Assembly: GCA_903893805.1 (NCBI GenBank)
Contig: CAITNM010000026.1
Location: 133,664-197,663 of the forward strand
Origin: an uncultured Alphaproteobacteria bacterium
GTDB lineage: Bacteria; Pseudomonadota; Alphaproteobacteria; Paracaedibacterales; CAITNM01
Length of the DNA: 64,000 bases
Reading direction: 5' to 3'
The notes below the pieces were generated by a model that was given only the letters and a program-made list of their open reading frames with translations, did no database searches and was not told the origin of the DNA. Below are positions 1-64,000 of the stretch, in pieces. Made by a program: the position numbers and the translations under genes. Every line of letters starts with the position of its first letter. The stretch's first letter is position 1.

Positions 1-1
1 G

Positions 2-361
2 GCAGATAAAGTCGCAGAATTTGGCGGTAGCTGGACATTCATTATTTTATTTATGATCATGGTGATTGTGTGGATTGGGTTAAATTCATGGCTGCTTTTT
101 TTTCAACCATTTGATCCTTATCCATATATATTTTTAAATTTGGTGCTTTCCTGCATAGCAGCACTTCAGGCGCCAATTATTATGATGAGTCAAAATCGTC
201 AAGAAGCAAAAGACAGAATTAGGGCCGAAAAAGATTATCATATTAATCTAAGGGCAGAGCATGAAATCCAGGAGATGAAGGTCTCGCTGCAGACGATTTT
301 GAACATTCAGCAAGATGAGTTTAGAAAACTTGATGAAGCGATTAAACAATTGAAATCCTAA
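2..361 (+). CDS. DUF1003-family membrane protein (5' end outside window)
   Basis: The frame is open from the window edge (ADKVAEFGGSWTFIILF...). FDPYPYIFLNLVLSCIAALQAPIIMMSQNRQ..KDR matches the DUF1003 signature as I remember it. Two hydrophobic helices are present. Confidence 0.75.
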   Translation, partial: ADKVAEFGGSWTFIILFMIMVIVWIGLNSWLLFFQPFDPYPYIFLNLVLSCIAALQAPIIMMSQNRQEAKDRIRAEKDYHINLRAEHEIQEMKVSLQTILNIQQDEFRKLDEAIKQLKS

Positions 362-1465
362 TTGTTCTCACCAATACGCTGGGATAAGCTTGCTTCTAGA
401 AACACATCAATATCACCATCAAGTACGCCTTGGGCATTGCCGCGTTCTACGCTTGTTCTGGTATCTTTTACCATTTGGTATGGTTGCAGCACGTATGAAC
501 GAATTTGGTGTCCCCAACCGATGTCAGTTTTTGAGCTATTGCTAGCGCTCATTTTGGCTTCACGTTCACGAAGTTCAAGTTCATAAAGCCTAGCACGTAG
601 CATGGCATAGGCTTGTGCGCGGTTACGGTGTTGTGATCTGTCGCTTTGGCATTGCACTACAATGTTAGTTGGAAGGTGTGTAATACGAATGGCGCTTTCA
701 GTTTTGTTAACGTGCTGTCCACCCGCACCGGAAGCACGGTAGGTATCAATTCTTAAATCTTTTTCTTCAATTTGAATATCAATATTTTCATCAACTTCAG
801 GGTACACCCAAACAGAAGCAAAACTTGTGTGACGACGTGCGTTAGAATCAAAAGGGGAAATGCGCACTAAACGATGCACGCCACTTTCGGTTTTTAGCCA
901 TCCGTATGATCTGAACCCATCAACTTTGATGGTAATTGATTTTAGGCCAGCTTCTTCCCCTGGACTTTCGTCTAAAATTTCAAGTTTGTACCCTTTGCTA
1001 TCAGCCCAACGTGTGTACATGCGTGCTAGCATTTCCGCCCAGTCTTGGGCTTCTGTGCCACCAGCACCGGCGTTAATTTCAATGAAAGCATTGCTAGAGT
1101 CAGCTTCACCTGAGAGCAGGCTTTCTAGCTGCAGCTTAAGGGCTTTTGCGCATAAAATATCTAGCTCTTTTTCTGCTTCCGCTTCTGTGGAAATATCTTG
1201 TTCTGCTTCTGCTAACTCAATTAAGGTTACGGCATCGTCAAGGTCTTGTTTTAAATCGGTGACTCTTTTTAATGCAGTCCTTAGGGTGTCGCGTTCTTTT
1301 AAGATTTTTTGAGCAGCAGCAGGATCATCCCACAAAGTGGGTGATTCTGCTTGTTCGTCAAATGCTTGCAGAGTTTTTTGAGCTGCATCCCAGTCAAAGA
1401 TGCCTCCGTAATAAGGTTAACGCTTGTTCAACCTGATTAACTTTGTGGATATGCTCGGCCTTCAT
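358..1465 (-). CDS. prfB: Peptide chain release factor 2, requires programmed +1 frameshift
   Basis: ATG at 1465 gives MKAEHIHKVNQVEQALTLLRRHL, then an in-frame TGA (1396-1394). The +1 frame continues DWDAAQKTLQAFDEQAESPTLWDDP... into the 325-aa ORF. The body carries the SPF (RISPFDS) and GGQ (SGAGGQHVNKT) motifs. Confidence 0.95.
1393..1408 (-). promoter_or_regulatory. RF2 autoregulatory +1 frameshift site (SD-like GGAGG, then CTT TGA C)
   Basis: The minus strand reads CGGAGGCATCTTTGAC. This has the same layout as the E. coli prfB site AGGGGGTATCTTTGAC. Confidence 0.9.
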
Positions 1466-1543
1466 AATAAAAATTCCAAGAATTAGTGAGTTTTAATGAT
1501 TTTTCAGTTTAACCACAATAAGGCCTCTTGTTTGTTAATGCAA

Positions 1544-2221
1544 CTATTGCGGAGGCGTTTTAATGCCCTTAAATCCCTTAGCAACAACGTACATCTCAGC
1601 AGAATCTTGACGACTTGAGTCAGGCTTAAAATGCGCCACTTTGGTAAAGTGTACCTTAAGCTGTTTTAGCAATTCTCCCTCAGTACCACCCCTTAAAACT
1701 TTTACGACAAACGATCCATTTTTTGCTAAATGTTTGATGGAAAAATTAAGAGAGGCCTCTAGAAGATTAAATATACGTATATGGTCAACTGCTGGAATGC
1801 CGCACGCTGCTGCTGCCATATCGGATACAATAACATCTGCTAAATCTACGTGTTCGGTAAGCTGCTGCTGAACAATTTCATCTTCAAAGTCGCCTTTAAT
1901 AATAAGAACATTTGGGTTACTAAAGGGGTCAATATCTTGCAAATCAAGAGCAATTACTTTGCCTTTGTGAGAGACTTTATCTGCGATGACTTGAGTCCAT
2001 CCACCAGGGGCGGCTCCTAAATCAATGACTGTTTGACCAGGCTTTAAAATTTTGTATTTTTCGTCGATTTCTATAAATTTAAATGCTGCTCTTGAACGGT
2101 AGCCTTCTTGTTTTGCTTTACGCACAAAAGGATCATTAAGCTGACGCAAAAGCCAATCACGTGATGACTGGGTCCGCTTCTTTTTTGATTTTAAGATAAC
2201 TCTCCCAACAGGATTTTTCAT
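1544..2221 (-). CDS. rlmE: 23S rRNA (uridine2552-2'-O)-methyltransferase RlmE/FtsJ
   Basis: RSRAAFKFIEIDEKY..., the SAM motif DLGAAPGGWTQV and a length of 225 aa. Its start overlaps the grxD stop (ATGA). Confidence 0.9.
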   Translation of the reverse strand: MKNPVGRVILKSKKKRTQSSRDWLLRQLNDPFVRKAKQEGYRSRAAFKFIEIDEKYKILKPGQTVIDLGAAPGGWTQVIADKVSHKGKVIALDLQDIDPFSNPNVLIIKGDFEDEIVQQQLTEHVDLADVIVSDMAAAACGIPAVDHIRIFNLLEASLNFSIKHLAKNGSFVVKVLRGGTEGELLKQLKVHFTKVAHFKPDSSRQDSAEMYVVAKGFKGIKTPPQ

Positions 2222-2547
2222 GCATCACTTAATAGTTGTTTTTGTTTGAAAAGGGTTTGTAACTCACCGTTCTGAAACATTTCACGCACAATGTCGCATC
2301 CGCCAATGAATTCGCCTTTGATGTACAGCTGAGGAATTGTAGGCCAGTTGGTATAGTCTTTAACTCCCTGTCGAAGAGTGGGGTCAATGAGTACGTTAAC
2401 ATCCTTAAATGGAATATTTAGTTGGTTAAGAATTTGAATAACAGTCGCCGTGAATCCGCACATAGGCATGGCAGCAGTTCCTTTCATGAATACGACAACA
2501 TCGTTTCCTTTAACTAATTCATCAATTTGTTGCTGTACGTCACTCAT
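2218..2547 (-). CDS. grxD: Grx4-family monothiol glutaredoxin
   Basis: Monothiol active site PMCGFT and WPTIPQLYIKGEFIGGCDI. I moved the start to the internal ATG at 2547 (MSDVQQQIDELV), which has a GGAGAC RBS. The longer track ORF overlaps bolA. Confidence 0.9.
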   Translation of the reverse strand: MSDVQQQIDELVKGNDVVVFMKGTAAMPMCGFTATVIQILNQLNIPFKDVNVLIDPTLRQGVKDYTNWPTIPQLYIKGEFIGGCDIVREMFQNGELQTLFKQKQLLSDA

Positions 2548-2779
2548 GGAAGTCTCCTGAAATAGAATTTGTTTTGATAGATAAAGCATGAATATCGCAG
2601 TCTTTAAGGGCAGTGTAAACTTTTTGATGTTGCTGAATGCGACTAAGTCCCTTAAAAGTTGTGCAGGTGATTTCCGCTTGGTAATGGTCATTATCTCCAG
2701 CCAGATCGGTGACAACAACTTGTCCTTGGGGAAAAGCTGCTTTTAAACGGTCCTCGAGATCAGATTGCAGAATAGGCAT
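2540..2779 (-). CDS. BolA-family protein
   Basis: 79 aa with a BolA-like pattern (DLAGDNDHYQAEI...F.G.S.IQQH..VY.AL). It overlaps the grxD start (ATGAGTGA) and is coupled to the upstream gene (TAATG). Confidence 0.8.
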   Translation of the reverse strand: MPILQSDLEDRLKAAFPQGQVVVTDLAGDNDHYQAEITCTTFKGLSRIQQHQKVYTALKDCDIHALSIKTNSISGDFHE

Positions 2780-3582
2780 TAAGCAGCTTCCTGGACAGTT
2801 TCTTCTTTGTTTAAATACTCAAGTAATCCAAAGCGCCGTGCTACTTCTGTGCAGCCAGTCCAGTTGGTTCCAAGCCCTATGCCAGAATCTAGTCGCTCAC
2901 CAGACTCAGCATCTAAAATTGAAGAAGAATCTAGTCCGAATGCATCAATTAAAATAAGCTTGGTGGCTTCAAAGAAGTCTTGAGAAAAAATACGACCAAA
3001 TTCTAAACAATAGTTTGCCAATCGTAAATTCAATGCTGAGAATTGCCCCAGCAAAAAATCATTAATACGACGAATAGCGCCGAACAATACTTCCAGCTCT
3101 TCTTCTTGGGCCCAGCCTAAAGCATAAGCATGCTGAGGAGCAATAACCGTTTGTATACCTTTTTCATTTTTCAAATACAGCTCAATAATGGGTTCGCTAA
3201 GCACCATGCCTGATTCTAAATTAAATAACTCAGCTAAAGAATCAATTGCGATGTTGTGTACACGAAAGCGAAACGGCATAGGGTCTGCCAAACGAACAAG
3301 CTGTTCACGCATGTTCAAACGTTTAATCAGATGCGTCTCAACGCCAATCTGGTTTAAACGCTGCATCAACAGTTCAGAAAAACGATTGTTTAACGCGCCA
3401 TGGGCGCTGGATGCCTGCAAGTCTTCCTTTTGGTCAAGGCTATCCTTAAAATACAAAACCAGAGTGCCTGGCTCGGGACCATCAAATAGTATTTTTGTAC
3501 GACCGTTAAATAACTCTTTACGGCGGGTTTGCTGGCGTGCATTGGTAAAATTTTGGATGTCTTGCGTCATTGGAGACCTCAA
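2779..3582 (-). CDS. Diverged SAICAR synthetase (PurC)-like protein
   Basis: Collinear with alphaproteobacterial PurC (GRTKILFDGPEPGTLVLYFKDS, IKRLNMREQL, INDFL). Several normally invariant blocks are altered; see findings. Confidence 0.6.
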   Translation of the reverse strand: MRSPMTQDIQNFTNARQQTRRKELFNGRTKILFDGPEPGTLVLYFKDSLDQKEDLQASSAHGALNNRFSELLMQRLNQIGVETHLIKRLNMREQLVRLADPMPFRFRVHNIAIDSLAELFNLESGMVLSEPIIELYLKNEKGIQTVIAPQHAYALGWAQEEELEVLFGAIRRINDFLLGQFSALNLRLANYCLEFGRIFSQDFFEATKLILIDAFGLDSSSILDAESGERLDSGIGLGTNWTGCTEVARRFGLLEYLNKEETVQEAA

Positions 3583-3693
3583 TCAGACTGACATTACCTC
3601 AGCCTACATATAGCAAGCCTATGCTTATTTTACAAGTTTTTCATTGAACATTTAAAGTCTTTGGATATATGAGGGTGGTGCTGAATCATGGAA

Positions 3694-3785
3694 TGGCGGA
3701 GAGAGGGGGATTCGAACCCCCGATAAGGTTTAAACCCTATGACGGTTTAGCAAACCGTTGCCTTAAGCCACTCGGCCATCTCTCC
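3694..3785 (-). tRNA. tRNA-Ser (anticodon GCU), CCA encoded
   Basis: Cloverleaf read on the minus strand: acceptor GGAGAGA/TCTCTCC, anticodon stem ACGGT/ACCGT with loop TTGCTAA, a long variable arm, T-arm GGGGG-TTCGAAT-CCCCC, and G-CCA at the 3' end. Confidence 0.95.
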
Positions 3786-3916
3786 TTGACTATATTTGTA
3801 TTATCCCTACAAATACTTGTCAACTCATGAAGGGTAATAAATTGTTAAGAATGTCATTGGCTACTAATAAAAAACATGCTTAAATACCAAGGTAGGAGTT
3901 TTTTACTTGGTGTGTT

Positions 3917-4387
3917 ATGGGTAGTGCAACGGCGCAAGTTCTGGATGATGTTGAAAAGGACGCAATACCTCAGACGTTGGGACTTATGTTCAAAACCGAA
4001 AGAACAAATCAGAAAATAACTCTTGAGGTTATTTCAGAGCAGTTGAAAATTCGTAAAGTTTTTCTACAAGCCATTGAAAATGAACAATTTGATGAGCTGC
4101 CAGGTGGAGTTTACACCATTGGATTTATTCGTTCATATGCTAAGTATTTAAACCTTGATCATGACGCAATTATCGAGCAATTAAAGGATGAAAGTTTTTT
4201 TACCCCTGTTCAGTTGACAACTGTAGGAGATGAGCAACATTTTCCAACCAATCGCTTTGTTCCAAGTGGCATGGTGTTTATAGGTCTGTTGTTGCTTGCT
4301 CTGTGTGCTATGTCTGCCTACTTTTTTTTAGATGAAGCGCCACTTCATATCAATTGGCCTAATACAGAATCAAAAGCAGCCTTGTAA
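3917..4387 (+). CDS. RodZ-like HTH membrane protein (short form: HTH + one TM)
   Basis: XRE/RodZ-type N-terminal HTH (ITLEVISEQLKIRKVFLQAIENEQFDELPGGVYTIGFIRSYAKYL) followed by one hydrophobic helix. There is no long C-terminal domain. Confidence 0.6.
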   Translation: MGSATAQVLDDVEKDAIPQTLGLMFKTERTNQKITLEVISEQLKIRKVFLQAIENEQFDELPGGVYTIGFIRSYAKYLNLDHDAIIEQLKDESFFTPVQLTTVGDEQHFPTNRFVPSGMVFIGLLLLALCAMSAYFFLDEAPLHINWPNTESKAAL

Positions 4388-4398
4388 AATTAAGGATC

Positions 4399-5829
4399 TT
4401 AGATCTTCTTAGTTTTTTTGTAAGCTTGTAGTGCTATATTTCTTGATTGTTCCAGATTGATTATGGGATTTGGATAAGTTTTTCCTAATACAATTCCGCA
4501 ATTTTCTAGAATGTTTTTGGGAGCTTTCCAGGGGTTGAAGAGGTATTTATTGGGTAATTTTTCCAATTCAGGCACAAAGTGGCGTGTGTATTGACCTTCT
4601 GGGTCAAATTTTTCTCCCTGAGTAATTGGATTGAATATTCTAAAGTATGGAGCCGCATCTGCTCCTGAGCCAGCAATCCATTGCCAACTTGCACTGTTAT
4701 TTGCAAGATCTGCATCAACCAAGCAATCCCAAAACCAATCTCGTCCTTGGTGCCAATGAAGTAATAAATTTTTAACTAAAAAAGATCCCACGATCATTCT
4801 GACACGATTGTGAATGTAGCCTGTTTTCCATAGTTCTCGCATGCCTGCATCAATAATAGGATAGCCAGTTTGTCCTGCTTTCCATGCATGTAAATACTTA
4901 TCGTTATTGTCCCATGGAAACTTATCAAAAGTGCTTTGAAAATTCTTATGCGGTAAATCGGGAAAATGATAAAGCAAGGAATAAGAAAATTCGCGCCAAC
5001 CAAGTTCACTTAAAAAACAATCAATATCAGAAATATTGATATTATCTACACTTTTAGCTTGAGCACTGCACCATGCTTGATTAGGAGATATTTCTCCGAA
5101 ATGCAGGTGAGGAGATAGTCTGGAGACATTTTTTTTAAAGGGGAAATTTCTATTTTCCTTATAATTTTTTAGACTATTATCCACAAAATCTATTAACTTT
5201 TTTTGCGCAGCCTCTTCGCCAATTTCCCAACATGACTCTATAGACTTCTTCCATTTTAACGCTGGTAATAAATTAAGATTCTCTATAGTCGTTTTGTTGT
5301 GGATATCTCTTACCATTTCTAAATTTTCAGGTTTTGGAAGAGGGTGTCGAGGTGCTGCTACTTGCAAACATCCTCTATTATAAAAGGGTGTGAATACTTT
5401 ATATGGTGTGCGATCTTTTTTTAAGTTTTCCCAAGGTTCCCAGAGCAATGATCCGTTAAAGCTTTTGCATTCAATATTTTTATTTTTTAATTTTTCTTTT
5501 ATTTCTGAATCATTTTTGATCCGCCACGGTTCGTAACATCTATTCCAATAAACAGCATTTACAGAGGTGTTTTGAAGTATTTTAAAAAGAACTTCTTTTG
5601 AACTTCCAATATACACATTTAGTGAGTTTGATAGACTTTCATTCAAAGCGTTCAGAGAATGATGCAGCCATAAGCGACTGGCACCACCCATTTTGAATGA
5701 TTCTGCTTCTTGGTCATCTAATATATAAATAGGTAGCACCCTACCATTTTGGGCGGCTTCAAAAAGGCCAGGATTATCAGAAATTCGTAGATCCTGACGA
5801 AACCAGAAGATTGTAGTTTTATTTGACAT
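4399..5829 (-). CDS. phrB: Deoxyribodipyrimidine photolyase (class I CPD photolyase/cryptochrome family)
   Basis: N-terminal IFWFRQDLRISDNPGL. FAD-binding C-terminal signature TGYPIIDAGMREL...NRVRMIVGSFL...SWQWIAGSGADAAPYFRIFNP. Confidence 0.9.
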   Translation of the reverse strand: MSNKTTIFWFRQDLRISDNPGLFEAAQNGRVLPIYILDDQEAESFKMGGASRLWLHHSLNALNESLSNSLNVYIGSSKEVLFKILQNTSVNAVYWNRCYEPWRIKNDSEIKEKLKNKNIECKSFNGSLLWEPWENLKKDRTPYKVFTPFYNRGCLQVAAPRHPLPKPENLEMVRDIHNKTTIENLNLLPALKWKKSIESCWEIGEEAAQKKLIDFVDNSLKNYKENRNFPFKKNVSRLSPHLHFGEISPNQAWCSAQAKSVDNINISDIDCFLSELGWREFSYSLLYHFPDLPHKNFQSTFDKFPWDNNDKYLHAWKAGQTGYPIIDAGMRELWKTGYIHNRVRMIVGSFLVKNLLLHWHQGRDWFWDCLVDADLANNSASWQWIAGSGADAAPYFRIFNPITQGEKFDPEGQYTRHFVPELEKLPNKYLFNPWKAPKNILENCGIVLGKTYPNPIINLEQSRNIALQAYKKTKKI

Positions 5830-5856
5830 TTTATTTGTTCTGATCCTGATTTATGT

Positions 5857-6321
5857 TTAATTAATTTTCCATATGATGAAATTCAGATATCCGGCAAAAA
5901 TCAACCAGATGGTATACGGAGTCATCATAGATGTGACAAAGAAATGCTCTTTTTTTGCTCTGATTATTATGAACAGATTTATTGAAATCATGGAAAGTAT
6001 TAAGAAGAAAGCTAATCCAATTAATTTCCATTCAAAAAAAATAGGAGTCCATATCCAATTAAGCAGTAATTGGATTGAGTACATTTTTAGTAAAGGTCTT
6101 ATAGCTGGTTTATGACGACGTTTCCAAATAAAACTACCTGTTAAAGCAATCATGATGTAAAGAAGTGTCCATGCAATAGGAAAAACCTTCGGAGAAGGTG
6201 AAGCTACGCTTTTGTGCAGAGAAGAATACCAATGCATATTTGCTTTTGTTATTTTGCCAAGAGCAAATCCAACAAATTGTAACAAGGCAATCCAGATAAA
6301 ATTAGAAATCATAATTTTCAT
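5857..6321 (-). CDS. tspO: TspO/MBR tryptophan-rich sensory protein
   Basis: 154 aa, five hydrophobic helices and Trp-rich motifs (WYSSL.K....P...FPIAWTLLY, LLLNWIWTPIFF). Confidence 0.85.
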   Translation of the reverse strand: MKIMISNFIWIALLQFVGFALGKITKANMHWYSSLHKSVASPSPKVFPIAWTLLYIMIALTGSFIWKRRHKPAIRPLLKMYSIQLLLNWIWTPIFFEWKLIGLAFFLILSMISINLFIIIRAKKEHFFVTSMMTPYTIWLIFAGYLNFIIWKIN

Positions 6322-6369
6322 TCTTATTTTCTGTATTATGTTTTTTCCGAACCTAAATAATTAATGGTT

Positions 6370-7740
6370 TTAGGTTGCTAAGGCTACATCAAGATCAGAA
6401 ATTGTTCCACTTATTGCGTTAATAATTTCATTCAATAATCTTGCATCATCTCCTTGGGCCATGATGCGAATAAGTGGTTCTGTGCCAGATTGTCTAACAA
6501 GAAGTTTTCCAAAACGATCAAGGCGAATTTTAGCATCGTCAATTACTAATCGAATGCGATCATCATTTAAGTTGATAGTATGTTTTGTGCGTATATTACG
6601 TAAGATTTGCGGCACTGGCTCAAAGGTGTTCCCAATAGCGCTTGCTGGCATATTAGTGGCCACCATAAGAGCAAGTACTTGTAGTGCCGCCAATAATCCA
6701 TCACCAGTTGTAGTGTAATCGCTTAATATAATATGGCCAGACTGCTCTCCGCCAACATTGCATCCTTTGATCTGCATCATTTCTAGTACATGCTTATCCC
6801 CAATATTTGAACGGAATAGTTGTAATCCTTTGCTAGAAAGATATCTTTCCAAACCTAGGTTTGACATGTGAGTAGCAACAATTCCATTGCCTTTCAAAAG
6901 GTCTTGTTCGTACCAAAGTTTAGCAATTAGTGCCATAATTTGATCGCCATCTAGTACCTGACCATTTTCATCAACAGCAATAAGACGGTCAGCATCCCCA
7001 TCAAGGGCAATGCCGATATGAGCTTTATGCTCTAACACAGCGTTTTGTAAAGGTAAAATATGAGTTGCGCCGCAATCTAAGTTAATGTTAATGCCATTTG
7101 GTGTATTGCCTATGGCAATAACGTCCGCTCCCAATTCCCATAATACTTGTGGTGCAACTTTGTAAGCAGCCCCGTTTGCACAATCAATGACAATTTTTAA
7201 TCCATCAAGGCGCATTCCTTTAGGAAAACTTGACTTCACGAATTCATTGTAACGTCCCAAAGCATCATCAACGCGTCTTGCTTTTCCAAAATCTTTTGCG
7301 CTCGCTAAAGAGAAATTATTTTTGTGGGTTAGTTCTTCAATATATTGCTCATTTTGACCGTTAAGTTTAAATCCTTGAGCATCAAAAAATTTAATACCAT
7401 TGTCTTGGAAGGGATTGTGCGATGCAGAAATCATTACTCCTAAGTGTGCACGCAATGTGCGGGTTAGCATTGCCACTGCGGGAGTCGGTAGAGGTCCTAG
7501 CAACATCACATCAACGCCCATACTGACAAAACCAGACGTTAAAGCTGACTCCAGCATATACCCAGAAAGTCGAGTGTCCTTTCCAATGATAACGGTGTGT
7601 CGATGCTGCGACGATGTTGCAAGCTGTGTATTTTCTTGCAAATATTGTGCTGCAGCCATGGCAACTTTTAAAATTACGTCAGTGGTCATTGGCGGCTCGT
7701 TAACTGTTCCGCGCATACCATCTGTCCCAAATAATTTCAT
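6370..7740 (-). CDS. glmM: Phosphoglucosamine mutase
   Basis: FGTDGMRG, active-site [16 protein letters not shown] and GGEQSGH. Confidence 0.95.
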
Positions 7741-8897
7741 AATTGCTCCTCCGGTTGTTGCAGGTGCTCAGATGTAATCCATCCCCCACCTAACACTTGA
7801 TCGTTCTCATAGAATACGCAAGCTTGCCCAGAAGCGACTCCGTATTCAGAATTTTCAAAGGTAACCATGGCGCATGAGGGGCTGGTTACTGTGACCGTTG
7901 CTTTAACGGGCGAATGAGTTGATCGTACCTTTACCATGCACCTTAATCCATCACGAAAATGTTCAAGACCCTTTAACCAATTCATTTCTTTTAAATAAAT
8001 AGTGCTAACAGCTAATGCTTCTCGAGGTCCCACCCACACTTGGTGTTTAACAGGGTTTAACCTAATTACATAAAGTGGTTCTGGGGAAGAAACACCAAGT
8101 CCTTTGCGTTGACCAATTGTGTAGTTAATAATTCCTTCATGACGCCCTAATACAGTGCCGTTAATATGAACAATGTCACCAGCATCAAGTGCTCCTGGTC
8201 TTAATTTGCTGACAAGACTAGCGTAAGAACCATTAGGCACAAAGCAAATGTCTTGGCTATCAGGTTTCTCCGCTACGGTTAAACCAAATCGTGCAGCATG
8301 TTCACGTGTTTCGGGCTTTGGAAGCCCGCCCAATGGGAACCGCAAATACTCAAGCTGAGTTTGAGTTGTGGTAAACAAAAAATAGCTCTGGTCTCGACTG
8401 TGGTCTAGCGCTCTGTGCAGCTCAGCTCGCTGATTTACAAAACGTTGAACATAATGTCCAGTCACTAGGGCCTTAGCATCAAGGTCACGAGCTGTTTGTA
8501 ACAGGTCTTTAAATTTTACTTTTTGATTGCAACGCACACAGGGAATTGGAGTTTCTCCTTGCAGATATGAATCAACAAAGTCATCAATAACTTTTTCGCG
8601 AAAAACACTTTCGTAGTCCAGCACATAATGGGGGAACCCCATTTTATCAGCAACAGTCCTGGCATCGTAAATGTCTTGACCGGCACAGCAAGCACCTTTT
8701 TTATTGATCATAGCACCGTGGTCGTACAATTGCAGGGTAATACCCACAACGTCGTAGCCTGCTTCAACCATTAAGGCAGCAGCCACCGATGAGTCAACGC
8801 CACCAGACATTGCAACAGCGATGCGTTCTCCGGGATTTACGCCATCAAGCGTAAAGCGCTTTGGAGGATTTTTTATCGATAAGTTTGTATACAGCAT
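7737..8897 (-). CDS. mnmA: tRNA 2-thiouridine(34) synthase
   Basis: PP-loop [14 protein letters not shown], and conserved Cys residues. The 5' end overlaps the upstream transporter by 53 nt, so the start is uncertain. Confidence 0.9.
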
Positions 8898-9945
8898 AAA
8901 TAATCATCAACGGGTAAAGCCACTCTAAAATACTGCCCAAGAAATTCATAATTTTTCCAAATCCAAGCAGAGACATAGCAAATCCCATGCATATGCTTGC
9001 AGTTAAACAAATGTGGCGGTTTATTTGTTTTTTTAAAATATCTTTGTGCAAAAAATCTGTCCACATGGTTGTAAGCAAGGTGGCCGTTGCCATGCATGAC
9101 ACAGCTAACGTGATGCTAACAATCGGTAGAGCATAAGAACCCAACGCCCTTTGTGCAATAGCTGCTAAATATTGTTCTTGGCCTAGCCCAACAAGGTCAG
9201 CCGCATAATGGGCGCCTAAGGCCATGAAACCATAATATACAGCGCATAATATTCCACCGCCCAAAATGCTGGAAAGAGCACCCATTTTAAATAATTCCTT
9301 TTTGCTTAAACCAGCTTTAGATTTTTTTTTCAAAAATTCATAAACACTAATTGCAATAAGAGGGGCGCCCATTAGGTCCATGGTTTGGTACCCAATTTCT
9401 AAACCATACCCAAAGCATTCCTTCACAGCCATGGAAACTGGTTGCATAGGAGGCGCAACCCAAAGTCCCATAAAAATAAGAAAGGCAATTCCTCCCAGCT
9501 TAAACGGTGTTAAGAATACGCCAATAATTTCTACTAAACGATTACGTTGCCAACAAAGCCCAAGTAATCCAAGGCTAAAAAGACCTGAGAAAATCCAAAC
9601 CGGAAGTTCAGGATACATGAGGTTGAATCCCCCAAAGGAAACAAGTATACACCTAGGCACAACTCCGAATGGTCCTACCAACATGAATATTAAAAAATTA
9701 ATGGCGAATGCGCCTGATTTTCCAAGATTCGCATAATATGCATCTCGATTTCCTTCACTGCGAATGAATCCCATGACTCCAATAAACGGAACGATAACAG
9801 CGGTGATTATCCATCCTGCTAAAGTGTACGGAAACATACCTTGGGTTTTGAATCCTGCCGCAAGAGGAAACACTAAATTCCCGGAACCAAAGAACATAGA
9901 GAACATGGCAAAACCAGCGGTAAGAACAATACGAAAAGATGACAT
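8845..9945 (-). CDS. Branched-chain amino acid transport carrier (LIVCS/BrnQ-like), short
   Basis: The N-terminus [20 protein letters not shown] resembles BrnQ (FALFVGAGNIIFPP). It is polytopic but only 366 aa, against about 430 aa for typical BrnQ. Confidence 0.6.
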
Positions 9946-10120
9946 TAAAGTATTCTCCCTATTCTTAAGGTATACATATAAAGATTTTTAAGGAAAATTA
10001 CAAGAAAAAATATAGTAAGGAGTTTATTTATATAGAGTTTTGGATATTAATTGGAGATATATTTATGCAATAAATACTTCACCAGCTCACTAGATTTTGC
10101 GAAGAATAAAGTGATTAAAG

Positions 10121-10888
10121 CTAGCCCAATCGGGCCAGAAATTTAGCGTTTTCTCTTTCAATTGCAGAAATCCAGGTGATCTTTTGCGCTTCAGGTAACA
10201 ATTGCGCAGAGGTAGTTGCGCTTTCAAAATATTGTACTGCTAAGCTTTTAAAAAATTCTGTTCGTGGAGAGCTCTCTTCATTGCAATAGCTCCAGTAGTA
10301 GCATTGTGCAGCAGATAGTAAAAAATCTACTCGAGATTCTGATGTATTTTGTGAAGCTGCGACCGCAAATAATGTGCCACTTTTTAGAAAAGAAGATGCA
10401 GCCAAGTTATTTAAACCAAAATCACGCAGATTTTTACCTAGTCTAATATAACATCCTGCCATTTCTAGTGGACTTTGTTCATGCACAACAAAACCTGATG
10501 ACAAAATTAACTCTTCTGGAACAACATCGCGAAGTGTCGGAAGAAGTTTAGGTTTGATTTCTTGAATAGCTGTATGCTGCACTCTAGAAAAAAGACTTTC
10601 TATGCTTTCTTCATTTGTCGATGCAAAATCAGAAAGTGGGATTAGCGTCTGAATATTATTTAGAATTTTAGCGGCATCTTCAGGACCAGCGCTGCGAAGA
10701 TTTTCAGAGAATCTAGCGATAATTATGCTTCTGCAAGCAGCATTAAAAATATCAGTGTTGCTATGTTGCAGGGAAAATCCTGTGCGCATTTTTGGAATGT
10801 TGGATCCTGGAATTCCATCAGGAAATTCCGACGCTATAAGCTTTTGGTTTAACGCCAAGGTCACGAATAGTATTACTAAGCCACGCAT
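10121..10888 (-). CDS. Hypothetical secreted protein
   Basis: 255-aa ORF with an N-terminal signal-like segment (MRGLVILFVTLALNQKLIASE). I recognise no family. Confidence 0.5.
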   Translation of the reverse strand: MRGLVILFVTLALNQKLIASEFPDGIPGSNIPKMRTGFSLQHSNTDIFNAACRSIIIARFSENLRSAGPEDAAKILNNIQTLIPLSDFASTNEESIESLFSRVQHTAIQEIKPKLLPTLRDVVPEELILSSGFVVHEQSPLEMAGCYIRLGKNLRDFGLNNLAASSFLKSGTLFAVAASQNTSESRVDFLLSAAQCYYWSYCNEESSPRTEFFKSLAVQYFESATTSAQLLPEAQKITWISAIERENAKFLARLG

Positions 10889-11103
10889 GATAATATCTCA
10901 TATTGGAAGGGACTAATAATAAAATAACAAAAAAAATGTTAATAATTAATTAATATTTCAAAAATATATCTGCATATATCTTTTAACGGCTTTATATTTC
11001 TTGAAAATGAATTTTACAATGAGATGGTTTTTTAATAGAGAGATGGCTAAAGAGAACCCCCTAATCTACACATTTTATGAAGAAGAGGGGGTGATTTTAA
11101 TTC

Positions 11104-11403
11104 TTATTTCGCAGGAGCTGTAGCAACGTCAGCTGTCGCAGGAGCTGGCATTACAGGAGCAGAAACGGCTGCAGGAGCTTCAGTTGCTACAGGAGATGCT
11201 GCTTGCGCATCAGTCGCTGCAGGAGTCGCCGCATGAGCATGAGCATCAGCAGTTGCAGGAGCAGCGTGCGCATGTCCAGCATGGGCATCAGCAGATGCTT
11301 CCTTAACTTGTTCTACTTGTACTTTGTTATCTTCTTTCTTTTCACAAGCAACAAACGCTACGCTTATAGCGCCTAGAACTAAAAGAAATAAACTTTTTGA
11401 CAT
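11104..11403 (-). CDS. Small putative lipoprotein with His/Ala/Pro-rich tail
   Basis: Signal plus lipobox-like VAFVAC, then HAGHAHAAPATADAHAHAATPA... GAGGA RBS 5 nt upstream of the ATG. Confidence 0.6.
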   Translation of the reverse strand: MSKSLFLLVLGAISVAFVACEKKEDNKVQVEQVKEASADAHAGHAHAAPATADAHAHAATPAATDAQAASPVATEAPAAVSAPVMPAPATADVATAPAK

Positions 11404-11611
11404 GGTATCCTCAATATTTAAAGAAAAGTTTCAACTATTGTGGATTGTAAATCAAATTACTAAAAAAAGCGTGAAGTTTTTTTGAGAAATTCAATTTTTT
11501 TTTTTGTTAAAAATCCATCTGACTTTAATGAGTCGGCATTAAAACTGCTTTATTTCACTCTCAGTTGTCCATTTTAAAGTAGGCGAAAAACTCTTGCTTA
11601 AGCGTAGTTCT

Positions 11612-12049
11612 TTAAGCTGGAAACTGGATATAATCCATCACTTTTTTTAAAGGAGTTTTGGTTAGATCTTTGTCTATTTCGTGTACTACCTTAGAGGCAA
11701 CATTGGGTGACAAATGTTGGCGTAAGCATCCCAACACGGCTGGTGCTGCAATTAGAATCAGCTGGTCATAGTTTTTTTCAGTTTGGTGAAGAATTGTTGC
11801 TATGGTGTTGGCAAACGCTTCTTTTTTAAAGTGATACCAATCAGAATGGGTGGGGTAACTGTGGGTGCCTTTTGTTGTCATGCCTTTGCTTACCCTGCCT
11901 GGCGTAGATGCGCCTTTATCTTGGTGGACTGTAATATCAACGATTGCATGATGGGTAGCTAAGATCGGCACTAAGTTTCTGTTACTTTTTGTTAAAAACT
12001 TGGCACGTGCACCATCAGCAATTACTACACAAGTGGTTTGTTCTTTCAT
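11612..12049 (-). CDS. Host-attachment protein family (PF10116 / baeRF12-like)
   Basis: The N-terminus TCVVIADGARAKFL and a length of 145 aa resemble the 'protein required for attachment to host cells' family as I recall it. Confidence 0.5.
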   Translation of the reverse strand: MKEQTTCVVIADGARAKFLTKSNRNLVPILATHHAIVDITVHQDKGASTPGRVSKGMTTKGTHSYPTHSDWYHFKKEAFANTIATILHQTEKNYDQLILIAAPAVLGCLRQHLSPNVASKVVHEIDKDLTKTPLKKVMDYIQFPA

Positions 12050-12167
12050 GGCGATTAACTCTCTATAATTTTCTCGAGAATAGAAGGTTTAATCTTAAAT
12101 GAATGGGAGAAAAAAATTAGATTTTTCACCCAACTTCAATTACTTACTTAAATTGCTAAGGCAAATT

Positions 12168-13319
12168 TTAAGACTGCAGCTCCGTCAGCGAACTATAAAA
12201 GTCAGCGTACTTTTTTGCACATTGCATTAAGGTAAAGTGCTGCTTAATTCGTTCAAATCCTGCTTGCCCAAAGCGTGTGCGTAGCTCAGGAGCCAGAGCT
12301 ACTGATAATAAAGCATCAGCTAGTGATTCAGGGTTTCGTGCTTTCACTACTAGCCCAGTGTGCATATCTTCAACTGCTTCGGCATTGCCACCAACGTTGG
12401 TGACAACCATCGGTAATCTTGCAGCCATTCCTTCTAAAATAGCGTTTGAAAATCCTTCTTCATGAGAACACAAAATACCTATGTCTGCTGCCCCTAATAG
12501 CTGTGGCGTATCTAACCTTTTTCCAAGAAACTCTATATGGTCACTAATACCTAAAGTTTGTGCATGCTCTTTTAACTGATCTAAAATCCCAGAACCACTT
12601 CCAACACATAGTAAAGTCCATGATTTTGGTAATTGTGAATGAATTTTTCCCAAAGCGTTTAGCAAATCAATATGTCCTTTATAAGGAATAAGATTGGCAA
12701 CAATTATGAAAGTTAGGGTGTCTTGACTTATATTTAAACTATCGCGTATTTCATGCTTTGCTGGCAGGTTTTGAAATGGCGAAAGATCAATTCCATTGTA
12801 AATAAGATAAACCTTGTTCGGCTCAAATCCTTCATCATAAAGCTGCTGTGCAACAGCTTTACTGTTTCCTAGAGCAATGGTCGTGAATCGATGCATTAAG
12901 CGCTCAAGTTTGCCTAAAATGGGACGCCGTTGTTGATAATCATTCAAGCTACGGCGACTCATTACCAGGGGGCCTGAAAAAAATGTGAGGCGTGCAGCAA
13001 CTGCTGTCAACAAATAGGCTTCCGGTAAAAATACATGTCTAATTGCATTACGGTTTTTTAAAAAACTTAGTATTAATCTAGTCAATGAAATTACTAGGCG
13101 TGTGGGTTTACGTAGTGCTAGAGGTAGCCAATCAAGATTTGGCCCTAAATAGACCTTAATTCCAGCGTTATCAAATATGGGTTTTAAGGGCGCTTTATCT
13201 GATAGAACATGGACTCTCATTGAAAAGCCCAGCGACTTAAGGGCTGGTAAAATTTGGCTTAAATGACGTTCTGCTCCGCCAACTTCTAAACTTCCGATAA
13301 TGAATTCAATGGCTATCAT
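12168..13319 (-). CDS. Glycosyltransferase family 4 (GT-B)
   Basis: EGFSNAILEGMAARLPMVVTNVGGNAEAV (E-x7-E region). The start is set at MIAIEFIIGSLEVGGAE (ATG 13319), which forms an ATGA overlap with the pth stop. Confidence 0.8.
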   Translation of the reverse strand: MIAIEFIIGSLEVGGAERHLSQILPALKSLGFSMRVHVLSDKAPLKPIFDNAGIKVYLGPNLDWLPLALRKPTRLVISLTRLILSFLKNRNAIRHVFLPEAYLLTAVAARLTFFSGPLVMSRRSLNDYQQRRPILGKLERLMHRFTTIALGNSKAVAQQLYDEGFEPNKVYLIYNGIDLSPFQNLPAKHEIRDSLNISQDTLTFIIVANLIPYKGHIDLLNALGKIHSQLPKSWTLLCVGSGSGILDQLKEHAQTLGISDHIEFLGKRLDTPQLLGAADIGILCSHEEGFSNAILEGMAARLPMVVTNVGGNAEAVEDMHTGLVVKARNPESLADALLSVALAPELRTRFGQAGFERIKQHFTLMQCAKKYADFYSSLTELQS

Positions 13320-13873
13320 GGGATTAATCGCTTTACCCATGCATCGGGTTTTTCAGAAGCTAAATGGATAAACTGTTCAGCTAATAATTGTAAAAGAGTT
13401 ATTAACCATTCGTGATCAGTTTTGGGAAATGTTGAGAGTACATGGGGTGTTACTAAATGTCGATCACCGGGGTGGCCTATGCCTAATCGCAATCGCCAAT
13501 AATTATTACCGATTGATTGGTCAATGCTTTTGAGACCATTATGCCCGCCGGCACCTCCGCCTAATTTCACTTTTATTTGCCCTGGTACTAAATCAAGATC
13601 ATCATGTATTACAATAACTTGTTCTGGTTTTAATTTATAAAAAGCCATAGCAGATTGCACTGATGTGCCAGACAAATTCATAAAAGTTTGTGGTTTTAGT
13701 AGGCCGAAAGCAATATCATTAATTTTGCGTTCACTGTACTCGCCCTGGAATTTTTTTTTAAAAGAAGGAAAATCGTAAGAATGGGCTATGGCATCTATAG
13801 CTATAAAGCCGATATTGTGTCTTGTCATCAAATACTGTTGGCCCGGATTACCCAGGCCAACGCATAACAACAT
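13316..13873 (-). CDS. pth: Peptidyl-tRNA hydrolase
   Basis: LLCVGLGNPGQQYLMTRHNIGF, GGGAGGHNGLKS. Confidence 0.95.
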   Translation of the reverse strand: MLLCVGLGNPGQQYLMTRHNIGFIAIDAIAHSYDFPSFKKKFQGEYSERKINDIAFGLLKPQTFMNLSGTSVQSAMAFYKLKPEQVIVIHDDLDLVPGQIKVKLGGGAGGHNGLKSIDQSIGNNYWRLRLGIGHPGDRHLVTPHVLSTFPKTDHEWLITLLQLLAEQFIHLASEKPDAWVKRLIP

Positions 13874-13885
13874 TATAAAAACCCT

Positions 13886-14491
13886 TTAAGCAGCAGGAGT
13901 TTCTTCAGCTTTTTCTTTTTCTTCTCCTGCAGGCGGAACAATTGTAACTAACGTGTAGTCACGTGCAGGGTGTGCTGCTTTAACGCCTTTTGGTAATTTA
14001 ACGGCATCAAGATGCAAGCTCTGGTTGATATTCATACCGGCCAAATTTATTGAGATTTTTCCAGGAATTGAATCAGCAGGGCAAACAATTTCTAAGTTGT
14101 GAATAATAATGTTCAACATACCACCAACTTTTAATCCAGGGGCCTTGTCTTCATTGATGTATTCTACAGGAACTGACACATTGATTTTTGAATCTTTGTC
14201 AACGCGTTGAAAATCAACATGTAAAGCAATGTCAGTTACTGGGTGAAACTGAATATCACGTGCAATAACCTGAATTTTAGCTTTGTCCATCTCAATGGTA
14301 TAGACGCGGCTAAAAAAACCTGGTTTTTGAATTTCTGTGCTAACAGCTTTTAAATCAACTGTTATAGGTTGAGGCTCATTCTTGCCGCCATAAATAATTC
14401 CAGGGATCTTCCCTTCGCGGCGTAATGCACGTGCAACACCGGTTCCGGTTCCTTGGCGCTCTTCAGCTTTCAATGCAATGGCTTGTGCCAT
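13886..14491 (-). CDS. rplY: 50S ribosomal protein L25 / general stress protein Ctc
   Basis: RQGTGTGVARALRREGKIPGIIYG, 201 aa, directly upstream of pth. Confidence 0.9.
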   Translation of the reverse strand: MAQAIALKAEERQGTGTGVARALRREGKIPGIIYGGKNEPQPITVDLKAVSTEIQKPGFFSRVYTIEMDKAKIQVIARDIQFHPVTDIALHVDFQRVDKDSKINVSVPVEYINEDKAPGLKVGGMLNIIIHNLEIVCPADSIPGKISINLAGMNINQSLHLDAVKLPKGVKAAHPARDYTLVTIVPPAGEEKEKAEETPAA

Positions 14492-14810
14492 GATAACTCC
14501 TAAAACATCTGAATTTGAAATATATTAGATATTACTACCGATTTTTCAGGTTTTTTTCAAGGCAATTTTGTTTTGTGCTAGTTTATATTGAACGGGGCAG
14601 AATTTTAGTTTTAGAATTAAGCCTGTGCAGAGTAGTTTTAATGAAAGCTGCTAGTGCTGCATTCTATACACATAGACACAACATTTTGGATGATTGCCTT
14701 TTTGTTAAAAAATGTTAATTTACAAAAGCTTGGGCAGATTTCTGTATCCTCGCAAAGAATGTGAAAAAGCTCTTAGTATCTTTAAGAAATTTCACAACCA
14801 CGAGGATTTT

Positions 14811-16100
14811 ATGCGTTTTTTGATTTTATTTTCACCAATATTTTTATTTCTTGGTTTGTTTGTTGGAAGCGGTCTTTTGTTTACATGGCAAGGGGTTGAT
14901 CAGGCTTTTTATCAAATTGCTCCAACGGTTGCGATTCTTCCTGCTATTTTGCTTGCGTTCTTTTTACTAAAGGGCCCAATGCAAGAGCGATTACACAGCT
15001 TTTTAGATGGGCTGCGACATCGTGATATTGTCACTATGTGTCTAATATTTTTGCTAGCTGGTGCTTTTAACGTTGTAACCAAATCAATTGGTTGTGTTGA
15101 TGCGACTGTGAACTTAGTTCTTTCGCTTATTCCCACCCATTTCGTGTTGATAGGTTTATTTTTAACGGCCGCCTTTATTTCAACAGCCATTGGTACGTCT
15201 ATGGGCACGATTGCGACCATGGGGCCAATAGCAGTAGGTATTGCAAATCTCGGGGTTTTACCTATTGATTTGGGAATTGCAACGGTTGTGGGTGGCGCAA
15301 TGTTTGGCGATAGCTTGTCACCAGTGGGGGACACCACTATTGCTGCAGTGCTTTCTCAGGGGGCCGATTTTAGGAAAAAATTAATTTTGAACTCAATCGT
15401 TGCATGCATTGCAGCTGTTATAATGTTGATTATTTTGTGGATTATTCACACGCCTGCCGCAGATGCAATTGTTAAAGATTATGATTTGGTTTTAGTTATT
15501 CCTTACGTGGTCTTGGTTTTGCTGGCCTTTGCTGGAATGAATGTTTTCCAAGTCCTTATATCTGGCTTAATTGTGGCGGGATTGATTGGATTTTTTCACC
15601 ATTCATATAGCGTTATTGGTTTTGCTAAAGATATAGCTAAAGGTTTTGAGAGTATGCAAGATATTTTCTTATTGTCACTTTTTGTAGGTGGGCTTGCTGG
15701 CATGCTAAAAGAAATGGGAACGATGCGTTATGTGGCTGATTTTATTGGCAAAGTACATCATTTAAGCAAACGTTCTGCGCAATTGGTTATCGGTGGATTA
15801 GTTTCAATTTTTGATGTTCTTATTGCTAATAACTGTGTTGCCATTATTTTTAGCGGCGAAATTGCAAAAACCATTGCGCACCGGTACAAAATTCCTAATC
15901 ACTACACCGCAGCATGGCTTGATATTTTTTCGTGTGTATTTCAAGGAATTATTCCTTATGGGGCGCAAATTTTATTGGCAAGTACTTTGTCAGGTGTATC
16001 TCCGTTGATAATTGCAGGACAAGTGTATTATTGCTACATCTTAGGTGTTGTTGTGATTGCTTACATTACATTTGTGCCAGTTAAGAAGGACGTTGTTTAA
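14811..16100 (+). CDS. NhaC-family Na+/H+ antiporter-like membrane transporter
   Basis: Polytopic, about 430 aa, with Gly-rich helices resembling the NhaC C-terminal domain. The start is set at ATG 14811 (MRFLILF), which has a GAGGA RBS. Confidence 0.55.
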   Translation: MRFLILFSPIFLFLGLFVGSGLLFTWQGVDQAFYQIAPTVAILPAILLAFFLLKGPMQERLHSFLDGLRHRDIVTMCLIFLLAGAFNVVTKSIGCVDATVNLVLSLIPTHFVLIGLFLTAAFISTAIGTSMGTIATMGPIAVGIANLGVLPIDLGIATVVGGAMFGDSLSPVGDTTIAAVLSQGADFRKKLILNSIVACIAAVIMLIILWIIHTPAADAIVKDYDLVLVIPYVVLVLLAFAGMNVFQVLISGLIVAGLIGFFHHSYSVIGFAKDIAKGFESMQDIFLLSLFVGGLAGMLKEMGTMRYVADFIGKVHHLSKRSAQLVIGGLVSIFDVLIANNCVAIIFSGEIAKTIAHRYKIPNHYTAAWLDIFSCVFQGIIPYGAQILLASTLSGVSPLIIAGQVYYCYILGVVVIAYITFVPVKKDVV

Positions 16101-16118
16101 AATTAAAGGGCTCTTGCA

Positions 16119-17290
16119 GTGCTATTCATAGCCGTTGCCTTTATTGAATTTTTGACAGGAATGGAAATTGATATTTTCATTCCAAGCTATCCAGAATTAC
16201 AACAACAATTTGGTTTGTCTCCTGCAAAAGTACAGCTGTGTTTAAGCCTGAATTTTATTACCTATTGCATTGGGTCATTATATGCTGGCCCATTGGGTGA
16301 CCGTTATGGTTTGCGTAAGGTGATTTTATCAAGTTTGGTTATTTTTATAATTGGAAGTGTAGCTTGTTGCTTTGCTGCAGATTTTTCATATATTTTGTTG
16401 GGAAGAATTTTTCAAGGATTTGGCATGGCTGCGCCAGCTTGTCTTGGGTATGTGGTTGTTGCAGAGCGGTATCCAATTGAAAAACAAGCTGCGATGTTTG
16501 GCACATTGAATGGGTTTACAAACATTGCTGTGGCTATTGCTCCAGTAATTGGCAGTTATGTTGCACTTTATGCTGGTTGGCGTGGCAATTTCGCAACGTT
16601 GCTTCTATTGGCTTTAATAGCGATGGGCTTTTGTCTGTTTGTTATTCCTAATGATAGTCGCAAAATAAAGACGTTTCGCTGTCACTAAAAGCTTATAAAC
16701 CCTTTCTAAAATTAAAACTTTTTAAAAATTATTTGGTTATTTTGTGTGTGTATAATTTTACGTACTGGGTGTTTATTGGAATGGGGTCAATCCTTTATGT
16801 GGAAGGATTTGGTGTTTCTTTGGCCAGCTTTGGGTATTACCAAGGAGCGGTTGCAGGTTCTTTTGCACTGATGAGCCTTTTGAGCCCTAAAATACTAAGT
16901 AAATTTGGCCATCAAAAATGTTTTAAAATATCAATTGTTTTGATAACTATTTTTGCGTGTTTAATTGGCTTGGTTGCTGTGCTTGATATTCGAAGTCCTC
17001 TGCTCATTACCGTGCTTATGTGTTTGCTTTCTATGCCTACTGTATTTCCTGTGAATATATTGTATCCCCTTTTACTTGATATTATTCCTAATGCAAAATC
17101 GCGCGCAGCTTCTGTGAATGGTGTGGCCAAGTTAGTGGGTTCTGCTGTTTGTATTGAATCAGCTAGTTATGTGTACAATGGCACTTTTCTGCAAATTGGT
17201 TTGTTGATTTTTGGGCTTTCAATTGTTGGTTTATTTTTTGCAAGATCAGTTAGTTATTGGAGAAATGAAAATTCAGAATATGTAGTTTGA
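16119..17290 (+). pseudogene. MFS transporter (Bcr/CflA-like), frameshifted paralog of the next gene
   Basis: ORFs 16119-16688 and 16733-17290 align to the N- and C-halves of 17398-18552. Reading cgcaaaataaagacg (16659-16673) one base off restores RKNKDVSLSLKAYKPF..., matching RKNENVSLSLKTYMPL in the intact copy. Confidence 0.85.
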
Positions 17291-17397
17291 TAGAGACTGT
17301 TTCGTTAAAGAAAATAACTCAACCATATTTTTGTAGAGATCAGGCTAAGCAAGAAATACAATGAAAACATTGAACTCTAGCTGAAGCCGAGATATTT

Positions 17398-18552
17398 ATG
17401 TTGTTTGTAGCTGTCGCCGTTATTTTTTTCTTAGCGGGAATGGAAGTTGATATTTTCATTCCAAGCTACCCAGAATTGCAACAACAATTTGGTTTATCTC
17501 CTGCAAAAGTACAATTGTGCTTAAGTTTGAATTTTGTCACGTATTGCATTGGCTCGTTATATGCTGGTGCATTAGGTGACCGTTATGGTTTGCGTAAGGT
17601 TATTCTCTACGGTTTGGCTGTATTCGTATTGGGGAGCATCGCATGCTGTTTTGCTGCAGATTTTTCATACATATTAGCAGGAAGAGCTTTGCAAGGGCTT
17701 GGTATGGCAGCGCCAGCCTCCCTTGGTTATGTGGTTATAGCAGAGCGATATTCAGCAGAACAACAAGCGTCAATGCTTGGCACTTTAAATGGTTGTGTAA
17801 CAGTCGCTATAGCATTTGCGCCCGTAATTGGTAGTTACGTAGCAATCTATGCAGGGTGGAGAGGGAATTTTGCGGTATTGCTATTATTGGCTCTTATAGC
17901 TGTTAGTTTTTGTCTGTTTTGTCTTCCCAAAGATGATCGTAAAAATGAAAACGTTTCTTTGTCTTTGAAAACTTATATGCCACTTCTTCAATCAAAGGTA
18001 TTTTTAAAGTATCTGACGATTGTCTGTGCGTATACCTGCTCTTATTGGACATTCATTGGAATGGGGTCAATTCTTTATATTGAGGGGTTTGGCGTGACCC
18101 TTGCGAATTTTGGTTTTTATCAGGGGGCAATTGCAGGTTCATTTGCTATTATGAGTTTTTCTAGTCCTAAATTATTAGCTAAATTTGGTCATCAAAAATG
18201 TTTTAAAGTATCCGTTATTTTGATCACTGCAGCTGCAGTGTTAGTAGGTTTTGCTGCTTTGTTGGGCGTTAATAATCCTCTGTTGATTACTTTTTTAATG
18301 TGTATGTTTGCTTTGCCAATGGTATTGCCCATTAATATTTTATTTCCGATTTTATTAGAAGTAGTTCCTGGCACAAAATCGCGCGCCGCTGCCTTAGGAA
18401 ATGTTGCTAGGTTGGTTGTATCGGCAATTTGCATTGAATTAGTAAGCTATATGTACAATGGTAAATTTTTACACTTAGGTTTATTGATTTTAGGGCTTTC
18501 TATCGTGGGCTTGGTCTTTGCAAGAAGCGTTAAGTTCCCTGCAAAAAATTAA
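17398..18552 (+). CDS. MFS transporter (Bcr/CflA drug-resistance subfamily-like)
   Basis: GALGDRYGLRKV loop motif, about 12 hydrophobic helices, 384 aa. Confidence 0.75.
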   Translation: MLFVAVAVIFFLAGMEVDIFIPSYPELQQQFGLSPAKVQLCLSLNFVTYCIGSLYAGALGDRYGLRKVILYGLAVFVLGSIACCFAADFSYILAGRALQGLGMAAPASLGYVVIAERYSAEQQASMLGTLNGCVTVAIAFAPVIGSYVAIYAGWRGNFAVLLLLALIAVSFCLFCLPKDDRKNENVSLSLKTYMPLLQSKVFLKYLTIVCAYTCSYWTFIGMGSILYIEGFGVTLANFGFYQGAIAGSFAIMSFSSPKLLAKFGHQKCFKVSVILITAAAVLVGFAALLGVNNPLLITFLMCMFALPMVLPINILFPILLEVVPGTKSRAAALGNVARLVVSAICIELVSYMYNGKFLHLGLLILGLSIVGLVFARSVKFPAKN

Positions 18553-18656
18553 ATTAAGCTTCAGAAGAATTTCATAAAATTTCCACTTGCAGAATAGCTA
18601 GTCAAAGTTCGTGAAACGTTTTATGATCTAGTATTAATGTAATTTATTAGAATTTT

Positions 18657-19154
18657 ATGAAAATGAAGAAATTTTTTTTAGTAGCTTTAGCAACATTACC
18701 TTTGTTTATGACCAGTTGTGCGCCAAAATTAGGCGGTAGTGATTATTCAATGGCAGATGTCGGTACGAACAGCACAAGTCTTCGTGGGTCAATTGTTTCA
18801 GTTCGTGTAATTAATCTTGTCGCAACAGATGCCAACAAGCCAGGTATTGGTGCAGGTATTGGCGCAATAGCAGGTGGTACTACAGGTTATGTTGTAAGTA
18901 ATGGTGGGCCATTTACGTCAGTTGCCGGTGGCTTGCTGGGTGGTGTAGCAGGGCATTTTGCAGAACAAGCGCTAACTAATCAGGAAGGCTTTGAATACAC
19001 AGTCCAACTTGATAGCGGTGAAGTGAAGACAATTGCTCAAGGTGCAGAACCAAGAATGGCAGTTGGACAACGTGTTATTGTTGTGTTAAATAACAAAGGC
19101 GCTGGCGGCCAACAAGCTCGTTCACGTGTTATTCCTGATAACTCAGCGCACTAG
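18657..19154 (+). CDS. Glycine-zipper outer-membrane lipoprotein (17-kDa surface antigen/SlyB-like)
   Basis: Lipobox FMTSC and glycine zipper GIGAGIGAIAGGTTGY...GGLLGGVAGH. Confidence 0.75.
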   Translation: MKMKKFFLVALATLPLFMTSCAPKLGGSDYSMADVGTNSTSLRGSIVSVRVINLVATDANKPGIGAGIGAIAGGTTGYVVSNGGPFTSVAGGLLGGVAGHFAEQALTNQEGFEYTVQLDSGEVKTIAQGAEPRMAVGQRVIVVLNNKGAGGQQARSRVIPDNSAH

Positions 19155-19166
19155 TTAGAGGGATTT

Positions 19167-19955
19167 ATGGACGCGCAATCTGCAACAACGGCAGCAACTG
19201 CTGTTATGCCAAGTATTCCATCTGCAAGCGATGTTGTTATGCAAACAATGGCGCAAGCTGGTCCTCATGTAGCAAAGCACCTTTCAATGTGGGACTTGTT
19301 CTGGGGAGCTGACATCATCATTAAGTTGGTCATGGCTGGACTTATAGTGGCTTCAGTTTGGTCATGGACAATTATTTTTCATAAGGTTATTCGAGTGCAT
19401 CGCTTGAATAGTTTGGCTGATCAATTTGAAGAAGCTTTTTGGTCAGGTGGACCTTTGGATGAGCTATTTAATCGGTTGCAAAACCGTTATACGGACCCTA
19501 TGTCGGCAGTTTTTTGCGCAGCAATGCGCGAATGGCGCAGGTCTATGTCAAAGGGCTACACAAAAGCTGCAGGTCTACGCGGAACCCTTGAGCAACGCAT
19601 TGAACGAGTAATGCAAGTGACCGTTGGTCGTGAGATGGATCAGTTAGAGCGACACATGGGGTTTTTGGCATCACTTGGCGCTAATGCAGTGATTGTGGGG
19701 CTATTTGGTACGGTTTTAGGCATCATGAATAGCTTTCAAAATATTGCAACGATGCAAAATACTAACCTTGCCGTAGTTGCTCCTGGTATTTCTGAGGCGT
19801 TATTTGCAACAGCAATTGGTTTGATTGCAGCGATTCCAGCAGCAATTGCATACAACAAATTATCTAGTGACCTGAATAGGTATGGTAATCGATTGGATGC
19901 ATTTGTAAGTGAATTTAGCTCGATTATTTCACGTCAATTGGAAGATCATAATTAA
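19167..19955 (+). CDS. tolQ: Tol-Pal system protein TolQ
   Basis: MotA/TolQ/ExbB pattern (three TM helices; GLFGTVLGIMNSF, APGISEALFATAIGL). It is followed by tolR. Confidence 0.9.
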   Translation: MDAQSATTAATAVMPSIPSASDVVMQTMAQAGPHVAKHLSMWDLFWGADIIIKLVMAGLIVASVWSWTIIFHKVIRVHRLNSLADQFEEAFWSGGPLDELFNRLQNRYTDPMSAVFCAAMREWRRSMSKGYTKAAGLRGTLEQRIERVMQVTVGREMDQLERHMGFLASLGANAVIVGLFGTVLGIMNSFQNIATMQNTNLAVVAPGISEALFATAIGLIAAIPAAIAYNKLSSDLNRYGNRLDAFVSEFSSIISRQLEDHN

Positions 19956-20398
19956 TGGCCGGTCAACTGAGCCCCTTAAATAAGCGATCTGGTCGCAGAC
20001 GAAGTACCGGGTTTAACTCAACAATTAACATTACGCCGTTGGTAGATGTGATGTTGGTTTTGTTGATTATTTTTATGGTGACGGCGCCTATGTTAACGGT
20101 GGGTGTCCCAGTTGATTTGCCAAAAACTCAAGCTGCACAGATGAATGATAGTATTGAGCCTCTTGTGGTAAGTGTTAACGCTAAGGGCGAAACATATATT
20201 CAAGAAGCGCTTGTTCCTATGTCGGCTATGATTGATAGATTGAAAGCTATAACCAACAATAACCCAGAAGCCAAGATTTACGTAAGAGGCGACCATAAAA
20301 TCGCTTACGGTAAGGTTATGGAAGTTATGGGGGCGATTGCAGCAGCTGGCTTTCAAAAAGTTTCGCTGATTGCAGAGCTGCCATCAACAGCACGGTAG
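19955..20398 (+). CDS. tolR: Tol-Pal system protein TolR (ExbD/TolR family)
   Basis: INITPLVDVMLVLLIIFMVTAP, 147 aa, with an ATG overlapping the tolQ stop. Confidence 0.9.
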   Translation: MAGQLSPLNKRSGRRRSTGFNSTINITPLVDVMLVLLIIFMVTAPMLTVGVPVDLPKTQAAQMNDSIEPLVVSVNAKGETYIQEALVPMSAMIDRLKAITNNNPEAKIYVRGDHKIAYGKVMEVMGAIAAAGFQKVSLIAELPSTAR

Positions 20399-20401
20399 TT
20401 C

Positions 20402-21316
20402 ATGCGTAAGGCAATTCTTTATTCTCTACTTCTTCATGTTCTTGTTCTGTTAGTAGTATACTCCGACATGCGCTTTGCGTTTTTTCAGAAAATTGATACG
20501 TCACCCACGATGCTTATTGATTTTGTTGCAATTGGTGACAAGTCAGCGGCACCTAAGCGAGCAATTGCCCCTACGCCAGATGAAGTGGCAAAAGAAGAAG
20601 GGCCTAAAGAAGAAATTAAAAAACAACCTGTGCCTGAATCAGAAAAACCTAAAGAGCCTGAAAAGCAAAAAGCAGAAGATAAACCTAAAGAGCTAGATAA
20701 GCAAAAAGATAAGGAAAAACCGAAGGAAGATACCGATCCTTTGAAGAAAGATAAAGACAAGCAAAAAAAAGAAGAAAAAAAGAAAGAAGAAATTAAAAAG
20801 AAAGAAACCAAAACGCCTAAAAAAGCTGAGGTTGACCTAACTAAGTCAAAACCCAAAGGCACTAAGGATGATGCCAAAGATAAAAAAGCTAAGGCTAAAA
20901 AGAAAAGCATGGACGACATTCTAAGTGGCGTGACGAAAGATGATACGGATGCTATTGATGATTTGATTAGTGATGATGGTGCCGACGTTGATGAGCTTGC
21001 GCCAGTTGTGACTGCGTCGGAAATAGATGCAGTTCGTGCAAAAATTCGCCCATGCTGGTCAGTGCAAGCTGGAGCTAAGGGCGCGAAAGATTTAGTTGTT
21101 GATATCGACATGGAATTAAATGCTGATGGCACAGTTATAAAAGCTGACATTGTTGACAAACGTCGCATGGCAAATGATCCATATTACAATATTGCAGCAG
21201 AAAGTGCGCAGCGTGCGGTGCTTGATCCGAAATGTAACCCTTTGCCGTTACCAAAAGGTAAGCATGATCAGTGGAAAAACATGACCATGAGCTTTAATCC
21301 TAAGGACATGTTTTAG
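20402..21316 (+). CDS. tolA: TolA-like cell envelope integrity protein
   Basis: N-terminal TM helix, a long Lys/Glu/Pro-rich linker (KPKEPEKQKAEDKPKE...) and a TolA/TonB-like C-terminal domain. Its position after tolQR fits. Confidence 0.75.
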   Translation: MRKAILYSLLLHVLVLLVVYSDMRFAFFQKIDTSPTMLIDFVAIGDKSAAPKRAIAPTPDEVAKEEGPKEEIKKQPVPESEKPKEPEKQKAEDKPKELDKQKDKEKPKEDTDPLKKDKDKQKKEEKKKEEIKKKETKTPKKAEVDLTKSKPKGTKDDAKDKKAKAKKKSMDDILSGVTKDDTDAIDDLISDDGADVDELAPVVTASEIDAVRAKIRPCWSVQAGAKGAKDLVVDIDMELNADGTVIKADIVDKRRMANDPYYNIAAESAQRAVLDPKCNPLPLPKGKHDQWKNMTMSFNPKDMF

Positions 21317-21319
21317 AAA

Positions 21320-22456
21320 ATGAATAAACGCATCTTCATCATCGCAGGTGAAGCATCTGGTGATTTTCTAGGTGGACAGTTGTTGCAGTCGCTTAAACAG
21401 CAAAATCCGAATATTGAAATAGCAGGAATTGGCGGAAGCCAAATGGAAGCTCAAGGACTAAAGAGTTTATTCTCAATGGCTGACCTGTCACTCTATGGTT
21501 TATTTGAGCTTCTACCCCACTTATTTAATATTTTTAAACGTATTAAACAAACAAAGGAATCTATAAAGGCTTTCAGGCCAGATGTTCTAGTGACCATTGA
21601 TTCGCCTGGTTTTTGTTTCAGAATCGCTAAATATGCAAAACAATTAAAAATTCCTGTGGTGCATTATGTGGCGCCATCTGTTTGGGCGTGGAAACCTGGT
21701 CGTGCTGAAAAACTTGCAAAAAAAGTGGCTGTAGATCACTTGCTTTGTTTGCTTCCTTTTGAGCCACCATATTTTACTTGCCATGGATTGTCTTCGACAT
21801 TTGTTGGGCACCCAATTACCGAAGTGGTGCTGCCAGAAGATACTCATTTTCGTGAATCTTTTGGGGTAAGCCGAGAAGCCACATTAATTTGTGTATTGCC
21901 CGGTAGTCGCAAAAGTGAAATTCAAAAACTATTGAAAATATTTTTAGAGGCCATAGCTAAATTGCCTTTGAATAGACGCATTGAAGTGGTGATTCCAACT
22001 TTACCGCACTTGGTGCCACTAATTGAACCATTGGTGAAAGATGCTGGGGTTTCGGTGAAAATCGTGACAACAGTTGAAGAAAAATGGCAGGCTTTTATGC
22101 AAAGTAGCATAGCCCTTGCAGCTAGTGGCACCGTTAGTTTAGAGCTTGCTTATGCTGGTGTTCCGCAGGTTATTGCCTATAAGGTTTCAAGACTTACTTA
22201 TTGGATAGCAAAATGTTTGGTCAAAACAAAATACGCAAGTCTGGTAAATATTTTGAACAACGAAATGGTAGTGCCTGAGTATTTGCAAAATCAATGTAAT
22301 GCAGAATTTTTGAGCAAACAGTTAGATGCTATTTTGACTGATAGTAAGTATCAAAAAAAAATGCGTCAAAAATATAAAGAAGCTATAAATGCTTTAAAGG
22401 TTCCGGGTAAGAGCTCGAGTGACGTGGCTGCAAGAATTATTAGTGAGTTTATTTAA
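21320..22456 (+). CDS. lpxB: Lipid-A-disaccharide synthase
   Basis: IFIIAGEASGDFLGGQLL, IDSPGF, YVAPSVWAWK. Confidence 0.9.
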   Translation: MNKRIFIIAGEASGDFLGGQLLQSLKQQNPNIEIAGIGGSQMEAQGLKSLFSMADLSLYGLFELLPHLFNIFKRIKQTKESIKAFRPDVLVTIDSPGFCFRIAKYAKQLKIPVVHYVAPSVWAWKPGRAEKLAKKVAVDHLLCLLPFEPPYFTCHGLSSTFVGHPITEVVLPEDTHFRESFGVSREATLICVLPGSRKSEIQKLLKIFLEAIAKLPLNRRIEVVIPTLPHLVPLIEPLVKDAGVSVKIVTTVEEKWQAFMQSSIALAASGTVSLELAYAGVPQVIAYKVSRLTYWIAKCLVKTKYASLVNILNNEMVVPEYLQNQCNAEFLSKQLDAILTDSKYQKKMRQKYKEAINALKVPGKSSSDVAARIISEFI

Positions 22457-22530
22457 AGCAAAAATTCTCAGAGGTTAGGTCTCAGCTTCTAATTTTCTTA
22501 ATTAATCGACGTTTAGAAGTTAGAAACTTT

Positions 22531-23584
22531 CTATCCATTGGTCTTTCTGGAGCTTGTTCCCGGTTTTTGTGCCTCAATAATAAAAGCATGGTGACGACCA
22601 TTGTATGGGTTAACTTTGAAACAGGGAATGATGTCGTCCTTTATCTCAAAGCCTATTTCGCGTAATTTAGTTATCATTGCAGGTCCCCGTGATTTGTTAC
22701 CATATACTAACCTAAATACTTTAAATAATCCTGAGGGAGCTTTTCCTTCCATTTCTTTTGTTAGGTCTTCAATTAAGGCATTTTTAGTATCTGGGCGGTT
22801 TTTCCCCACAAGCTTAGCTGTCTTTCTTATAGAATTTTTAATAACTCCGAAATTTGTTTGTTGGTCTAAAGGGGTGTGTGTTTCATTTTTAAGAAATTGT
22901 AAAATATCATTGATTTCACATTTACTCATGCTAACAGAAAAAGGATCGTATTGTTGCAATAAAGCAGAGATAATACCGGGTGTTTTTTTTTGACTTTTTT
23001 GTAAGCTTCTCAAATGTAATGCTACGTAATACGTCTTCGGGAATGCCATGTTGTTTGAGAGTTTTTTTCGCATTTTTTAGATTACCCGATAAGCGAGGAT
23101 GCTGATAGGATATGAAATCAATGATTAGCGTGCCTCCTGGGGCTAATACTTTGAAGGCCCTATCTATTGCTGGTAATAATAATGGTTGACCTTCATGGTA
23201 TTCAGGCGTGGTTATATCAATATAGGGTGTTGATGGGGGAACGCTGCTACTGCGACAATGAGTTGGAAACCACTCAAATACTACGCGTTTTTGAGAATTT
23301 GGCTGAAAAGGCAAGGAGAACCAATTTCCTCTTATATGAGGCAAATCATTTCTTGCACAAGGCCTCATATCAACGCTAATCACTGTGCCAGGAAAACTTC
23401 TAGTGTGACCAAAGCAAGCAGAGTCTAGTCCAAAAATATTATGAAAGGGCTGTGGAATGTCTCCCGATGCACGCGTACTTCCAACTATTAATGTTGCACC
23501 TCTGATACTCTCAGGTTCATTAGCTGTTCCGCTGAGATCACTGAATGCAAAAAAAGCTACAAGTAGCAAAAAGACAAATTTCAC
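22531..23584 (-). pseudogene. Secreted class-I methyltransferase-like protein, split into two overlapping ORFs at a homopolymer
   Basis: ORFs 22931-23584 (signal peptide; VISVDMRP, AFKVLAPGGTLIIDF) and 22531-23073 (LREIGFEIKDD...FIIEAQK) overlap by 143 nt in different frames. An A9 run on the coding strand (T9 at 22983-22991) lies in the overlap. Confidence 0.5.
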
Positions 23585-23708
23585 GTAATGCTTTTAAAAA
23601 AGTTACTTAACATTGCATAGGTAGTAGTTATGAATTTTTCAAGAAAAAACTTGCTTTTAGCCTTTGTTTTACCAACACTGTACCTCTAGGCATTAGTATT
23701 GATTCTCG

Positions 23709-25061
23709 GTGCGTAATTCAGTTGCAGATCAGGTTGATGAGCTTCTTGGGCAAATTCAAAACATTGAAGATTTTGAGTTGCATGGGTTTGTTGAGCGTTT
23801 AGAAGGGTTAAGCGCAGTTGTGCGTGTGAATTCACAAAAGATTCATATTGGAATCCGCTGTTGGTTGCATCCACAAAATCATCCGCCCGTACTCGGAGAA
23901 GTCATTGGCTTTAATCAAGATCTTGCCCAAGTGATGACCTTTCAACATCTAAAAGGTCTGCATCCAAAATGCAAAGTAACGTTTCTAGAGCATGGAACTA
24001 CTATTTATCCAAGTTTGAATTGGCAAGGCAGAGTTATTAATGGATTGGCTGAGTCAATTGACGGGAAAGGCGTGTTGCCTCATGGTGCTCATGCGTATAA
24101 CCTTCATGGATCTCCCATACCAGCCCATAATCGTGCAAAGGTAAAAGACCCAATTGAACTTGGGGTTCGTGTACTTGATACATTTTTAACGTGTTGTAAG
24201 GGGCAGCGATTAGGCATTTTTGCAGGGTCAGGCGTTGGCAAATCAGTTTTGTTATCAATGCTTGTGAAATTTTCTAATTGCGATATTTGTGTGGTGGGAT
24301 TAATTGGTGAGCGAGGTCGAGAAGTTCGCGAATTTATTGAAGACACCTTAGGTGAAGAAGGGCTTAAGCGCACTATTTTAGTTGTCGCTACATCTGATGA
24401 AACAGCCCTAATGCGCAGAGAAGCTGCTCATTTAACCCTACGTCTTGCTGAATATTATCGTGACTTAGGTCTTAGTGTTGTGTGTGTGATCGATAGTGTA
24501 ACCAGGTTTGCTATGTCTCAGCGTGAAATTGGATTAGCTGCTCATGAACCGCCTACAACAAAAGGTTATACCCCAAGTGTTTTTGCAGAATTGCCAAAGT
24601 TGCTTGAACGAGCAGGCCCAGGTATTGAAAATAACGAAGGAAAAACAGGATATATCACAGGATTTTTTACGGTGCTGGTCGATGGTGATGACCATAATGA
24701 GCCTATATCAGATGCGGTAAGAGGTATTTTAGATGGTCATATTGTGCTTGATAGAAATTTAGCAATTCGTGGTCATTATCCGGCAGTCAGCGTTTTGAAG
24801 AGTATTTCACGTACAGTGCCTATGTGTCACAGCGAATCTGAACAACAGGCCGTTATAGAGGCTCGAAAAAATTTAAGCATGTATAATGACATGGTTGATC
24901 TTATTCGTTTAGGTGCTTATCGTATCGGCACAGATTCTGCAGTTGATAAGGCAATCCACTTGAATGAAAAATTAGAGCCCTTCTTGCAGCAAAGGCCCAC
25001 GGAATTTGCAAATCAGGCAGAATCATTTGAAGAATTAAAAAATATTATGGGGCTTAATTAA
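23709..25061 (+). CDS. fliI: FliI/YscN-family type III secretion (flagellar) ATPase
   Basis: Walker A GSGVGKSVLLSM, GERGREVREF, and an F1-ATPase-like core. GTG start. Confidence 0.85.
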   Translation: MRNSVADQVDELLGQIQNIEDFELHGFVERLEGLSAVVRVNSQKIHIGIRCWLHPQNHPPVLGEVIGFNQDLAQVMTFQHLKGLHPKCKVTFLEHGTTIYPSLNWQGRVINGLAESIDGKGVLPHGAHAYNLHGSPIPAHNRAKVKDPIELGVRVLDTFLTCCKGQRLGIFAGSGVGKSVLLSMLVKFSNCDICVVGLIGERGREVREFIEDTLGEEGLKRTILVVATSDETALMRREAAHLTLRLAEYYRDLGLSVVCVIDSVTRFAMSQREIGLAAHEPPTTKGYTPSVFAELPKLLERAGPGIENNEGKTGYITGFFTVLVDGDDHNEPISDAVRGILDGHIVLDRNLAIRGHYPAVSVLKSISRTVPMCHSESEQQAVIEARKNLSMYNDMVDLIRLGAYRIGTDSAVDKAIHLNEKLEPFLQQRPTEFANQAESFEELKNIMGLN

Positions 25062-25215
25062 AATTAAGCTTTCTGTTTATCCCAATAGTGTTGCAAAAGA
25101 TCTACATGCTATCAGATTATGTTTTGCAGCGTAGTAGTTCACTTGGTGTTTTATTAAAGATTTGATAGGTTTGAATTGGTTTAATTTAAATAAATTTCTT
25201 GGGAAGGATTATCCA

Positions 25216-25671
25216 ATGAAAAAAGTATTGTCTTCAGTAGCGCTTGCGCTATTACTAATTGGTTGTGAATGTACAGACACATGCCAAAATGTTGATGCGA
25301 ATGCAGCAGCTACTCCAGGCACTCCTGGTCACTTCAAGCAAACTGTAAAAGATCGTGCATTCTTCAATTTCGACAGCTCAACTCTATCGGCTGATGCGAA
25401 AAAGAGCATTGAAGCACAAGCTGGTTGGTTGAAAGTTTACTCATCAACAACAGCAACTGTTGAAGGTAAGTGCGACGCACGTGGAACACGTGAGTATAAC
25501 TTAGCGTTAGGTGCACGTCGTGCGAATGCAGCTGAGAAAGAACTTGCTAAACTTGGTATCGATAAGAGCCGCTTAAAGACAATTTCTTATGGAAAAGAGA
25601 AATTGGAAGTTGTTTCTGATACTGAGGAAGCACACGCTCAAAACCGCGTTGCGATCACAGTTATTAACTAA
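25216..25671 (+). CDS. pal: Peptidoglycan-associated lipoprotein (OmpA family)
   Basis: Lipobox LLIGC and the OmpA-like domain (FNFDSSTL...GKCDARGTREYNLALGARRA...NRV). The start is moved to ATG 25216, which has a GGAAGGA RBS. Confidence 0.85.
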   Translation: MKKVLSSVALALLLIGCECTDTCQNVDANAAATPGTPGHFKQTVKDRAFFNFDSSTLSADAKKSIEAQAGWLKVYSSTTATVEGKCDARGTREYNLALGARRANAAEKELAKLGIDKSRLKTISYGKEKLEVVSDTEEAHAQNRVAITVIN

Positions 25672-25690
25672 TATCGCTTCCTTCCTAAAA

Positions 25691-25721
25691 AACCCGCAGC
25701 AATTTGGTTGCGGGTTTTTTT
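25691..25721 (+). terminator. Rho-independent terminator after pal
   Basis: aacccgca-(loop)-tgcgggtt followed by a T-run. Confidence 0.8.
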
Positions 25722-25763
25722 ATACCTACTATAATGCAGTATCTGAAAAGAGTTAGAGCGACT

Positions 25764-26330
25764 ATGAAAATATCAGGAAATGAAATTCGTCCGGGCAATA
25801 TTATTGAGTATCAAGGCAAGTTATGGACAGCTGTAAAGACCGAGCATACCCAGCCAGGAAAAGGCGGTGCTTATATGCAGGTCGAGCTAAAATGTCTTAC
25901 AGATGGTACGAAGCTTAATGAACGATTTCGTTCAGCAGAAAACGTTGAACGGGTGCACCTTGATCAAATACCATTTCAGTATTTATATGCTGATGGTGAT
26001 GACCTAGTATTTATGGATCAAAGCAACTTTGATCAGATAAATGTTTCTAAGAAATTCGTAGGAGATGCCGCTGCATACTTACAAGACAACATGATTGTAG
26101 AGCTGTGTATGCACGAAGGAACACCTATTTCTGCAAGATTGCCTGACACAGTTGTATTAGCTATTACAGAAGCTGATCCTGTTGTTAAGGGTCAAACTGC
26201 CACTTCATCCTTTAAGCCAGCGATTCTTGAAAATGGTGTTCGTATTATGGTTCCGCCGCATATTGAATCGGGGACTAGAGTAGTTGTTCGCACAGCTGAT
26301 GGAACTTACGTAGAGCGTGCGAAAGACTAG
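25764..26330 (+). CDS. efp: Elongation factor P
   Basis: [11 protein letters not shown]...[16 protein letters not shown], 188 aa from ATG 25764. The longer track ORF runs through the pal terminator. Confidence 0.95.
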
Positions 26331-26332
26331 CA

Positions 26333-27103
26333 ATGACCAGAACCTTTCAAACACCAAAATCTGCCTTAATTAATGTTATGTCTGCGGCTGTTTACAAAGC
26401 AGCTCGAGGTCTTGTTCGTGATTTCGGTGAGCTAAGTCATTTGCAAATCACACGAAAATCTATAGGCGATTTTGTAAGTTCAGCAGATAAACGTTCAGAG
26501 CAAATTCTTATTGATGAGTTGCGCAAAGCACGACCAGATTTTTGTTTTTTATGTGAAGAAGCGGGCGAAATCAAAGGCAGAGATCCAAGGCACCGTTGGA
26601 TTATTGATCCACTTGATGGCACAACGAACTTTTTGCATAGCAACCCTCACTTTGCCATAACTATAGCCCTAGAATTTGATGGGGAAATTATCGCAGGTGT
26701 TACCTACCAGCCAATTCTAGATGAACTATTTTGGGCTGAAAAAGGCAAGGGAGCATTTTGCAATCAAAAAAGGTTGAGAGTCTCCAGTCGCCGTGATTTA
26801 GAATCACTGCTGGTGTGCTGTGATTATGATCATCCAGTTGTTAAAGAAATTGATGGTAAAATTTCGGGTATTCGTTATACCGGAGCGGGTGCTCTTGATT
26901 TAGCTTATGTAGCAAGTGGACGTTTTGATGTTTGTTTTTTAGAAGGTTTAAAGCCATGGGATATGGCAGCTGGCGTTCTTTTGGTGCGTGAAGCAGGCGG
27001 CGTAATTACTAATATGGATGGTCAGCCGATGGACATTTATGTGAGTTCAGTTTTGTCTGCAAATGAATTATTGCATAAAACATTTTTGCCGCTGATTGGG
27101 TAA
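26333..27103 (+). CDS. suhB: Inositol monophosphatase family protein
   Basis: WIIDPLDGTTNF, PWDMAAG. Confidence 0.9.
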   Translation: MTRTFQTPKSALINVMSAAVYKAARGLVRDFGELSHLQITRKSIGDFVSSADKRSEQILIDELRKARPDFCFLCEEAGEIKGRDPRHRWIIDPLDGTTNFLHSNPHFAITIALEFDGEIIAGVTYQPILDELFWAEKGKGAFCNQKRLRVSSRRDLESLLVCCDYDHPVVKEIDGKISGIRYTGAGALDLAYVASGRFDVCFLEGLKPWDMAAGVLLVREAGGVITNMDGQPMDIYVSSVLSANELLHKTFLPLIG

Positions 27104-27188
27104 TTAAAGGTTAAACGCATTTGCCGCTTGTGATAATCAAATAAAAAAGATTATAAATAAGTACTTATCGTAATTTTGTTGTATTTTT

Positions 27189-28151
27189 TTGCATTGCGCA
27201 ATAATTGTATTTTTATTATTAGTTGGATGTGCTGGTGGTGGTCCATCAGGACCTCGCACGCCACTTGGTGGTATAGGAAAAGGCTCAACCAACAGCTATT
27301 ACTGCCGTGGTGAATGGCACTATCCCCAAAAATTTTATGAATACGATGAAACAGGCCTTGCTTCTTGGTATGGACCTGGTTTTCATGGAAAGCCAAAGCC
27401 TTATGGCGAAAAATTTAACATGCATGGAATTTCAGCAGCGCATCGCACCTTACCACTTCCAACAGTTGTAAAAGTAACCAATTTACAAAATGGAAAATCT
27501 ATCAATTTGGTTGTTGATGATAGGGGGCCGTTTGTCTATGAAGGGCGTATTATTGATCTAAGCGTAGGTGCTTCAAAGGCTTTGGGAACTTATAGTAAAG
27601 GCTTAGTTCCCGTTAGGGTTCAAAGTGTTCCAGGTGAAAGTCGGATGCTATCTGATTACCTGGCTAAGAATGGAAATAAAAGCGGAAAAATGAAAGATGG
27701 GAGAACGTGGCAGGAGGTTTACCAAGATGAAGTTGCGGGAAGACATAACGGTTCAGTAACTGAGGGGCCTGCACCGTTAGCTAAATCTGTACCTGGCAAA
27801 ACTTCTCAAAAACCTTTCGCAACTGATCAATCAACATCTTTGGATGATATTCTTGATTCTGTAATTCCTGCAAAGCAATCAATTGTAAAAAAACCAGAAG
27901 CAGCTAAAGGCATTGTCAATTTTAATACCTACATTAATTTGGGTGAAGCATACATACAAAAAGCTAATGCTCAAAATGTTGCTGCAGGTTTGCCGAAAAC
28001 ATGGAATGCATCGGTTCAATCAGTACTTCATCCCAGCGGACAAATGCTTTATAACGTAAGAGTTGGGCCTGTTGACAATCAACTATCGCAGCAAATTTTA
28101 AAGCAGGTCCGAGATAAAGGGTATGCGCAAGCAATCATGGTAAAGGATTAG
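27189..28151 (+). CDS. rlpA: Septal ring lytic transglycosylase RlpA family (DPBB + SPOR)
   Basis: Lipobox LLVGC, GLASWYGPGFHGKPKPYGEKF, PLPTVVKVTNL.NGKS..LVVDDRGPF, and a SPOR-like C-terminus. TTG start. Confidence 0.85.
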   Translation: MHCAIIVFLLLVGCAGGGPSGPRTPLGGIGKGSTNSYYCRGEWHYPQKFYEYDETGLASWYGPGFHGKPKPYGEKFNMHGISAAHRTLPLPTVVKVTNLQNGKSINLVVDDRGPFVYEGRIIDLSVGASKALGTYSKGLVPVRVQSVPGESRMLSDYLAKNGNKSGKMKDGRTWQEVYQDEVAGRHNGSVTEGPAPLAKSVPGKTSQKPFATDQSTSLDDILDSVIPAKQSIVKKPEAAKGIVNFNTYINLGEAYIQKANAQNVAAGLPKTWNASVQSVLHPSGQMLYNVRVGPVDNQLSQQILKQVRDKGYAQAIMVKD

Positions 28152-28152
28152 T

Positions 28153-29382
28153 ATGTCTTTGTTTAAGTTTTTATTGATTCTTTTTTTTGGTTGTGCAGTA
28201 CAGGAAGCGGAAGGAAAAGCTAAAAAGCCATCTGCTGTTAAAAATGTGAAATCAAAGAAACCTCAAGAGAAACCTAAAAAAGACGAGCCAAAAGATAATA
28301 TTTTGGCTCCTTATGGAGTTGAGGTTGACTCAACACACGCGCTTTTAGTTGATTACGAAACTGGCAAGGTTTTGCTAGAAAAAAATGCTGCTGAACAGAT
28401 AGAGCCAGCTTCGATGACAAAAATTATGACTGCCTATATGGTTATGAAAGCGTTAGATGAAGGTCGTATAAAGCCAACATCACTTGTTACCATTTCAAGC
28501 AACGCTCGAAAAATCGAAAAGGGCAGTAGCGATATGTTTTTAGAGATAGGTGATCAGGTCAAAGTTGAGGATCTTTTGAAGGGATTAATTATTGTTTCTG
28601 GTAATGATGCAGCTATAGCTTTAGCTGAACTGTTAGGAGGTACTCAAAGTGCTTTCTCTGCAGATATGACTCATTTGGCAAGAGAAATGGGGTGCGCTCA
28701 AACTAACTTTAAAAATGCAAGTGGGCTACCAGAAGAGGGGCATTTATCAAGTGCTCACGATTTATTCATTATGAGTAAACGAACTTTTGAGGATTTTCCA
28801 AATTGGTATAGTTTGTACAAAGAGATTGATTTTACATACCGAGGTGTTCATCAACAAAATAGGAACCTTCTCTTAACGAAAAATATTGGTTGTGACGGCA
28901 TAAAAACTGGTCATACAAGCAGCGCTGGTTATGGCATATCAGTATCTGCTGTGCAAAATGGTCGTCGTCTATTTTTGATTGTAGCAGGGCTTAGGTCGTT
29001 GAAACAACGTGCGGACGAAGCGTATCGTTTATTGCAATGGGGTTTTGGGACCTTCGGAAATTACACAATTGTGCCAAAAAATAAACCAATTATAGAATTA
29101 CCAGTTCGATATTCTCCTCAAGAAATGGTTGAAGTGGAGCCTAAATATCACGTTCTAACCCTCCATCGTAATCGCATTGATCAAGCAAAGGCTGCGATAA
29201 AATATCAAAGCGCTCTAGAAGCCCCCCTTAAGGCAGGTGATCAAGTAGGGGAAGTTACAGTTACGCATCCCGATTGGAATGAACCTGTTATTATTCCATT
29301 GGTTGTGAAAAAAGATGTTCCAAGATCTTTCTTTTTAAGTAGAATGGGACAAACACTGCGGTATCTTTTTCAAAAGGATTGA
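28153..29382 (+). CDS. dacC: D-alanyl-D-alanine carboxypeptidase (PBP5/6, peptidase S11)
   Basis: SxxK (SMTK), SxN (SGND), KTG (KTGHT) and a signal peptide. Confidence 0.9.
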   Translation: MSLFKFLLILFFGCAVQEAEGKAKKPSAVKNVKSKKPQEKPKKDEPKDNILAPYGVEVDSTHALLVDYETGKVLLEKNAAEQIEPASMTKIMTAYMVMKALDEGRIKPTSLVTISSNARKIEKGSSDMFLEIGDQVKVEDLLKGLIIVSGNDAAIALAELLGGTQSAFSADMTHLAREMGCAQTNFKNASGLPEEGHLSSAHDLFIMSKRTFEDFPNWYSLYKEIDFTYRGVHQQNRNLLLTKNIGCDGIKTGHTSSAGYGISVSAVQNGRRLFLIVAGLRSLKQRADEAYRLLQWGFGTFGNYTIVPKNKPIIELPVRYSPQEMVEVEPKYHVLTLHRNRIDQAKAAIKYQSALEAPLKAGDQVGEVTVTHPDWNEPVIIPLVVKKDVPRSFFLSRMGQTLRYLFQKD

Positions 29383-30476
29383 TGATGCGGCCATACTTCA
29401 GCTCGGGACCATGCGTTAAACATGCAGGATGGTCTTTAGAAAAATTGAACCGTCCTTTTTTAAATAGATCTCATCGAAGTGACATTGCTAAGACGCATAT
29501 AAAATCTATTATTGAGCGTCAAAAAAGGCTCTTAAATATTCCTGATGACTATAAGCTTGCTATTGTGCCGGCTTCGGCAACAGGTGCTATTGAAATGGCC
29601 ATGTGGTGCTTGCTGGGCAATCGTGGTGTCGATGTTCATGTAATGGATGTGTTTAGCAAGATATGGGCTTACGATATTAAGCACCAGCTTAAAATTGATA
29701 CAAATGTAATTGAAGCAGAATATGGAACGCTTCCCATAATGCACCATAACCCAGAACGTGATTTAGTCATGACGGTAAGTGCTACAACTACAGGAGTGGC
29801 GTACTCAAACACTGATTGGATTAAACAAGATCGGAATGGGTTAGTAATTGTTGACGCAACAGCTGCGGCATTTTGTTTTGAAATACCATTTTCTTCTTTT
29901 GATGTGGTGGCTTTTTCATGGCAAAAAGGTTTAGGGGGGGAAGCGGCTCATGGAATGCTGGCTCTTAGTCCACGTGCATTACGTCAGTTGGAAACTTATA
30001 TACCAACCTGGCCTATCCCAAGAATCATGAGTTTTTGGCTTGGTGACAAGGTCAATTACGGTGTTTTTGAGGGGCTCACTTTAAATACTCCCTCGATGTT
30101 GGCGCTGGCAGATGTTGAGTGTGCGCTTGATTGGGTAGATAGCCTAGGTGGCGCTAGTGGTTTATACAAAAAAGCAGCTGATAATGTTTCATTTCTTTAT
30201 GATTGGGTTGTTAACACGCCGGGGTTAACTCCTATGGCTGCGCTGGATGTGCAGGCTAAAGGTGGGTCGGTTTGTTTTTATGCGGATAAATTTACAAGTT
30301 TCGATGAATACCGAGTTTTTGCACAACCTTTAGCGGATAGCGGTAAACTGTTTGATATTGTTAACCATGCTAGCTCAAAGCCGAGCTTTAGGGTGTGGTG
30401 TGGTGCTACCATGGAAAAAAGTGATTTAATTCATTTAACTAAAATCTTCGATGAACAAATATCCACTTGTTTTTAG
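29379..30476 (+). CDS. serC: Phosphoserine aminotransferase (short alpha-type SerC)
   Basis: FSSGPC.K..GW N-terminus, and a class V aminotransferase fold with SWQKGLGGE. The start could be ATG 29382. Confidence 0.75.
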   Translation: MMMRPYFSSGPCVKHAGWSLEKLNRPFLNRSHRSDIAKTHIKSIIERQKRLLNIPDDYKLAIVPASATGAIEMAMWCLLGNRGVDVHVMDVFSKIWAYDIKHQLKIDTNVIEAEYGTLPIMHHNPERDLVMTVSATTTGVAYSNTDWIKQDRNGLVIVDATAAAFCFEIPFSSFDVVAFSWQKGLGGEAAHGMLALSPRALRQLETYIPTWPIPRIMSFWLGDKVNYGVFEGLTLNTPSMLALADVECALDWVDSLGGASGLYKKAADNVSFLYDWVVNTPGLTPMAALDVQAKGGSVCFYADKFTSFDEYRVFAQPLADSGKLFDIVNHASSKPSFRVWCGATMEKSDLIHLTKIFDEQISTCF

Positions 30477-31525
30477 TTGATTGAATCAAAACAAACATTA
30501 TCTATAAACCAAGCAGTATAATCCTCAAGTGATTTTACAAAAGGCATCAAATCTAAATGATCTGGCTTGTAGACAAGCTTACGATCATGATAGCCGGCTG
30601 TTAGATCACAAAGCCATTTTGCTACGGCTTCGCTTCCACGATCAAAAGGCATGGCGTGTGAATGAAACCAATAAACTGCTGCTATATGACTAAGAAGGGT
30701 CTTTTCATCATCCTGCCAATGCATTGCTTTAATCCAGTGCTTCTCACATTCTTTCATAAGAAGGTCTATGTTTTCTGATGATGTATGATGTATTAAGAAA
30801 GATGAGTGGTTGTAAAAAGCCTCTATTGTCGCTGCTGAAATAGTATGGTCCTTCTCCATTTCAATGAGACCACAAATAGTACTAATTGGTATTTGTTGTC
30901 CTTCTGTGAAATGTGTTGGGCATAATCTTATTTGACCTAGCTTTCTATTATTGGCAAGCTCTTGAGCTTTCTCAGCAAAACTTGGCCTAACGCCAAGGAT
31001 ATGCTTATGAAATACCCACATTTTTTCGTCTAGAAGCTCTGGAGAATAATATCCATAAAAATGATTTAAGCGTATACGTTCATTCACAAAATCACAAACA
31101 TGGATTTTCTCGAGTGTATCATTGGAATTCGAAAGATCATGATTTCCTGGTATTGGTAAAAATCTTTTTGTGCAAAGAGCACTTATTTCTTCAGCATGAG
31201 CTCGATCACGCTCAGATAAAGGAGTGATAGTTCCTGAGCCTCCTGCTCTTGAGATACCAAAATGCCCATCTGTATTGCATTGCCTTGCTATCTCTCTTCT
31301 CGTGTTACCTAATGAGTTGTGCAGCGTTTTAAACGAATTACTATCAATAGGATCTTGGCTTGATTTTAATGTTGCTAGTCCTTTTTCATAAGCCTTCACC
31401 CATTCAGTATCAAAGATTAGTCTTGCTTCTTGAGAAAATCCTGAATCTTGGTTGGGATTTTCATCCATGCTAGCAAATACTTGCAGGGCAAGTATGTTTA
31501 GTATTAATAAAAAGTTTTTTTTCAT
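30473..31525 (-). CDS. Hypothetical secreted protein (orphan)
   Basis: Signal peptide MKKNFLLILNILALQVFAS. I recognise no family. A loosely Fic-like stretch HAMPFDRGSE lies at 30629-30658. Confidence 0.5.
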   Translation of the reverse strand: MKKNFLLILNILALQVFASMDENPNQDSGFSQEARLIFDTEWVKAYEKGLATLKSSQDPIDSNSFKTLHNSLGNTRREIARQCNTDGHFGISRAGGSGTITPLSERDRAHAEEISALCTKRFLPIPGNHDLSNSNDTLEKIHVCDFVNERIRLNHFYGYYSPELLDEKMWVFHKHILGVRPSFAEKAQELANNRKLGQIRLCPTHFTEGQQIPISTICGLIEMEKDHTISAATIEAFYNHSSFLIHHTSSENIDLLMKECEKHWIKAMHWQDDEKTLLSHIAAVYWFHSHAMPFDRGSEAVAKWLCDLTAGYHDRKLVYKPDHLDLMPFVKSLEDYTAWFIDNVCFDSIN

Positions 31526-31636
31526 ATCTTCAAATTTAAATATCTATATGTGTTATATAATGATAATTTTTCTATTTTCAATAGATACAATACTTATTAT
31601 GCAGAGATGGAAAAATTTTCTTCTTTTTGACTTATA

Positions 31637-31673
31637 AGAAAAGCTAGGAACTAAATGTTCTTAGCTTTTCTTT
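31637..31673 (-). terminator. 16-bp-stem hairpin straddling the topA stop codon
   Basis: aagaaaagctaggaac / gttcttagcttttctt pairs 15 of 16 with a 5-nt loop. There is no U-tract on the topA strand, so the function is uncertain. Confidence 0.35.
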
Positions 31674-34069
31674 TTTGCTGCTGCTTTTGCTTTTGGCGCA
31701 GGTTTAGCTTTTGGTTTAAATCCAGCCCTTGGTGGGGCATTACGCTTTTTTTCCAAAATAGCTAACGCTTCTTCCAATGTAACTTCCATGAAATTATAAG
31801 CTTTAGGAATTGAAGTAAACGCACCATCGTATTTTAAATAAGGACCAAATCGGCCTATGCCCACAAGAATATCTTCCTGAGTTTCAGGGTGCTTGCCAAT
31901 AGGTGAAGGCATAGCTGCCAATTTTAGCGCTTGTTCCAAAGGGATTGTGTAAGGATCAAACCCTGGGGGAATGCTAACGCGTTTGGGTTTTTTGACATCT
32001 TTTTCTTCCCATTGCAAATAGGGTCCATAAGGTCCCTTTCGAACGGTGATATCTACTCCAAGGTTGGGGTCTTGACCAAGTACAATAACATCATTGGCTT
32101 CTTGCAAACCTTCTTCAGAGTTAGCAGTTCCGTTAAGTGACTTTGTATATTTGCAATCAGGGTAACGATTGCAGCCAAGGAAAGGACCAAATTTACTAAG
32201 CTTTAAAGAAAGCTGACCTTCGCTACATGTTGGGCAAGCTTTTGGGTTTTCCTTTGTCATGTCAAACAGCGAAGACTCAAGGTCTTTTTGCACGTCGTCT
32301 AAAACTTGACTTATTTTTAAGGGTTCTGCCAATTTTACTGTGTCATGAAATGGCACCCAAAAAGCGTTCATTACGTCAATCCACCCGCGACGTCCACCTG
32401 AAATATCATCTAACTGCTCTTCAAGATCAGCTGTGAAATCATATTGAACGTATTTGGGGAAATAATGGCTTAAGAACGATGTTACCAATCTCCCGCGCTG
32501 GTCTGGGTGAAATTGACGTTTTTCAATACGAACATAATCACGGTCTTGTAGTGTTTGGATTAATGAAACGTATGTTGAAGGGCGTCCAATTCCTAATTCT
32601 GTAAGCTTTTTAACAAGGCTTGCTTCTGTATAGCGCGGCGGAGGTTGGGTAAAATGCTGTTCCGGAGAGATCTCGTTAATTGCAATAGCTTCACCAACAC
32701 TTAAAGGAGGCAAGATACGATCATCATCTTCAGCAGTTTTGTCGTCAGTCTTGTCTTCTTTGTTTTCTTGGTCCTTACCTTCTTGGTACAATTTCAAGAA
32801 TCCATCAAAAACAAGGGTTGAACCAGTTGCACGCCAACTTGTTTGTTTGTCGTGGGATACAATATCCACACCCACTTGGTCAAACAAAGCATTTTCCATT
32901 TGGCTGGCAACAGTACGTTTCCAAATAAGTTCGTAGAGTTTTAGTTGCGCATCATCAAGGTATGCAGCCATTGCTTTTGGAGTACGCACAAAATCAGTCG
33001 GGCGAATCGCCTCGTGGGCCTCTTGTGCATTCTTTGCTTTGCTTTTATAAAGACGCGGTGCATCTGGCAAATATTGTTTTCCAAAGTCTTTCTCGATAAA
33101 TTCTCTAGCTGACGCTAAAGCATCACTTGAAAGAATAACGCTATCGGTACGCATGTAGGTTACTAAGCCGGTAGTTTCACCGTCTATTTCAACGCCTTCA
33201 TAGAGATTTTGGGCAAGCTGCATCGTTTTCTTTGGGCTATACCCTAGTTTTCTTGAAGCTTCTTGCTGTAATGTTGATGTTGTAAATGGTGCTGCAGGAT
33301 TGCGACGCACCTGTTTCTTTTCAATATCACTAACTGTGAATGTTGATTTTTCAATAATATCAGCTGCAGCTTTAGCTGCTTCTTCGTTGGGTAGGCCAAA
33401 CTTATCCAGCTTTTTACCGTTTAAAAAATTCAATCTCGCTAAAAAATTAACGCTTGAACTGTTCATGCATTGAGTTTCAACAGACCAATACTCTTGAGTT
33501 TTAAAGACGTCTATTTCTTGCTCTCGTTCAACGATCAAGCGTAAAGCAACCGATTGCACACGCCCTGCAGAGCGAGCGCCTGGAAGTTTTCTCCATAAAA
33601 TAGGAGATAAAGTAAATCCCACAAGATAATCAAGTGCTCGGCGCGCCAAGTACGCGTCTACGAGTTCTTTATTAATGGCTCTTGGTGATTTCAGCGATTC
33701 TTGGACAGCACGCTTTGTGATTTCGTTGAAAACAATCCGTTGCACATTCATGCCGGTGGTTGCTTTCATTTCTTCTAGAACTTGTTGAATATGCCAAGAA
33801 ATGGCTTCTCCTTCACGATCCGGGTCGGTTGCTAGAAATAAATTTTTAGCGCCCTTTGCTAAAGCAACAATGTCTTTAATGCGTTTTTTTCCTTGTTCAT
33901 CAAGTTCCCAAATCATGGAAAAATTATCATTTGGATTCACTGATCCATTTTTTGATGGCAAATCGCGCACATGACCATAGCTAGCAATGACTTTATAGTC
34001 GCTACCTAGGTATTTGTTGATAGTCTTAGCTTTTGAAGGCGACTCAACTATAACGACACTTTGTGACAA
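31661..34069 (-). CDS. topA: DNA topoisomerase I
   Basis: Toprim N-terminus (VVIVESPSKAKTI), the active-site region, C-terminal zinc ribbons (CPTC...C..C) and a Lys-rich tail. Confidence 0.95.
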   Translation of the reverse strand: MSQSVVIVESPSKAKTINKYLGSDYKVIASYGHVRDLPSKNGSVNPNDNFSMIWELDEQGKKRIKDIVALAKGAKNLFLATDPDREGEAISWHIQQVLEEMKATTGMNVQRIVFNEITKRAVQESLKSPRAINKELVDAYLARRALDYLVGFTLSPILWRKLPGARSAGRVQSVALRLIVEREQEIDVFKTQEYWSVETQCMNSSSVNFLARLNFLNGKKLDKFGLPNEEAAKAAADIIEKSTFTVSDIEKKQVRRNPAAPFTTSTLQQEASRKLGYSPKKTMQLAQNLYEGVEIDGETTGLVTYMRTDSVILSSDALASAREFIEKDFGKQYLPDAPRLYKSKAKNAQEAHEAIRPTDFVRTPKAMAAYLDDAQLKLYELIWKRTVASQMENALFDQVGVDIVSHDKQTSWRATGSTLVFDGFLKLYQEGKDQENKEDKTDDKTAEDDDRILPPLSVGEAIAINEISPEQHFTQPPPRYTEASLVKKLTELGIGRPSTYVSLIQTLQDRDYVRIEKRQFHPDQRGRLVTSFLSHYFPKYVQYDFTADLEEQLDDISGGRRGWIDVMNAFWVPFHDTVKLAEPLKISQVLDDVQKDLESSLFDMTKENPKACPTCSEGQLSLKLSKFGPFLGCNRYPDCKYTKSLNGTANSEEGLQEANDVIVLGQDPNLGVDITVRKGPYGPYLQWEEKDVKKPKRVSIPPGFDPYTIPLEQALKLAAMPSPIGKHPETQEDILVGIGRFGPYLKYDGAFTSIPKAYNFMEVTLEEALAILEKKRNAPPRAGFKPKAKPAPKAKAAAKKKS

Positions 34070-34315
34070 GGAAACCTCTGTCTTTAAATTTTAATAAAAT
34101 TATTCTATTTAGCACCGCACTGTAGCAAGACCAATTGCTCATGACAAGCGACACGCTATAAACAGTATGTGTATATATTGATTAAAAATACTAACAGAGT
34201 AGTGGTTGAATATAAACAAGCAATTTTTTTTCTTAAATTAATTCGTCTTATCCGTCACTAGGAAACATGTTTTCCTTATGCTATCGTAGCCGAAAATAGT
34301 AACTATATTTAAGTT

Positions 34316-35056
34316 GTGAAACGACTCCTCTCCGGACTACTTGTTCTAATGCTTGCATCCTGTGCAGACGATAGTGAAAAATTTGATGAAATGTCAGTTG
34401 AACAGCTGTATTTAATGGCTGTTGATCGTATGGAAGCCAAAAAACATAAAGAGGCTGGATTAGCGTATGCTGAGGTTGAGCGTCAGCATCCATATTCTGA
34501 CTGGTCGCTTAATGCGCAAGTCATGGCTGGGTATGCATACTATTTAGCTAAAAAATATGAAGATGCGGAAGAATCATTCGAAACATTTATTCAGCTGCAT
34601 CCTGGGCATGAGTACGTTCCATATGCTATGTACATGCTTGGTTTGATTTCTTATGAGCAGATTCCTATTGTGGAACGTGATCAAACTCCCGCAAAAGAGA
34701 GTGCTGATGCTTTCCAAAAATTAATCAACCGTTTCCCTGATACTAAGTATGCAAAAGACGCTAGATTAAAAATTGACTTGATTCGTGATCATTTAGCAGC
34801 AAAAGAAGTTGAAGTTGCTAGGTATTACCAACAAAAAGAAGCGCATCTGCCGGCAATTAATCGTTTAAAAGCAGTGGTTAAGGAATATGAAAAATCAGCT
34901 CATGTTCCAGAAGCTCTTTATCGTCTGGTCATTTCTTATTTAGCGCTTGGTTTATATGATGAAGCGCAGGCCTCTGCTGCGGTTCTAGGTCACAACTATG
35001 GTGACTCTGATTGGTATTCCTTGGCTTATGAAGCTATGCAAGGGGTTAAACGCTAG
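34316..35056 (+). CDS. bamD: Outer membrane protein assembly factor BamD
   Basis: Lipobox MLASC, TPR-like helices, the motif YPYSDW / PDTKYAKDA, and the conserved position upstream of recN. Confidence 0.85.
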   Translation: MKRLLSGLLVLMLASCADDSEKFDEMSVEQLYLMAVDRMEAKKHKEAGLAYAEVERQHPYSDWSLNAQVMAGYAYYLAKKYEDAEESFETFIQLHPGHEYVPYAMYMLGLISYEQIPIVERDQTPAKESADAFQKLINRFPDTKYAKDARLKIDLIRDHLAAKEVEVARYYQQKEAHLPAINRLKAVVKEYEKSAHVPEALYRLVISYLALGLYDEAQASAAVLGHNYGDSDWYSLAYEAMQGVKR

Positions 35057-35059
35057 CGC

Positions 35060-36712
35060 ATGCTACGTACACTCAGTATACGCAATGTTGTGCTGATTGA
35101 AGCGTTAGACCTGTCTTTTGAGTCTGGGTTTTGTGTGCTTACCGGAGAAACAGGAGCTGGAAAATCTATTCTGCTTGATGCTTTGTGTCTGGTTTTGGGG
35201 CAACGGGGTGAGCAGACTCTTATTCGAAAAAATGTTGAGCAAGCTTCTGTTTTTGCTGAATTTGAATATGACTCTTATTTTGATGATTTTTTTGAAGAGC
35301 AGGGATTACCCAAACGTGATGTGATTGCTCTGCGTAGAGTTTTACAAACAAACGGGCGCTCTAAAGCTTTTATTAATGACGAATCTGTTACTGCGCAAAC
35401 TTTAAAAATTTTAGGTGATCAACTCATTAATATTCATGGGCAACAAGATCACTTATTTGAATTAAGTCGTCAACGTGTTCTTTTGGATCAAGCAATTGAC
35501 TTACAAATTAGAGATACCGTTGAAACAGCGCATGAGTGTTTGCAAACAGCTATTTTTAATTTAAAAGCCTTTGAAGAAAGCATTTCTACTAATCAAAGTC
35601 AAAAAGCATTTTTGAAAATGCAGCTGGAAGATTTAAAAAATCTATCGCCCGTTGATGGTGAAGAAACATTGCTTTTGCAAAAACGTGAAGCAATTGTTGG
35701 GTTTGCAAAAATTGCAGATACGGTAGCTTCTTGTTTGACAGGGCTAACATTTCCTAAAGATTTGGCCAGTGAAATTGCACAGCACCAGCAAACGCTCACA
35801 AGGTCTAGCCAACCCGGATTAGAAGCCTTGGAAGAAGCTGCTAAAAGTTTAGACAGGGCTTACATTGAAGTTAAAGAAACGCAACAAGCACTGCGTGATT
35901 TGCTTGATCAACATCAAGCTCATGCAAAAGAACTGCAAGCTTATGACCAACGTTATAGTGAATTACATTCTGTTGCTAAAAAATATAATATTGCTGGCGA
36001 TGATTTGTATGGCGTTTTGCAAAATTTGCAGGGTCAGCAACAGGCGCTTGATGACCCTGAATATGAACGTACTCAGTTACAAAAACAATTGAGTAAAGCT
36101 AAGCAAAAATATATTGAAGCTGCTCAAATTTTATCAAAACACCGAACTCAAGCAGCAAGTATTTTAGAAACTAATGTGCATAAGGAACTGCCTGATTTAT
36201 TTTTGCCTCATGCACGTTTTCGTATTAATTTTGTTCCCTTGTCAGAAGTGCAGTGGGGTGCGCATGGAACAGAGCAAGTTGTTTTTGAAGTGTGCATGAA
36301 TCCAGGTCAGCTTTTCACTCCTTTGCACAAAACTGCGTCCGGTGGTGAAATGGCAAGGTTGATGCTGGCATTAAAGGTCGCGACTGCAAATCAACGCAAC
36401 CTATCAACATTAATTTTTGATGAAATTGACCATGGGGTTAGTGGTTCTGTAGCACTTGCAATTGGTAGACGCTTACGCCGTCTAGGTAAATGTGGTCAGG
36501 TCATGGCGATTACTCATTCGGCCCAGGTGGCTTCACAAGCGGAACACCATCTGGTTGTAGAAAAACGGCAAGAACAAGCATCGACAGCTACAACAGTGCA
36601 AATTTTATCTGAAAATGAGCGTGTTAGTGAAATAGCGCGCATGCTTTCCGGAAATGATGTGAACAATGCAGCCCGTATGGCAGCAATAGAATTAATGAAG
36701 GAGATTCCGTGA
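35060..36712 (+). CDS. recN: DNA repair protein RecN
   Basis: Walker A GETGAGKSIL, a coiled-coil middle, the signature SGGEMARL and Walker B LIFDEID. Confidence 0.95.
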   Translation: MLRTLSIRNVVLIEALDLSFESGFCVLTGETGAGKSILLDALCLVLGQRGEQTLIRKNVEQASVFAEFEYDSYFDDFFEEQGLPKRDVIALRRVLQTNGRSKAFINDESVTAQTLKILGDQLINIHGQQDHLFELSRQRVLLDQAIDLQIRDTVETAHECLQTAIFNLKAFEESISTNQSQKAFLKMQLEDLKNLSPVDGEETLLLQKREAIVGFAKIADTVASCLTGLTFPKDLASEIAQHQQTLTRSSQPGLEALEEAAKSLDRAYIEVKETQQALRDLLDQHQAHAKELQAYDQRYSELHSVAKKYNIAGDDLYGVLQNLQGQQQALDDPEYERTQLQKQLSKAKQKYIEAAQILSKHRTQAASILETNVHKELPDLFLPHARFRINFVPLSEVQWGAHGTEQVVFEVCMNPGQLFTPLHKTASGGEMARLMLALKVATANQRNLSTLIFDEIDHGVSGSVALAIGRRLRRLGKCGQVMAITHSAQVASQAEHHLVVEKRQEQASTATTVQILSENERVSEIARMLSGNDVNNAARMAAIELMKEIP

Positions 36713-37767
36713 TTGTTTTATGTGCTGGTGGAACGGGTGGTCATGTGTTTCCAGCTGAAGGCCTCGCATCATTTTTAAAAAAACGTGGTCATAAACTGGC
36801 TCTTCTAACTGATTCAAGAGCAATGAATTTTGTCAATTACGAATATTTCGACGCTATAGAAATATTGAATGTGCGTCGTGATAATATTTTTATATACCTG
36901 CTTACAATGCTAAAAAGCATTTTAAAAGGGCTTTGGTTTATCTATAAAAATAAAGCAAGCATTGTTGTTGGGTTTGGTGGATACCCTTCTTTTCCTGGTA
37001 TGATAGCGGCGCAGCTGTTATTTAAAAAAACGTTGCTACATGAACAAAATGCTGTGCTTGGTCGAGCAAACAAATTCTTGCAACGTTTTGCTAAGGGATT
37101 GGCTATAAGTTTTTCCCCTACGCTTGGAGCACCAAATTCAGCGATTTGGACTGGCAACCCTGTGCGTAAACTTGTACGTATGGCAATGATAACCCCTAGG
37201 GCTAACAATTATGAAAAGTTTCACATTTGTATTGTTGGTGGCAGCCAGGGAGCAAGACTGTTTTCAGACGTTATTCCAAAAGCAGTTGAGCTGTTGCCAG
37301 AATCTTTACAAGAACAGCTTATCATTACGCAGCAATGTCGTCGTGAGCAGTTAAGCGATGTTAAACATATTTACGACAGACTTAAGATAAGCTCTTTTTT
37401 GGAAAGTTTTTTTAGCGATATGCCAAGTAGACTACGCAATGCTGATTTAGCAATTTGTCGAGCAGGTGCTTCCACTGTTGCCGAATTAACATGTCTTGGA
37501 GTTCCTGCAATTTTTGTTCCCTTAGCTATTTCAAAAGATAATGATCAAGGGGAAAATGCCCGCCAGGTAGTAAGTGCTGGGGGTGCTTGGGTTATAAATG
37601 AATCAGAACTAACTCCACCGGCTTTGGCGCAACTTATTGAAAATGCAATGAAAAATAGGAAAATCTTAGCAGCAATGAGTGAATCTATTCATCACCTAGC
37701 AAAGCCTCAAGCTGCAGAAGATTTAGCGGATTGGGTTGAAAGTTTCTTACAGGATAGCTATCTATAA
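36709..37767 (+). CDS. murG: UDP-GlcNAc:undecaprenyl-PP-MurNAc-pentapeptide GlcNAc transferase
   Basis: GGTGGHVFPA, plus the C-terminal nucleotide-sugar binding region. The GTG start overlaps the recN stop (GTGA). Confidence 0.9.
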   Translation: MIVLCAGGTGGHVFPAEGLASFLKKRGHKLALLTDSRAMNFVNYEYFDAIEILNVRRDNIFIYLLTMLKSILKGLWFIYKNKASIVVGFGGYPSFPGMIAAQLLFKKTLLHEQNAVLGRANKFLQRFAKGLAISFSPTLGAPNSAIWTGNPVRKLVRMAMITPRANNYEKFHICIVGGSQGARLFSDVIPKAVELLPESLQEQLIITQQCRREQLSDVKHIYDRLKISSFLESFFSDMPSRLRNADLAICRAGASTVAELTCLGVPAIFVPLAISKDNDQGENARQVVSAGGAWVINESELTPPALAQLIENAMKNRKILAAMSESIHHLAKPQAAEDLADWVESFLQDSYL

Positions 37768-37796
37768 GAAGTAATCTTTTTCTGCATAATATTTAA

Positions 37797-39278
37797 ATGA
37801 ATATTTTACCTGGTCAAACGCGAGCTCTTCATTTTATCGGAATTGGTGGCATTGGCATGAGCGGCATCGCTGAAGTGCTTCACCAAAGTGGTTTTAAAGT
37901 TCAAGGCGCTGATATAGCCGAAACCTATAACACAAAAAGACTCCAGTCTTTAGGTATACCTGTATTTATTGGCCATGATATTCAAAATCTGTCTAAGGTA
38001 CAGGCTGTAGTTATTTCAACAGCTGTTCAGTCTGATAATATTGAGCTTCTTGAAGCACGTCGTTTGCGTATTCCTGTCATGCATCGTTCAGAAATGCTAG
38101 CAGAAATCATGCGTAGACGTTTGTCATTAGCGGTTGGGGGGACTCATGGTAAGACAACCACTACATCGCTGTTAGCGTGGTTGATTGATGCAGCAGGTAT
38201 GGATCCTACGATTGTGAATGGTGGGATTATTAATGAATACAATACCAATGCCCGTCTAGGCAAAAGTAATTGGGCTGTTGTTGAAGCTGATGAATCTGAT
38301 GGTAGTTTTATCAGGCTTCCAGCCACTATTGCTGTAGTTACCAACATTGACCCGGAACACATGGAGCACTATGGGGATTTTGAGTCTTTATATTCTGCTT
38401 TCCGTCATTTTGTGAGGAACGTGCCATTTTATGGGTTAGGAGTACTGTGCGTTGATCATCCTACTGTGCAAAAACTTGCAGAGGAAATTGCTGACCGCCG
38501 TATGGTAACCTACGGTTTTAATGAGAATGCAGATGTATCAGCACAGAATGTTAAGTTTGATTCAGATGGTGTTGTTTTTGATGTTATTATAAAACCTGAT
38601 TATTTGGAAAAACAGCGAGAACATGCAAATTATGTGGGAGAAAATATAACGGCACTCCCTGCTGTTTTAAAAGATGTATACCTACCAATGATGGGACGAC
38701 ACAATGTGCAAAATGCATTAGCAGTCGTGGCTATAGCTCAAGAACTAGGAATAGCTGATGCAGTCTTAAGGCATGCATTTAGGACGTTTAAGGGGATAAA
38801 ACGACGTTTTACTCAGGTTGGAAGTGTCCATGGGGTGCGTATTATTGATGATTATGCACATCACCCTGCTGAGATTCGTGCAGTTATTTCTTCAGCTCAG
38901 CAAGCTGCTAAAGGAAAAATATATGCTGTGGTGCAGCCACACCGATATTCGAGATTAAAGAACTTATTTGAAGATTTTGTGAATTGCTTTGAAGGGTGTG
39001 AGCAAGTTTTGGTTTCTCCTGTATATACAGCCGGTGAAGTGCCAAATGGTGTTACAGGTGAAGATTTGGCAAACAGTATAGCTGAAAAGGGCATATTGGT
39101 TCGTTACTTTGAGTACCCATCTTCTTTAGCAGGTTTTCTAATACCGTTTTTAGAACCAGGAGATATGATTCTTTGCATGGGAGCCGGAAGCATTACAACT
39201 TGGGCTCTTGAACTGGTGCAGGATTTAGAGAAAAATTTTCATCCAGCTTTAAAAGCTGTAAATGAGAATTGTTTATAA
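37797..39278 (+). CDS. murC: UDP-N-acetylmuramate--L-alanine ligase
   Basis: HFIGIGGIGMSGIAEVL, GTHGKTTTTS, DDYAHHP. Confidence 0.95.
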   Translation: MNILPGQTRALHFIGIGGIGMSGIAEVLHQSGFKVQGADIAETYNTKRLQSLGIPVFIGHDIQNLSKVQAVVISTAVQSDNIELLEARRLRIPVMHRSEMLAEIMRRRLSLAVGGTHGKTTTTSLLAWLIDAAGMDPTIVNGGIINEYNTNARLGKSNWAVVEADESDGSFIRLPATIAVVTNIDPEHMEHYGDFESLYSAFRHFVRNVPFYGLGVLCVDHPTVQKLAEEIADRRMVTYGFNENADVSAQNVKFDSDGVVFDVIIKPDYLEKQREHANYVGENITALPAVLKDVYLPMMGRHNVQNALAVVAIAQELGIADAVLRHAFRTFKGIKRRFTQVGSVHGVRIIDDYAHHPAEIRAVISSAQQAAKGKIYAVVQPHRYSRLKNLFEDFVNCFEGCEQVLVSPVYTAGEVPNGVTGEDLANSIAEKGILVRYFEYPSSLAGFLIPFLEPGDMILCMGAGSITTWALELVQDLEKNFHPALKAVNENCL

Positions 39279-39367
39279 AGAGCGGCTCAAAAAGCGCGAG
39301 GGGAACACGCTGATTTGAACCGCATCCCTTTCGGGTTAATTTAACAATAACGTAGAAATATTAATCA

Positions 39368-40294
39368 ATGGTTACTGTTGTAAAAAATAACTTCGATCTA
39401 AATTTTAAGGATGTTTTGCCTGCTGTGCGCGGGCGTTACAGCTTTGGGACACTTTTGTCTGGCTTAACTTGGTTTCAGGTTGGTGGGCCTGCTGAGGTAT
39501 TATATAAACCTGAAGATGTTTCGGATCTACAATATTTTTTAAAAAACAAGCCATCTGACTTACCGTATTTTTTACTTGGGGCTGGCTCAAATGTGTTGGT
39601 TCGTGATGGTGGTTATGATGGTGTGGTCATTAAACTGGGCAGAGGTTTTTCAGAAATTACTATCCAAGACAATGAATTGGTTGTAGGTGCTGCAGCATTA
39701 GATAGAACTGTCTCTATGTTTGCAATGCAACATGGTATGAGTGGCGTTGAGTTTTTGGTGACAATTCCAGGCTCTATTGGTGGTGCGGTTGCTATGAATG
39801 CAGGGTGCTACGGATTTGAAGTCAAAGACGTGCTTTCTTGGGTTGAGATAATTGATAGTCAAGGGATAATTCATAAGCTTTTTCCTCATGAAATAAATAT
39901 GAGTTATCGAAAATCAGTATTACCAGTCGGCTGTGTGATTGTGCGCGCAGCATTTAAAATAACCCAAGGTGATGCTGTAGGCATTCAGCAGAATATCCAA
40001 CGGTATTTACAATTACGCGAAGAAAGCCAACCTACTAAGGGGCGCACTGGCGGCAGTACTTTTAAAAATCCTGATCATGCAAAGGCATGGGAATTAATTG
40101 ATAAGGCAGGGTGTCGTGGCATCACCATTGGTGCTGCAAAAATGTCAGACAAACACTGCAATTTCATGTTAAACACAGGCGGTGCCTCTGCTAATGAATT
40201 AGAACGTTTGGGTGAATTAGTGCGCCAAAAAGTGAAGGAAATTTCTGAGCAAGAGCTTGAATGGGAAATTATTAGAATTGGCAGGGCCGCGTAG
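39368..40294 (+). CDS. murB: UDP-N-acetylenolpyruvoylglucosamine reductase
   Basis: FAD-binding GAGSNVLV, GGAVAMNAG, GGSTFKNP. Confidence 0.9.
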   Translation: MVTVVKNNFDLNFKDVLPAVRGRYSFGTLLSGLTWFQVGGPAEVLYKPEDVSDLQYFLKNKPSDLPYFLLGAGSNVLVRDGGYDGVVIKLGRGFSEITIQDNELVVGAAALDRTVSMFAMQHGMSGVEFLVTIPGSIGGAVAMNAGCYGFEVKDVLSWVEIIDSQGIIHKLFPHEINMSYRKSVLPVGCVIVRAAFKITQGDAVGIQQNIQRYLQLREESQPTKGRTGGSTFKNPDHAKAWELIDKAGCRGITIGAAKMSDKHCNFMLNTGGASANELERLGELVRQKVKEISEQELEWEIIRIGRAA

Positions 40295-40295
40295 T

Positions 40296-40328
40296 ATAGT
40301 CCTCTTACACTTATTGCAAGAGGACTAT
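40296..40328. terminator. Bidirectional hairpin between convergent murB and an OMP gene
   Basis: atagtcctctt-(11 nt)-aagaggactat forms a perfect 11-bp stem. Confidence 0.6.
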
Positions 40329-40335
40329 TGTGTTA

Positions 40336-40998
40336 CTAGAACTTGTAGCTCACGCCCAAAGAAATTACGGGATAGTACTTTATTAATTTGTTTTTATTGA
40401 TTTTCTTTACGGCGTCGTTTTTTACGTCTTCAATAGCTTGTGCTTTGTTTGCAGCTGTACCAGATATGCTATTGATTTTTCCTCGTGCGCTGCCTTGGAA
40501 TAAAACGCCTAAGTCAGCATTGAAGCTAAGACCAGAATTGCACTCATGTCCGCTATCAAAACCAAGCCCTAAGTATGGAGCTATTGGACGAAATTTAATC
40601 GTTCCTTTAGCTTCACCAATTTGTTGAGCAGTATAGGTTGTTCCGTTATAAGTATGACTACCATTTGCTGTACCGGTAATATCTAATTTATTTCCGTTGT
40701 ATACTAACCCACCTGTTAAGCGAAATCCATTTTGTAAAAAGTGCCAGTCACCAAGAAGACCTACAGTGAAAAGACGTAATTTTCCTTTGTAATTAACATT
40801 ATCGTTTTTTACTGATTTGTTAAATTTAAAGTAATTTGCAACGCCACGAACTTTGAAAGAGTTATTAATTTTGTATCCAACATTTGCTCCAATACCAAGC
40901 GTGCTTACGCCTAGTCCAGCAGAAAATGAAGAAGGAGCAGCAGCTTGTGCTGAAGCTAGTAAGCTGCTGATAACAGCAGTAAAGATTATTTTTTTCAT
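40336..40998 (-). CDS. Outer membrane beta-barrel protein (OmpW/OMP_b-brl-like)
   Basis: Signal peptide MKKIIFTAVISSLLASAQA, alternating beta-strand pattern, C-terminal ...GVSYKF. The start is moved to ATG 40998. Confidence 0.75.
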   Translation of the reverse strand: MKKIIFTAVISSLLASAQAAAPSSFSAGLGVSTLGIGANVGYKINNSFKVRGVANYFKFNKSVKNDNVNYKGKLRLFTVGLLGDWHFLQNGFRLTGGLVYNGNKLDITGTANGSHTYNGTTYTAQQIGEAKGTIKFRPIAPYLGLGFDSGHECNSGLSFNADLGVLFQGSARGKINSISGTAANKAQAIEDVKNDAVKKINKNKLIKYYPVISLGVSYKF

Positions 40999-41145
40999 GA
41001 ATATCTCATAGGGTTTATAATGACCAACATGTAGCATAACTATGCTCACATTGGTTTGTAATAAGCTAATATTAAGCAGCTTTCTTTTTTAGTGTGATAA
41101 GAATTCAACAATATTGAACGCTGATTATTCCATTGTGTATTAACT

Positions 41146-41170
41146 AAAAAACCCAGCACAAGGCTGGGTT
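41146..41170 (-). terminator. Rho-independent terminator after rplS
   Basis: Minus strand: aacccagc-cttgt-gctgggtt followed by TTTTT. Confidence 0.8.
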
Positions 41171-41193
41171 CTATTTTAACATTTTTGACTATT

Positions 41194-41631
41194 TTATTCT
41201 GCTTCAGGAGCTTTCGCTTCAACTGGAGCAGCGGTCGCAACAGGTGCAGCTGCAACCTTTGGTTCAGCGCGGTATGCACGTTCTGCGATACGCGCGCTTT
41301 TGCCGCGACGATCACGCAAATAGTACAACTTAGCGCGACGAACATCACCACGGCGAGTAACTTCAATTTTAATATTTGGTGAATAAAGTGAGAAAACGCG
41401 CTCAACACCTTCACCATAAGAAATCTTACGAACTCTAAAAGTAGATTTCACACCGCTGTTTTTGCGGCCAATAACCACACCTTCAAAAGGCTGGTGACGC
41501 TGACGCTCACCTTCAATAACTTTTACTAGCACGCGCAAAGAGTCGCCTGTACGAAAGTCAGGAATTACTTTGTCAATCGATAGTCTTTCTAACTGAGCTT
41601 TTTCAACTTGTTGAATAATATTCATGAACAC
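41194..41631 (-). CDS. rplS: 50S ribosomal protein L19 (with Ala/Pro-rich C-terminal tail)
   Basis: [27 protein letters not shown], with trmD upstream. Confidence 0.95.
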
Positions 41632-41637
41632 TTCCTT

Positions 41638-42360
41638 TTATTTTTTAACCGGCTTTTGATTGGCTTCATATCGTTGCCAGAGATCAGGTCGACGGTTTTG
41701 TGTTATTGTTTCTGCTTCATTTAAGCGCCATGCGGCAATAGACTTATGGTCGCCAGAAAGCAGCACATCTGGCACGACCGTTTTATTCCAAATTTGGGGT
41801 TTAGTATACTGCGGGTATTCTAGTAAGTCCAGTTCAAAACTTTCAATAGTTGTAGCGTCTGGTTTTTCTAAAACGCCGGGTAGAAGTCGAACACAAGCAT
41901 CTAATATAACAAGCGCTGCAAGTTCTCCGCCAGATAATACGTAGTCACCTATACTGATATCCTCAAGACCATGAGTTTCATGCCATTGATCAAGCACGCG
42001 TTGATCAACGCCTTCATAACGTCCGCACAATATACCAATTCCGTTTGGGTAATCAGCTAACCAGGAACGAATCATGGACTGTGTAAGTGGCTTACCCTTA
42101 GGGGATGCATAAATAAGCTTTGTGCCGGGCTGTGCGTGCGCAGAAAGTGCCGAATGAATTACATCAGGGCGCATTACCATGCCTGTGCCGCCTCCATAAC
42201 TAGTATCATCTACGGTCTTATGTTTATCCATTGCAAAGTCACGAATATTGACTGCGTTCAACTTCCAAATTCCTTGTTCCATAGCTTTGCCGGCAATAGA
42301 CTGCCCTAATGGTCCAGGAAACATATTTGGGAAAAGTGTGTAAATCGTTGCTTGCCACAT
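41638..42360 (-). CDS. trmD: tRNA (guanine37-N1)-methyltransferase
   Basis: ATIYTLFPNMFPGPL, GRYEGVDQRV, SIGDYVLSGGE. The start is set at ATG 42360 (MWQATIY). The 24 upstream codons of the track ORF are a relic of the A2M gene tail; see findings. Confidence 0.9.
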   Translation of the reverse strand: MWQATIYTLFPNMFPGPLGQSIAGKAMEQGIWKLNAVNIRDFAMDKHKTVDDTSYGGGTGMVMRPDVIHSALSAHAQPGTKLIYASPKGKPLTQSMIRSWLADYPNGIGILCGRYEGVDQRVLDQWHETHGLEDISIGDYVLSGGELAALVILDACVRLLPGVLEKPDATTIESFELDLLEYPQYTKPQIWNKTVVPDVLLSGDHKSIAAWRLNEAETITQNRRPDLWQRYEANQKPVKK

Positions 42361-42453
42361 TTGGGGGTCAGACTTTTCTTTAACGGTATTTGTTAAAAGC
42401 GCATAAGTTGCGCGCAGGTTGATATTTACCATATTTTCTACACAAACACCAGG
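42311..42453 (+). repeat. Left copy of ~140-bp direct repeat (A2M 3' end / trmD 5' end junction)
   Basis: Aligns with 46667-46806. Perfect blocks are ggtccaggaaacatatttg, gtcagacttttctttaac and atttaccatattttc. Confidence 0.85.
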
Positions 42454-42502
42454 TTATAGAAATAACGCCATTTAGTATTAGCTAAAAACGAAAAAACTAT
42501 TC

Positions 42503-42526
42503 AGGGATTTTCCCTTAGGGCATTTT
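42503..42526 (+). promoter_or_regulatory. 24-nt motif agggattttcccttagggcatttt, copy 1
   Basis: Identical at 22 of 24 positions to 46042-46065. It contains AGGG-N5-CCCT and CCCT-T-AGGG dyads and ends 77 nt upstream of ATG 42604. Confidence 0.4.
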
Positions 42527-42603
42527 CATCGCTACTTTTTATTTTTTAAACCTTTTAAATAAACACTGTGCAAAAGCATTAAATTTAAAAAGGAAAATAT
42601 ATT

Positions 42604-42987
42604 ATGAAAAAGGCTAAATTAGTAACAATAGCTATGCTACTCACATGTGTTAAAGGGTATGGTTTATCTAGTGAAGATCAATACCAGGCATTAAAAAGAG
42701 GCGCTTATCAGGTAATTGAAAATCACAAAAATGAAATCCTTGACTGTGATCAATCCAAGCGGTTTACCATAACACCTCTTAAGAGTAATTGTGAAGATTC
42801 AGAGAAAGGATTTGTTGGAATTTTGAGCGTTGATCTTATTAAATGTAACGAGGAAAACATCTTCAAGATGGTTGTTAAATTGAAAAATCTAGAAATATAT
42901 TCGGCTACTATCGATAGTGACATCTTAAAAAATTTAAAAAATTATGAGTCAATAAAATTTCAATCTTTAATACAAAATAATAAATAG
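42604..42987 (+). CDS. Small hypothetical secreted/lipoprotein-like protein
   Basis: 127 aa, signal peptide MKKAKLVTIAMLLTC, several Cys residues, AAGGA RBS. No family recognised. Confidence 0.5.
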   Translation: MKKAKLVTIAMLLTCVKGYGLSSEDQYQALKRGAYQVIENHKNEILDCDQSKRFTITPLKSNCEDSEKGFVGILSVDLIKCNEENIFKMVVKLKNLEIYSATIDSDILKNLKNYESIKFQSLIQNNK

Positions 42988-43062
42988 ATCCCAAAAATAA
43001 AAACTAATAAAAAAATCAGATTGCTTAATTATCTTCTTTAGGTGTGTGGGACAGTTTGGTTA

Positions 43063-43138
43063 GGTATTAGTTTTTATTTTAGGCCTGACACTTTAATTGT
43101 GAAGGTTGGGTGTCAGACCTAAAATAAAAACCAATACC
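43063..43138. repeat. Imperfect inverted repeat (29-nt arms, 18-nt loop)
   Basis: ggtattagtttttattttaggcctgacac and gtgtcagacctaaaataaaaaccaatacc are complementary at 27 of 29 positions. Confidence 0.85.
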
Positions 43139-43146
43139 TTGAGACT

Positions 43147-46038
43147 ATGGGGTGTTCATCTTCTCTTGCTACGAATGGCTTAATTGTGCTTCTATGTGGG
43201 GCGCATTTTGTAAGAAATCTACATCCTAAAAGTAAATTGGTAGTTATGTCTTTAAGTTTGTTAACTGCACGAGAACTAGATGTTGTTTCCTGTCTTTTAA
43301 ATGGGCGTGGTGTAAAAAAAACAGCATCTTTATTAAAGATTTCCCCTAAAACTGTGGAAACGCATATTAGAAATCTTATGCTTAAGACGAACTGTACTTC
43401 ACGAGAGCATTTAATAGACAAAATTATTGAAGCTGATATGTTGCAATCAGTGCAGCAACATTATTCAAAAATTCTTGGAAAAGATTTTCTCCCGAGCGTT
43501 CAGCCCAATGAATTAATACATCAAAATTTTTCAAAAAAACCTTTTATGAATTTTTTATGGCTTGCTGCTTTTATTAGTATTTTAGTCTGCGTCTTCTCAA
43601 TAAAATTTTTCTTTTTTCATGAAAAACCAACCATTAAAGATGATCTGCTTTTACCTAATAAACTGGTTTTCTTAGAACGTCAAAATTTGCTGAAAGAAAT
43701 TAAATATCAGTTTTCAAAAAGTCATGATGATATTAAAATAGTTGCGCTAAAAGGTGTCGCAGGTGCCGGAAAAACGATTATAGCTCGTAGTTATGCAAAG
43801 CAATATCACGAAGGATTAATTTGGGAAATTTGCGCAAGTAGCAAAGAAAGTATTCTTATTTCTTTTGAAAAGCTTCTGATTGCTATACTTCACCAAGAAA
43901 AGGATGAGTCAGGTCATTAAATCCTGCAAAAAGTTCGTAACACTCCACAATATGAATCAACCTTATTATTGATGCTTAGAGAGAAATTATCACGTAATCC
44001 TGATTGGCTTTTAATATTTGATAACGTTACTGACTTTAAAAATATTCAAGATTATTTACCTCATGATTCAGGTATTTGGGGAAGAGGTGAAATTATTTTA
44101 ACAACTTGTGATTCGGCGATTAATATGGCTGGAGCTGTGATAGAAGTTTCTGAGCTTAATCATAAAGAAAAAATACAGTTGTTTAGCAAAATCCTATCTC
44201 TTCAAGAAAATGTGTCAAAAGAAGAGCAGCATTTTCTAGATAGTTTGCCGCCATATCCCTTAGACATTTCCACAGCTGCGCATTACTTAAAAACAGTTTC
44301 AATTTCTTACCAAGAATACTTAAGCAGGATGAAGGAAAATAGTCAGCAATTTAGCGAGGCTCAAACTGATATTTTAAAAGACGTTGGGAATTATACGAAG
44401 ACTCGTTTCAATATTATTGGTTTGTCCATAAAAAACTTGCTAACAGAACACCAAGATTTTTCTGATTTATTGCTTCTGCTCAGTGTGGTTGATGCAAAAA
44501 ATATTCCACGAGAAATTCTAGATTTTTATAAAAATCCTGTCACAGTTGATAAATTTTTGCATGCTTTACAAAAGCATTCTTTGCTCAGCTGTTGTGGAAA
44601 AATTATTAGTTTGCACAGCGCTACGCAAACAGTTGTACGTTCTTATCTGTCGCAAATGTTAGGAATCAACAAGCAACAAAATAAAATAGAAAACATAACC
44701 GAAGTCTTGGAAAAATATGCTGACAAGCATCTTGTCGAACAAGATTTGCAGTCGTTGCAACAGTTGTTGCCGCATCTTTTGGCTTTAGTGAAGCACGATA
44801 ATATTTTAAGCAAGATTGCCCTTGCAAACCTCAATGTAAAAATTGCAAATATTGATATCATCAAGCAAGTAAATCAGAGCCAATCAAAAACTTTATTAGA
44901 AAATAGTTTGGTTGTTTACAAAGAGTATTATTCCAAGGCTCACCCAAAAGTAGCTTGGGTTCTAGGGCAGCTAGGTGTATTAAGTAAGTCTGATGTTGAA
45001 AAGCAACGTAAGTTTTTTGAAGAAAGCTTAGATAAGTATCAAAAATACTACCACAAAGAAAATCCTATACAGTGTGCCTGGATTTTAGTGCATTTAGGAA
45101 ATTTTTATAGACGATTAGGTGATTATCATAAAGCTGAACATTATTTGCAAAAAAGCTTAGAAATTTATCAAGAACACTATGGTTCAGAGCATCCCAAAAC
45201 TGCTTGGGTTTTTGCGAATATGGGACGTTTTTACCGGCGCATTGGTGATTACAAGAAAGCAAAAATTTTGCTTGAGAAAAGTTTGGATATCCATAGTAAA
45301 TACCCTGGGAAAAATGAAATTGAAGTAGCTTGGGTTAATTTGAACCTTGGTATTTTGTATTATTACTTATGGGACTTAAATCAATCAAAACAGTTAATTG
45401 ACAAAGGGGTCGAAGTTTACAAAAAGTACTACACACCTCAGAATCGTGAAATGGGATGGGCGTTGATATACAAAGCTTTAACAAGTGCCAGTATCACAGG
45501 TGATTGGCTTACTGCTGAAGCTGTCGTTAAAGAGTACGCAGATATTTTTATTGAAAATGGTGAAAAAGATCATATATCTGTATCGTGGGCATTAGAAAGA
45601 TTAGTGCGAGTTTATATAAATTTGCACGAATATTCGAAAGCGCTCAGCATTTTAGATAAGATGCTAGAATCTTACACAAAATTAGCTGGTGAAAATTCTG
45701 TACAAGTGGGGTTTTGCAAAAACTATATAGGGCGAATCAACTCACTAATGGGTAATTACAAAATCGCTGAATATTTCCTAAAAGATGCTTTTGCAATTTT
45801 GAATAAGAATCGGCATCCAAGAAATTATATCGTTATTAAAAGTCTTATAAACAACTATAAGTATCAAGGGAATTTCAACTCTTTTATTTTGAAAAGCTAT
45901 GAATCAATGTTTGAAAAGACGGTTCGTCAATATTTTCCTAGAGATTCTGGAATGATGACAATACTTAACCTATTTGATGTAAAGTGCATCACCAATAGGG
46001 CTTCCATTTTCCCTTCCTTTAACTTTTTTGATGCTTAG
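43147..46038 (+). pseudogene. LuxR-HTH / hydrophobic segment / NB-ARC / TPR STAND-type protein, interrupted by one in-frame TAA (43918-43920)
   Basis: ORFs 43147-43920 and 43969-46038 are in the same frame. Motifs: GerE-type HTH LTARELDVVSCLL...ISPKTVETHIRNLMLK, hydrophobic FMNFLWLAAFISILVCVFSIKFFFF, Walker A GVAGAGKT (43753-43776), Walker B WLLIFDNV, GEIILTTCD, PPYPLDIS, then KLC-like TPRs. The likely true start is ATG 43246. Confidence 0.75.
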
Positions 46039-46041
46039 CTA

Positions 46042-46065
46042 AGGGATTTTTCCTTAGTGCATTTT
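46042..46065 (+). promoter_or_regulatory. 24-nt motif agggatttttccttagtgcatttt, copy 2
   Basis: Matches 42503-42526 at 22 of 24 positions. It starts 4 nt after the STAND-gene stop and ends 80 nt upstream of ATG 46146. Confidence 0.4.
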
Positions 46066-46145
46066 GAAGGATAGAATTTTTTCTTATAACTTCTATTTTA
46101 GTAGCGATCAAAGGACTTTTTAGTTCGCTAGTAATTGGAGGACCA

Positions 46146-46442
46146 ATGAGAGAAACAGAATTTCTTGTCAAAAATCTAGAAAGAAATATTTCTCTAGAAA
46201 GAAATGCAATTTCAGAGTTTCTTAAAGTAAATATATATGCTTCAAAATTTCCTGCTTCAATTGAGATTGAAGTGTCTGATTGTGATTTAAAAAGAATTGG
46301 TAAATCCGTCAAAAAATCTCTCAACTATTTTGATGAAACCTTTTCAGAAAAAGAGACTGAAATCATAGGTTATTACAAAGCTCCTGCTTCTCAATGCTTT
46401 TTGAAAAATAAGTATTGTCAGAAAAGGGTTACAATATGCTGA
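46146..46442 (+). CDS. Hypothetical protein (98 aa)
   Basis: Strong GGAGG RBS 5 nt before the ATG, which favours this strand over the antisense ORF 46019-46324. No family recognised. Confidence 0.45.
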   Translation: MRETEFLVKNLERNISLERNAISEFLKVNIYASKFPASIEIEVSDCDLKRIGKSVKKSLNYFDETFSEKETEIIGYYKAPASQCFLKNKYCQKRVTIC

Positions 46443-46594
46443 AAAAATATATATATCTAATCGCGGTGGTCAGTAATTTTCTTTTATTGAATTTATCTAT
46501 TTTATCTTTTTCTAGTATAAAGTTTGATGATTTTGCAAAAACTATTCTAAAAGTAATAGTCAGAGAAAAATTGGCAAAGAAAAAGAAATTCTAA
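46436..46594 (+). CDS. Possible 52-aa membrane peptide
   Basis: My own translation: MLKKYIYLIAVVSNFLLLNLSILSFSSIKFDDFAKTILKVIVREKLAKKKKF. Its ATG overlaps the stop of the 98-aa ORF (ATGCTGA). One hydrophobic helix plus a basic tail. Confidence 0.25.
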   Translation: MLKKYIYLIAVVSNFLLLNLSILSFSSIKFDDFAKTILKVIVREKLAKKKKF

Positions 46595-46666
46595 ATAAAA
46601 AGCACTCTACCAAGCAAACTACGGCGGCACCAAAATAACCTATGGTTCCTGTTAAGCCTGCGTAAC

Positions 46667-46806
46667 GGTCCAGGAAACATATTTGAAAAAAGTGCGTATC
46701 GTTGCTAGCTATATTTAGCTGTCAGACTTTTCTTTAACTGTAATGGTTAATGGAGTATACATTGCATATTGTGCAGGATTTACCATATTTTCCACATAAA
46801 GACCAG
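46667..46806 (+). repeat. Right copy of ~140-bp direct repeat (intact A2M 3' end + decayed trmD 5' fragment)
   Basis: Aligns with 42311-42453. The trmD relic reads ATA TAG CTA GCA ACG ATA..., against ATG TGG CAA GCA ACG ATT in the live gene. Confidence 0.85.
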
Positions 46807-49800
46807 GCTGCTGGAATTTTCCAGTGTGAGTAGCAATAACTTCATAAGCCATTTTAAACGCACCTGCATTAGTAGGCTGACGCCATGAAGCAACGTATCG
46901 ATCATGGCGTTTTTGCACTGTGGAACCATCTTTGACATCTTTCAGCCATTCATAATTTGATATAGTATTTGAATGAGTAAATCCAGCTGGAAGCCAGTCT
47001 GAAATTAGCCAGTATCCTTCAACAGCGACATTCTCAACTGTACCTTCAAGCACTACAATTACTCGTTCACCAAGGATAATATTTTCGTTGTTTATTTTTG
47101 TGCCATCAGGCTTGTAAAAAGTACGAATTATCTTTATACCGTTTTCTTTTTTATCACCGGGCTCTGATGGAATACCATATGCATTTACGAATAGCCAAAC
47201 TGAATCATCACCAATGTTTTCAATTGTAACATCTTGCAAAGGATTCAGAGTGTGCGAGACGAAATTTTTTTCATTGTATGATTTTTGATTAATTTTGACT
47301 TTTATATTTTTTGTTGTAGTAAGGGCGCTATCAACATTTGCTTTTAAAAGCATTGCTAAAGTTTGGGTGTTGAGACGAGTAATATCTTGGTCTATTCCTT
47401 TGTTCAGCACTTCTTCAAGAGTTTCAACCAGTTGATTGATCGTTTTAATAGTTCTAAATGATGACAAATGAGAAGCAATTGCGGCCGCTTCATCAAGAGA
47501 AATACCTTTTTCAATTATAGTTTGTAACTGCTGAATACCTTTTTGAACGCGAGTTAAATCTTGAATGCTGGCAACTGTTGCTATAAACATGCTCTTTGCA
47601 ATTGCTGTTTCGCACTTATCAAAATATTCGTCAAAGCAATACCTAATTGTGGCGGTGTCTATTTCTTGTGATATGGCGCATAGCTTTACAAGCCAAGCAA
47701 TATTGTCGGCTTTCTCTCTGCCTTGTTTGATTTTCCAGTCGATAGAATTTATTTGTCGTTTTGCAAAATCTAGTGCGTTTTTAACTATTGCTTTTGGAAC
47801 AGTTAAACTAGTATTTTGAGCATACGTAAGCATTTCTAGTGCGTAAGCCGTGATGTTGAAATCATCATTATCTCGTATCCAAAAGCCCCAACCACCAGTT
47901 GAATTTTGTCGTTCATTTAGTGTTTCTATAGCCTCATAGCAAATGCGCATGTATTCAATGTTGTCTGGGTTTGATGTTTCATCTTTACTTTGTTTCAGTC
48001 CAAATATTGCAGCAAAACCCTTACTGATAGTTTGTTGAGTGCAACCAAAAGGATAATTCAATAGCCATCTTTTGATTTTTCCAACATTCCAAGGGCCTTG
48101 ATTTGTGAGAAATAAATCAGCTTGTGTCTGGAGAATGTGTAACCCTTTGAATTCAAGTTTGCACTCAGCTATTTCTTTTGATTTTATTTCTTGTTTTTGG
48201 CTTACTAAAATAGGCTGGTAAGCTGAACGAACTTCTATAGAAGTTGAATTTTGGTAGCTTATGCCTTCACCCTTTACTTCGACTTGAATAACACCTTCAC
48301 CAATTTGTTTTGCTTGAGCTGAAATAGACAAACGTTTTTGTTCTTTGGGTGCCAGTGTAATCGTTTGTTTTTTTGAAGTTGGTTCAAATGCTTTTTCCAA
48401 GCTGATATTAATTTGGCATTCGATAGAGTGGTCAGTTGTATTTTCTAAACGAATATTTAAATCATTTTCGTCATCCACGGTTAGAAACGAAGGAAGATTT
48501 GGATCAACAATTAAATCATCTTTTACGACAACTTTTCCACTTTGGCTTCCCATTTTTTCATTTGTTATAGCAACTGCGTATACCCGAAGTTTTCCGAAAA
48601 ATACTGGGATGTCCATAGAAATTTCGGCTTTTCCATTAGCATCAAGATGCACATCACCGTCAAAAAAGCTTAGAACTTTGTCATTTACTTTTGGCACAAA
48701 TGCCCCGCGACGAAGCATTATTCCATCTCCACCAGAGCGCATGTCCATGACATCAGCATCTACAGGATCAATGATATATCCATAGACATCGTGCATTTCA
48801 AGACCGAGTTGACGCTGGCCGAAGAAATGTTCTATTGGGTCTGGAGTTTTAAAATTAGTGAGTCCCATTACTCCTTCGTCTACAATAGCTATCATCAATC
48901 GTGCATCATGATTGCTTATATTTTCAATATGCACAGGAACCTTTAATTGAGTTTGTGGCTTTATTTTTTCTGGCAAATCAATTTTAATTTTTAGAGTATG
49001 GTCACCGGAATCAATTTGAATCCATTGTATGCCTACTGCACGTTTTGCTTGAATACCAGCAGTCTTTTTATCTAGCGCTCGCACAAGTGATACCATCACA
49101 TAAGCGCCACTTCCCCAACTTTCGTGGGTTGGCACTTTCAAAATATTCATGCCTTTTTTTAGATGAGCAGTATCTTTTAGTTGTATTGAATTTAGCCCGG
49201 CAATAATAATGGCTTCCCCATCAAAAGGAGCAAAAACTTTTAAAATTGCAGGCTCCCCAAGCTTGGTAACTTTTGTTTCTGGGGTGATATTTAATGTATC
49301 AGGTCTATCTTTTTGACAGCTGTATTGCTGACCGATTCTATACTTTGCAAGTTTTCTCCCATCTTTGTGTTTTATTTCAATTGCATAATTGGTAGCAAGT
49401 TTACCTTTGAAATTCAGAGAGGTTGGTTTATTAGCTTTTGCTGTAATGCTACCTTTTTTAAGAGGTTTGTCTTGATAGATGCGTTGGTAACTCCAAGAAC
49501 TTCCACGATCCTTATACCACTGATAGTGTGCTTCACTTTTAAAAAGTGTGTATTCAAGGTCTTCTACTGCGACCAAGCTACCATTGTTATCAACAGCAAT
49601 TATTTCTAGTTCAATATTTTTACTAGGATGATCTGCTTTTTCACGTATTCCAACAATGTATGGATGGGTTAGTAAGGTGGTCGATGTATTTGCTTGTTGA
49701 GATGATGTGGTATCAACTAACCTTGCGGTTAAATCAACACTCAAAGCTTTTGAGCAACTCAGATCACTTGGTATTTCAATTTTTAGTTCAGATTTCCCCG

Positions 49801-51301
49801 TTTGAATTGGTGCTGTTGCACTAGTTATAACACGGCTAACAAATCGTTCGTCATCAAGTCCAAAATGAAAATCTTTCCATTGTTCAAAGGGTGTATCTGT
49901 AGGGCTAATTTTTGCTTCTAATATAGCCTGCCTGTCATTAACTGCAGCTCCATAAAGGTAATGAGCATTTAAGGTGCACACTTGTTCAGAGCCCAGTTTT
50001 GAAACTTTTTCAAGTGTAGCTAAGGTCATTTCCATTTTGTTAGGGCTAAAATCATCAACCCTGAAATTAGTGGTGCCTACAGAACTTTGAGTTGGATCAA
50101 CATAAACCTCTACAGACCACATACCAATTGGGCAATCAGTCGGTAACATGTGCTCTGTATTGTAGGTCCCAAGTGAGTTCCCTTTCACGGTTTCCCGCTT
50201 AATTTCAATTCCTTTAGGTGACTTAATAATAAATGTAAGCGGCATAACTGGGACTTGCTTTCCATGTCCGTTACGTAATATAGAGACGATGTTGACTTTT
50301 TCATCAGGACGATAAATTCCTCGCTCACAAAAAACCATTGCATCGTAATCATTTTGTATTACGCGTCCTTTTACACCGCGATCGCTAAAATCAAAACTTG
50401 CTGCTTTTAATGATATAAAACTGAATCCTAGCTCCTCATTTTTAGCAAAGATAGCTACGGGTTTTTTCCCTGCTTTGCCGTTTAGCAGTTCTTTTGAAAA
50501 CTCAGCAAATCCATTTTCATCAGTTACTGCCGTTGCTATCACGTCATTATCTGCGCTAATTAATTCAAGCTGAATATTTTTCAATGATTTTGCATTTGAA
50601 AATGCGCGCGCATGAATCAGTAGTGTTTGATCGCTCTGAAAAGTTGTAAGGCCTATATCAGTGACGATGAACCATTGATCAGATACCTCTGCATTATAGT
50701 ATTGAAGAACGCCTTTTTGTCTTACTTCTAGTACATAAACACCTGGTTTTAATTCTGGAACAAGGGTTGTTGCTTCAAGATTTTTTGTAATAGTTTGATT
50801 CGGTTTTGCTTTCCCATCAAAATCAATAGTTGTTGAAACTATTTTTTCAGCGCTTCCAAGTTCGTAGGAACGAGTCATTAAACTGTTCATATGACCAATA
50901 ATTCCACGGTCTGGTATGCGATATAAGGTTGCTTGTGCTGTATCTATATTAATGGTTCTCACCGGGAGGCAAATTTTTTCTTGTTTTGGGTAAATATAGG
51001 TATTGTTCGGGAAATTAATTCTTGGTTTTAGGTCTTTTACAAAAAATCCTATTTCTGAAGCAGTATCAGTTTTTTCATCTAAAATACCGGTTATACCTGC
51101 TCTTGTTTTAACGCTATATTCTATGCCAGCTTGAAACCCTGAAATAGATATTTTGGAACCCTCAGCATGGACAAAACCGTCAACCTTAGGAGAAATTTCT
51201 ATGTAATTTTCTGGTTGTTCTAAATTCAAGGGTTGCGAAAAATTAAGGCGTAAAATTGCACCTTCTGGAGTTTCTTCAACTTCATGATTTATGTATTCAA
51301 A
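46715..51301 (-). CDS. Alpha-2-macroglobulin family protein (body; frame open upstream to an in-frame TAA)
   Basis: Size and collinearity with bacterial A2M/YfhM. It has an MG1-like start EGAILRLNFSQPL, the thioester-region motif YPFGCTQQT (48032-48046) and a C-terminal receptor-like domain. There is no ATG; the track start is TTG 51229, and the frame stays open to 51301. Confidence 0.85.
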   Translation of the reverse strand, partial: FEYINHEVEETPEGAILRLNFSQPLNLEQPENYIEISPKVDGFVHAEGSKISISGFQAGIEYSVKTRAGITGILDEKTDTASEIGFFVKDLKPRINFPNNTYIYPKQEKICLPVRTINIDTAQATLYRIPDRGIIGHMNSLMTRSYELGSAEKIVSTTIDFDGKAKPNQTITKNLEATTLVPELKPGVYVLEVRQKGVLQYYNAEVSDQWFIVTDIGLTTFQSDQTLLIHARAFSNAKSLKNIQLELISADNDVIATAVTDENGFAEFSKELLNGKAGKKPVAIFAKNEELGFSFISLKAASFDFSDRGVKGRVIQNDYDAMVFCERGIYRPDEKVNIVSILRNGHGKQVPVMPLTFIIKSPKGIEIKRETVKGNSLGTYNTEHMLPTDCPIGMWSVEVYVDPTQSSVGTTNFRVDDFSPNKMEMTLATLEKVSKLGSEQVCTLNAHYLYGAAVNDRQAILEAKISPTDTPFEQWKDFHFGLDDERFVSRVITSATAPIQTGKSELKIEIPSDLSCSKALSVDLTARLVDTTSSQQANTSTTLLTHPYIVGIREKADHPSKNIELEIIAVDNNGSLVAVEDLEYTLFKSEAHYQWYKDRGSSWSYQRIYQDKPLKKGSITAKANKPTSLNFKGKLATNYAIEIKHKDGRKLAKYRIGQQYSCQKDRPDTLNITPETKVTKLGEPAILKVFAPFDGEAIIIAGLNSIQLKDTAHLKKGMNILKVPTHESWGSGAYVMVSLVRALDKKTAGIQAKRAVGIQWIQIDSGDHTLKIKIDLPEKIKPQTQLKVPVHIENISNHDARLMIAIVDEGVMGLTNFKTPDPIEHFFGQRQLGLEMHDVYGYIIDPVDADVMDMRSGGDGIMLRRGAFVPKVNDKVLSFFDGDVHLDANGKAEISMDIPVFFGKLRVYAVAITNEKMGSQSGKVVVKDDLIVDPNLPSFLTVDDENDLNIRLENTTDHSIECQINISLEKAFEPTSKKQTITLAPKEQKRLSISAQAKQIGEGVIQVEVKGEGISYQNSTSIEVRSAYQPILVSQKQEIKSKEIAECKLEFKGLHILQTQADLFLTNQGPWNVGKIKRWLLNYPFGCTQQTISKGFAAIFGLKQSKDETSNPDNIEYMRICYEAIETLNERQNSTGGWGFWIRDNDDFNITAYALEMLTYAQNTSLTVPKAIVKNALDFAKRQINSIDWKIKQGREKADNIAWLVKLCAISQEIDTATIRYCFDEYFDKCETAIAKSMFIATVASIQDLTRVQKGIQQLQTIIEKGISLDEAAAIASHLSSFRTIKTINQLVETLEEVLNKGIDQDITRLNTQTLAMLLKANVDSALTTTKNIKVKINQKSYNEKNFVSHTLNPLQDVTIENIGDDSVWLFVNAYGIPSEPGDKKENGIKIIRTFYKPDGTKINNENIILGERVIVVLEGTVENVAVEGYWLISDWLPAGFTHSNTISNYEWLKDVKDGSTVQKRHDRYVASWRQPTNAGAFKMAYEVIATHTGKFQQPGLYVENMVNPAQYAMYTPLTITVKEKSDS

Positions 51302-51808
51302 TTATAAAATGTCTTTGAATCTTGAGTCTTCAGTTCTTAATTTTTCAATTGGGTAAAGTTTTTTTATTTCTTCTAAGCTGCACCATGAATTTTGTGTAAA
51401 ATACAGCAACAAAGCCTGTAATTTTTGAATATTTGAAATACTGTGCGTATATGCTAAATAGGCTGCATATTCGCAGAGCTGACTGTATTCATAATTTCTT
51501 TTTTTAATATTTTTTGCGCCATGATAAGCAAAAAGTGCTACATCAATTAAAGTTGCTGCGTCTTTGTGTGCAGAGGTTAAAATGACTTTTGACTTTTCTA
51601 AGCCTTTTACCCATTGTTTTTCTTTAAAAATTTCTTCTAATTCTTTTTTTGCTTTTTTGTATTCGTTTTTATCAGCAGGGGGGAATTCTTCAGAGATTTC
51701 ATCGATAAAATTTTTGACATTCTTTACGGCATGCTCGGGGAAATGAAATTCAGCTGCTAGTGGAAGGAAACAACACAATACAGTAAGTGCAAGGATACGA
51801 AAAAACAT
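51302..51808 (-). CDS. Signal-peptide-bearing helical protein, in frame with and probably the N-terminus of the A2M gene
   Basis: MFFRILALTVLCCFLPLAAEF signal. Its TAA (51302-51304) is in the same frame as the A2M body, with no gap. Confidence 0.6.
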   Translation of the reverse strand: MFFRILALTVLCCFLPLAAEFHFPEHAVKNVKNFIDEISEEFPPADKNEYKKAKKELEEIFKEKQWVKGLEKSKVILTSAHKDAATLIDVALFAYHGAKNIKKRNYEYSQLCEYAAYLAYTHSISNIQKLQALLLYFTQNSWCSLEEIKKLYPIEKLRTEDSRFKDIL

Positions 51809-51822
51809 GAGTAAGCCATGTA

Positions 51823-53151
51823 TTAATTTCTCTTGTCTAGAACCTTAGCACGATGATTCCAGGTTAGTGCAAAGAAAAAAGCACTAAGTAATGCACAAAC
51901 TGCAATAGAGGCAAATGCCGTATCCCAACCTGAGTTATCAACAATCTTTCCAATGCCGTATCCTGCTACAGCAGCGCCAAGATAGCCGACTGTTCCTGTC
52001 AGGCCAGTAGCTGCACCCGCAGCTTTTTTAGAAGCAAAATCAGCGGCTGCGACGCCAACTAAAATCTGTGGTCCTGTGACTAAAAATCCAATAAGCATCA
52101 TACCAAGAAAATGCTGCCATTTTTGGTCAACAGGCGACTGCCATAAGAATACAATGCTTATTGCTAAGACGATCATGTATAAAAATCCTACACGTCCGCG
52201 CCTTCCTTCAAATACTTTGTCTGACAAATATCCGGCGATAAGACCTCCAAACATCCCGGCAATATCAAACATCGCTGCTTGCCATCCGGCTAGTTTAAGG
52301 CTGCTACCTTTGAATTCTTGCAGAAATGTGGGCGCCCAATAGAGCACAAACATGCGTACTATGTAGACAAAAAAGTTTGCTCCGCAAACGTACCAAACAA
52401 GCTTATTTTGTGCTACTTGAAGAAAAATTTCCTTGGTAGTTAATTTGTTATCATCAATTTCATGTGCTTCAACAAGACCATGATGATTTTCTATTGGTGG
52501 CAATCCAAGTGATTCCGGGGAATCGCGCAGTCTATTTAATAGAAAAAAAGCAACACCTACGCATAAAACAGCAGGAACATAAAAAACATATCTCCATCCG
52601 AATATTTCCATAATGTAAGGTGATGCAATAAGAACTGCTGCACCACCAATTTGTTGAGATGTATTCCAAAGTGCCCACTTTGTACCAATTTCTTTAGGGC
52701 TAAACCAATGGGTTAAAAGTCGCGCACATGGTGGCCATCCCATTGATTGAAAACACTGATTAAATATGTATAGGACTGATAACATTATCCAAGTGGAGCT
52801 AAATCCCAAACAAAAGCTAACTATTGCTGAGCCTAATAACCCTGCACTCATGAAATAACGTGCATTACTACGGTCACCTAGTAACCCTGTTATGCCTTTT
52901 CCTAGCCCATACAAAATAGCACCAGCGGAAATGATAATGCCTATTTCAGCTTTTGTGTATCCAAGTTCAGACTGTAAATAAGGAATTGCCATGGTGAAGT
53001 TTGTGCGTAACAGGTAAAAGGCTGCGTACCCGATCATCATTGACAACATAATTCTGCGACGCCAGTACGAATATGTACGACCATCACCAGCAACTTTATT
53101 TAATGTACTGCCTGAAATTTCTTCTGTATGCGCAACGAAAGATTGGACCAA
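51823..53151 (-). CDS. MFS organophosphate:Pi antiporter (GlpT/UhpC family)
   Basis: Collinear with GlpT: YAAFYLLRTNF, GDRSNARYF, QSMGWPPCARLLTHWF, LGLPPIE. Confidence 0.85.
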   Translation of the reverse strand: MVQSFVAHTEEISGSTLNKVAGDGRTYSYWRRRIMLSMMIGYAAFYLLRTNFTMAIPYLQSELGYTKAEIGIIISAGAILYGLGKGITGLLGDRSNARYFMSAGLLGSAIVSFCLGFSSTWIMLSVLYIFNQCFQSMGWPPCARLLTHWFSPKEIGTKWALWNTSQQIGGAAVLIASPYIMEIFGWRYVFYVPAVLCVGVAFFLLNRLRDSPESLGLPPIENHHGLVEAHEIDDNKLTTKEIFLQVAQNKLVWYVCGANFFVYIVRMFVLYWAPTFLQEFKGSSLKLAGWQAAMFDIAGMFGGLIAGYLSDKVFEGRRGRVGFLYMIVLAISIVFLWQSPVDQKWQHFLGMMLIGFLVTGPQILVGVAAADFASKKAAGAATGLTGTVGYLGAAVAGYGIGKIVDNSGWDTAFASIAVCALLSAFFFALTWNHRAKVLDKRN

Positions 53152-53190
53152 ACTCTACTCAAGCTCCTTGGGGCTAAAATTTATCTACAG

Positions 53191-55358
53191 TCACAGCGTA
53201 TCAGAAACAATATTTTTTATAAAGTTACCAAATATTGGAAGTGCTACAGTGGCGCCTCCCTTGCCATCTCCAAGATTTTTTGGTTTTAAAAATCCAACAA
53301 ATACTCCAATTACAAGAGGATTGTCATCTTGATAAATTGTTTCTGGAATACTAACGCTACCTATAAACCAAGCGTCGTGGTTACTATTTGTTGTGCCGGT
53401 TTTTCCACGAATTTTAACACCATGTGCACGTTCAAGCGGTAAAAGAGATTTTCCTGTTCCATGCGTAATGACAGCTCGTAGCATTTCAAGAAGTCCAAAG
53501 ATAGCTGAAGCTGAAGCAAGCCGTTGATAGCTGGTCATAGTAGTTACAGGAACAACCATCAGAGCATGTTGCTTTTCCAAACAACAAGAGGCCACATTTT
53601 TATTATAAGTGAAATTTTTCTCTGAGCGAAGGCATTGTAAAATTTTGGTTTTAAGTGGTGGCCACCATTAAAAATCATTGCATAGGCACTTGTAAGTTTT
53701 AGCAGTGTTGTTTCTTTTGAGCCCAATATTATAGACGGATGTTTTGATACGTTACTATAAATTTCAAATAATTCAGCTATATCTTGAATGTGTTCAAGTC
53801 CTGTGTCCAATCCAAGCTGTATAGAAGACAAGTTATGAGAATAGGCCAAGCTGTTTTTTACAGTTACAAAACCGTGTGTTTTTTTGTCGATATTTTTTGG
53901 TTTGTAAATCTCTCTTCCGTTATTAAGCAGCATAGTGATAGGTTCATCGTTGATAATGTTATTGGGATTAATGCCGTGTTCTAATGCTGCTAAATATACA
54001 AAAGGTTTAAAGCTAGAGCCTGGTTGTCGTGTTGCTTGTATTGCACAGTTAAAAGGATTCGTGATGTGGCTCCAACCACCAACTAGAGCCAGAACTTGTC
54101 CAGTTCGTGCTTCCATTACAACAATTGCTCCATTTACTTCAGGAATCTGCCGTATGTGCGCTTTCTCATTTTTAACTTCAACTAATATCACATCACCTTT
54201 AATCAAGGGTGTTTCAAAAGCCCATCCAGTAGCATCTAAAGGTAATGTTTGTTTATTTTGTAGTTGTATAAATGGTTTTTCATTTTTAAAATCCACAATA
54301 GATTTTTGATAGTTTTCAGGGCAGTCGGAAACTAATATTTTATTTAAATCATCAATAGAATATTTATCTCCTAAGTTAGCAATAGGTTTATAAAAATTTT
54401 TTTGCGTTAAATCGTATTTTAACAAACCGTCTCTTAGTGCTTTTTGAGCAGCTTGTTGAAACCGTATATCCATACAACTAAAAATTTCTAACCCTGAGGT
54501 TATGTTAAGTTGAGGCATTTCCTTAGCAAGAGCTTCCCGCAAAGAGGTTGTGTAATATCCATAGTTTATGGGGCTGTTTTCTTCGTGGTGAAATTCAACT
54601 GGTTGCTTAGCTGCTGATAGGGCTTCTTCAGTGGAAATATAGCCCTGTTCTGAAAGTGCTTGAATGATAGCGTCGCGTCTAGTTTTAAGTTTTTGTGCAT
54701 TTTTGGATAATTGTGCCGGGGCTTTCGGTAATGCAGCAAGCAAAGATGCTTCGCTAATTGTAAGTTCTTCTACACTTTTTTTAAAATAGTTTAAGGAAGC
54801 TGCCTGCAGACCATAAGCTCCATTTCCTAAATAAATTTGATTTAAATAAAGTTCTAAAATTCGATCTTTGCTGAGCTGACGTTCTATTGAAAGGGTAGCA
54901 AAAGCTTCTCGAAACTTTCGTAAAAAACTCTTTTCATTACCTACTAAAAAGTTCTTAGTTACTTGTTGCGTAATTGTGGAGGCACCTACCAGATTTTGCT
55001 GAGATTTTTTATGTATAAGATTTTGAAAAAGTGCGCGTAAGATGCGCAGAGGATCAATTCCTGGATGGTAATAAAAGTTCTTATCTTCAGCCACTAAAAA
55101 TGCAGCAATTACTTTTTCCGGAATATTTTCAATTTTCAAATTCAGTCGGTGAACAGGCGCAAACTCATGAAAAAGACAAAAATGTCGATCATAAACTCTC
55201 GTAAGTTCTGGGGCTTGGTAGTCATTTAAAAAATCAGAATTAGGTAGCCCAGGTTTTAAGTGCCAGTAAATATATCCGATTGTTCCTGTTACGATTACTC
55301 CCGTTAGAATTAAGCATATTCCCAGTTTTAAAAAAATTCTTGCAAATGCATTGTACAT
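53191..55358 (-). pseudogene. Class A penicillin-binding protein (PBP1A-like), frameshifted
   Basis: The 599-aa ORF has GT51 motifs (AEDKNFYYHPGID, GASTITQQ, RKFREA) and SSFK. The 134-aa ORF carries KTGTT. Both frames are open over 53559-53674, so one indel there splits the gene. Confidence 0.8.
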
Positions 55359-56129
55359 CTACGGTATTGCTTTGTTGAAAAGTGTGAAGAAATTCTTCGT
55401 TGTTACCTCCGCAACTTCTTCAAGTGATACTTCCTTTAACTCAGCAACCATTTTTGCCACAAAAAGTGTGAATGCTGGTTCATTACGGCGTCCACGATGG
55501 GGAATGGGTGCTAAAAAAGGTGAATCTGTTTCTACTAGTATTCTATCAAGTGGAGTAAATTTAACTGCTTCGCGTAGCTCTTCTGCTTTTTTGAAAGTGA
55601 TAATTCCCGAGAATGATATGTACAGTCCGCGATCAAGGCCTTGTTTAGCAAATTCAGTTGAGCCGCTAAAGCAATGAAAAACTCCTTTTGCATTAGGATT
55701 TTCATCAAGGCATGAAAGTGTATCTGTATCTGCGTCGCGGGTGTGAATAATTACGGGTAAATCCAGCTCAATGCCTGTGTTTAAATGCATGTTAAAACAC
55801 TCGATTTGAGCTTTTTCGTCACTATTGTTATAGTAATAGTCCAGCCCTGTTTCGCCCAAAGCAACAACTTTAGGGTGCTTTGCATGGGTTTTAAGTTGTT
55901 TAATAAGACTTGGATCGTTGTAATCCTTGCTGTCATGGGGATGAACCCCAACACTGCAAAAAATATTAGCGTTGGCTTCTGCAATGCGCTGTATATCAAG
56001 ACTTTCTGACAAACGCGTATTGACGGTCAGCATGTAACTAATGCCTTGATCATGGGCATTTTTAATGACTTGATCTAAATCTTGTTTAAAATCCGGATAA
56101 TTTAAGTGACAATGGCTATCAACAAGCAT
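55359..56129 (-). CDS. tatD: TatD-family metal-dependent hydrolase
   Basis: VDSHCHL, GETGLDYY, IHTRDA, ETDSPFL. Confidence 0.9.
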   Translation of the reverse strand: MLVDSHCHLNYPDFKQDLDQVIKNAHDQGISYMLTVNTRLSESLDIQRIAEANANIFCSVGVHPHDSKDYNDPSLIKQLKTHAKHPKVVALGETGLDYYYNNSDEKAQIECFNMHLNTGIELDLPVIIHTRDADTDTLSCLDENPNAKGVFHCFSGSTEFAKQGLDRGLYISFSGIITFKKAEELREAVKFTPLDRILVETDSPFLAPIPHRGRRNEPAFTLFVAKMVAELKEVSLEEVAEVTTKNFFTLFNKAIP

Positions 56130-56183
56130 TAATGTTTAAAAATAAGATTTTCTTTAATCTAACTAAATTTGAAGAGTAGCGCT

Positions 56184-57353
56184 ATGGCACAACAATATTT
56201 GTTTACGAGTGAATCTGTTTCTGCTGGGCATCCAGATAAAGTCTGTGACCAGATTTCTGACTTAATCGTTGATATGTACCTTGAGAAAGATCCTGAGGCT
56301 CGTCTTGCGATTGAAACTCTAGCAACGACAAACCGTGTTATTATTGCCGGTGAATACCGTTCAAAAATAGCTATTTCTGAAAGTGAAATAGAAGGTGCTA
56401 TTCGTGAACTTGTTTGTGAAATTGGTTATGAACAAGAAGGATTCCACCATGAACGGCTTCAAATTTCTAATTATTTGCATGAGCAATCGGCTGATATTGC
56501 CGTAGGAGTTGACGCTTCTCATGATAAAGATGAAGGAGCCGGTGACCAAGGAATTATGTTTGGCTACGCTTGTGATGAAACAGAATCCTTTATGCCTGCC
56601 ACTTTGTATTATTCTCACCGAATTTTGCAAAATTTACACAAAGCTCGGGTTGAAGACTACCAAGATATATTGGGCCCCGATGCAAAATCTCAAGTAACGC
56701 TTTTGTATCAAGATGGCAAACCCATCCGTGCGCACAAGGTGTTACTATCTACTCAACACGCAGCAGACGTTTCACTGGAAAAAATTCGTGAAATTGCATT
56801 GCCTATTTTAGAAAATAGTTTGCCAAAAGGATGGATGCCGGCGAAAGAAGATATTTTGATAAACCCCACTGGAAGATTTGTTATTGGTGGTCCAGATGGT
56901 GATACAGGCCTGACTGGCAGGAAAATTATTGTTGATACTTACGGTGGCGCAGCTCCTCATGGGGGAGGGGCCTTTTCAGGAAAAGACCCAACAAAAGTTG
57001 ATAGATCAGGTGCGTACATGATGCGTTATTTGGCGAAAAATATTGTAGCATCTGGTTTGGCAGAGCGTTGCACTTGTCAAGTTGCTTACTCTATTGGTCT
57101 TGCAAAGCCACTGTCATTATACCTTACGACGCACCGCACTGGGAAAGTGGATGATCAGGCTATTTTAGAGTGGGCATTGAAAAATGTTGATTTGCGTCCA
57201 CAAGCTATTCGTGAACGCTTAAATTTAAATAGTCCTATCTATTTACGCACAGCTTCTTATGGACATTTTGGGCGTTCCCCACAAGAAGATGGTGGATTTT
57301 CCTGGGAAAAGACTGATTTGACAGATCAGCTGGAGAAATTACTTCCTAAATAG
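56184..57353 (+). CDS. metK: S-adenosylmethionine synthetase
   Basis: [28 protein letters not shown]. The start is set at ATG 56184. Confidence 0.95.
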
Positions 57354-58062
57354 TAATCTTAAATCCAGCGGTTTTTGCATCATCGTAAAAAAGTTGCACT
57401 GTTTCTAAGCTAAATTCAGTTAGGTCTTTATCATAAAGGCTAAGCTTATTTAAAATATCTGGGGTGGCTGTAATGATTTCGCAGCCCACCTCATCTGCTT
57501 GAAATACATTTAATACTTCACGTGGGCTTGCCCACAATAATTCGCAACCAGCACAATTTTTTGTAAGCTCTTTTGATTTCTTCATAATGGGCATTGGGTC
57601 ACGACCTGTATCAGCAATTCTACCAGCAAACACTGATACAATTGACGGAACATTATTTTGCAAATTCTCCATAACTTCTTTAACTTGCTCAACCGTAAAA
57701 ATAGCAGTGACATTTAATTTCACGCCTTTTTGAGAAAGCTCTTTTATAATCTTGGCTGTGGATTCGCCCTTGGTGTTAGTAACAGGAATTTTTACATAAA
57801 CATTTTTGCCCCAAGAAGCTATCTCAAGGCCTTGATCAATCATGCCTTGGTGGTCGTCTGCAAAAATTTCAAACGAAATTGGTTTATTTCCAATTAACTG
57901 CAAGCTTTTAAGTGCGAATTCTTTGTAATTTGTTGTGCCAGATTTGCGCATAAGACTGGGGTTTGTGGTAAATCCTTTGATCCAATCAAACGGTGCCATT
58001 TTTTCAATGACTTTTAAATCTGCTCCATCAACATAAAGTTGCACTTTTAAACTCGCCTGCAT
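57346..58062 (-). CDS. Transaldolase / fructose-6-phosphate aldolase family protein
   Basis: FTTNPSL, KIPVT, 238 aa. Confidence 0.8.
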
Positions 58063-58202
58063 GAAATTTTAATCCTTTCTTGATTAAGCTAAAGCTTAGC
58101 ATACAAGGAAAGGAATTTAAAATTGGAATGTAATTGAGTCATTGCAAAAAGCTTGAATATTGGTTATATGTTTCTCTTTATTATTTTTGATAAACATACA
58201 AA

Positions 58203-59066
58203 ATGACTAGATATAATTCTCTATTAATATTTTCTTTTGCAGTGTTATTGAATAGTTCTTTAGAAGCTATGGTTCGTTTCGAGATGGTTCCAAGAACACT
58301 TTATGGGCGCTTTTCCTCTAGCGCCTCTCTTCCTTTTTCTTATGGTAATGCGTCAAGTGAAGTCGCGCGCCAGGCAACGTTTGTATACGAAAAATACTAT
58401 ACTGTGCTGAGTGATGATGCGACTGATATAAAGGAAAATATGGCTATAGTTGGTGTTTTAAATCCATGTTTTTTTGTAGGTATTAGAAATGAAGAAAATG
58501 GACGATGTGTGGTTTTTCATAAAATGGCCTGTAATAGCATTGATTCCTTAATAGAAACTGCGAAGCAGGAATTGCAAATTAAGAAAGTTGATGGTCAGCG
58601 CTTGCAGGCGCATATATTCTCTAATAGCATGTCTTTTCATAAGGATATGTTGCTGAGTGGAAGAGCTTGTTATGACTGCGTTCTGATAAATGGAGAAACC
58701 TTTCGTGACCGTCATGATGGCAAGAGTCACCATGAAGAAATGATATTTATAAAAAACTCATTACTGTCAGGAATGGGTATAGATGAAAGCCGAATTAAGG
58801 CTCACATATTTGAACCTAGTTCATATTCCTCTGCTGCGTTATCAGTTCTAGTTGATAGTAAGTTGCAATTACAGAGTATATGCATTGCACGAGAGAAAGT
58901 TTTTGGTGGTTATTTTGAACCAGTTGAAGATTTTAAAGAAGAAGATACATTAGGAGTCAGAGCAACTTTTTTGGAAGCGTTAGATTCAGCGTATTTTAAA
59001 GATTACAAATCTGTGTACAATACTCTGCCATTTGTGAAACTAGTAGGTAATTTCAAGAAAGTATAA
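58203..59066 (+). CDS. Hypothetical secreted protein (orphan)
   Basis: Signal-like N-terminus MTRYNSLLIFSFAVLLNSSLEA. No family recognised. Confidence 0.45.
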   Translation: MTRYNSLLIFSFAVLLNSSLEAMVRFEMVPRTLYGRFSSSASLPFSYGNASSEVARQATFVYEKYYTVLSDDATDIKENMAIVGVLNPCFFVGIRNEENGRCVVFHKMACNSIDSLIETAKQELQIKKVDGQRLQAHIFSNSMSFHKDMLLSGRACYDCVLINGETFRDRHDGKSHHEEMIFIKNSLLSGMGIDESRIKAHIFEPSSYSSAALSVLVDSKLQLQSICIAREKVFGGYFEPVEDFKEEDTLGVRATFLEALDSAYFKDYKSVYNTLPFVKLVGNFKKV

Positions 59067-59129
59067 AGAAGCTAAGTTTTTTCTGAAGGGTTAGTATCTC
59101 ACGAAAAACGAATTAAAATGAAAAAACAG

Positions 59130-59155
59130 ATGAGAGGAATAACCCTCTCATTTTT
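59130..59155. terminator. Bidirectional hairpin terminator between the orphan gene and greA
   Basis: atgagagg-aataac-cctctcat, flanked by an A-run upstream and a T-run downstream. Confidence 0.7.
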
Positions 59156-59630
59156 AGATGTATTCAATTTTTTTGATATCGTAGCCTTTACCGCCATTTG
59201 GTGTTACCACTTCAACAGAAGTATTTGCTGTTTTTCCTATAAGCGCACGCGCTAAAGGTGACGTTATGGATAATAATCCCTTTTTAATGTCTGATTCATC
59301 ACTACCAACAATCTGGTATGTCACGATCTCATCGCTATCGTCATCATGCAACGTTACTGTTGCTCCAAATTTAATGTAGTCTCCCGTAATTTTGGAAGGC
59401 TCTATAACATCAGCGCGGCTTACTTTGTCTTCTAATTCAGAAATTCTACCCTCTATGAAACCTTGTCGTTCACGGGCAGCATGGTATTCTGCATTTTCAG
59501 AAAGATCGCCATGTTCGCGTGCATCAGCGATGGCTTTAATAACAGCAGGACGTTCAGTATTCTTTAAATGACGCAATTCTTGCTCAAGGGTGATATATCC
59601 TTGCTGTGTCATTGGTATTTTCTTTTCCAT
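59154..59630 (-). CDS. greA: Transcription elongation factor GreA
   Basis: [15 protein letters not shown], 158 aa. Confidence 0.95.
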
Positions 59631-59755
59631 AGCAACCTTATTTTTTGCTCATATAAGTAAGAATTATAGCAGAGGGACGTTTGTCAAATTAAGCAATAAA
59701 TTTTATTTTCTTTGGGCAAATACCTCTTTATGGCATAAATGCAACATTTCTTGAT

Positions 59756-61720
59756 TTACTTTCTACGTTTAACATAAGGTACTGGTTTTGTTACCCAGTC
59801 GCTCATTTCAAAGTCTTGATTAGGAAGAAGTAGAGCAGCATATACAGCGGCATTTTCAAGAACTCGGTTAACGTAATTTCTTGTCTCTCCAAATGGTATA
59901 CTTTCAATCCAGTTGATCCAATCACCTGTTTCTCTTGGGTCACCAAAAAGCTTTATCCACTTATTGGCGTTAGAATCTCCTGCATTGTAGGCAGCAAGGG
60001 CAAGTATAAGATATCCATCATATTTTTCTAAATGCTCAAGCAAATGGGTGGTTCCCAGTGTGACGTTAACACGTCTGTCGTGTATGCCGCCTGTAACACG
60101 ATTTAAGCCGTAATGTGGGGATAGCTTGCGCATGGCATTAGCAGTTCCGTCCATAAGTTGCATAAGACCCTTTGCTTGTGCGGTGCTTAACGCTGTCTCA
60201 CTAAAGTTGCTTTCTTGACGAATAATGCCGTGAGCAAAACATTGAATTAACGGTGGAAGTTTTGAAAAAATATCTGCCCTCAAGCGCTCATCAAGCGTAG
60301 GGTACCCATACTTAGTGATGACTGTCCCCAGATATTGAGCTTTTTTTGCAACAAAAACCCCTAAATATGTTCCGCCTAAATGATGTGCAAATTCTGTAAT
60401 TAATATTTCTTCACCAGGGATAGTTAATTGGGTGCTTGCAAAATTTAAGAGGGTAAGCTGCAAGTCAACCTGAAGATTTTCTCCATAGGCTTTAAGACAT
60501 CGTACAACGAAGTTGTTGTTGAAATTTTCTTCTGCTTCTTTTGAAACAGTTTGGTGTTTTTCAAGGTCAAAATCAAGGAAACTCTCATCTTCTCCCGTAG
60601 CCTTTAGTCGTGAAATCGCTATTTGACCATAAAAGGTTCCGCGTAGAGCTGCTGCTTTTTTGTAATATTCCTTTGCTCTGTCTTTTTCATTTATTGCCAT
60701 GAGAGCTTCTGCTGCCCAAAATGCCATGCGAGATTTGCTGACAGGCATGGCAACGCATCCATGAAGTTCGATAAAGCGATTGGCTGCTTTTTGCTTTTTA
60801 TTAATTTTTGTAAGCTCAATCCACCCTAACATCCATTCAGCATTTGTGAATGCTTCTCCTTTTTTAAGGGCATGACCGAGTATAAGCCTATACGCCTCTC
60901 TCCAGTTTCCTTCTTCCATCATGCGACGTGCCAAAATGTTGCGTTCATGCCACCAGGGTGCAGGAGCTTCTTTTTCAGCCTTAGGGTTAAGAGATTTTAA
61001 AAGTGTAATTGCTTCTTCTGTTTTGTACTCCTTGCGATACCAGCGAACCACATCAAGTAAAACATCAGGATGATTTTTATATTTTTCTAGTGCTGTTTTT
61101 ATTGCTTTTTCCGCATTTGCATTATTTTTTTGGATACTCAGGCGAAGCTGTGCAATTTTTTTAGCTGTCGTGTCCATATATTGAAGGAAGTGCTGAGCAA
61201 GTTCGTGCTTTTCTCCAGAAAGAAGGGCATTAAGCTTGCTCTGGTAATCAGATTTTTTAAGATATGAGCTTATCATTTGGATGAAATTTTTCATTTCGTC
61301 TTTGGTAAAGTCTATCTCTAGCCAATATTTGCGCACAACGTCACCAATGCGATCATGCTGGTTTGTTTCCAATAATGCAGTTACATAGGCAATAAGCCCT
61401 TTAGAGGTTAATACTGGGTTGAATGCAAAATATTTTATAAGCTTTTCTTGCGAATCATTTTTATAGTAGGCGGCTTCTTCTGCCCGTTTTCTAATGAAGT
61501 CTAAGGGAAATTTCCCGGAAAACGCATGAATAAATTTACGGTATTGCCGGAATGTTTCTGTAACGTTTGAATCTTGGTAATTGTGCCATGCTTTGGCTGC
61601 TTCATTCGGTTGCATGTTCATATAGTCTGGGTCCTTTGCAAATAGCATGATGCAGAAGATATTGGCTAATAAAAGTCTATAGGCTAGGGTGTAACCAGTT
61701 AAAAAAAAGGATTTAATCAT
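59756..61720 (-). CDS. slt: Soluble lytic murein transglycosylase (Slt70-like)
   Basis: Superhelical N-terminal domain plus an SLT domain (IIRQESNF, AKGLMQLM, AYNAG). The start is moved to ATG 61720 (MIKSFFLTGYTLAYRLLLANIF signal anchor). Confidence 0.85.
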   Translation of the reverse strand: MIKSFFLTGYTLAYRLLLANIFCIMLFAKDPDYMNMQPNEAAKAWHNYQDSNVTETFRQYRKFIHAFSGKFPLDFIRKRAEEAAYYKNDSQEKLIKYFAFNPVLTSKGLIAYVTALLETNQHDRIGDVVRKYWLEIDFTKDEMKNFIQMISSYLKKSDYQSKLNALLSGEKHELAQHFLQYMDTTAKKIAQLRLSIQKNNANAEKAIKTALEKYKNHPDVLLDVVRWYRKEYKTEEAITLLKSLNPKAEKEAPAPWWHERNILARRMMEEGNWREAYRLILGHALKKGEAFTNAEWMLGWIELTKINKKQKAANRFIELHGCVAMPVSKSRMAFWAAEALMAINEKDRAKEYYKKAAALRGTFYGQIAISRLKATGEDESFLDFDLEKHQTVSKEAEENFNNNFVVRCLKAYGENLQVDLQLTLLNFASTQLTIPGEEILITEFAHHLGGTYLGVFVAKKAQYLGTVITKYGYPTLDERLRADIFSKLPPLIQCFAHGIIRQESNFSETALSTAQAKGLMQLMDGTANAMRKLSPHYGLNRVTGGIHDRRVNVTLGTTHLLEHLEKYDGYLILALAAYNAGDSNANKWIKLFGDPRETGDWINWIESIPFGETRNYVNRVLENAAVYAALLLPNQDFEMSDWVTKPVPYVKRRK

Positions 61721-62570
61721 GTTTAAAGGATCAATCGTCGCGTTAGTGACTCCATGGAAAAACAATAGCCTGGATAGCCACGCCCTTGTCAATCTGATTC
61801 GTTGGCATGGTACAGCTGGCACTGCTGCAATTGTGGTGTGTGGCTCAACTGGTGAGGGGGCTTTGCTTACTAGTGCCGAGCGCGAGGAGCTTATTCAAAT
61901 AGCTGTAAAAGAATCAACTATACCAATTATTGTTGGGTGTGGTGCGCCTTCCACTTGGGCCGTAATTGAGCAAGCACAGCAGGCAGAGCGGTTGGGAGCT
62001 AATGCCTTATTAGTGGTAGCGCCCTATTATTGCAAAACTACCCAGGAAGGCATCTATCAACATTTTAAAGCCATTCACGATGCCTCCAAATTACCTGTGC
62101 TTCTTTATAACAATCCGGGAAGAACAGTGCAGGAAATTTCAATAGAAACAGCTTTACGGTTATTTGAATTAGAAAAGGTGGTAGGTATTAAGGATTCAAC
62201 CGCTGATACTAGCCGAGCTGCGCTTATGCGACACGGGGCAAGGAAAAAAGTGTGCTTATTGAGTGGTGATGACCCTTACGCCGCTGGGTACCTAGGCCAA
62301 GGTGGTGATGGAGTAATTTCAATTACAGCAAACCTAAGGCCTGAAAAAATGGTAGAATTTGTGCAGGCCTGGGAAAATAAAAACTTGGAGCGGTTCCACG
62401 CATTGAATAATGAACTAATGCCCCTACATTACGCTATGTTTACTGAGCCGAATCCTATGCCTGTAAAAGCAGCTATGGAGATTATTGGTAAATGTTCTGG
62501 TGAAGTGCGTTTGCCGTTGGTTGATGCTTCGAAGGGGGCAGTTGAAAAATTGAAGGTGCTGCTAGCTTAG
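61719..62570 (+). CDS. dapA: 4-hydroxy-tetrahydrodipicolinate synthase
   Basis: MFKGSIVALVTPW, GSTGEG, the active-site Lys context GIKDS, YNNPGRT. Confidence 0.95.
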   Translation: MFKGSIVALVTPWKNNSLDSHALVNLIRWHGTAGTAAIVVCGSTGEGALLTSAEREELIQIAVKESTIPIIVGCGAPSTWAVIEQAQQAERLGANALLVVAPYYCKTTQEGIYQHFKAIHDASKLPVLLYNNPGRTVQEISIETALRLFELEKVVGIKDSTADTSRAALMRHGARKKVCLLSGDDPYAAGYLGQGGDGVISITANLRPEKMVEFVQAWENKNLERFHALNNELMPLHYAMFTEPNPMPVKAAMEIIGKCSGEVRLPLVDASKGAVEKLKVLLA

Positions 62571-62673
62571 AGAAACTGCTACGTATTGGATCTTCGGTCA
62601 AGGGGAGATGACAGTATAATTTATTATTCTCAAAAAGTAGAAATCTATATGCGCACCGAATTTTAAGCCACAA

Positions 62674-62697
62674 AAAACCCGCCAAAAGGCGGGTTTT
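62674..62697. terminator. Bidirectional rho-independent terminator
   Basis: aaaacccgcc-aaaa-ggcgggtttt. Confidence 0.85.
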
Positions 62698-62714
62698 AAT
62701 TGTTTTAGTCAAAA

Positions 62715-63452
62715 CTAGAACTTGTAACCTAAACCAAGAGCGAAACGCTGTTGAGTCATGTTTGCTTTGATTGCAGCAGTAGATGTAGTAGGAGCTGTAT
62801 TTTTCTGATCAGCATTTAATTTTTGTTTCTTGCCTACAACGTATGTATATTCACCACGAACAAAAAGATTTTTGTTCAAGAACATATCCATACCGACTGA
62901 AGGAGCAAAGCTAATATTTCCTTTTTTCTTCGTGACCGTTGTGGTGATTCCTGATTGAGCAAATGCTGATTGAACGTTCTCTGATTTTAGAGTTGACTTT
63001 GCATACTCAAGACCAAGACCTATGAAAATCATAGCTTGTTGAGAAACTGTGTAGCCTAAACGAACTTTACCACCGATAGTGTAGCCTTTTGTTGCTGTGA
63101 TTTTGAAGGTCTTATTGTCAGCATCATGACCGGTTGTGTCAAACAAAACATTGCTTGAGTTGCCCAAGTTGCCGTAAAGCTCAGCGCCTACATAAGCACA
63201 TGACCCAACGCCCATTCCATAACCAGCAAAAATACCACCCAAGAATGATTTTTTACCGGCTGTACCTTTGTAACTTGATTTTGTTGTATCAGTATTCGTA
63301 ACTATATAGTTGTCGATGTTTAACGTACCAGTTGTGCTATTTATACCAGCTTGAACACCAGCATAAAAACCGCTGAAAGATGATGCACATGATTCAGCTG
63401 AAACAGCGCTTAATGATAAAGCAGCAACAGCTGCCATTGCGAATTTTTTCAT
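62715..63452 (-). CDS. Outer membrane beta-barrel protein (OMP_b-brl / Omp25-like)
   Basis: Signal peptide MKKFAMAAVAALSLSAVSA, beta-strand periodicity, C-terminal GLGYKF. Confidence 0.75.
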   Translation of the reverse strand: MKKFAMAAVAALSLSAVSAESCASSFSGFYAGVQAGINSTTGTLNIDNYIVTNTDTTKSSYKGTAGKKSFLGGIFAGYGMGVGSCAYVGAELYGNLGNSSNVLFDTTGHDADNKTFKITATKGYTIGGKVRLGYTVSQQAMIFIGLGLEYAKSTLKSENVQSAFAQSGITTTVTKKKGNISFAPSVGMDMFLNKNLFVRGEYTYVVGKKQKLNADQKNTAPTTSTAAIKANMTQQRFALGLGYKF

Positions 63453-63589
63453 AATTAGTATCTCCTAAAAAAAATAAATAGTTAACCTATCGAGGTCAAT
63501 ATATAACGTTGAGCTTTTTCTCTCCACCAATAACAACAAATAGCAAGCTTGATTTTTTGTTGCGTTGCAATATTGCATCAGTTCAAATT

Positions 63590-64000
63590 CTAGATGCTTG
63601 AAAGCGGCCGTTCAGAAATGCCTAACGTTTTTGCTTGTATAACTTTTTCTGGAGACGCGAAAATATTGTCTATTTCAGGGTCGCGCAACACATAACCACG
63701 TCCCCATACTGTCTCTATGATACTATCATGGCCTAGAGCTTCTGCAAGCTTCCGACGTAATTTACAAATAAACACGTCAATAATTTTAAGCTCAGGCTCG
63801 TCCATGCCGCCATAAAGATGATTTAGAAACATTTCTTTTGTAAGTGTTGTGCCCTTGCGTAACGCTAGCAATTCCAAAATGGCATATTCCTTACCTGTTA
63901 AATTAATGGTCATTTTATCAACACTTGCGGTACGATTTTGCAGATTAACGATTAATTTTCCAGCGCGAATCACTGAATCGCTATGACCGCGTGATCTGCG
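63590..64000 (-). CDS. ctrA: Cell-cycle response regulator CtrA (5' end outside window)
   Basis: [52 protein letters not shown]...[13 protein letters not shown] is nearly the canonical CtrA DNA-binding domain. The frame stays open to the window edge (..[15 protein letters not shown]). Confidence 0.9.

Follow-up and report, generated by a model that had tools for sequence, protein, structure and literature searches.

When e14 and phage 21 integrate in icd, or genomic islands integrate in tRNA and tmRNA genes, diverged direct repeats duplicate the end of the host gene, which stays functional. In CIMEs, the repeats are the att sites of a cognate ICE integrase. Tandem duplications, or merodiploids, arising from recombination of incoming DNA with sister chromatids have been shown experimentally in Streptococcus pneumoniae (Johnston et al., 2013; PMC3784515).

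The locus described here, a 4.2-kb islet of accessory genes in the genome of an alphaproteobacterial symbiont of protists (Candidatus Finniella), resembles each of these systems in part. As in the merodiploids formed by transformation of S. pneumoniae (PMC3784515), a novel joint connects the far end of a chromosomal unit with its beginning, native direct repeats border the unit, the process requires no recombinase of its own, the redundant copy can be altered and the essential gene remains intact. The islet differs from them in that its unit measures ~5 kb rather than 100-900 kb, its joint is illegitimate (microhomology) rather than formed at IS-derived repeats, and the event is ancient and fixed, has foreign cargo as its second copy and is known from sequence alone. 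Like e14 and phage 21 in icd, the islet has a dead gene fragment displaced to its far end; unlike them, it carries no integrase, conserved att core, or phage or conjugation genes, and it duplicates two gene ends (the 3′ end of an alpha-2-macroglobulin gene, A2M, and the 5′ end of trmD) together with a fragment of a third gene (MFS). With CIMEs and other small islets that lack an integrase and are bordered by att sites it shares a small accessory content, direct-repeat borders and the lack of recombination genes of its own, whereas no cognate integrase or ICE is seen at the islet and its repeats are plain duplicated chromosome. The islet is a known kind of event, and represents neither a new class of mobile element nor a new mechanism.

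The window is the whole stretch of DNA that was analysed, 64,000 nucleotides from an uncultured alphaproteobacterium (GCA_903893805.1, CAITNM010000026.1:133664-197663). Its relevant features are listed below, with a prime marking each relic.

41194-41631, minus strand: rplS (ribosomal protein L19), downstream partner of trmD (Pfam Ribosomal_L19, E=2e-43)
41638-42360, minus strand: trmD, live, with the conserved start ATG at 42360 (Pfam tRNA_m1G_MT, E=3e-48)
42298-42453, minus strand: left (trmD-proximal) repeat copy, formed by the live trmD head and start (42298-42362; trmD codons 1 to ~20) and A′ (42363-42453)
42363-42453, minus strand: A′, relic of the last ~95 nt of A2M, with the stop lost and hence in frame with trmD
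42454-42603, no strand: spacer between A′ and orf127, the conserved cargo end, with a hairpin (AGGGATTTTCCCT) followed by a run of T and the first copy of an inner 49-nt direct repeat (42503-42551)
42604-42987, plus strand: orf127, a small, hypervariable ORF with a lipoprotein-like signal peptide (by eye)
43062-43139, no strand: 30-nt inverted repeat with 93% complementarity around an 18-nt loop, separating orf127 from the STAND gene
43246-46038, plus strand: main cargo gene, a 930-aa LuxR/GerE HTH + NB-ARC + TPR (STAND) regulator (Pfam GerE, TPR_12)
46042-46090, no strand: second copy of the inner 49-nt direct repeat, sharing 73% identity with 42503-42551 and lying ~100 nt upstream of orf98
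46146-46594, plus strand: orf98 (46146-46442) and the overlapping orf59 (46415-46594), with no family match
46619-46658, minus strand: MFS′, a 40-nt MFS fragment (codons GLTGTIGYFGAAV) corresponding to 178-138 nt before the MFS stop
46659-46714, minus strand: T′, a dead copy of trmD nucleotides +1 to ~+60, with ATA TAG for ATG TGG and a 2-nt deletion
46715-51808, minus strand: A2M, 1697 codons (Pfam bMG3, MG2, bMG5, bMG6, A2M_BRD, A2M, bMG10)
51823-53151, minus strand: resident MFS transporter gene (Pfam MFS_1, E=5e-57), upstream boundary of the variable locus and source family of MFS′

Alignment of positions 42298-42453 with 46655-46807 revealed direct repeats. Of the 161 alignment columns, 123 are matches, 25 mismatches and 13 gaps, corresponding to an identity of 76%, or 83% over ungapped columns. 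The local alignment score of this pair is 133, compared with 17.9±2.3 for 500 shuffles (maximum 27), and is thus ~50 standard deviations above them; in a blastn search of the right copy against the entire window, the left copy was the sole match (E=3e-11). The pair is slightly longer than the segments 42311-42453 and 46667-46806 named in the preliminary description, which was otherwise accurate in reporting an identity of roughly 75-80% with small indels, exact blocks of 19, 18 and 15 nt (found at 42311, 42367 and 42424, respectively), and a repeat composed of the A2M 3′ end and the trmD 5′ end with the live and dead halves swapped between copies. In the right copy, the A2M portion is the last ~93 nt of the live gene (46715-46807), including its stop codon (46715-46717), and is followed by the dead trmD head, T′. 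The sequence lying between the repeats had also been described as AT-rich, and this is evident both from its GC content of 0.320, against 0.391±0.012 (minimum 0.363) in all other 4.2-kb windows, and from its tetranucleotide distance of 0.278, against 0.146±0.017 (maximum 0.205).

The trmD genes of all relatives, those of islet-free genomes included, begin with ATGTGGCAAGC, in agreement with a start at 42360. The reading frame is open further upstream, through the A2M-tail relic to an ATG at 42432, and in several public assemblies the relic is annotated as a 24-residue N-terminal extension of trmD. Promoter and terminator scans of the relics yielded nothing above background except a terminator-like hairpin at 42503-42515; it is a matter of speculation that the A2M-tail relic might have been kept because it holds the trmD promoter. 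The 3′ end of A2M is live, yet the gene has an in-frame TAA at 51302-51304 in this genome; its length equals that of the intact 1697-aa gene of relative L081, in which the corresponding codon is AAA.

The relics retain marks of common descent. Because the 2-nt deletion in T′ is common to the window, L081 and L174-176, these T′ relics are orthologous, and all A′ relics, from five lineages, bear derived changes that set them apart from every live A2M tail (TTTATGTGG replaced by TTTGTGTAG or TTTGTGCAG). These shared derived changes point to a single origin. The first ~34 nt of A′ are conserved across lineages. The relative divergence of the two relics (86% identity over ungapped columns for T′ and 82% for A′) was considered as a clock for two events of unlike age and was rejected, as the difference is not significant.

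At the far end of the islet, directly at the end of T′, lies a fragment of a third gene. MFS′ scores 45 (window) and 53 (L081) against MFS alleles, whereas shuffled sequences score 22.5±2.4 (maximum 29-34), and its differences from the 3′ region of the neighbouring MFS gene are mostly synonymous. The best match is the allele of L004, with 34/40 identical positions for the window and 36/38 for L081, and a degenerate search for the MFS motif recovers only the real MFS gene and the relic. The preliminary description had taken everything from 42454 to 46666 to be an insertion; this holds for the accessory genes but not for 46619-46658, which is an MFS relic rather than cargo. The relic is present exactly at the end of T′ in all eight genomes in which this junction is assembled, and the joint between trmD (+~60) and MFS (-178), at ~46655-46662 in the window, is the same in all eight. 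The locus accordingly reads A2M tail, T′, MFS′, cargo, A′, trmD, and its T′|MFS′ boundary has the form of the novel joint that would be expected of a tandem duplication or the integration of a circle, in which the distal end of a unit is connected to its proximal start. Because only 40 nt of MFS′ are recognisable, the size of that unit is estimated from two short relics. MFS′ carries an IGYF allele that is found as a resident allele only in L004, and the MFS gene of every cargo-bearing genome has VGYL instead, a mismatch that slightly favours import of the second copy. The mismatch between relic and resident allele could also have arisen if the resident MFS, demonstrably a mosaic, was replaced later.

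Comparison with roughly 20 assemblies of Candidatus Finniella (Holosporales), mostly metagenome assemblies, bears on the former adjacency of A2M and trmD, which the preliminary description had proposed. In L010 and L011, the trmD ATG follows the A2M stop after 3 nt and nothing is inserted there, and in L001, L003, L004 and L090 the last ~8 A2M codons adjoin the trmD ATG as part of a 14-codon stub of a deleted A2M gene (MFLHFRTIKEKSGI*) directly before trmD, all of which upholds the proposal. The same islet occupies the same place in at least 12 further assemblies, which fall into two diverged clades: clade I always has A2M and clade II always lacks it. The cargo genes of the two clades differ by dS 0.3-0.5 and share the same cassette boundaries. 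In L008, a different insert is present at the same junction without any duplication, and hence duplication is not a property of the site. The alternative occupants of the MFS-trmD interval are A2M, A2M plus the islet, the islet alone, the 14-codon A2M stub and an unrelated 1.9-kb insert; scanning metagenomes contributed just six further Finniella-like contigs, none of which showed a new state of the locus. Among the relatives, we found no genome with two copies of A2M, and none with the postulated donor arrangement of MFS, cargo, A′ and trmD lacking the T′|MFS′ joint. The only second copies of genes within the unit that survive are relics, A′ (95 nt) and MFS′ (40 nt). Chimeric contigs in metagenome assemblies could mimic mosaicism, but the same architecture recurs in many independent assemblies.

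The main cargo gene encodes a protein in which Pfam detects GerE (E=8e-14) and TPR_12 (E=5e-43). Walker-type motifs (GVAGAGKT and LLIFDNV) are visible in its sequence, and NB-ARC (PF00931) is annotated among the precomputed domains of its orthologues P0001 and P0002, which are intact. This combination of a GerE/LuxR HTH, an NB-ARC NTPase with Walker A/B motifs and TPR repeats is that of a LuxR-type STAND protein. The regulator resembles the MalT-like and AfsR-like members of the LuxR family in its GerE/LuxR HTH, NB-ARC NTPase and TPR_12/TPR_10 domains, and differs from them in having its HTH at the N terminus, followed by a hydrophobic segment. A role as an Avs-like anti-phage STAND was considered and rejected, given that PADLOC matched no defence-system model (only a generic TPR hit, 2e-8) and that the protein begins with a DNA-binding HTH domain. 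L081 retains an intact gene (930 aa); the copy in this genome has an in-frame TAA at 43918-43920, where L002 and L005 have CAA (Q). The family is a multicopy accessory one in alphaproteobacterial endosymbionts, with paralogues of 30-53% identity beside peptidase, toxin-antitoxin and resolvase genes.

The remaining cargo is less readily classified. No match to orf127 was found in Pfam or PADLOC; its nucleotide identity among lineages is 65-92%, and its tree conflicts with that of the neighbouring gene. The spacer at 42454-42603 is 84-90% identical among lineages, higher than A′. In Rfam, the inverted repeat at 43062-43139 gave only generic hairpin (miRNA-model) matches below threshold. The two small ORFs orf98 and orf59 correspond to a single ORF of 149 aa in the second clade. 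The inner 49-nt repeat pair is also present in L002 and L081; its origin by a gene duplication that would make orf127 and orf98/149 paralogues was rejected, as these show no mutual similarity.

Variation among relatives indicates that the islet is polymorphic within a closely related group. L002, which has the islet, and L090, which lacks it, differ at 4 of ~1280 nt in the downstream trmD-rplS segment, three of these differences falling in the first 72 nt of trmD, and at 25 of 4000 nt in the upstream flank; rplS is 99% identical in close relatives. The absence of the islet between otherwise almost identical flanks agrees with the earlier view of it as an insertion. L002 and L089, both islet-bearing, are nested among islet-free genomes. 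In L002, the 5′ 39 nt of T′ agree with the allele resident in L090, L003 and L004, its islet-free near-twins, and the 3′ end of T′ agrees, like the MFS′ joint, with the cassette found in other lineages. Import, Campbell integration and T′ x T deletion would each account as well as the others for this hybrid T′ and for the three differences within the first 72 nt of trmD. Between the window and L081, background dS is 0.46-0.70 and that of A2M and the cargo is 0.07-0.19, with identity falling to ~80% at orf127, A′ and the trmD 5′ end. Resident MFS alleles are mosaic among relatives, with dS>1 between alleles while the flanks differ by 0.01-0.3. These patterns indicate that recombination is active at this locus. 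The occurrence of one cassette with the same boundaries in two clades (cargo dS 0.3-0.5) indicates that the insertion event is old. An old event, or else a donor from a related lineage, had previously been proposed from the divergence of the repeats; the age stands, on the evidence of the two clades, but the divergence cannot simply be read as a clock, since relics of separate lineages are strongly different and bear signs of recombination.

From the observed anatomy, joint, ancestral adjacency, polymorphism and low dS of the block, we infer a recombination route and an order of events. We consider it somewhat probable that the islet is what remains of a single old duplicative recombination in the hypervariable interval between MFS and trmD-rplS, involving a unit that began in the 3′ part of MFS and reached into the 5′ part of trmD. 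In the ancestor, A2M lay between MFS and trmD, its stop directly adjoining the start of trmD. A recombination with tandem-duplication (Campbell) topology would then have joined trmD at ~+60 to MFS at ~-178, producing the arrangement MFS - A2M - [T′] | [MFS′] - X - [A′] - trmD, in which X, the 3.9-kb cargo (the LuxR-NB-ARC-TPR regulator, orf127 and orf98/59), would stand in place of a second copy of A2M. The recombining unit would have run from MFS (-178) across the A2M position to trmD (+60), or ~5.3 kb in an A2M-bearing genome. Such a product might have been generated by a circularised chromosomal fragment from a related lineage, in which the cargo had already replaced A2M, through a single RecA-type crossover in the homology of the A2M tail and trmD head. 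Alternatively, unequal exchange between sister chromosomes might have duplicated the unit, with the redundant A2M copy subsequently replaced by the cargo. Campbell integration of an imported circle and intragenomic duplication followed by A2M replacement are indistinguishable. By either route, the ~155-bp repeats would be the only portion of the unit surviving in both copies, and it is through the duplication that A2M and the essential trmD both kept an intact end. The Campbell-type integration suggested in the preliminary description is therefore retained in its topology, but not in its postulate of a circle carrying only the ~140-bp junction, given the MFS relic fused to the dead trmD head.

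That narrower version, in which a small circle bearing only ~140-150 bp of the A2M/trmD junction and the cargo entered by a single homologous crossover, would be consistent with the direct repeats and with the lack of a recombinase, and crossover products of this kind leave both genes intact. It appears improbable to us, as it requires the MFS-like 40 nt to be unrelated cargo, and the exact placement of MFS′ at the end of T′ in all genomes, together with its significant similarity to the neighbour's 3′ region, is not predicted. We give slightly less credence to a cassette that is still mobile without a recombinase. Recombination of T′ with the live trmD head would excise a circle of A′-T′|MFS′-cargo that re-enters via the conserved trmD head; since a copy of the first ~60 nt of trmD lies on its far side and the live copy adjoins its near side, such a cassette could, with the same small likelihood, re-enter related chromosomes by host RecA alone and always regenerate an intact trmD. 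This would explain the islet in both A2M-bearing and A2M-deleted backgrounds, and the hybrid T′ of L002, the nesting of L002 and L089 among islet-free genomes and the cargo dS below background are all in accord with it. Ordinary double-crossover allelic exchange or T′ x T deletion would produce all of these patterns, however, and the constant presence of A2M in clade I and its constant absence from clade II are as vertical descent predicts. Moreover, the window's repeats, at 76% identity, are too diverged for efficient recombination, and neither a circular form nor a second genomic site of the cassette was found among the related genomes searched. Regulator orthologues of at least 87% identity always lie at the trmD site; paralogues of 50-53% identity have no such repeats and are located in unrelated regions with many toxin-antitoxin, resolvase and Fic genes.

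The diverged direct repeats, with their duplicated gene end and exact blocks of 15-19 nt, also resemble the attL and attR sites and surrogate gene ends of e14 in icd and of CIMEs, and might be what is left of an element that integrated site-specifically, like e14 or phage 21 in icd or like a CIME, and whose integrase was lost or acts in trans. We regard this as very unlikely. As the preliminary description had noted, no integrase or transposase is encoded: Pfam detects no integrase, transposase or recombinase among the cargo ORFs, precomputed Pfam annotations contain no recombinase gene within ±8-10 kb in L081, L082, L083 and L169-L176, and seven related contexts have none of these genes within ~8-10 kb. 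No tRNA or known RNA was found in or around the islet. The exact blocks form no common core elsewhere, as the 19-, 18- and 15-nt blocks of the window are not the identical stretches in L081, L002 and L082; an att site would not be expected to contain a T′|MFS′ joint; and close orthologues of the cargo gene never occur at another site. The duplicated gene ends leave A2M and trmD both intact, as a surrogate end supplied on integration into a gene would, and plain duplication accounts for this too. There is least to be said for a ~155-bp target duplication accompanying illegitimate insertion of foreign DNA, with staggered breaks filled in, or for chance or an assembly artefact, which we consider scarcely credible. 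Insertion exactly between both copies would fit a target duplication, but the MFS′ fragment would be left unexplained, and a duplication of ~155 bp far exceeds those known for transposases; of the hallmarks of a transposon (a transposase, terminal inverted repeats and a target duplication of 2-14 bp) none was found, terminal inverted repeats being absent from the cargo ends. An artefact is at odds with the recurrence of the architecture in at least 12 independent assemblies, and chance with the excess of the alignment score over shuffles.

If the islet arose by duplicative recombination, it would afterwards have behaved as an ordinary polymorphic chromosomal segment, diverging into two clades, in one of which A2M would have been deleted to leave the 14-codon stub. 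The block would have been exchanged among lineages by homologous recombination, and its absence from some near-identical genomes might reflect either T′ x T deletion or a failure ever to have imported it. In the genome analysed here, A2M and the regulator would subsequently have acquired their nonsense codons.

The islet is a clean, datable fossil of an event in which an accessory block was set directly before an essential gene without damage, and its three nested relics, an A2M tail, a trmD head and an MFS fragment, still show the topology of the recombination. For annotation, it illustrates how an in-frame A2M-tail relic can be called as an extension of trmD, and it identifies A2M and the regulator as nonsense-interrupted in this genome. 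In Candidatus Finniella, the interval from MFS to trmD is a hotspot of recombination that can be occupied in several alternative ways, and the exchange of this block between lineages whose genomes stand at dS 0.5-1 provides evidence that these Holosporales, endosymbionts of protists, are not genetically isolated.

Pairwise alignment of 42298-42453 with 46655-46807 revealed direct repeats with 123 matches, 25 mismatches and 13 gap columns. The local alignment score of 133, against 17.9 ± 2.3 (maximum 27) for 500 shuffles, shows that the repeat is real, and the exact blocks of 19, 18 and 15 nt listed in the preliminary description are present in this alignment. When the whole 64-kb window was searched with the right copy by blastn, the left copy was its sole match (E = 3e-11). 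The genes concerned are as follows.

41194-41631, minus strand: rplS
41638-42360, minus strand: trmD
43246-46038: main cargo gene, a regulator of 930 aa with a GerE/LuxR HTH, NB-ARC and TPR repeats
46715-51808, minus strand: alpha-2-macroglobulin gene (A2M)
51823-53151, minus strand: MFS transporter gene

The left copy carries a decayed A2M tail (A′) preceding the live trmD head; in the right copy the A2M tail and its stop are live, and the trmD head after them is dead (T′). The stop of the A2M-tail relic at 42363-42432 is gone (TAA to CAA), and the relic reads in frame into trmD, as in L005, L169, L174 and L175; the trmD ORF is open through this relic from an ATG at 42432, which adds 24 residues (MVNINLRATYALLTNTVKEKSDPQ). 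In several related assemblies gene callers give TrmD a length of 264 or 258 aa; the conserved start is that at 42360.

A search with the trmD protein recovered Candidatus Finniella and related Paracaedibacteraceae MAGs with 80-96% identity. The states of the MFS-trmD interval in the related genomes and contigs (L numbers) were assigned by synteny mapping.

States of the MFS-trmD interval in the window and its relatives
(a) MFS - A2M - trmD, nothing between, A2M stop 3 nt before the ATG: L010, L011
(b) MFS - A2M - unrelated 1.9-kb insert - trmD: L008
(c) MFS - 57 nt - trmD: L001, L003, L004, L090
(d) MFS - 57 nt - T′ - cargo - A′ - trmD, without A2M: L002, L082, L083, L170-L173 (L089, whose contig stops inside the cargo, matches on the cargo side)
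(e) MFS - A2M - T′ - cargo - A′ - trmD: window, L081, L174, L175, L176
(f) MFS directly before trmD, no recognisable A2M remnant: L006, L007, L009, L091-L094

These locus states bear out the earlier proposal that A2M and trmD were formerly contiguous and that the cargo was inserted between them. In states (c) and (d) the 57 nt comprise the A2M start codon and about six further codons, joined in frame with the last ~8 of the gene (MFLHFRTIKEKSGI*), forming an in-frame mini-ORF of 14 codons whose deletion junction lies at a TA microhomology (L001, L003, L004, L090, L002 and L082). This stub represents one internal A2M deletion common to both states. The insert of L008, a more distant relative, differs from the cargo (8082-10000 of that contig); it holds two small ORFs and, on the opposite strand, a gene for a secreted-looking protein of 319 aa, and has no flanking duplication. 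The A2M-trmD junction is a general hotspot. A second variable spot lies on the other side of trmD-rplS, downstream of rplS, where the window's 237-aa outer-membrane-like ORF (40336-41049) is replaced by a methyltransferase gene in L082, L169, L174 and L175, and a 62-aa ORF accompanies this gene in L082 and L083.

Directly after T′ lies a 40-nt relic of the MFS gene (MFS′, 46619-46658, reading GLTGTIGYFGAAV), which matches the gene 178-138 nt before its stop. Its scores against MFS alleles are 45 in the window and 53 in L081, compared with 22.5 ± 2.4 for shuffles (maximum 29-34), and in both genomes a degenerate-codon search with the MFS motif returned only the real gene and the relic. The closest match is the L004 allele (34/40 for the window, 36/38 for L081), and the relic departs from the resident MFS gene chiefly by synonymous changes. 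The T′|MFS′ joint was found in all eight genomes with that end assembled. In gene orientation the order is thus A2M tail - T′ (trmD +1 to ~+60) | MFS′ (-178 to -138) - cargo - A′ (A2M -95 to stop) - trmD. Such a joint, in which the trmD head at the distal end of a unit meets the MFS 3′ region at its proximal start, is what a tandem duplication characteristically leaves; single-crossover integration of a circularised copy of the unit has the same topology. The ~155-bp repeat is the portion of the duplicated unit that survives in both copies, and the cargo sits where the second A2M copy would be.

A single old duplicative recombination, whose endpoints were MFS (-178) and trmD (+60), is, on balance, the probable origin of this arrangement. 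It could have taken either of two routes: a circularised fragment from a relative in which cargo had replaced A2M may have integrated by a single crossover, or the redundant A2M copy may have been replaced after a tandem duplication between sister chromosomes. Experiments have documented the formation of such merodiploids (PMC3784515). We slightly favour the circle because the MFS′ allele is IGYF, the L004 type, and the resident MFS gene of every cargo-bearing genome reads VGYL. The preliminary description had proposed Campbell-type integration of a circle carrying the A2M/trmD junction; this interpretation holds for the most part but is incomplete, as it overlooked MFS′ and the unit was larger than the visible repeat. 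Since a junction-only circle does not predict MFS′, we consider that version unlikely.

A cassette that lacks a recombinase and is still mobile, re-targeting the trmD start by homology through host recombination alone, is an attractive idea, yet nothing requires it and it seems quite improbable. Still harder to credit is a degraded integrase-dependent element: the islet contains no recombinase, transposase, tRNA or Rfam family, as the earlier reading had noted for integrases and transposases, a conserved core is absent, and the joint is of the wrong kind. A local target duplication or an artefact is hardly to be entertained.

All A′ relics have common derived changes relative to all live A2M tails, and both boundaries are shared by all cassettes; these features indicate that the islet arose once. 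The regulator falls into two clades (window, L081, L005 and L174-L176 versus L002, L089, L082 and L170-L173) with 87-89% nucleotide identity and a dS of 0.3-0.5 between them. The first occurs with A2M and the second without it in every genome with that end assembled, the contigs of L005, L169 and L089 ending before it, an association in keeping with vertical descent and one deletion of A2M.

Recombination at the locus is nevertheless evident from sequence comparison. Between the window and L081, dS is 0.46-0.70 in the background (PBP, MFS, murB), 0.19 in A2M and 0.07-0.11 in the cargo, and identity drops to ~80% over orf127, A′ and the first 300 nt of trmD. MFS alleles differ with dS>1 (about 80% nucleotide identity) between genomes whose trmD-rplS segments are 93-98% identical. 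The MFS allele groups of the window, L001-L004, L081 and L082 are strongly mosaic, with neighbouring genes at dS 0.01-0.3, and the L004 gene switches allele type within its last ~180 nt. Islet-bearing L002 and islet-free L090 differ at 4 of ~1280 nt in trmD-rplS, three of them within the first 72 nt of trmD, and at 25 of 4000 nt upstream; the first 39 nt of the L002 T′ relic are of the resident allele and the remainder is of cassette type. Three routes would fit these data equally well: import of the cassette through one crossover in T′, re-integration of the Campbell type and, in the islet-free genomes, loss through T′ x T recombination.

The 4.2-kb insert, previously described as AT-rich, has a GC content of 0.320 versus 0.391 ± 0.012 (minimum 0.363) in every other window of that size, and a tetranucleotide distance of 0.278 versus 0.146 ± 0.017. 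The GC3 of the regulator (0.287) resembles that of core genes (0.25-0.34), and the cargo is therefore atypical in amino-acid make-up rather than in mutational bias. The regulator has an in-frame TAA at 43918-43920, where L002 and L005 have CAA (Q), and is intact in L081; A2M has a single in-frame TAA at 51302-51304, where L081 has AAA (K). Either these codons, in the two accessory genes flanking the right repeat, are sequencing errors, or they mark recent pseudogenisation confined to this genome.

The small cargo ORFs have no match in Pfam or PADLOC. By eye, the signal peptide of orf127 (42604-42987) looks like that of a lipoprotein, with a lipobox-like LLTC; the ORF is hypervariable (65-92% nucleotide identity among orthologues, dN/dS about 0.3-0.5), far more divergent than its neighbours, and its tree conflicts with that of the adjacent regulator, L081 for example being nearest L082. 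In the other clade, orf98 and orf59 form a single 149-aa ORF. An inner direct repeat of 49 nt (42503-42551 and 46042-46090; 73% identical, with a 24-nt core for which 0 matches are expected by chance) contains the hairpin AGGGATTTTCCCT(T)AGGG and is kept in L002 and L081. The small ORFs orf127 and orf98 each have one copy ~100 nt upstream, and the repeat is possibly a shared operator or promoter element, a candidate operator for the regulator. Between orf127 and the regulator, a strong hairpin at 43062-43139 (30-nt arms, 93% complementary, 18-nt loop) gave only sub-threshold matches to generic miRNA models in Rfam.

Regulator orthologues of at least 87% identity occur only at the trmD site; paralogues (50-53% identity) adjoin peptidase genes where resolvase, Fic or toxin-antitoxin genes are abundant. 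In L084 and L085 the neighbours are C26 and C1 peptidase genes, contexts suggesting that these symbionts possess a family of modules that pair a regulator with an effector. Integrase-less islets, join points of tandem duplications and insertions between copies of native sequence all belong to known kinds; the islet is no new category but a natural example, well preserved, from a symbiont group that has received little study.

Follow-up and report, generated by a model that had tools for sequence, protein, structure and literature searches.

A probable recent pseudogene from a family of putative membrane-spanning HTH-NB-ARC-TPR regulators of protist endosymbionts

The window, a stretch of 64,000 nucleotides from an uncultured alphaproteobacterium (GenBank assembly GCA_903893805.1, contig CAITNM010000026.1), encodes on its forward strand a gene of 930 codons (43246..46038) that combines a LuxR-type helix-turn-helix (HTH) domain, a transmembrane (TM) helix, an NB-ARC ATPase and a TPR array, and that is inactivated by a single nonsense codon. 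Based on sequence statistics, and with confidence falling just short of even, we consider it a recently pseudogenised copy of a single-gene, ToxR-like bitopic regulator, whose HTH is predicted to be cytoplasmic and whose NB-ARC-TPR part is predicted to be periplasmic.

Reading frame, nonsense codon and locus

The open reading frames 43147-43920 and 43969-46038 were initially annotated as one frame broken only by the TAA at 43918-43920 (forward strand). ORF inspection confirmed this, and every motif quoted in that annotation was found in the sequence. The TAA is codon 225 and lies between Walker A and Walker B. The start, which had been placed at 43147 with a product of about 930-960 residues, had to be moved to the ATG at 43246 (MSLSLLTAREL...), matching all homologues and giving a read-through product of 930 residues. 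The ATG at 43147 is spurious because it is created by a 10-bp deletion in the leader of this genome, directly after 43148.

Intact orthologues are encoded at the same locus in two related Candidatus Finniella-like genomes. The window protein shares 96% of its amino acids with one of them (P0001, locus L079) and 87% with the other (P0002). In all three genomes the gene is flanked by the same neighbours (rplS, trmD and a 127-aa ORF upstream). The locus is thus syntenic and not a recent insertion, contrary to the earlier description as an inserted island. The G+C content of the gene is 33%, lower than the approximately 39% of the window. Among the ten large window ORFs that were scanned, all of them housekeeping genes, there is no ATP/ADP translocase gene.

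In L079 and L002 codon 225 is CAA (Gln), and the TAA of the window corresponds to a single C>T change. Compared to the intact relatives there are no indels across 2793 nt, and dN/dS is 0.20 overall and 0.14 downstream of the TAA. Given this overall ratio and the intact orthologues, the stop is therefore either recent or a sequencing error. The window copy is probably a freshly broken family member that makes at most a 224-aa stub of HTH, TM helix and P-loop. The earlier suspicion of a dying gene is thereby borne out, and the suggested look at homologues revealed proteins of the same domain order, including the two syntenic orthologues without the stop. That the TAA is a sequencing, consensus or strain-level artefact and the gene intact and functional, which would concern the pseudogene part only, we regard as unlikely. 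The lone substitution without any frameshift would fit an artefact, as would a dN/dS past the stop that resembles that of a gene under selection. However, comparison with the closest genome reveals further lesions within the same 13 kb, a second in-frame TAA in the A2M gene (51302-51304), a 1-nt deletion near 53605 in the PBP1 gene and the 10-bp deletion in the conserved leader, and together these resemble real local decay. For the window itself the finding is more modest and adds one freshly broken gene to a region in local decay. Recoding, with TAA read as Gln, was ruled out because the second TAA, in A2M, stands in place of a Lys codon (AAA).

The 5' leader with the promoter region (42988..43245, forward strand) is highly conserved. 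Between L079 and L002 it is 95.8% identical, compared with 90.7% for the coding sequence, 74.5% for the upstream 127-aa ORF and 76.7% for the downstream spacer. The leader contains a 30-bp imperfect inverted repeat (43062..43139, unstranded; arms 43062-43091 and 43110-43139, separated by an 18-nt spacer), whose arms are 93% complementary and occur nowhere else within the window. This repeat may serve as operator or form an RNA hairpin, and the leader RNA has a predicted fold of -65.2 kcal/mol (z = -4.8 against shuffles). A sigma-70-like site is located at 43097-43125, such sites being no commoner than in shuffled sequences. When the conserved leader was scanned with Rfam and for tRNAs, no family reached its threshold, and the only matches were spurious miRNA hairpins far below it.

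Domain architecture and sidedness of the hydrophobic helix

The four domains proposed initially were all recovered, three of them by Pfam (GerE, NB-ARC, TPR_12) and the fourth as a hydrophobic helix. The GerE/LuxR-type HTH (aa 5-58, 43258..43419, forward strand) scores 49.4 bits in Pfam (cut-off 23.5) and also matches the C-terminal domains of NarP, MalT and FixJ in NCBIfam, and the corresponding HTH of a long form can be superposed on GerE, DegU and VraR at 0.6-1.1 Å. The NB-ARC module, comprising nucleotide-binding domain, helical domain and winged helix, spans 43684..44655 (forward strand) according to Pfam and fold matches. Its Pfam match (aa 147-325, 32.5 bits, cut-off 23.5) runs across the stop in the read-through translation from M43246. 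The kinesin-light-chain-like TPR array, the presumed ligand sensor, covers aa ~546-913 (44881..45984, forward strand) with 141 bits for TPR_12 over four stretches and 92 bits for TPR_10.

Searching the PDB by sequence returned TPR proteins only, the best being KLC1/2 and consensus TPR chains, and a fold search was needed to bring out the relationship of the nucleotide-binding oligomerisation part (NOD). As structural model we used the AF2 model of the intact orthologue that is 96% identical to the window protein (mean pLDDT 86.5). Its best Foldseek matches are the STAND-TPR protein 6mfv, Apaf-1 and CED-4 (E-values of 5e-13 to 2e-8 for these three), plant resistosomes and Avs3. Profiles and fold thus uphold the initial assignment, and the family can be placed in the NB-ARC (AP-ATPase) clade of the STAND NTPases.

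Walker A (GVAGAGKT, 43753-43776) and Walker B (WLLIFDNV, 44005-44028) flank the stop. Across 41 homologues there is no variation at G170, G173, K176, P338-L339-D340 and H457, and almost none at N260 and at the Walker B Asp, D259. The GxP-type motif is PPYPLD, starting at P335 and including the invariant P338-L339-D340, and the MHD-type His is the invariant H457 of SLH, which in the AF2 model sits at a helix start after the beta-hairpin 448-455. The invariant Walker A, PLD and His, together with the nearly invariant Walker B Asp, indicate that the nucleotide site is under selection. The initial reading of GEIILTTCD as hhhTTR stands as far as the presence of the motif is concerned, while the sensor-I Arg itself (hhhToR) is replaced by Cys, and TTCD is common to the window protein and the two orthologues closest to it. 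The Arg is present in 131 of 170 family members; its absence here is a lineage-specific loss and no argument against the membership of the family in the NB-ARC clade. The Walker B 'DN' was considered as a family-specific sign of lost hydrolysis and rejected, because the cytoplasmic outgroup has it too.

Between HTH and NB-ARC lies a single hydrophobic helix predicted to be transmembrane (aa 100-124, FMNFLWLAAFISILVCVFSIKFFFF, 43543..43617, forward strand), as judged from Kyte-Doolittle hydropathy and the AF2 model. The top 19-aa Kyte-Doolittle window of the orthologue is 2.54, and in the AF2 model a disordered linker (80-102) is followed by an isolated helix (103-123). NB-ARC begins about 10-20 residues past the helix. 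One TM-class segment was found in 76 of 78 genomic copies and in 135 of 142 independent representatives (~95% of the members), a second one in just two of the 78. These segments comprise 19-24 residues, have a mean Kyte-Doolittle value of 2.25 and are located 43-70 residues before Walker A. In these 76 and 135 homologues the position of the helix is conserved and its sequence is not. Related NB-ARC-TPR proteins without GerE (P0043-P0052) do not contain a TM-class segment, and the HTH is always accompanied by one, so that HTH and TM helix are, to judge from these comparisons, coupled.

The 15 residues N-terminal to the segment contain on average 4.1 K/R and 0.9 D/E, those C-terminal to it 2.3 K/R and 2.1 D/E. 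The net charge of the N-flank minus that of the C-flank is positive in 70 of 78 copies (p about 4e-13 to 1e-12) and in 120 of 135 representatives (p=6e-20). By the positive-inside rule this asymmetry strongly favours an N-in orientation, which would place the HTH in the cytoplasm. The initial annotation had called an arrangement with HTH inside and NTPase outside topologically implausible and had preferred a peripheral or re-entrant anchor. Exactly that arrangement is, however, what the sequence statistics predict, and it is plausible only because the bacteria inhabit host cytoplasm and import host ATP through the periplasm.

If the segment did no more than anchor the protein in a peripheral, monotopic or re-entrant manner, the HTH, NB-ARC and TPRs would all be cytoplasmic and the protein a membrane-recruited activator similar to AfsR and GutR. 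We give this explanation a rather small chance. In its favour, STAND switches require ATP/ADP and the motifs of the nucleotide site are conserved, the closest relatives are cytoplasmic TIR-NB-ARC-TPR proteins, and an extracytoplasmic P-loop STAND NTPase has to our knowledge never been demonstrated experimentally. However, a segment of 19-24 residues is too short for a helical hairpin, and it is uniformly hydrophobic (Eisenberg <H> 0.81), hardly amphipathic (muH 0.11) and contains a central Pro in only 3% of the cases. Moreover, the fixed position, the unconserved sequence and the strong positive-inside asymmetry across more than 200 homologues are properties typical of single-pass, spanning signal anchors. 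The cysteine content of the C-terminal part is 0.6% against a background of 1.0%, with a parity free of an even bias (42 even, 36 odd). A word-indexed profile search for other C-terminal fusions of the HTH plus TIR-like module resulted in five matches, which have no bearing on sidedness. A NOD outside would need an evolutionary change of compartment, given that the proteins most closely related to the family are ordinary TIR-NB-ARC-TPR proteins of the cytoplasm.

Family, hosts and proposed mechanism

The architecture is common to at least 878 clusters at 50% identity, their representatives being counted at E<=1e-30 with the 150th best still at 5e-84, and GerE, NB-ARC and TPR were found together in about 41 clusters. 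At least 261 genomic relatives were identified, the named organisms being Ca. Finniella, Paracaedibacter, Odyssella and Caedibacter. All hosts that bear a name live as endosymbionts in protists and belong to the Holosporales (Holosporales/Paracaedibacteraceae and similar bacteria). Some matches in metagenome-assembled genomes are labelled as non-endosymbiont taxa; they are on short contigs and may be misbinned or may break the host restriction. Most copies are intact ORFs of 900-1250 residues, often in tandem arrays, and many genomes encode numerous paralogues. Our literature search did not reveal any description of an HTH-TM-NB-ARC-TPR architecture in endosymbionts, in agreement with the earlier doubt that this domain order belongs to a described family. 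One family member is present in GenBank as 'hypothetical protein', and a comparative-genomics paper on amoeba symbionts mentions neither TPR nor LuxR nor NB-ARC (PMC5751055). Going by the named hosts, this large and uncharacterised family is specific to bacteria that live inside protists.

The HTH is the most conserved region with a mean pairwise identity of 52% within the family, compared with 29% for the TPR array. In long-form paralogues an extra TIR-like alpha/beta domain replaces the short linker, and the short form of the window is without it. The match of this domain stays under the threshold (19.4 bits, threshold 28; Foldseek E-value ~0.01) and an invariant Glu is absent. The neighbourhoods of 78 loci contain no conserved operon partner and no target genes; recurrent neighbours are relaxases, integrases, IS110 transposases and a heterogeneous Sel1-repeat group, and one member is located on a plasmid. 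The palindrome ATCTACGTAGAT is ~100-fold enriched upstream of a subset of the family genes and absent upstream of the window gene.

Some of these data would also suit an NLR-like system of conflict or defence that is directed at mobile elements or rival symbionts, with the TM helix and/or the TIR-like domain as effector and the HTH being autoregulatory only. The large repertoires with diverged TPRs, the tandem arrays, the mobile-element neighbours and the plasmid member, the TIR-like domain of the long forms, and the resemblance of the fold to Avs3 and the resistosomes all point in this direction. In such a system membrane damage or NAD+ depletion would follow TPR recognition and NB-ARC oligomerisation. 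However, PADLOC returns a generic TPR match only, the TIR-like domain is as doubtful as described and missing from the short form, the most conserved module is not a toxic effector but the HTH that always co-occurs with the TM helix, and the topology problem would persist. We therefore think that defence is quite improbable, and the earlier analogy to Avs-type proteins is not maintained. It could also be imagined that the proteins are secreted and act as effectors that insert into host membranes, with NB-ARC and KLC-type TPR domains of eukaryotic appearance. Repeat proteins resembling those of eukaryotes are known from intracellular symbionts such as these hosts, and the TPRs are closest to kinesin light chain. 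Secretion is hard to reconcile with a bacterial GerE HTH as most conserved domain. Very hydrophobic TM helices get captured by SRP and the inner membrane, and this fate is expected for a helix with a Kyte-Doolittle value of 2.25, so that we consider secretion highly unlikely.

For the preferred bitopic regulator we propose the following mechanism. The helix would act as type-II signal anchor, which keeps the HTH in the cytoplasm while NB-ARC and TPRs are exported to the periplasm. A ligand binding to the TPR array would lift autoinhibition, upon which NB-ARC would swap ADP for ATP and oligomerise on the periplasmic face of the inner membrane. The TM helices, bundled in this way, would bring the HTH domains in the cytoplasm side by side at a palindromic operator. 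The ATP for the switch would be supplied by the host. Finniella and relatives inhabit the host cytoplasm (PMC11909080), and ATP/ADP translocases are present in Holosporales (PMC6447387; PMC5751055). Because the bacteria lie free in the host cytoplasm and take up its ATP by such translocases, ATP must traverse the periplasm. The paralogues, with diverged TPRs and a near-identical recognition helix, may represent a sensor repertoire for one transcriptional output. More tentatively, and with clear reservations, we suggest that these obligate endosymbionts of the host cytoplasm moved an NLR-type switch to the periplasm, where it would be loaded with host ATP, sample host molecules passing the porins and signal by oligomerisation to the tethered HTH; as part of this same tentative proposal, the paralogues would form an outward-facing, NLR-like host-sensing array that converges on one operator.

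STAND/NLR switches are seen as sensors that work strictly inside the cell, and the bacterial periplasm is taken to be free of ATP. Here, the sequence statistics of several hundred proteins put an ATP switch outside the inner membrane, as a prediction, and the family occurs, by its named hosts, in bacteria that are bathed in host ATP. If true, the family would provide the first STAND NTPase outside the cytoplasm and, with it, a transmembrane one-component system of a new class. It raises the questions of whether there is ATP-dependent periplasmic signalling in energy-parasitic endosymbionts, and how the poorly understood Holosporales sense their protist hosts. Even with a cytoplasmic NOD, the proteins would constitute a large family of regulators without annotation, to which small endosymbiont genomes devote a sizeable share.

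Comparison with known systems

The order of a DNA-binding domain followed by NB-ARC and TPRs is shared with AfsR and the large SARPs and with GutR of B. subtilis. In AfsR and GutR, ATP binding de-represses the DNA-binding effector (PMC10936776). In contrast to AfsR/SARP, the DNA-binding domain is here of the GerE/LuxR type and not an OmpR-type winged HTH with BTAD; there is no Trans_reg_C or BTAD match, and the NCBIfam AfsR model reaches 26 bits, compared with a cut-off of 1430, on the TPRs only. In addition, AfsR and GutR are soluble, whereas here a TM helix parts HTH and NOD, and the hosts, which are endosymbionts of protists, have many paralogues in each genome.

MalT and the LAL regulators, as well as the mycobacterial cyclase-ATPase-TPR-LuxR proteins, likewise combine a STAND NTPase with a repeat sensor and a LuxR-type HTH. 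Oligomerisation in these proteins is driven by inducer plus ATP. However, the HTH of MalT/LAL is C-terminal and here it precedes the NOD; the NOD is of the NB-ARC type, unlike that of MalT/LAL, and MalT does not have a membrane segment. Pfam TPR_MalT stays at 40.3, under the cut-off of 45, and the NCBIfam MalT model matches the HTH alone (31.5 bits against 537).

By sequence, the closest relatives of the NB-ARC-TPR part are TIR-NB-ARC-TPR proteins including the TPR proteins of the FxSxx-COOH system (NF040586; 140.6 bits, under the model's cut-off of 300, with P0043-P0050 as outgroup matches). They have the 'LLIFDN' Walker B in common with the family, whose long forms retain a TIR-like domain N-terminal to the NOD as in these proteins, but the outgroup proteins contain neither GerE HTH nor TM helix. 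A recurrent small-peptide partner, as would be expected for an FxSxx-COOH association, was not found among the neighbours of the family loci. The window protein does not fit the Avs and bNACHT systems, for which a match to a known defence model and a toxic N-terminal effector would be expected; its N-terminal domain is an HTH.

The only precedent for a periplasmic STAND NTPase that we found in the literature is itself a prediction, the target of a diversity-generating retroelement (DGR) in Thiohalocapsa PB-PSB1, whose NACHT domain was predicted to be periplasmic from topology alone (PMC10907252). That protein has NACHT instead of NB-ARC, a C-type-lectin sensor and no HTH, and comes from a free-living host. 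It is a single protein compared with a family of hundreds here, and both placements are topology predictions.

In its plan the family resembles ToxR, CadC and TcpP, in which a single TM helix connects an N-terminal, cytoplasmic DNA-binding domain to a C-terminal sensor across the membrane; for the family, this N-in orientation is a prediction. Signalling is presumably alike, through sensor-driven oligomerisation of a membrane-tethered DNA-binding domain. The differences are that ToxR, CadC and TcpP use an OmpR-type winged helix instead of GerE/LuxR, and that their periplasmic domains are small and independent of nucleotides, whereas the exported part would here be an ATP switch and TPR array of ~800 residues.

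Gene model, domains and the internal stop

The ORFs 43147-43920 and 43969-46038 share a single frame with the TAA at 43918-43920 as the sole break, and a check of ORFs and frames confirmed the initial annotation on this point. A product of about 930-960 aa starting at 43147 had been expected. The length holds, as the intact product has 930 aa, but all homologues start at the methionine matching 43246 (MSLSLLTAREL). Alignment of the upstream region to its counterparts in the two closest genomes shows that the ATG at 43147 arises only through a 10-bp loss (ATTATATCGC), specific to the window genome, in an otherwise nearly invariant leader. The gene (43246-46038, forward strand) has a G+C content of 33%, below the window's roughly 39%. 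Its assignment to an inserted island is not borne out: it does not lie within a recent insertion, because the same upstream neighbours (rplS, trmD, and an ORF of 127-129 aa) are found in the window and at two Finniella-like loci with an intact orthologue, L079 (a contig from run SRR24390589) and L002 (a MAG named Candidatus Finniella inopinata). The small ORFs flanking the gene (42604-42987 and 46146-46442) occupy the same places in L079, where they encode 127 aa and 98 aa, and Pfam has no match for either. The 127-aa ORF has a signal-peptide-like N-terminus and diverges fast (74.5% nucleotide identity between L079 and L002).

In the read-through translation, with the stop replaced by X, Pfam identifies GerE (aa 5-58; 49.4 bits, cut-off 23.5), NB-ARC across the stop (aa 147-325; 32.5 bits, cut-off 23.5), and four stretches of TPR_12 in the C-terminal part (141 bits, cut-off 30.1). 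According to NCBIfam the helix-turn-helix (HTH) matches NarP-, MalT-, and FixJ-type C-terminal domains, and the remainder matches the FxSxx-COOH-system NB-ARC-TPR model with 140.6 bits, under its cut-off of 300. The structure was modelled with AlphaFold2 on the intact L079 orthologue P0001, which is 96% identical to the window protein (mean pLDDT 86.5). In the model, an HTH of four to five helices (8-78) is joined through a disordered linker (80-102, pLDDT about 31-33) to a solitary helix (103-123); behind it come an alpha/beta NTPase, helical and winged-helix domains, and TPR helices up to residue 913. Its Foldseek matches in the PDB include the STAND-TPR protein 6mfv (E 5e-13) as well as Apaf-1, CED-4, the ZAR1 and NRC resistosomes, and Avs3. 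By these Pfam, NCBIfam, AlphaFold2, and Foldseek results, all four domain calls of the initial annotation are correct. The nucleotide-site residues G170, G173, K176, PLD338-340, and H457 are invariant in the family, and D259 is nearly so.

The coding sequences (2793 nt) of window and L079 are 96.9% identical without any indel, and codon 225, TAA in the window, is CAA (Gln) in both L079 and L002. dN/dS between window and L079 is 0.20 over the full length and 0.14 for the part after the stop. For nearly all of its divergence the gene was thus subject to purifying selection, and the nonsense change is either very recent or an error. An artefact at 43918-43920 is less likely than real decay, because other lesions relative to L079 are found within the same 13 kb. 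The alpha-2-macroglobulin gene (46715-51808, -), which encodes 1697 aa in L079 and is absent altogether from L002, contains an in-frame TAA at 51302-51304 where L079 has AAA (Lys). The class-A PBP (transglycosylase/transpeptidase) gene (53191-55358, -) has a 1-nt deletion near 53605 compared to L002 and L079, which splits their single 722-aa ORF into ORFs of 134 aa and 599 aa. The 10-bp deletion in the leader is the third lesion, and three of the nine genes in this stretch are broken. The two TAA codons stand for different amino acids, which excludes recoding. The suggestion of a dying gene is thus upheld in that the window most probably carries a freshly broken copy of a family member. Elsewhere in the window (region 14-30 kb), an FliI/T3SS-type ATPase gene at 23709-25061 suggests that this endosymbiont has retained flagellar or T3SS-related genes.

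Distribution and forms of the family

About 41 clusters combining GerE, NB-ARC, and TPRs were found by a word-indexed search, at least 261 relatives were confirmed by a profile scan covering one genome for each GTDB species, and exhaustive phmmer with residues 1-480 against 1.84 billion representatives yielded 878 clusters at E<=1e-30 (with rank 150 still at 5e-84). All hosts with a name and known biology are protist endosymbionts belonging to the Holosporales, namely Ca. Finniella, Ca. Paracaedibacter symbiosus, Ca. Odyssella thessalonicensis, and Ca. Caedibacter/Paracaedimonas acanthamoebae, which carries its member on a plasmid. The others are MAGs, mostly labelled Alphaproteobacteria, Holosporales, Paracaedibacteraceae, or Rickettsiaceae; a few short contigs bear other taxon labels. 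Full-text literature searches gave no account of a GerE-TM-NB-ARC-TPR family, in agreement with the initial impression that the architecture is not a described one. The plasmid member is a 'hypothetical protein' in GenBank, and JGI uses generic names ('TPR repeat protein / CsgD family regulator').

Genomes often contain many copies (at least 11 loci in the MAG MKUL01), tandem arrays of two or three are common, and about 82 of the 97 ORFs detected are intact over their full length. Long forms of 1050-1250 aa, which have roughly 170 additional residues between HTH and hydrophobic helix, make up about 90% of the members; the window protein belongs to the minority of short forms. The extra domain (e.g. 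aa 115-275 of the long form P0013) is modelled as a flavodoxin-like alpha/beta fold (pLDDT 78) with weak matches to the TIR domains of Brucella BtpA and SPARTA (Foldseek E about 0.01). Pfam TIR_2 reaches 19.4 bits, under the cut-off of 28, in two of 16 members, and there is no invariant Glu in the domain, which is TIR-like but not a proven TIR. The TIR-like domain, descent from TIR-NB-ARC-TPR proteins, the paralogue repertoires, and mobilome neighbours (MobA/MobL relaxase, IS110 transposase, integrase) would also suit an NLR-like conflict system. However, PADLOC matches no known defence family, the short forms are without the TIR-like domain (a loss), and the HTH has primacy, all of which speaks against such a system and the proposed likeness to Avs-type defence proteins.

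Large Sel1-repeat proteins often adjoin family members (L032 11456-17293 and similar ORFs, 12 loci). In one of 1945 aa, NB-ARC is matched weakly (19.4 bits, under the Pfam cut-off); this protein also contains DUF7779 and, in its N-terminal region, an HGDxHxxN kinase-like motif. They may represent a second expanded STAND-like family in such endosymbionts.

The hydrophobic helix and its predicted topology

One segment per protein with a Kyte-Doolittle value of at least 1.6 is present in 76 of 78 genomic copies and 135 of 142 representatives, and only two of the 78 have a second. It is 19-24 aa long (mean about 2.25) and ends 43-70 aa before Walker A in the genomic copies (45-68 aa in the representatives). 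Although fixed in position, it is the part of the protein with the lowest sequence conservation (14% pairwise identity). An amphipathic in-plane helix is excluded by the Eisenberg hydrophobicity of 0.81, the low moment of 0.11, and the rarity of a central proline (3%), and a helical hairpin by the length. Related NB-ARC-TPR proteins without GerE (P0043-P0052) contain no TM-class segment, so HTH and helix go together. The segment therefore looks like a genuine single-pass helix. Among the genomic copies, the 15-residue flank before the helix contains 4.1 K/R and 0.9 D/E and the one after it 2.3 and 2.1, and the net-charge difference (N-flank minus C-flank) is positive in 70 of 78 genomic copies (p = 4e-13) and 120 of 135 representatives (p = 6e-20). 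By the positive-inside rule the helix would be a type-II signal anchor, and export as an N-tail is not possible for a folded, basic N-terminal domain of 100-330 aa. For both reasons the HTH is predicted to be cytoplasmic and the NB-ARC-TPR part periplasmic. A peripheral or re-entrant anchor, as initially preferred, would leave the nucleotide-binding oligomerisation module (NOD) in the cytoplasm and is biochemically conservative, but it is contradicted by the hydrophobicity, low moment, length, and charge asymmetry of the helix. It is also unlikely that the proteins are secreted effectors, given that the HTH is bacterial and the helix hydrophobic enough for capture in the inner membrane.

Proposed regulatory output and comparison with known systems

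MalT, GutR, and AfsR free their DNA-binding effector in response to inducer together with ATP (PMC10936776). Based on domain order, fold, nucleotide-site residues, and the single TM helix with its charge asymmetry, we infer a ToxR/CadC-like transmembrane one-component regulator with a STAND switch as sensor. The TPR array would bind a ligand, and NB-ARC would exchange nucleotide and oligomerise close to the membrane, since the NOD begins about 10-20 residues past the helix. This would gather TM helices and HTHs, which would then bind a palindromic operator. The usual objection to a periplasmic NOD is that the periplasm contains no ATP. It is weakened here because Finniella and relatives live directly in the host cytoplasm (PMC11909080) and Holosporales possess ATP/ADP translocases (PMC6447387 citing Wang and Wu 2014; PMC5751055), so that host ATP must cross the periplasm. 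That all named hosts are such bacteria is consistent with this idea but is no proof.

Pairwise identity is highest in the HTH (52%, compared to 43% in the nucleotide-binding domain and 29% in the TPRs) and the recognition helix is nearly constant across the family, which suggests that many sensors feed one DNA target. The 12-bp palindrome ATCTACGTAGAT, a candidate LuxR-type operator, shows an enrichment of about 100-fold at 160-220 nt before the HTH motif in a subset of long-form genes. Allowing up to two mismatches, it recurs there in several genomes (L019, L024, L034, L037, L040, L041, L054, L070, and L072), but it is absent upstream of the window's gene. For TACGTAGAT, 14 of 19 sites in 1.06 Mb of loci fall within the 26 kb of upstream DNA. 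The non-coding leader of the window's gene (42988-43245) holds a 30-bp inverted repeat (43062-43091 / 43110-43139) and a second hairpin (43185-43205), which is terminator-like with a U-run and ends about 40 nt upstream of the start codon. Between Finniella-like genomes the leader is 95.8% identical, compared to 90.7% for the coding sequence and 75-77% for the neighbours. Its RNA fold has -65 kcal/mol (z = -4.8), and no Rfam family matches it. The leader may act as operator, attenuator, or small RNA.

The initial observation has been confirmed and its interpretation supported in part. The protein is a true STAND of the NB-ARC clade. It does not belong to LAL/MalT, from which it differs in domain order and NOD, its score for the FxSxx-system family is under the cut-off, and no known defence family is matched. 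The likeness to AfsR holds for the domain logic but not for membership of SARP/AfsR, whose DNA-binding domain differs. The only precedent found for a periplasmic STAND domain is the topology prediction for one NACHT protein from Thiohalocapsa (PMC10907252), and the unexpected prediction of a periplasmic NOD for STAND regulators is testable. We regard the family as a variant of the STAND transcription regulators that is unexpected in its predicted topology, nearest to AfsR and GutR in domain logic and to ToxR and CadC in predicted membrane topology.
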